Made by a program: the position numbers and the translations under genes
Notes under the pieces: model-generated
What the model was told of the DNA's origin: nothing
The model's input: the letters and a program-made list of their open reading frames with translations, nothing else
The model's database searches: none
UHGV virus genome: UHGV-1764535
Origin: a virus
Strand: one strand, 5' to 3'
DNA length: 15,194 nucleotides
Shown: piece by piece, positions 1 to 15,194 of the stretch
Position numbering within the stretch: the first letter of the stretch is position 1
Layout of the letters: the number at the start of each line of letters is the position of its first letter

Positions 1-122
1 CCTGTGCAAGCCCGGAAAACTTTGATGCAGAAATTGGTCGGAAGATTGCCCGGCAGAATGCTGTAAACAAAATCTGGATGCTCGAAGGTTACTTGCTGAA
101 GCAGAAGCTAAGCGAACAGTAG
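1..122 (+). CDS. 3' end of an upstream gene (last ~39 codons), product unknown, truncated by the window start
   Basis: Open frame runs from the window edge (codon phase 3,6,9...) to TAG at 120-122; translation ...FDAEIGRKIARQNAVNKIWMLEGYLLKQKLSEQ*. I recognise no motif; called only because it is open, same strand as the operon, and followed by hairpins. Confidence 0.4.
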   Translation, partial: CASPENFDAEIGRKIARQNAVNKIWMLEGYLLKQKLSEQ

Positions 123-178
123 TTATTACAAAAGCCATTCCCTACAGAGTGGCTTTGATAATGGCTTATACCCTACAC

Positions 179-204
179 GGGATATCTTAACTGATATCCC
201 TTTT
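179..204 (+). terminator. Putative intrinsic terminator-like hairpin (GGGATATC / 6-nt loop / GATATCCC, then TTTT)
   Basis: Perfect 8-bp inverted repeat at 179-186 and 193-200 with loop TTAACT, followed by TTTT at 201-204. Stem is AT-rich (3 GC pairs), so it is weak if it terminates at all; it may instead be a protein-binding palindrome. Confidence 0.35.
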
Positions 205-225
205 AACGGATAAACGGAGCCAACA

Positions 226-468
226 ATGGCAGAGATTATTCCCATGACTGAAGAACAGAAATTCCAGTTAGAGATTTACAAACTGGTCATGAACCAGAAC
301 GCAGCCGCAGAAGAAGCATTTCAGTTCATTGGCACTGATGAGCTGAAGCTTGAGCTATTCAAAATTCACTTCCAGTCAGGCGGCGCTAATTCAGATATCA
401 CGACCCGCACTATCGAAGCGGTGCGTAAATCGAAGGAAGCGTTAGACCTGTTCACTACCGGAGCATAA
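226..468 (+). CDS. Hypothetical 80-aa protein immediately upstream of, and translationally coupled to, the small terminase gene
   Basis: ATG at 226 preceded by GGAG about 6 nt upstream; stop TAA at 466-468 lies 2 nt before the TerS ATG. Predicted acidic and helical; no motif recognised. P22 has a similarly placed ORF of the same size before gene 3, but that is from memory and unverified. Confidence 0.65.
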   Translation: MAEIIPMTEEQKFQLEIYKLVMNQNAAAEEAFQFIGTDELKLELFKIHFQSGGANSDITTRTIEAVRKSKEALDLFTTGA

Positions 469-470
469 AC

Positions 471-911
471 ATGGCGCGCCCAACAAAGTATCAAGAGGCG
501 TATGCCGAACAGGCACGCAAACTGTGTTTGCTGGGCTACACCGATGCAGAACTTGCTGATTTCTTTGAAGTCAGTGAGTCAACTATTAACAAGTGGAAGC
601 TTGATTATCCTAAGTTTTCGGAGTCCATAAAAAAGGGTAAGGCCGTAGCTGATGCAGAAGTTAGTGATCGTCTTTATCAACGCGCTATGGGCTTCGTGGC
701 TCCAGACATCGATATTCGTGTTATTGAAAACAGAATTGTCGAAACTCCGCTTGAGAAGTATTACCCGCCTGATACAACCGCCGCCATCTTCTGGCTTAAG
801 AACCGACAGAAGGATAAATGGCGCGACAAGGTTGATCACGAGCTAACAGGCAAAGACGGCGGCGCAATCCAGATTGAAACATCACCGATGAGCACTCTAT
901 TCGGAAAATGA
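471..911 (+). CDS. Terminase small subunit (TerS), 146 aa
   Basis: Position directly upstream of and overlapping TerL (ATGA overlap at 908-911). N-terminal region (PTKYQEAYAEQARKLCLLGYTDAELADFFEVSESTINKWKLDYPKFSE) looks like the helix-turn-helix DNA-binding domain common to small terminases. GGAG RBS 6 nt upstream. Confidence 0.8.
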   Translation: MARPTKYQEAYAEQARKLCLLGYTDAELADFFEVSESTINKWKLDYPKFSESIKKGKAVADAEVSDRLYQRAMGFVAPDIDIRVIENRIVETPLEKYYPPDTTAAIFWLKNRQKDKWRDKVDHELTGKDGGAIQIETSPMSTLFGK

Positions 912-2323
912 CCTCGATTAATCCTATCTTTGAACCGTTCATTGAGGCGCATCGCTACAAAGTCGCCAAAGGCGGTCGAGGTAGCGGTAAATCATGGGCA
1001 ATTGCGAGGCTGCTTGTTGAGGCGGCGCGTCGGCAGCCTGTGCGTATTCTCTGCGCTCGTGAACTGCAAAACAGTATCAGCGATTCGGTAATCCGGTTGC
1101 TTGAAGACACCATAGAGCGGGAAGGGTATTCGGCTGAGTTTGAAATTCAGCGTTCAATGATCCGTCATCTCGGAACGAATGCTGAATTCATGTTCTACGG
1201 CATAAAAAACAACCCTACGAAGATTAAATCGCTCGAAGGCATTGATATCTGCTGGGTGGAAGAAGCGGAAGCGGTAACAAAGGAATCGTGGGATATCCTG
1301 ATACCAACCATCCGCAAGCCGTTTTCCGAAATATGGGTGAGCTTTAACCCGAAGAACATACTCGACGATACCTATCAGCGATTCGTTGTAAATCCTCCCG
1401 ATGATATTTGTCTGCTGACGGTGAACTACACCGACAATCCGCATTTTCCTGAAGTTCTCCGTCTGGAGATGGAAGAGTGTAAACGCAGAAACCCGACACT
1501 GTATCGTCACATCTGGCTTGGTGAGCCAGTAAGCGCAAGTGATATGGCAATCATCAAACGTGAATGGCTTGAAGCCGCAACCGATGCGCACAAGAAACTC
1601 GGATGGAAAGCGAAAGGCGCTGTTGTCTCTGCGCATGACCCATCAGATACAGGGCCAGATGCTAAAGGTTATGCATCGCGTCACGGTTCGGTAGTTAAGC
1701 GCATTGCCGAAGGTCTGCTGATGGATATCAACGAGGGTGCTGACTGGGCAACTTCGCTGGCGATTGAAGACGGCGCTGACCACTACCTGTGGGATGGTGA
1801 TGGTGTTGGTGCTGGGCTACGCAGACAGACAACGGAAGCGTTCTCCGGCAAGAAAATCACCGCCACGATGTTCAAGGGCAGCGAATCGCCATTCGATGAA
1901 GATGCACCATATCAGGCCGGAGCATGGGCCGATGAAGTCGTACAGGGCGACAACGTTCGCACTATTGGTGATGTGTTCCGCAATAAGCGAGCACAATTCT
2001 ATTACGCGCTGGCTGACAGGCTGTATCTGACATATCGGGCGGTTGTTCACGGTGAGTATGCAGACCCCGACGACATGCTGAGTTTCGACAAAGAAGCGAT
2101 AGGCGAGAAGATGCTGGAGAAGCTGTTTGCAGAACTGACGCAGATTCAGCGCAAATTCAATAACAACGGGAAGCTTGAGCTAATGACTAAGGTCGAAATG
2201 AAGCAGAAGCTCGGTATTCCATCTCCTAACCTGGCTGATGCGCTGATGATGTGTATGCATTGCCCGGAGTCGGCTGCGCAACCCGACTATTCCAGTTACT
2301 CAATTCCTTGTGGTGTAGGTTGA
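908..2323 (+). CDS. Terminase large subunit (TerL), 471 aa; ATPase plus nuclease
   Basis: Walker A VAKGGRGSGKS near the N-terminus and Walker B-like DICWVEEAE. Size and N-terminus (MTSINPIFEPFIEAHRYKV...) match what I recall of the Sf6-type large terminase (about 470 aa). Start overlaps the TerS stop. Confidence 0.93.
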   Translation: MTSINPIFEPFIEAHRYKVAKGGRGSGKSWAIARLLVEAARRQPVRILCARELQNSISDSVIRLLEDTIEREGYSAEFEIQRSMIRHLGTNAEFMFYGIKNNPTKIKSLEGIDICWVEEAEAVTKESWDILIPTIRKPFSEIWVSFNPKNILDDTYQRFVVNPPDDICLLTVNYTDNPHFPEVLRLEMEECKRRNPTLYRHIWLGEPVSASDMAIIKREWLEAATDAHKKLGWKAKGAVVSAHDPSDTGPDAKGYASRHGSVVKRIAEGLLMDINEGADWATSLAIEDGADHYLWDGDGVGAGLRRQTTEAFSGKKITATMFKGSESPFDEDAPYQAGAWADEVVQGDNVRTIGDVFRNKRAQFYYALADRLYLTYRAVVHGEYADPDDMLSFDKEAIGEKMLEKLFAELTQIQRKFNNNGKLELMTKVEMKQKLGIPSPNLADALMMCMHCPESAAQPDYSSYSIPCGVG

Positions 2324-2324
2324 T

Positions 2325-4523
2325 ATGGCAGAAAAAAAGATGACTGACTGGCATCGCAAGGTGCTGTGCAACTTTGATAATGCCTGGTCAGCAACGCAGG
2401 ATATGCGTGAGCAGATTATTGAGGCTCAACGTTTCGTCCGGGTATCCGGCGCACAGTGGGAAGGCAGCACAAACGCTGGTTACTCATTTGATGAAGGCAG
2501 GTTTGAGCATTACCCGCGCTTTGAACTGAATAAGATTGCCCGTGAATGTGATCGCATCATTGGCGAGTATCGACAGAATCGCATCAGCGTTAAATTCAGG
2601 CCGAAGGACGATAAGGCATCGGAAGCGTTAGCCGAAAAGATGAATGGTAAATTCCGCGCTGACTATCAGGAAACATCCGGTGGTGAAGCGTGTGATAACG
2701 CATTTGATGATGCTGTAACGGGCGGATTCGGTTGTTTCCGCATGTGTGCCGATTACGAAGATGAAATGGATCCGAGTAACGAGCAACGCCGTATAAGCCT
2801 TCTCCCTGTTTACGACCCAGCGACATGCGTCTTCTTTGATCAGGACAGCAAGCAATATGACCGCTCTGATGCTATGTGGGCTATGGAAATGTTCTCCATG
2901 ACGCCTAAAGCGTTCGAGGCTGAATACCCTGATTCCATCGCGGCAAGCCTTTCTCGTGATGACACTGGTACTCAATATGACTGGTCAACTCCTGATGCTA
3001 TCTATGTTGGTCGCTACTACGAAGTTCGCGTAGAGAAGGTGAAGCTCACAGCATGGCGTAACCCTGTTAGCGGAGAAACGGCAATCTATGATGAAGATCA
3101 AATCAAAGATATTGTCGACGAGCTGACCGATGGCGCATTCGAACTGATTGGTGAGCGGACAGTGAAGAAACGCCGAGTTTATTGCGGTCTTCTGTCTGGC
3201 GCTGAATGGCTGGAAGAACCGAAGCGTATTCCGGGCGAACATATTCCTCTCATCCCGGTATATGGGCGTCGTTCATTTGTTGATAATCAGGAGCGAATCG
3301 AAGGCCACGCTGCAAAAGCGATGGATGCACAGCGTCTTGAGAACCTGATGGTTTCCATGATTGCAGATAACGCTACTCAGGCTGGCGGTGATGGCATTCC
3401 TATCGTGGATGTTGATTTCATTCCCGGTCCATTAATGAATCACTGGGCAGAGAGGAATAAGAAAAGACCTGCAGTTCTTCCCATGACCAGCAAGAAGGAC
3501 AAAAACGGAACGGTCATTTCAGAGGCTCAGGTTGCTGGCTGGACACCTCCGACACAAATGCCTCCAGCTCTTGCCGGGCTATTGCAGTACACCGGAACGG
3601 CTATTCAGCAAATTACAGGTGCGTCGCAGCTTGAGAACATGCCGAGCAACGTCGCCACCGATACCGTTGATAGCATCTTTAACCGGATGGACACGCAGTC
3701 CTATATCTACATGGACAACATGGCTAAATCCATGCGCCGCGCTGGCGTTGTGTGGCTTTCTATGGCTCGTGAAGTCTATGGCAGCGATACGCCAATGCGC
3801 ATCGTTAATGAGGACGGCAGTGATGACGTTGCGCTGATGACTGGTGAAGTGGTTGACCGTCAGACAGGGCAGGTTATCGCGCTTAACGACCTTTCGCAGG
3901 GTAACTATGAAGTGACTGTCGATGTCGGTCAGTCGTTCGCTACTCGCCGTGATGCAACGGTTAAGTCGTTACTTTCCATGCTGGCACTTATCCCGCCAGG
4001 AACGCCGAAGCACGACCTTGTATCGTCGATGATTCTCGACAATATGGACGGCGAAGGGATGGACGACCTTAAAGAATACAACCGCAATCAGTTGCTTCTG
4101 TCTGGAGTTATCAAGCCGAGAACGCCAGAAGAGCAGCAAATGGTTGAGCAGGCGAAACAACAACAGGCCAGTCAGCCAGATCCGGCTATGGTTGCTGCGC
4201 AAGGTCAGCTTCTTGCTGGTCAGGCTGAATTGCAGAAAGCGCAGAACGAACAGGCAGCCATTCAGGTTAAAGCATTCCAGGCACAGATTGATGCTCAGGT
4301 TGCAGCGGCAAATGTTGTGAAAATCCTCGCATCTGCCGATAGCCAGCAGAAATCTGATATCCGCGAGGCTCTGAAACTGCTCGGACAGTTCCAGCAACAG
4401 CAAGGAGATAATGCCCGTGCTGATGCAGAGCTTGTCCTGAAAAGTCAGGCTCAGGGCCATGCGCAGCGCATGGACATCAGCAGCATCCTGCAAAAATCAA
4501 CTCAGCAACAACCACAGCAGTAA
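2325..4523 (+). CDS. Portal protein (P22 gp1-like), 732 aa
   Basis: Recognisable similarity to P22 portal: ...KRRRVY..., GEHIPLIPVYG, PDPAMVAAQGQLLAGQAELQKAQNEQ, ARADAELVLKSQAQGHAQRMDISSILQ. The Gln-rich helical C-terminus corresponds to the P22 portal barrel. Starts 1 nt after the TerL stop. Confidence 0.93.
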   Translation: MAEKKMTDWHRKVLCNFDNAWSATQDMREQIIEAQRFVRVSGAQWEGSTNAGYSFDEGRFEHYPRFELNKIARECDRIIGEYRQNRISVKFRPKDDKASEALAEKMNGKFRADYQETSGGEACDNAFDDAVTGGFGCFRMCADYEDEMDPSNEQRRISLLPVYDPATCVFFDQDSKQYDRSDAMWAMEMFSMTPKAFEAEYPDSIAASLSRDDTGTQYDWSTPDAIYVGRYYEVRVEKVKLTAWRNPVSGETAIYDEDQIKDIVDELTDGAFELIGERTVKKRRVYCGLLSGAEWLEEPKRIPGEHIPLIPVYGRRSFVDNQERIEGHAAKAMDAQRLENLMVSMIADNATQAGGDGIPIVDVDFIPGPLMNHWAERNKKRPAVLPMTSKKDKNGTVISEAQVAGWTPPTQMPPALAGLLQYTGTAIQQITGASQLENMPSNVATDTVDSIFNRMDTQSYIYMDNMAKSMRRAGVVWLSMAREVYGSDTPMRIVNEDGSDDVALMTGEVVDRQTGQVIALNDLSQGNYEVTVDVGQSFATRRDATVKSLLSMLALIPPGTPKHDLVSSMILDNMDGEGMDDLKEYNRNQLLLSGVIKPRTPEEQQMVEQAKQQQASQPDPAMVAAQGQLLAGQAELQKAQNEQAAIQVKAFQAQIDAQVAAANVVKILASADSQQKSDIREALKLLGQFQQQQGDNARADAELVLKSQAQGHAQRMDISSILQKSTQQQPQQ

Positions 4524-4613
4524 TTAACCCATAACGTGCAATGGCTGTCTTTATGAGGCCTGGCACCCTATTGCCTTCCGATGGGCTGAACATCGAGTAA
4601 ACAGGGGTAACAA

Positions 4614-5507
4614 ATGGACCAGATGGCAGAAAACACACCAGAAGCTGAAATCGAAACCGACGCGTCAGAGCAGATTCCTGGTGATGTCGAACTGGCTGAA
4701 GAAGTCGAAACAGAAGATGGCAGTGAGTCCTCCGGCAATGATGCAGAGGAAGCTACTGAAACTGATGACGACGAATCAGAACAGGAATTCTACTTTGGTG
4801 ACGAAAAGCTGGATTCGCCAACCAGCGAAGATGGCGCAGAGCATGGACTGGTAAAACACCTGCGCAAGACGATTAAAGAGAAAGACCGCGAGCTGAAAGA
4901 GCTGATGCGTCAGTCTCAGAAACCCGTCGAGCAGCAGCCGGTAATCACTCAACCACCGCGAATGCCAAAACTGGACGATGAGGACATCGGTTTCGATGAA
5001 GAAATCTACCAGCAACGCATGGCTAAGTGGGCAGAGGATAACGGCAAGTACCAGCAACAGGAGATGGCTCGCAAGCAGAAGGAGCAGGAGCTTCAGGCTG
5101 CCTATCAAGAGCGATTATCCAAATATCAGCAACGTGTTAAGGCTCTCAAAGTTCCTGGCTATCAGGAAGCTGAGCAGGCCGTACTCGAGGAAATCCCCAT
5201 CGAGACACAAAACGCGATCCTGTTTGAGTCAGAGAAGCCGGAAATCGTTGTTCTGGCGCTCGGTCGCAACGCTGAACTGCGCAAGCAACTGGCAGAAGCT
5301 ACCAACCCCGTAGCAATTGGTCGTCTGCTGGAACGTATCGAATCGAAGGCCAGAATCATGCCAAAAGCAAAAACCACGGCAGCCACAACCCCGACAGTTA
5401 AGGGGAGCAACGGCGTAGTAATCAATAACCTCGACAAACTGAAAGCCAAGGCGCTGGAAACTGGTGACTGGACGCCGTATTTCGCCGCTAAAAAGGCAAA
5501 AAAATAA
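4614..5507 (+). CDS. Scaffolding protein (P22 gp8-like), 297 aa
   Basis: Position between portal and coat; highly acidic N-terminal ~80 aa, charged helical middle, basic C-terminal tail (LDKLKAKALETGDWTPYFAAKKAKK) resembling the coat-binding helix-turn-helix of P22 scaffold. AGGGG RBS upstream. Confidence 0.8.
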   Translation: MDQMAENTPEAEIETDASEQIPGDVELAEEVETEDGSESSGNDAEEATETDDDESEQEFYFGDEKLDSPTSEDGAEHGLVKHLRKTIKEKDRELKELMRQSQKPVEQQPVITQPPRMPKLDDEDIGFDEEIYQQRMAKWAEDNGKYQQQEMARKQKEQELQAAYQERLSKYQQRVKALKVPGYQEAEQAVLEEIPIETQNAILFESEKPEIVVLALGRNAELRKQLAEATNPVAIGRLLERIESKARIMPKAKTTAATTPTVKGSNGVVINNLDKLKAKALETGDWTPYFAAKKAKK

Positions 5508-5525
5508 CCTATCGGAGCATTAAGC

Positions 5526-6779
5526 ATGGCTAACCAATTAGCAAAAGACCTTGAAATCATGTTCGAAAACTACGTTGAAGGCTTTGAGGCCGCCTGCGTA
5601 GTTTCCCGTAACGCTAAAAAATTCCGTCCCGGTGATACAGCAATGCAGCGAGCAGGTGATGTTCTGTATCGTCCGCAGCATTACCACATGAACATTGAAG
5701 AAGGCCTCGATCTCAGCAGCAAAACGCCAACAGCACTGGTTCAGCGCCTTGTTCCTTCTGTGTTCAAGGAGCCGAAAAACATTCTGTACACTCTGGATGC
5801 GCGTGAAATGCGTGACCCGGAACATAAAACTGAAGCTGGTCGCGCCGCAGGTATGCGCCTTGCTGCACAGATTGACTCTGACCTGATTTCCATGGTTACG
5901 CAGCGTGCTACTAACGTGATCACGATGGCTGACTCAACCACTGGTTCACAGGGCCGTGATTTGTGGAACTGTGCGGCAGGTATTGATGCCACCATGACGG
6001 CGATTGGTGTACCACAGGGTATCAACCGCCGCTCTTTCTGGAACCCCTTCAACTACAAAGACCTTGCTGGCGAGCTTGGTCACCGTGCCTATGCTCAGGG
6101 CGCAACCCTGACAGCATACGAAAAAGCGCAGATCCCTCCGGTTGCGTCCTTCGATAGCTACAAGACCGATATTTCTGGTCGTGTTCCGAAGGGTACAGCA
6201 ACTTCCATTACGCTGGCAGCAGCACCTGCGCACAAGGTTGAAGCGAAAGATGCTAACGATATGCCAGTGGATAACCGACAGGGGACCATTACGGTATCTG
6301 CTGAAGGTTTGCAGGTTGGCGATGCGTTTACCATCGCAGGGGTGAATTCCGTACACCAGATCACCAAAGATACCACCGGGCAGCCGCAGGTATTCCGCGT
6401 TCTGGCAGTTAGCGGAACGACAGTAACTATCTCCCCGAAAATTCTGCCGCCTGACAACGCGGATGTCGCCAGCCGTCCATATGCAAACGTTGATGCTAAT
6501 GCGGCAAGTAGCGCAGCAATCACCATTCTCAACAAAAATGCCGCACCGGCTAACCTGTTCTGGGCTGATGGTTCTGTTGAACTGATGTACGGCAAACTGG
6601 CGTTCCCGACTGGTCAGGGTCCACAGGTAATGACAGCAACCACCGAGCAGGGCGCTACGCTGATCATGTCTTACGCCTTCGACCACATCAAAGGCGTAAC
6701 CACTGCGCGTTTCACCACTCTGTACGGTTGCTCTGTACTGGTTCCTGAATATACGGGCATCGTTATTGCCGGGCAGTAA
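5526..6779 (+). CDS. Major capsid (coat) protein, P22 gp5-like, 417 aa
   Basis: Position after scaffold; size close to P22/Sf6 coat; shared motifs with P22 coat as I recall it (N-terminal ...KK(F/Y)xP...MQR..., ...YANV..., ...FWAD...). GGAG RBS; followed by a strong terminator hairpin. Confidence 0.88.
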   Translation: MANQLAKDLEIMFENYVEGFEAACVVSRNAKKFRPGDTAMQRAGDVLYRPQHYHMNIEEGLDLSSKTPTALVQRLVPSVFKEPKNILYTLDAREMRDPEHKTEAGRAAGMRLAAQIDSDLISMVTQRATNVITMADSTTGSQGRDLWNCAAGIDATMTAIGVPQGINRRSFWNPFNYKDLAGELGHRAYAQGATLTAYEKAQIPPVASFDSYKTDISGRVPKGTATSITLAAAPAHKVEAKDANDMPVDNRQGTITVSAEGLQVGDAFTIAGVNSVHQITKDTTGQPQVFRVLAVSGTTVTISPKILPPDNADVASRPYANVDANAASSAAITILNKNAAPANLFWADGSVELMYGKLAFPTGQGPQVMTATTEQGATLIMSYAFDHIKGVTTARFTTLYGCSVLVPEYTGIVIAGQ

Positions 6780-6786
6780 TTTAGGT

Positions 6787-6809
6787 GGGGCTTCGGCCCC
6801 ATTTTTATT
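6787..6809 (+). terminator. Rho-independent terminator: GGGGC-TTCG-GCCCC followed by ATTTTTATT
   Basis: Perfect 5-bp GC stem with UUCG tetraloop (6787-6800) and a downstream T-run, lying 8 nt after the coat stop codon. Confidence 0.7.
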
Positions 6810-6820
6810 GGGAGAAGACA

Positions 6821-7009
6821 ATGGCACGAACAATGCTCTATAAGCCGGGCAACATGATCACCTGTGGTCAGTTTGCTGTCGATTACATCATTGTTGATGA
6901 CGAAGAAGTTAAATCTCACCTGAAAAAAGGTTGGGTAAAAACTCCTGAAGAAACCGCAACGAAGCAAAAAGTGGCTAAGGCGGAAGAAGATGGCGAAAAC
7001 GAAGGGTGA
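6821..7009 (+). CDS. Small hypothetical protein (62 aa) between coat and the gp4-like gene
   Basis: ATG at 6821 with GGGAGA RBS about 7 nt upstream. The six-frame ORF starts at 6785, but that ATG lies inside the terminator hairpin. 3' end overlaps the gp4-like start by 20 nt in another frame. Acidic C-terminus; no motif recognised. Confidence 0.5.
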   Translation: MARTMLYKPGNMITCGQFAVDYIIVDDEEVKSHLKKGWVKTPEETATKQKVAKAEEDGENEG

Positions 7010-7451
7010 TCTCGTTCTTAAGGCTTTACGAAAAGCCGGGCTGTATTCCAATGCCACGTTGACAGATGCTGACCCTCAGGCAATTGAAGATGCCATTAAT
7101 GACCTCGAAGACATGATGGCAGCATGGCAGGCTAAAGGTATCGAGCTTGGGTATCAGTTTGCTGATACAGAAAACGGCATGATGCCGTTACCTGATGATG
7201 ATTCAGGCATCCCCGCATGGGCAAATGATGGCGTCGCTTTGAAACTCGCTGTGCAAGTGTGCATGGATAACGTCATTCAGCCGTCAGACGCTCTCCTTAC
7301 CGCTGCTGACAGTGCATATCAAACAATCTGCATCGCTTTAACCAAAATACCACCACTTGAGCGGCGAAATGACATGCCTCGCGGGGCGGGGTTAAAAAGC
7401 GCGTTTACGTGGAATCGGTTTTACATCGAGAAAGATGAACCGAGTACGTGA
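6990..7451 (+). CDS. Head-to-tail adaptor / tail accessory factor (P22 gp4-like), 153 aa
   Basis: N-terminus MAKTKGDLVLKALRKAGLYSNATLTDADPQAIEDAINDLEDMMAAWQ matches the P22 gp4 N-terminal pattern (KTKGDLV..ALRK.G...ATLTD..PQ...DA..DLE.MMA.W) as I recall it; syntenic position. Confidence 0.82.
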   Translation: MAKTKGDLVLKALRKAGLYSNATLTDADPQAIEDAINDLEDMMAAWQAKGIELGYQFADTENGMMPLPDDDSGIPAWANDGVALKLAVQVCMDNVIQPSDALLTAADSAYQTICIALTKIPPLERRNDMPRGAGLKSAFTWNRFYIEKDEPST

Positions 7452-7460
7452 GGTGAATAA

Positions 7461-8879
7461 ATGCCGATTCAGCAACTTCCGCTTATGAAAGGTGTCGGCA
7501 AAGACTTTCGAAACGCCGACTATATCGACTATCTGCCAGCGAATATGTTGGCTACACCCAAAGAAATCCTGAACAGCAGCGGATATCTTCGCTCATTCCC
7601 GGGCATTGCCAAACGTTCTGATGTGAACGGCGTATCGCGCGGAGTCGAGTACAACATGGCGCAGAATGCTGTATATCGCGTGTGTGGCGGCAAGCTGTAT
7701 AAGGGCGAAAGCGAGGTCGGTGATGTTGCCGGAAGTGGTCGCGTATCAATGGCACACGGTAGGACATCACAGGCAGTAGGCGTTAATGGTAAACTGGTCG
7801 AGTATCGCTATGATGGCACGGTTAAAACAGTCTCAAACTGGCCTGCAGACAGCGGATTCACGCAGTATGAGTTAGGCGCAGTCCGCGACATTACGCGCTT
7901 ACGTGGGCGTTATGCGTGGTCAAAAGACGGAACTGATTCATGGTTTATCACTGACCTTGAAGACGAATCGCATCCTGACCGCTACAGCGCACAATATCGC
8001 GCAGAATCGCAGCCGGACGGCATCATCGGCATCGGAACATGGCGAGACTTCATCGTCTGCTTTGGTTCATCGACGATTGAATATTTTTCCCTGACAGGCG
8101 CAACTACCGTTGGTGCTGCTTTGTATGTCGCGCAGCCATCGCTGATGGTGCAAAAAGGCATCGCCGGAACTTACTGCAAAACGCCGTTTGCTGATTCCTA
8201 TGCTTTCATCAGCAATCCGGCAACAGGTGCGCCGTCTGTGTATATCATCGGCTCTGGTCAGGTATCACCAATCGCCAGCGCGAGCATTGAGAAAATACTA
8301 CGCTCCTACACTGCTGATGAACTGGCTGATGGCGTGATGGAGTCTCTGCGATTTGATGCGCATGAGTTGCTGATTATCCATCTTCCGCGCCACGTACTCG
8401 TGTACGACGCATCTTCAAGCGCCAATGGTCCGCAATGGTGCGTACTGAAAACAGGCCTGTACGACGATGTGTACCGCGCTATCGACTTCATTTACGAAGG
8501 CAATCAGATAACGTGCGGAGATAAGCTGGAATCGGTTATCGGCAAATTGCAGTTCGATATCAGCAGCCAGTATGGGCTACAGCAAGAACACCTGTTGTTT
8601 ACACCACTCTTCAAAGCTGAGAACGCCAGATGTTTTGATCTGGAAGTTGAATCATCGACTGGTGTCGCTCAGTACGCTGACCGCCTTTTTCTCTCTGCAA
8701 CCACTGACGGCATCAATTACGGTCGTGAACAGATGATTGAGCAGAATGAACCGTTCGTTTACGACAAACGCGTTTTGTGGAAGCGAGTAGGGCGCATCAG
8801 GAAAAATGTCGGCTTCAAATTGCGCGTTATCACGAAGTCACCTGTCACTCTGTCTGGTTGCCAGATAAGGATTGAGTAA
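7461..8879 (+). CDS. Tail accessory factor / tail hub (P22 gp10-like), 472 aa
   Basis: Same length as P22 gp10 and near-identical N-terminal stretch to my recollection of it ([45 protein letters not shown]...). GAGGTG RBS. Confidence 0.9.
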
Positions 8880-9580
8880 TGGCTGATTCGAATCTCAATG
8901 AGCCGGTAACAATTCAGGCTACACGACTCGATACATCAATCCTTCCACGCAATATATTCAGCCAGTCTTACCTGCTGTATGTCATTAATCAGGGGGCTGA
9001 TGTCGGCGCAATTGCCGGGAAGGCAAATCAGGCTGGTCAGGGCGCTTACGATGCTCAGGTGAAAAACGATGAACAGGATGTCGAACTGGCTGACCACGAT
9101 GCAAGAATCTCCGCAAACACAAAAGCGATAAATCTCCTTGAGGTCAGGTTAACAACTGCCGAAGGGAAGATAGTCGTACTGCGTAGCGATGTTGATTACT
9201 TGCTGGATGAGGTTATCGATATTCAGGCGCATCTGGTCACTGTTGACCAAAGACTGGATGACGTAGAAAACGATGTCTCTGGCATTAAGAGTGATTACGT
9301 ATCGAAAACCGTAACCGAATTGCAGTCTCTTGAGTCACCGCTGGATGTAAAAACATCATATTCAGTTGATGGAATTCAGGTTGTTGGAGCAAGAAATACC
9401 GGATGGACTGCAGCCACAGGTACGCCACTTCTTGGCTCATTCAACGCTAACCAGTCATACACTGTCGGCACTACGTACACACAATCCGAAGTCGCAGCTC
9501 TCGCTACAGGTTTGCAGCAGGCGCGGCAGCGTATTCTGGCGCTTGAAACGGCACTTAGATTACATGGGCTGATTGACTGA
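8879..9580 (+). CDS. Tail needle / plug protein (P22 gp26-like), 233 aa
   Basis: Same length as P22 gp26; conserved N-terminus ([63 protein letters not shown]) and C-terminus ([22 protein letters not shown]); heptad-rich middle consistent with a trimeric coiled coil. TAATG stop/start overlap with the upstream gene. Confidence 0.9.
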
Positions 9581-10035
9581 TGATTACATTCAAACCAACG
9601 CGAAACATCGACCTGATCGAAGCAGTCGGAAATCACCCTGACATTATCGCTGGTAGCAACAACGGTGATGGATACGACTACAAACCTGAATGCCGTTACT
9701 TTGAGGTGAACGTGCACGGGCAGTTCGGCGGCATTGTTTACTATCAGGAGATTCAGCCGCTGACATTCGATTGCCACGCCATGTACCTGCCAGAGATTCG
9801 CGGCTTCAGCAAGGAAATCGGGCTGGCGTTCTGGCGATACATTCTGACTAACACCACCGTTCAGTGTGTCACATCGTTCGCCGCACGCAAATTCCGCCAC
9901 GGGCAGATTTACTGCGCAATGATTGGCCTTAAGCGTGTCGGAACCATCAAGAAATACTTTAAAGGCGTGGATGACGTGACTTTTTACAGCGCCACACGCG
10001 AAGAACTAATCGACTTCCTGAATCACGGGAGATAG
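9580..10035 (+). CDS. Protein at the P22 gene 14 position (151 aa); virion-associated or ejection-related protein of unknown function
   Basis: Called from synteny (P22 order 26-14-7-20-16) and translational coupling (TGATG overlap at 9578-9582). I cannot confirm homology to P22 gp14 from memory. Contains 4 Cys and several His. Confidence 0.55.
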   Translation: MITFKPTRNIDLIEAVGNHPDIIAGSNNGDGYDYKPECRYFEVNVHGQFGGIVYYQEIQPLTFDCHAMYLPEIRGFSKEIGLAFWRYILTNTTVQCVTSFAARKFRHGQIYCAMIGLKRVGTIKKYFKGVDDVTFYSATREELIDFLNHGR

Positions 10036-10037
10036 CC

Positions 10038-10730
10038 ATGTTATATGCATTTAAGCTGGGCAGAAAACTGCGCGGCGAGGAACCTTATTGCCCTGAAAAA
10101 GGCGGGAAAGGTGGCAGTTCTGATAAAAGTGCAAAGTATGCCGCAGAAGCTCAGAAGTATGCCGCAGACCTGCAAAATCAACAGTGGCAGACGATCATGA
10201 AAAACCTTGCTCCGTTCACGCCGCTTGCGGAGCAGTATGTTAACCAGCTTCAGAACCTTTCCAGTTTAGAAGGACAGGGTCAGGCACTTAATCAGTATTA
10301 CAACTCTCAGCAGTATAAAGACCTTGCAGGTCAGGCTCGTTACCAGAGTCTTGCTGCTGCGGAGGCGACGGGTGGACTTGGTTCGACAGCCACAAGCAAT
10401 CAACTGGCTACGATCGCGCCGACTCTCGGTCAGTCTTGGTTATCAAACCAGATGAGCAATTACAACAATCTGGCAAACGTTGGTCTTGGTGCTCTGCAAG
10501 GTCAGGCAAACGCCGGGCAGACGTACGCCAACAACATGAGCAGCATTGCACAGCAAAGCGCAGCTCTTGCCGCTGCTAATGCCAATAAACCATCAAGTCT
10601 TCAGACTGCAATTAGCGGTGGCACGTCTGGTGCGATTGCCGGTGCAGGTCTTGCCAGCCTTTTGGGAACATCAACGCCTTGGGGCGCTGGCATTGGTGCT
10701 GGTATCGGATTGCTTGGCTCGTTGTTTTAA
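10038..10730 (+). CDS. Ejection (E) protein 1, P22 gp7-position, 230 aa
   Basis: Position and size match P22 gp7 (about 229 aa). Q/A/N-rich low-complexity protein with a Gly/Ala-rich hydrophobic C-terminus (SGGTSGAIAGAGLASLLGTSTPWGAGIGAGIGLLGSLF). GGGAGA RBS. Confidence 0.7.
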   Translation: MLYAFKLGRKLRGEEPYCPEKGGKGGSSDKSAKYAAEAQKYAADLQNQQWQTIMKNLAPFTPLAEQYVNQLQNLSSLEGQGQALNQYYNSQQYKDLAGQARYQSLAAAEATGGLGSTATSNQLATIAPTLGQSWLSNQMSNYNNLANVGLGALQGQANAGQTYANNMSSIAQQSAALAAANANKPSSLQTAISGGTSGAIAGAGLASLLGTSTPWGAGIGAGIGLLGSLF

Positions 10731-10739
10731 GGGGTAATA

Positions 10740-12071
10740 ATGGCTACTTGGCAAGGATCAAATGGCGGATTGTTGGCTGGTATCGGCGGCGTCAACTCAA
10801 ACGCTCCGAGCGTAAATGACATCGGCAATACGCTTCAGCTTATCAGGCAGAACAATGATATTGAGCGTTCAGGCGCTAACAATGTTGGGCTGACTGCTTT
10901 GCAAGGCCTTTCAGGTATTGCGAGGGTGTTTCAGCAGGAAAAGCAGGCTCAGCGGCAGAAAGAATTTCAGCAGGCGTACGCTAATGCTTATGCGTCTGGT
11001 GATCGCGGTGCTTTGCGTCAGTTGGCCACTCAATATCCAGACCAGATTGAATCCGTTCGTAAAGGGATGGGATTCATTGATGAAGACCAGCGTAATTCTA
11101 TCGGCACCTTAGCGGCTGGCGCACGCCTTGCGTCATCGTCTCCAGAAGCAATGCAATCATGGCTGCAAAACAACGCCGGTGAGTTAGCTCGTGTTGGCGT
11201 TAATCCCCAGGACGTCGCTCAGATGTACCAACAGAACCCGCGGCAGTTCGGCGAATTTGTCGATCACTTGGGGATGAACAGTCTCGGACCCGAAAAATAC
11301 TTTGACCTACAGGATAAAATGCAGGGTCGCCAGGTTACCATGCGCGGTCAGGATCTGGATTCGCAAACCGCCGCTCGGAATCAGGCAATCACAATGCGCG
11401 GGCAAGATATCCAGGCGAATTTAGGTCAGCAGCGCATTAATCTGGACGCAGAAACAAACCGCATTAACAACGAAAATAAGCGCCTTGACCGGATGCTATT
11501 AGCAGAAACTAACGACCTGAAGCGCCAGGAAATACAGAGCCGCATAGCAGCCAACAACCAGAAGTTGCAGCAGAAGCAGCAAGAGCTAAATGATGGCTAC
11601 AAAGACGGCATCAACACCCTCACAACCAGCATGTTCACTCTGAACGATATCGTTAGTTCTCCTTCACTTAAGAGCATTACAGGCTTACGTGGAGTAATCC
11701 CCAACGTTCCAGGCTCACAGGCTGCAGACACTCAGGCACGACTTGATACCTTTAAATCCCAAGCATTCCTGACAGCGGTTCAGGCCATGCGAGGCATGGG
11801 CGCACTTTCTGATGCCGAGGGCAAAAAGCTCGACCAGGCTGTTGGTTCGCTGCAGAACTCGCAGAGCGAGGAGTCCTTTCGTCGCAACGCTGGCGTCATC
11901 CTGAACACGCTCAACCAGAAGCGTAATGAGGCGGTTGGTAAGTACGTTCAGCAAAACGGTATCAAGCGAGTGGAAGCGCCTCAGGCTTCTATAGATTACC
12001 TGAAGCAGCACCCCGAGCTGTCAATCGACTTCATTAATCGCTACGGATATCTTCCATCTTTGGGGCAGTAA
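10740..12071 (+). CDS. Ejection (E) protein 2, P22 gp20-position, 443 aa
   Basis: Syntenic position; size near P22 gp20; long charged helical regions and an internal repeat (VTMRGQDLD / ITMRGQDIQ). AAGGGG RBS. Confidence 0.7.
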   Translation: MATWQGSNGGLLAGIGGVNSNAPSVNDIGNTLQLIRQNNDIERSGANNVGLTALQGLSGIARVFQQEKQAQRQKEFQQAYANAYASGDRGALRQLATQYPDQIESVRKGMGFIDEDQRNSIGTLAAGARLASSSPEAMQSWLQNNAGELARVGVNPQDVAQMYQQNPRQFGEFVDHLGMNSLGPEKYFDLQDKMQGRQVTMRGQDLDSQTAARNQAITMRGQDIQANLGQQRINLDAETNRINNENKRLDRMLLAETNDLKRQEIQSRIAANNQKLQQKQQELNDGYKDGINTLTTSMFTLNDIVSSPSLKSITGLRGVIPNVPGSQAADTQARLDTFKSQAFLTAVQAMRGMGALSDAEGKKLDQAVGSLQNSQSEESFRRNAGVILNTLNQKRNEAVGKYVQQNGIKRVEAPQASIDYLKQHPELSIDFINRYGYLPSLGQ

Positions 12072-14807
12072 ATGGCTAATTACCGTGATTTGTTAGAGCA
12101 GGCTGGCGCACGTTACGGTGTGCCAGAAGGGTTGATGACTGCACTGGGTGCCAAGGAGTCTTCTTACAACCCTGCCGCAGTAAGCTCCGCCGGGGCTGTA
12201 GGATTGACTCAGGTCATGCCTGGGACATGGCGTGATATGGGTTATACCGATGAGCAAATGCAAAACCCCGAATATCAGGCTGACGCTGGCGCGCGCTATC
12301 TGGCAAAGATGTACCAGCAGTTTGGTAACTGGCGTGACGCTCTTCAGGCTTATCACGACGGTCCCGGCAACGTTATGAAGGCAAAGCGTGGTGAATATAC
12401 GCCAGGACCTGAAGGCCGCGGTTACGTTGATGATCGCTTTGCTCAATGGGCGGGTGACCCGGTGACAGACTCAACAGTCGAACAGCGCGCCACCTCTGCA
12501 AAGGTACACCCTCAGCAAGACCCTAACAACCCGTTTGCACAACTGGAAGTACAGTCATCCGAACAAGTATCGGCATCAGGTGTGCAGTCAGACCCAAATA
12601 ATCCATTTGCTCAGATTGAGCAGCAGGCAGCCAGTCAGCAGCCACCTCAACCCGTAAGTTCTGTCGCACCGAAACCTGTTCAGCAACAAACAGTTAATCA
12701 GGCCAATAATGAACCAGCACGTGAAGAACCATCATTGATGCAACAAGCTGGCGATTGGCTCACAGGTGGTCAAAGTGCAGGGCAAATTGCAGAGCAGGCT
12801 GGTCGTGGTCTGGTAAACATACCATTTGACGTATTGCAGGGTGGCGCAAGTCTGATTAATGCAATCAGTCAGGGGCTTGGGGGGCCAAAAGTATTGGATG
12901 ATGTTTATCGTCCAGTAGACAGACCGACAGACCCCTACGCGCAAGCTGGAGAGTCAATAGGCGGTTATCTTGTTCCTGGAGCAGGTGTAGCTGGAAACAT
13001 GGTCATTGGTTCTCTCGCTGACGCGGCGAATCAACGGGGTGATTTTGCCGAAAATGCCGCTATTAATGCCGGACTTAACATTGCTACGCATGGCCTGATA
13101 AATGGCGTTACCCGTGGTGTTCGTGGTGCATCAAATATAATTAGTGGCAATAAAACATCTGCACAGAGAGCGACCACTGCGCCAACAGAAACATCACCAT
13201 TCTCCGGTGATGCCGCTGCAGCAACAAATCCTGCGGTTCATGCCGCAGAGGCAAGAGTAGCACAAGGTGTACCAATGACTCCTGCGACGAGGAACCCAGA
13301 GGAAGTCGTTCGCACAGTAGCAGCACAAAAAAGGCCAAATCTCGCTTCATCGCTTGATGAACTAGATATCAATCCTCAGGCTGAAGTTCTGGAGTCTGCT
13401 GAAAGGCTTAATGTTGATTCATTACTCCCTTCACACTTTTCCGGGAACGAGCAATACAAGGCAGTTGAGCAAGCAATCAAGTCCCGTGCGGGTTCTGCTC
13501 TACAGGTGCAGGAAAATGAAGCAATCAGGCAGCTAGCACAGGGCGCGGGGGAGATAATTGATCGCGTTTCCGGTGCAAAAGATGCTCTTGGTATGAGCGA
13601 CAAGTTTATTGATACGGTCAATGGAAGAATGTCTGCGCTGATGAAACGAAGCGACCAGCTTTATCGCAATGTTGAAAAGGCGATGCCTGCAGGTGCAAAA
13701 ATTGATGCGCCATCAACAAGGTCAATGCTCAAACAGGTGGCAGAAGATCTTGGTGGGATGAAAAACCTTGACCCTATTGAAAAGAGAGTCTTTCGGGCAG
13801 TTAATCCAGGCAAGAACGGCGCATTAACTTATGCAAATCTCAATAAGCAACGACGACTTGTTGGTGATGCACTTCATAAGAATTCTGGACCATATAAAGA
13901 TGCTGATCGCGCTGCTTTATCGAGGCTTTACGGTTCGCTCGCCGATGATCAAAAGGCGGCGCTGTCAGAGACAAATGCATTACGTGATTTTGAAGTTGCT
14001 CAGAGGCTTGTTCAGATGCGAAAAAGCATGGAAGAGCAAATGATTAATCTAACTGGCAGAACGCTGAACGGTGATGTTTCTCGCAAAGCAACTACAGCAC
14101 TACAGGCAATGTCGAAAGGCGATGCCAAAGGATTTCGTGAATTGATGCAAAACACGCCGTCCAGGAAGCTAAGAACCGAGCTACTGGGAACAGGTCTTCG
14201 GGATATGCTTTCGAACGGAAAACGTGGCGCTGATTTTAATCCTGCAGGGTTTGCTGACTGGTATCAAAACATGTTAGCAAACGGGCAGATGCGCAATCTT
14301 GCCCGACATTTACCAAAAGAGACTATGTCAGGTCTGAACGATGTATATAAGGTCGCAAAGGCTATCAAAGACGCAAAATCTTACGAGATAACTACAGGAA
14401 GACTAAACGAGTTCGTCAAACGGTTTAATCGCGTCACTGCGGCAAATGAATTTGTTGCTAACCATGCCCAACGCATTGGCACTGCGGTTGGTTCAACTGT
14501 GTCAGGACCGTTCAGTGCAGTAGGTGCTGTTGCTGGGTCAGAAATTGGGGCAAAAGTCGCCAGCAAAATCAGGGCGATGGGCGGCGCTGCATCAATGGAA
14601 TCTGCAGAAAAGCTAATTAGCTCACCAGAATTCCAGAAAGCAGCAAGGCTGGCAGTAAAACAAGCACCAGAAAGCATCGTTGATACAACTGTAAGACGCT
14701 CTTCTGCTTGGCGCTCGTTTTACAACTCACTTCCAGAATCAGATAAGAAAACCATATCAAGGCTAGGCATCATGTACTGGATGAACAGTGATGATAACCA
14801 GAAGTAA
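12072..14807 (+). CDS. Ejection (E) protein 3 at the P22 gp16 position, 911 aa, with N-terminal SLT-family lytic transglycosylase domain
   Basis: ATG 12072 immediately follows the previous stop. Residues ~15-110 carry the SLT signature ([29 protein letters not shown] ... [30 protein letters not shown]; catalytic Glu in KES, AYxxG-like motif). Followed by a Q/P-rich linker with DPNNPFAQ(L/I)E repeats and a long C-terminal region. Confidence 0.8.
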
Positions 14808-14824
14808 CGGAAAGCCACGGATGG

Positions 14825-15088
14825 TTAGTTGCAGTCTTTTTTATATAAATCTCTGAGCGTATCAAAGACAATTTTCTTTACCATATCGGATTGTTGGTCT
14901 GCAATACGCTCTGCATCGTCAATGTAAACGGATGCAGAGCTTTGTTTAGCCAATGATTCTTCAATCGCTGCAATTATCTCTGAGTTCAGCGACCTGTTAT
15001 TCATCTTCGCTCGCTGTTTAATTTTCGCGTGGAGTTCATGCGGAAGTCTCAAGTGAAACTGCGCCTCGTCGTATTTGCTGTACATCAT
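14825..15088 (-). CDS. mnt: Mnt-like ribbon-helix-helix (Arc/MetJ family) repressor, ~87 aa
   Basis: Minus-strand ORF whose product (..YDEAQFHLRLPHELHAKIKQRAKMNNRSLNSEIIAAIEESLAK...YIDDAERIADQQSDMVKKIVFDTLRDLYKKDCN) matches P22 Mnt as I recall it (HFNFRMP..V..KLK.RA..NGRSMNSE...DAERLADEQSELVKKMVFDTLKDLYKK). Start taken at ATG 15086-15088 with GGTGAGG SD-like motif 6 nt upstream, which gives a Mnt-like length; the track's longer ORF starts at a TTG (15145). Confidence 0.8.
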   Translation of the reverse strand: MMYSKYDEAQFHLRLPHELHAKIKQRAKMNNRSLNSEIIAAIEESLAKQSSASVYIDDAERIADQQSDMVKKIVFDTLRDLYKKDCN

Positions 15089-15194
15089 CAATGCCTCACC
15101 AAATGGGTGGAATGGCATCGTAAAACCTACTGTACAAATCAACAATCGTGCCGTTTCTAGACTGGCCCCCTGAATCTCCAGACAACCAATATCA
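15089..15194. promoter_or_regulatory. Putative mnt promoter/operator region (possibly a divergent immI-type control region), truncated by the window end
   Basis: Non-coding sequence upstream of the mnt-like gene. Contains the imperfect palindrome CACCAAATGGGTGG (15097-15110) plus TGTACA and TCTAGA palindromes. No convincing sigma70 -35/-10 pair could be assigned by eye. Confidence 0.3.

Follow-up and report, generated by a model that had tools for sequence, protein, structure and literature searches.

A gp16-type ejection protein with a predicted lytic transglycosylase head in an Sf101-like, P22-like podophage

The gene at 12072..14807 (plus strand) of the window, that is, of the whole 15,194-nucleotide stretch of virus genome UHGV-1764535 analysed here, very probably encodes the gp16-type ejection protein of an Sf101-like, P22-like temperate podophage of Escherichia/Shigella, with an SLT (lytic transglycosylase) cassette that would open the murein at entry in an accessory capacity. 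The short N-terminal mini-domain of the P22 type appears to have been replaced here by a cassette of ~200 aa, which consists of a family-1 lytic transglycosylase and a flexible Q/P-rich tether.

Results

The gene and its place in the operon

The complete gene for this SLT-gp16 ejection (DNA transfer) protein starts with ATG, and the ORF list and translation give 911 aa, exactly as the sequence-only reading had it. That reading had also assigned the gene to the gp16 slot of a P22-like operon, and the synteny agrees: PHROG profiles order the genes as portal, scaffold, coat, gp4-type adaptor, gp10-type, needle, gp14-type, gp7-type and gp20-type, followed by 12072..14807. The gp7 – gp20 – gp16 order at the end of the virion-assembly operon, by which membership of the P22 gp16 type is judged, is therefore present. 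Both partner genes are on the plus strand, that of the gp7-type ejection protein at 10038..10730 (phrog_598, “DNA ejection”, E=1e-100) and that of the gp20-type protein at 10740..12071 (phrog_2534, E=4e-194); gp20 forms the periplasmic tube in P22. The TAA stop of the gp20-type gene immediately adjoins the ATG of the SLT-gp16 gene, and there is a GGGG run 6 nt upstream of this ATG. A scan of 11900-15194 for promoters and terminators revealed none above the shuffled expectation, and no convincing ribosome-binding site precedes Met223, the point at which an internal start could have given an SLT-less gp16.

The 911-aa protein as a whole matches two PHROG profiles, phrog_21143 (E=0) and phrog_770 (E=2e-161, aa 108-864); the latter is labelled “DNA transfer protein” and spans aa 1-609 of P22 gp16. 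This prototype of the third ejection proteins (609 aa; L002:11484-13313) thus occupies the same slot after gp7 and gp20 and shares the same profile. The estimate, made from the sequence alone, that the gene is about 300 codons longer than that of P22 gp16 is correct in its total, the excess being 302 residues, but only 168 of these come from the SLT domain and linker in place of the first 52 aa of P22 gp16, while the other ~134 are due to a longer C-terminal body of a different type.

The lytic transglycosylase head

On the evidence of both sequence and structural model, aa 1-125 (12072..12446, plus strand) are a family-1 lytic transglycosylase domain with a goose-type lysozyme-like fold, for which cleavage activity is predicted. 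The family-1 lytic transglycosylases cleave the MurNAc-GlcNAc bond non-hydrolytically and leave a 1,6-anhydroMurNAc product. An HMM search of the N-terminal region against SLT families, which had been proposed as a check on the signature seen there by eye, gave a match to Pfam SLT (PF01464) over aa 7-110 that is far beyond chance (E=3.3e-25, 88.4 bits against a cut-off of 21.3). Glu29 (codon 12156..12158, plus strand), the predicted catalytic acid within the KES motif, falls in ungapped alignments on the catalytic E478 of E. coli Slt70 and E37 of T7 gp16 (28% identity to T7 gp16 aa 10-139), so that the claimed signature is well founded. This glutamate is retained in all of the SLT-bearing homologues examined, including a divergent lineage in which the motif reads GE(R/K)S. 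The other signature motifs are present as GLTQ (aa 44-47, G-L-x-Q) and AYHDG (aa 93-97, A-Y-x-x-G), and all three (ES, GLxQ and AYxxG) are conserved across divergent homologues. The structure prediction that had likewise been proposed yields a confident, alpha-helical and lysozyme-like head (AF2 pLDDT about 92 for aa 1-110), with a Foldseek probability of 1.0 to each of MltE, MltD, MltF and Slt70. Family match, glutamate alignment, fold and synteny all agree with the earlier suggestion that the virion would carry its own murein-cutting activity, as an analogue of the N-terminal domain of T7 gp16.

Neither the sequence nor the hydropathy profile of the 911-aa protein shows an N-terminal hydrophobic signal sequence, in keeping with transport by the virion and not through Sec. 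This also bears on the idea that the SLT domain is a second endolysin, acting at the end of infection (lysis/egress) or in assembly instead of at entry, an idea that can appeal to the names “endolysin” and “lytic tail protein” of PHROG profiles matching the domain. We regard it as very unlikely, since the gene lies in the virion-assembly operon, in the gp16 slot, and is fused in frame to a gp16 body. The holin or spanin neighbours and the small soluble or SAR enzyme that mark phage endolysins are not found here, and Sf101 has a separate holin/endolysin/Rz-Rz1 cassette about 22 kb away.

Linker, twin motif and mosaic joint

The head is followed by a linker (aa 126-220; 12447..12731, plus strand) that is rich in Q (18%) and P (14%) and predicted to be disordered, with an AF2 pLDDT <50 over aa 164-237. 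It contains two copies of the peptide DPNNPFAQ, at aa 150-157 (12519..12542, plus strand) and aa 174-181 (12591..12614, plus strand), which are identical as peptides and differ at 7 of their 24 nt, all synonymously. TRF finds no tandem repeat in the DNA of the linker; the description of this segment as a Q/P-rich repeat linker is consequently right about its composition and about the twin motif, but the repetition exists at the peptide level only. The pair and its fixed 24-aa spacing are conserved in divergent homologues from Klebsiella, Shimwellia and Cronobacter.

SLT cassette and gp16 body meet at a mosaic joint near aa 203-206 (nt 12676-12723). Megablast places the boundaries, in gene coordinates, at nt 1-618 for the region shared with IME10, from nt 605 for that shared with epsilon34 and from nt 652 for HK620 and CUS-3. 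The SLT-less homologue P0002, whose N-terminus begins MMKVTANGKTF..., also marks the joint position between N-terminus and gp16 body.

The gp16 core and C-terminal body

Beyond the joint the protein becomes recognisably P22-like. The segment aa 221-353 (12732..13130, plus strand) is 81% identical to aa 53-189 of P22 gp16 (137 aligned positions, E=1e-67) and 74-82% identical to gp16 of many Salmonella P22-like phages. It consists of moderately hydrophobic helices, with hydropathy peaks at aa 247-265, 300-318 and 329-347, and its composition (G 18%, A 14%) is indeed that of the Gly/Ala-rich segment described from the sequence alone; what that description did not recognise is that this is actually the conserved gp16 core. 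Ahead of the core, P22 gp16 has a 52-aa N-terminus (the MKVTANGKTF... mini-domain) versus the 220 aa of SLT domain and linker here.

After the core comes a second linker (aa 354-431; 13131..13364, plus strand), which is A/T/S/P-rich, variable in length and apparently disordered (AF2 pLDDT 25-45); within it, at gene nt 1105, the copy in E. coli FDN-24 has an in-frame 33-nt duplication. The remainder is a C-terminal body (aa 432-911; 13365..14804, plus strand), modelled by AF2 as all-helical over aa 432-905. A helical C-terminal region of ~550 aa had been anticipated, and its helical character stands, but it is a gp16-family body and not a region of unknown function: in isolation it matches phrog_770 positions 243-651 (E=2e-64). 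Aligned directly by hhalign with P22 gp16 aa 190-609 it reaches a probability of 7%, and the Pfam and NCBIfam scans of the body gave no family match in the libraries used; homologues of the protein carry the precomputed tag PF26808. The C-terminal parts of P22 gp16 and of the window protein are in fact different sequence types with no BLAST similarity, which fits the identity of 22-26% reported among gp16 types (PMC10883804). Near the end of the body, aa 802-820 (14475..14531, plus strand) form a Gly/Ala/Val-rich, moderately hydrophobic segment (19-residue Kyte-Doolittle mean 1.18; low AF2 confidence) that is a candidate membrane-interacting element. Such hydrophobic segments are weak (Kyte-Doolittle about 1.2), so that the sequence gives no clear sign that the body inserts into a membrane. 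With a core 81% identical to that of P22 and a body within phrog_770, the protein is an ordinary gp16 to which a head has been added, and the view that it is the least conventional protein of the window, an unconventional module, has to be given up.

The same evidence bears on whether the protein might be an external tail fibre or tail-tip lysin instead of an internal ejection protein, as the label “lytic tail fiber protein” of phrog_21143 and of gp13 in RefSeq NC_027398 would have it. This is most improbable. The protein from which aa 221-353 differ so little, P22 gp16, is an experimentally established internal ejection protein; the Sf101 tailspike is a separate downstream gene (gp15); and the AF2 model is all-alpha plus disorder, with no beta-helix or fibre-like repeats, so that neither the architecture nor the tail-distal location of a fibre or tailspike is found. 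Moreover, PHROG labels have been wrongly propagated in this family: phrog_29864 (“transglycosylase”) and phrog_29117 (“head morphogenesis”) match the SLT-less P22 gp16.

Relatives and exchange of the cassette

The closest known relative is gp13 of Shigella phage Sf101 (YP_009153087; KJ832078, “transglycosylase”), also of 911 aa, with 99.5% amino acid and 99.2% nucleotide identity and the same operon position. Escherichia phage APC_JM3.2 has essentially the same 911-aa protein (99.2% amino acid identity), again in the same position. Sf101 is nevertheless not the phage of the window, since its needle has 212 aa versus 233 aa here. Prophage copies in E. coli are named “lytic transglycosylase domain-containing protein” by PGAP, and copies so named occur in many E. 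coli, Klebsiella, Serratia and Cronobacter genomes. The protein is thus already catalogued, as a large annotated family with its own PHROG family, phrog_21143, and the hope that it would prove a poorly characterised candidate does not survive its near-identity to Sf101 gp13.

There is a negligible likelihood that assembly or annotation has wrongly joined an SLT gene and a gp16 gene into one long ORF. PGAP does flag some prophage copies (those with +33 and +48 nt) as pseudogenes, but the +33 copy, in FDN-24, is an intact ORF of 922 aa whose extra length is the in-frame duplication described above. The uninterrupted ORF is also found in Sf101, in APC_JM3.2 and in 14 complete E. coli genomes, and many genera have SLT-gp16 fusions of 770-970 aa.

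The exact cassette is present in 70 of 5426 complete E. coli genomes, as against 1167 genomes that have a detectable gp7 homologue. Our census of heads, made with an SLT-HMM and a Pfam scan of nine proteins, found SLT-like heads in about a quarter (29/115) of the complete representatives among the 150 best family hits. Bodies 94-98% identical carry short, SLT-less N-termini (P0002-P0015), and other wall-degrading heads (LT_GEWL, Peptidase M15B) are found on proteins of the same fold. Conversely, the IME10-type 797-aa SLT-gp16 of E. coli prophages (P0114, a cluster of 1295) has the same cassette of SLT and twin motif joined to another gp16 core/body type (48% identity over 64% of the query). 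The nucleotide identity of the cassette is 97-99%, over gene nt 1-618 in IME10 and 1-899 in Dewey and Huey. Judging from these sequences, the SLT head and linker (about aa 1-203) are a swappable cassette.

More distantly, the lytic podophages IME_EC2, Sortsne, Lumpael, Skarpretter, C130_2, Kosakonia Kc237 and others have SLT-bearing “DNA transfer proteins” that share the overall architecture throughout, at 31-34% identity across 84-99% of the length; for C130_2 the predicted body fold is the same as well (E=1e-20). These are, however, virulent phages of other genera, and their proteins lack the DPNNPFAQ twin motif.

Comparison with T7 and P22

In T7, too, the third ejection protein, gp16 (1318 aa), begins with an SLT domain, and an extended non-globular segment (the “molecular tape”, aa 157-228) follows it, as the linker does here. 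The two proteins have only this N-terminal part in common: the ~1100-aa body of the T7 gp16-type internal virion protein D (phrog_342), with its core-stack and cytoplasmic-hub roles, has no homologous counterpart in the window protein. The T7 transglycosylase is needed for genome internalization when the peptidoglycan is highly cross-linked (PMC8954989). Another podophage route to a virion wall-degrading activity is that of SP6, K1E and K1-5, in which lysozyme domains reside in the gp15 homologues, at the gp15 position.

As for P22, its gp16 is packaged in the capsid, ejected on infection, membrane-associated and placed at the inner membrane (PMC10883804), and about 12 copies are injected (PMC8402733). 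Its virions are reported to owe a muralytic activity to gp4 (Moak and Molineux 2004, cited by PMC5380687). Gp4, a neck protein, differs from SLT-gp16 in identity, location and fold family, and the window phage has both, its gp4 homologue being 39% identical to that of P22. Since gp4 is reported to be muralytic in P22 and a homologue is kept here, the SLT domain probably adds to a pre-existing activity rather than being the sole one.

These same facts might suggest that the SLT head serves mainly to bind murein, as an anchor or spacer fixing the position of the channel, and that it has little or no turnover as an enzyme: P22 and many relatives work without an SLT domain, gp4 is the reported lysin, and the long tether that carries the head contains conserved docking-like motifs. 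We nonetheless consider this unlikely. Strict conservation of the catalytic glutamate and of the ES, GLxQ and AYxxG motifs extends to lineages of about 40% overall identity and to the GE(R/K)S lineage. This is the pattern expected of an active enzyme, and the homologous T7 motif has a measurable catalytic role (PMC8954989).

Proposed role

Our preferred reading is that of an ejection protein with a head predicted to be enzymatically active. By analogy with P22, about a dozen copies would be packaged in the capsid and, upon infection, would pass by way of the portal and tail channel to the periplasm. There the SLT head, as its homology to Slt70 and T7 gp16 suggests, would refold and cut MurNAc-GlcNAc by means of Glu29, locally widening the murein mesh, while the gp16 core and helical body, again on the P22 model, would complete the DNA conduit by contacting the gp20 periplasmic tube and the inner membrane. 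The disordered tether of ~95 residues may let a body anchored to the membrane or tube reach the murein layer. Considering that near-identical bodies exist without the head and that P22 has none, the SLT domain is most likely accessory and not essential: it would accelerate DNA entry, or make it possible, in certain states of the wall, and so be conditionally required as in T7. Its contribution could even be small or redundant, given gp4 and the P22-like phages that lack the domain.

It is possible, although we would put it no higher than a tentative proposal, that SLT domain and tether together are a self-contained, horizontally mobile “wall-breaching adaptor”, in which the twin DPNNPFAQ(I/L)ExQ peptides dock the enzyme at the murein crossing. 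Their partner might be, for example, the gp20 periplasmic tube, for which the T7 “molecular tape” offers an analogy, or a periplasmic protein of the host.

Discussion

The Sf101 paper treats ORF13 solely as an injection protein, and we found no published experiments (zymogram, virion proteomics) on this protein or on any P22-like SLT-gp16 in the literature covered, outside which lie Casjens and Thuman-Commike 2011, Iglesias et al. 2023 and the September 2026 P22 in situ cryo-EM preprint. A 2022 review describes the P22-like phages as being without a transglycosylase domain. On the sequence comparisons made here this statement is too broad, as a defined P22-like subset has a T7-style SLT head on its gp16. 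Misleading annotation is also exposed, both where an internal ejection protein is called a “lytic tail fiber protein” and where an SLT-less gp16 is called a “transglycosylase”.

The gp16 bodies that occur with and without the head at 94-98% identity offer a clean genetic system for studying virion-borne murein cleavage. Swaps between such near-isogenic bodies would directly test both how P22-like phages cross the peptidoglycan and whether the cassette allows hosts to be infected in a wider range of physiological states. The general picture of podophage ejection is unchanged by these findings; rather, a known principle, that of modular virion-associated lysins, is extended to a group of phages in which it had been overlooked.

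An N-terminal lytic transglycosylase domain on the third ejection protein

The third ejection protein of this P22-like late operon, SLT-gp16, is encoded at 12072..14807 (+) by an ORF that, from the ORF listing and its translation, begins with ATG and specifies 911 aa. The sequence-only reading had placed a lytic transglycosylase at its N-terminus and named an HMM search and a structure prediction as checks; both bear it out fully, as do the alignments and motifs. Residues 7-110 match the Pfam SLT family PF01464 (E=3.3e-25; 88 bits, where the curated cut-off is 21). A phmmer search of PDB sequences matched E. coli Slt70, MltC and MltE, and in an ungapped stretch of alignment Glu29 falls on Slt70 residue 478, whose role as catalytic acid is established. 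In a BLASTP alignment to the first 200 residues of T7 gp16, an internal virion protein (28% identity, E=4e-11), Glu29 sits on T7 Glu37, highlighted as catalytic (PMC8954989). The GLTQ and then AYHDG motifs follow Glu29 at the expected spacing. AlphaFold2 models residues 1-110 with pLDDT >90, and a Foldseek search pairs these residues, at probability 1.0, with MltE, MltD, MltF and Slt70. Sequence and hydropathy revealed no N-terminal hydrophobic signal sequence in SLT-gp16.

The genes 5' of SLT-gp16 are, by PHROG (P22 numbering), portal, scaffold, coat, gp4-type adaptor, gp10-type head closure, needle, gp14-type, gp7-type ('DNA ejection') and gp20-type ('released from the phage upon host infection'), and the late-operon gene order is identical in P22 and Shigella phage Sf101. 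No nucleotide separates the SLT-gp16 ATG from the TAA that ends the gene before it (10740..12071), and a GGGG run lies 6 nt 5' of the ATG; this arrangement suggests that the two genes are translationally coupled. Directly downstream lies a divergent 106-aa ORF (14825-15145 (-)), probably a P22-like immI region of the Mnt/Arc type; its counterpart is named 'partition protein ATPase' in Sf101 and 'Arc family DNA-binding protein' in E. coli FDN-24.

The gp16 body and its linker

The early estimate of some 300 codons more than P22 gp16 was correct (911 aa against 609 aa). The excess is 302 residues: the SLT domain and linker, which stand in place of P22's 52-aa N-terminus, account for 168, and a longer body type than P22's for the rest. 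Residues 221-353 are 81% identical to P22 gp16 53-189 (E=1e-67) and 74-82% identical to gp16 from numerous P22-like phages of Salmonella and E. coli; the Gly/Ala-rich segment that had been noticed there is present, but it is gp16 sequence. Nor is the helical C-terminal region of unknown function, as had been supposed: the profile phrog_770 'DNA transfer protein' spans residues 108-864 (E=2e-161) and P22 gp16 1-609 (E=2e-266), and the isolated fragment aa 432-911 matches profile positions 243-651 (E=2e-64). When the alignment of the body was compared directly with P22 gp16 aa 190-609, hhalign gave a probability of 7%, compatible with the 22-26% identity reported between gp16 types (PMC10883804). 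Judged by sequence relationship, the remainder of the protein behind the SLT head is a gp16.

Beyond the head, AlphaFold2 predicts a disordered linker (aa 144-237), a low-confidence helical core (aa 238-340), a second disordered linker (aa 341-431), a confident all-helical domain (aa 432-775, pLDDT about 88), a poorly predicted Gly/Ala-rich stretch (aa 775-840) and terminal helices (aa 841-905). BFVD matches to the C-terminal helical fold (for example the uncultured-phage proteins A0A6J5KPX8, A0A6J5LYR9 and A0A6J7WK44) carry other wall-degrading heads, Peptidase M15B and LT_GEWL, which suggests that the body serves generally as a carrier on which murein-degrading domains can be exchanged.

The Q/P-rich linker had been described as a repeat, which holds for the peptide but not for the DNA, where TRF detected no tandem repeat. 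DPNNPFAQ, extended to DPNNPFAQ(L/I)ExQ, occurs at aa 150-157 (12519-12542) and aa 174-181 (12591-12614); the two copies are identical as peptides and differ at 7 of 24 nt, all synonymous. The pair and its 24-residue spacing are kept in divergent Klebsiella, Shimwellia and Cronobacter cassettes while the flanking linker residues vary, and AlphaFold2 places short helices directly after each copy. They look like candidate short linear docking motifs. The 'molecular tape' of T7 gp16 (aa 157-228) binds gp15 (PMC8954989); by analogy one might speculate that the partner here is the gp20 tube. A second SLT-cassette type has another twin motif, GPWxxYQ, present twice N-terminal to its SLT.

Mosaicism and distribution of the SLT cassette

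Megablast matches to the gene, counted in nt from its ATG, end at different points: nt 1-618 are common to IME10 and phiKp_30 at 99%, nt 1-899 to the Lederbergvirus phages Dewey and Huey at 97%, and epsilon34, HK620 and CUS-3 share only nt 605/652-899. A large protein search, with inspection of the N-termini, found the same gp16 body (94-98% identical) behind a bare SLT cassette, as here, behind a P22-type N-terminus without SLT (MMKVTANGKTFTFPDGTS...) and behind a third type, also without SLT (MAKAWKDVIASPQYQ...); in more distant members, either MAGPWEKYQ... or a mini-domain, MDVxLPxG..., precedes the SLT. The joint between cassette and body lies at about aa 203-206, and the same cassette occurs fused to two different core types, P22-type and IME10-type.

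Searching with the body only gave 1013 clusters at 50% identity (E<=1e-3), 402 of them at E<=1e-30, and in the retrieved proteins of 680-1340 aa it is always at the C-terminal end. A local HMM census of the best 150 representatives found an SLT-like N-terminal domain in 29 of 115 complete proteins, among them a divergent lineage whose Glu is retained within GE(R/K)S and whose SLT identity Pfam confirms. The same end-to-end architecture recurs, at 31-34% identity, in virulent podophages such as IME_EC2, Sortsne, Lumpael and Skarpretter. One family representative (P0252, 1212 aa) has an ADP-ribosyltransferase exoenzyme domain (PF03496, aa 714-829, E=7e-9) between SLT head and C-terminal body, possibly a toxin or host-modifying module that is injected. 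This exact cassette is present in 70 of the 5426 complete E. coli genomes (67 of the 70 at >=99% identity), against 1167 with a detectable gp7 homologue; the head is thus a minority option, recurrent and recently spreading.

Prior records and annotation

The feature is real and was correctly read, but it is already annotated. The sequence-only reading had called the protein the least conventional in the window and the best candidate for a poorly characterised module of cell-envelope penetration; for the field it is ordinary. Sf101 gp13 is 99.2% (nt) and 99.5% (aa) identical and is labelled 'transglycosylase' in KJ832078 and 'lytic tail fiber protein' in RefSeq; the Escherichia phage APC_JM3.2 gene is 98.8% (nt) and 99.2% (aa) identical. 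Matches covering at least 80% of the gene occur in 14 complete E. coli genomes, where PGAP names the product 'lytic transglycosylase domain-containing protein' or 'transglycosylase SLT domain-containing protein'. E. coli prophages are ~96% identical to the whole window. Despite the 99% identity of the ejection genes, the needle (gp26-type) gene gives 212 aa in Sf101 (locus L001, 8401-9039) and 233 aa here (8879-9580), so that the window is an Sf101-like mosaic relative rather than Sf101 itself, probably an E. coli or Shigella prophage. In the Sf101 genome paper ORF11-13 figure simply as a variable 'DNA injection module', with the SLT unmentioned (PMC4159516), and our literature search, which covered part of the relevant literature, found no publication analysing SLT-bearing gp16 of P22-like phages. 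The generalisation in a 2022 review that P22-like phages are without this domain is too general.

Annotation has drifted in several ways. This internal ejection protein is labelled 'lytic tail fiber protein' by phrog_21143 as well as RefSeq. The 'transglycosylase' profile phrog_29864 matches aa 204-342, the gp16 core and not the SLT, and also aa 1-331 of the SLT-less P22 gp16 (L002:11484-13313), itself 'head morphogenesis' in RefSeq; through such drift the SLT-less gp16 of several Salmonella phages is named 'transglycosylase'. A precomputed Pfam tag, PF26808, is attached to many homologues and presumably models the gp16 core or body. In E. coli FDN-24 (L004, NZ_CP158147) an in-frame 33-nt duplication at gene nt 1105 (window ~13176), in the second disordered linker, leaves an intact 922-aa ORF, yet PGAP records the gene as an incomplete pseudogene. 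A +48 nt variant is present in a further group of E. coli strains from swine.

Proposed mode of action

With the domain identities, catalytic-residue alignment, fold, synteny and modular exchange observed here as a starting point, a mode of action may be outlined. P22 is reported to package about a dozen gp16 copies (PMC8402733), and a similar number of SLT-gp16 might be packaged. From P22 and T7 work, the protein would be ejected via the tail into the periplasm, where gp16 body and gp20 tube would act together at the inner membrane (PMC10883804). The SLT head would cut glycan strands locally and so let the conduit pass the murein, as proposed for the T7 gp16 N-terminal domain (PMC8954989), and the disordered tether, about 95 residues long, would allow it to reach the wall from a body fixed at tube or membrane. 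The Sf101 lysis genes are separate from the SLT-gp16 gene. Specific results contradict every one of the alternative readings: binding-only domain, lysis enzyme, external fibre and fusion artefact.

The head is probably an accessory, since P22 and near-identical bodies do without it, P22 virions are reported to contain a muralytic gp4 (as cited in PMC5380687) and a gp4 homologue is kept here at 39% identity. In T7 the benefit of the transglycosylase depends on the state of the wall (PMC8954989), and by analogy the same would probably hold here. The SLT-bearing gp16 corrects a literature generalisation on P22-like phages, and the natural pairs of gp16 with and without SLT are a convenient system in which to test how these phages cross the murein.

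Follow-up and report, generated by a model that had tools for sequence, protein, structure and literature searches.

Organization of the locus

The window, that is, the whole stretch of 15,194 nucleotides analysed here, closes with a small gene of the Mnt type that converges with the ejection-protein gene at the gene 16 position of the late operon. The late operon is 96.6% identical to that of Shigella phage Sf101 (Lederbergvirus). Upstream of the mnt-like gene lie a putative promoter, part of a putative operator and the terminal nucleotides of an IS2 element. The features of this region are collected in Table 1.

Table 1. Coordinates of the features at the end of the window
Feature	Position	Strand	Remarks
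Gene-16-position ejection protein, 911 aa	12072-14807	+	Equivalent to Sf101 gp13
Spacer between the convergent stop codons, 17 nt	14808-14824		Stop of the 911-aa gene at 14807
mnt-like CDS	14825-15088	-	264 nt; 87 codons and TAA
Shine-Dalgarno sequence GGTGAGG	15094-15100	-	Read from the sequence; conserved in the 14-sequence alignment
Putative Pmnt -10, TACGAT	15117-15122	-	Aligns with the annotated P22 Pmnt -10, TATCAT
Putative Pmnt -35, TTGTTG	15140-15145	-	Aligns with the P22 Pmnt -35, TTGAGA; 17-nt spacer to the -10
Putative Mnt operator remnant, 11 of 17 nt	15147-15157		Half-site CGTGCC and central GTTTC
IS2 left inverted repeat (IRL), terminal 37 nt	15158-15194	+	37/37 identity to IS2 ends

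The first-pass annotation of this region had described a Mnt homologue on the strand opposite the late operon (termed close, which corresponds to about 50% identity), 17 nt between the convergent stop codons, nothing intervening where in P22 sieA and other accessory genes separate mnt from gene 16, and no clear terminator; all of these descriptions hold, and the P22 genes in question are sieA and orf59a. Its treatment of 14825-15194 as a single phage locus is correct as far as 15157, but the last 37 nt are IS2, which also makes up one-third of the fragment 15089-15194.

The gene 16 side

The 911-aa protein encoded at the gene 16 position is a mosaic. It contains an N-terminal SLT lytic transglycosylase domain (Pfam, 3.3e-25) and a 137-aa segment that is 81% identical to residues 53-189 of P22 gp16, and its C-terminal two-thirds are otherwise divergent. 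Homology to APC_JM3.2 (MG197996) runs through gene 16 and ends at window position 14855, about 30 nt into the 3' end of mnt, while homology to IME10 begins at 14817. Both borders suggest that boundaries of mosaic recombination lie at the 3' end of mnt.

A simple scan detected no terminator between gene 16 and mnt on either strand, and the folding energies of the region were no better than those of shuffled sequence. The interval between gene 16 and the tailspike gene has been described as the "ant moron", a set of genes that varies between phages and is expressed independently (Villafane et al. 2008, PMC2629481), and is hypervariable, with ten types among sixteen genomes (PMC2629481). The ant moron sits inside the late operon, so that late transcription arrives at the tailspike gene only after passing through it (PMC2629481). 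Consequently, the missing terminator is expected rather than odd. The mnt-like gene occupies the position that defines an ant moron, with the gene 16 side seen in the window and the tailspike side in its relatives.

The mnt-like gene and its product

The window gene encodes an intact Mnt-type RHH repressor with both Mnt domains, and the match is far beyond chance. In the 87-aa protein, the Arc RHH domain of Pfam (PF03869) covers residues 8-50 (8.8e-15), and the Mnt C-terminal domain (Repressor_Mnt, PF11423) covers residues 58-83 over the full length of the profile (8.5e-15). Comparison with known structures gives PDB 1mnt over residues 7-80 (8.6e-20) and 1qey, the Mnt tetramerisation domain (3.1e-9). 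The protein is 51% identical to P22 Mnt over 78 aa (BLASTP, E=2e-31), and its beta-strand motif reads QFHLR.

The Shine-Dalgarno sequence lies 5 nt ahead of the first ATG of mnt and 8 nt ahead of a second, in-frame ATG at 15085, from which an alternative 86-aa product would be made. A 106-aa open reading frame with a TTG start also covers the gene; it is merely the mechanical maximum, and the 87-aa CDS was taken instead. An RNA hairpin over the ribosome-binding site (ATGCC...GGCAT, 15089-15118) was likewise rejected. Visual inspection suggested that it is conserved and has compensatory changes in L-type phages, but its folding z-scores are non-significant (-0.18 for the window, -1.71 for phage L and +0.10 for P22) and its left arm overlaps the -10 hexamer.

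The naming of these proteins in public records requires comment. Across several RefSeq phage records, Mnt homologues, including P22 mnt (NC_002371), are called "partition protein ATPase". The Sf101 homologue, gp14, is labelled "putative chromosome segregation ATPase" in GenBank and "partition protein ATPase" in RefSeq (NC_027398). Since these proteins of 82-87 aa are RHH repressors, the "ATPase" names are propagated misannotations.

Putative promoter and operator

The region upstream of mnt was aligned across 14 phages and prophages, one of which was P22, whose sites are annotated. The pattern TAnnAT of the -10 hexamer is invariant in 14 of 14 sequences, and so is ATTG at the -35. In the window the two hexamers match the consensus at 7 of 12 positions, which is below the threshold of a simple scan.

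Beyond the -35 hexamer, at a distance of 1 nt, the alignment contains a 17-bp dyad, CATACC-GAAAC-GGCACG, that corresponds column for column to the annotated P22 Omnt. It is intact (CGTGCCGTTTCGGTATG) in the Logan contig SRR33896441_135 (L015), which encodes an identical 87-aa protein. In the window, IS2 stands at the centre of the dyad and the other half-site is displaced. The survey of relatives covered 80 IMG/VR loci with a Mnt of ≥90% identity; of these, 78 were informative for the dyad, and 76 have it. In the complete Sf101 genome the core pattern TACCN5GGTA has a single occurrence, at the dyad upstream of mnt, and in the two intergenic subtypes of the QFH clade the shared homology begins at the outer edge of the dyad. 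A search of the window for a second operator returned just chance-level matches, with 2-3 mismatches, inside coding regions.

The half-site retained in the window reads CGTGCC, as opposed to CGTACC in almost all relatives. The rare G, at 15150, occurs in none of the 80 IMG/VR loci and is shared only with SRR33896441_135, the contig with the identical protein; it therefore probably predates the IS2 insertion.

The sequence of the dyad varies by clade, in step with the beta-strand motif of Mnt, which according to Knight and Sauer in 1989 reportedly determines specificity in both Arc and Mnt. P22 and epsilon34 combine HFNFR with AGGTCCACCGTGGACCT; L, ST160 and Gally combine QFNLR with AAGACCACGGTGGTCTT; and the window clade, together with JEP4 and VSe13, combines QFHLR with CATACCGAAACGGTACG. 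This is good comparative evidence that the 17-bp dyad is probably the Mnt operator.

At least 120 matches to the dyad were obtained in viral stretches. Among those listed, 55 adjoin mnt, one is at the edge of a contig, next to a tailspike gene, and 64 are unrelated and probably chance matches. The 15-mer ATACCGAAAYGGTAC was found twice, exactly 515 nt apart, in each of several unrelated viral contigs (L101, L106, L130, L141, L169, L178); Mnt, tailspike, Arc and Ant are absent from the vicinity of these repeats, which represent some other repeated element.

The promoter that faces away from mnt is less well preserved. The hexamers of P22 Pant are not conserved, and by our own reading of the alignment the -10 equivalent in the window is the degenerate CAAATC. 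A scan that recovers both Pant and Pmnt of P22 found no rightward, tailspike-directed promoter in SRR33896441_135. The sole site that it reported there is a chance-level 9-of-12 match on the mnt strand, upstream of the dyad.

Selection on the orphan mnt gene

The mnt gene is under purifying selection, with dN/dS of about 0.11 among 54 distinct alleles. Its 55 polymorphic sites are distributed as 10, 11 and 34 over codon positions 1, 2 and 3, and 80 of 81 alleles lack an internal stop codon. These values bear on one of the two options given for the mnt of phage L, namely that an orphan mnt is left over from an immI region that has been lost and is itself decaying (bioRxiv 10.1101/2020.10.05.325894), with no present function. 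Such a remnant would be compatible with the absence of arc and ant, with the degenerate -10 of the Pant equivalent, and with the fact that IS2 could enter the dyad without loss of the prophage DNA. However, decay is disfavoured by the low dN/dS in combination with the conserved promoter and dyad, which are kept across clades whose flanks cannot be aligned, and by the way in which the dyad and the recognition residues change together. Consequently, the remnant is considered an unlikely explanation.

Another explanation places the target of the repressor in trans. In P22, the Mnt of the prophage silences ant both in the prophage itself and in a superinfecting phage, as part of the biology of the immI region. 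By this precedent, Mnt made by a prophage of the window type would repress ant in any superinfecting P22-like phage whose operator specificity matches, and would thereby guard the prophage against induction by antirepressor. Purifying selection without a target in cis would fit such a role. On the other hand, it presupposes incoming phages with a QFH-type operator at arc/ant, and among the at least 120 dyad matches listed none lies beside an arc or ant gene recognizable with P22-type Arc and Ant, the only probes used. Immunity in trans is thus improbable as the function of this gene.

Arrangement in related phages and prophages

In Sf101, gp13 (911 aa) is followed by mnt on the opposite strand and then by the tailspike gene, with arc and ant absent. 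The order of mnt and a divergent tailspike gene recurs in E. coli FACU2024 and in SRR33896441_135, where the uninterrupted upstream region of mnt leads into a tailspike head-binding fragment, and neither of these has arc/ant-like genes. Among the 80 IMG/VR loci, a divergent tailspike gene comes next after mnt in 78, the other two being cut off upstream of mnt, and P22 Arc, Ant and SieA have no match in any of the 80. The mnt-only form is also present in phages L, ST160, Gally and Brookers. In the literature, ST64T and ST104 have been described as carrying mnt only plus one small ORF (PMC2629481), and a mnt-only ant moron has been described for phage L too (bioRxiv 10.1101/2020.10.05.325894). 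The arrangement is thus already known, from Sf101, from many E. coli prophages and from published work.

The first-pass annotation had proposed instead that the window ends at the edge of a rearranged immI-like region, with arc/ant-like genes and operators just beyond 15194. It is true that mnt is divergent from arc-ant in P22, epsilon34 and Kapi1, and that the window sequence ends at 15194. Nevertheless, this proposal is very unlikely to be correct: native homology stops at 15157, the stretch from 15158 to 15194 is IS2 and not phage control DNA, the relatives named above have the tailspike gene at that place, and P22-type arc/ant neighbours are missing from all of the at least 120 dyad-containing viral stretches listed. 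Of what had been expected downstream, the relatives lack the arc/ant-like genes but do have an operator-like dyad, which is split in the window.

The stop codons of gene 16 and mnt are 17 nt apart in 10 IMG/VR loci, all of which carry the 911-aa allele, and 88-95 nt apart in 69 loci with a 665-aa allele (79 of 80 loci within 17-95 nt). The tailspike gene starts 121-135 nt upstream of mnt in 66 loci and 654-728 nt upstream in 10. In two of the long-gap loci (L017, 2827-3369; L087, 2830-3369), an ORF of about 180 aa lies on the mnt strand, exactly at the tailspike start. Judged by eye, it has HNH-type endonuclease motifs; it is present as two different alleles and has left a vestigial MSDIT start. 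In Kapi1, an annotated HNH endonuclease adjoins the tailspike gene.

Two further departures from the common order were observed. In SRR33896441_135 (L015, 3375-5880), the tailspike head-binding fragment beside mnt is 70 aa long and is followed by a second, complete tailspike gene with Head_binding and SASA domains and an upstream region of its own; the doubling looks like the scar of a tailspike replacement. JEP4 (L007, 2773-5237) and VSe13 (L011, 2011-2301) encode a Mnt with the QFHLR N-terminus and a different C-terminal half; on the gene 16 side they have Rha, KilA or short "antirepressor" genes that converge with mnt, which makes for another layout of the ant moron.

The IS2 junction

When the end of the window was searched by megablast, matches to phages and prophages broke off at 15139-15157, and the last 37 nt matched IS2 at 100%, one of these matches being annotated as IS2. 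In complete E. coli genomes, the native matches extend precisely to 15157, and the 37-mer by itself occurs at thousands of places. The 37 nt are identical (37/37) to the end of the 1331-bp IS2 of E. coli LR882057 (L004, 5853-7183) and match that of E. coli FACU2024 (L003, 5542-6872) at 36/37. In FACU2024 the transposase starts downstream of this end, which identifies the end at 15158 as the left repeat, IRL. From there IS2 is oriented to the right, pointing away from mnt, and the window breaks off within the element.

On the + strand, the dyad of SRR33896441_135 reads CGTGCC-GTTTC-GGTATG, whereas the window has CGTGCCGTTTC followed directly by the IRL of IS2. From the centre of the dyad to the ATG of mnt the window is identical to SRR33896441_135, and the mnt gene, its ribosome-binding site and the promoter hexamers are therefore intact. 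The IS2 of FACU2024 is flanked by a directly visible 5-bp target duplication (AATAG), so that the central GTTTC of the dyad is the expected duplicated target in the window. A simple insertion predicts that the far side would consist of ...GGGGCAAATCCA, then GTTTC-GGTATG, a leader of about 60 nt and the tailspike ATG.

The IS2-operator junction or its mirror was searched for with one degenerate pattern, verified on the window, which had no match in genome, viral or metagenome contigs; the insertion into the centre of the dyad is private to the window genome. That the 37-nt tail is an assembly artefact, the chimeric end of a contig whose operator is really intact, is hardly credible: contigs commonly break at IS copies and the junction is absent from these three collections, but the break falls exactly at the terminal base of IS2 and exactly at the end of native homology, as a true junction would, and related prophages in complete genomes have real IS2 insertions within a few hundred bp.

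Such insertions have occurred independently near mnt in several related prophages. IS2 lies in the first codons of the tailspike gene in FACU2024 and in the head-binding domain of the tailspike in LR882057 and two other loci (L057, L081); in SRR33896441 (L015, 6296-6322) it lies 14 nt before the gene 16 stop. This clustering may reflect a hot spot for IS2, or prophage-inactivating hits that are tolerated.

Proposed role of the orphan Mnt

The preferred reading, to which a probability of roughly three in four is assigned, is that the locus is the mnt of an Sf101-like Lederbergvirus prophage with a minimal ant moron, in which Mnt acts from the dyad and in which this operator has been split by IS2. 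The scheme that may be inferred for DNA binding at the dyad, for the regulated target and for the consequences of the insertion is as follows. By homology with P22 Mnt, the protein would assemble into a tetramer via its C-terminal coiled coil and occupy a single 17-bp dyad. This dyad is placed, in relatives, in a 121-nt gap between mnt and the tailspike gene, 1 nt upstream of the Pmnt -35. Mnt bound there could control its own promoter, Pmnt (autoregulation), and could, in the lysogen, block or dampen transcription that runs rightwards into the tailspike gene. An antirepressor would play no part in this circuit. Repression of tailspike transcription is the weakest step of the scheme, because the Pant-equivalent promoter is not conserved. 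A possible role of Mnt and Arc in tailspike dosage has been mentioned (PMC2629481). With IS2 in the centre of the dyad, each side would keep one half-site, and the Mnt-operator circuit would probably be disabled. The tailspike gene, if it is still present, would have at least the IS2 end between it and the late operon.

A broader generalization is tentative and rather doubtful. According to it, orphan Mnts form co-varying protein-operator classes (HFNFR with GGTCCAC, QFNLR with AGACCAC and QFHLR with ATACCG) that are maintained by purifying selection for a job independent of ant, and the IS2-split operator of the window would be a natural knock-out. The argument for the ant-independent job is that purifying selection acts in phages without an antirepressor. 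If it is true, such a job could be, for example, control over whether late or read-through transcripts enter the tailspike gene, or action in trans against incoming phages.

For phage biology in general the locus changes little, since it is a known kind of gene in a known arrangement. Its value lies in correcting the expectation of arc and ant, in showing the IS2 junction and in flagging the widespread mislabelling of Mnt. In addition, it provides an operator assignment and a pattern of specificity classes for orphan Mnts, whose function is left open by the literature. The residual novelty is the function of the orphan Mnt and its specificity classes.

Comparison with known systems

The inserted element is IS2, a member of the IS3 family. 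Its terminal repeat is identical, and related prophages carry 1331-bp copies with 5-bp target duplications nearby. The site at the centre of the mnt dyad, in contrast, was found nowhere else in the three public collections.

The closest described counterpart of the mnt-like gene is gp14 of Sf101 (KJ832078 / NC_027398), which occupies the same locus, is about 92% identical as protein and about 97% as DNA, and is likewise separated by 17 nt from the 911-aa gp13. In Sf101, however, the dyad is intact, and the tailspike gene begins 89 nt away as measured from its annotated start. The Sf101 paper does not mention mnt.

Phages ST64T, ST104 and L resemble this group: their mnt and tailspike genes diverge from either side of a dyad, and the antirepressor is absent. 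They differ by a small gene, orf62, between gene 16 and mnt and by a bidirectional terminator after mnt; in the window nothing intervenes and no terminator was detected. They also belong to another specificity class, with QFNLR and AAGACCAC.

Compared with the immI region of P22, the window locus is without arc, ant, sar, sieA and orf59a, arc and ant being judged from relatives. The window has QFHLR where P22 has HFNFR and a dyad of the ATACCG type instead of the GGTCCAC type, its Pant-like promoter is degenerate, and its dyad is split by IS2. The head-on layout of mnt and the late operon, to which the first-pass annotation had drawn attention, is indeed present but does not set the window apart. 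In P22, sieA, orf59a and mnt all run opposite to the late operon and are followed by Pmnt/Pant, Oarc, Omnt, arc, sar, ant and gene 9, so that the convergent layout is ancestral rather than distinctive. With P22 Mnt itself, the window protein and its gene share the RHH domain, the C-terminal tetramerisation coiled coil, the strand opposite the late operon and, for the dyad as it stands in relatives, the same register of promoter and putative operator.
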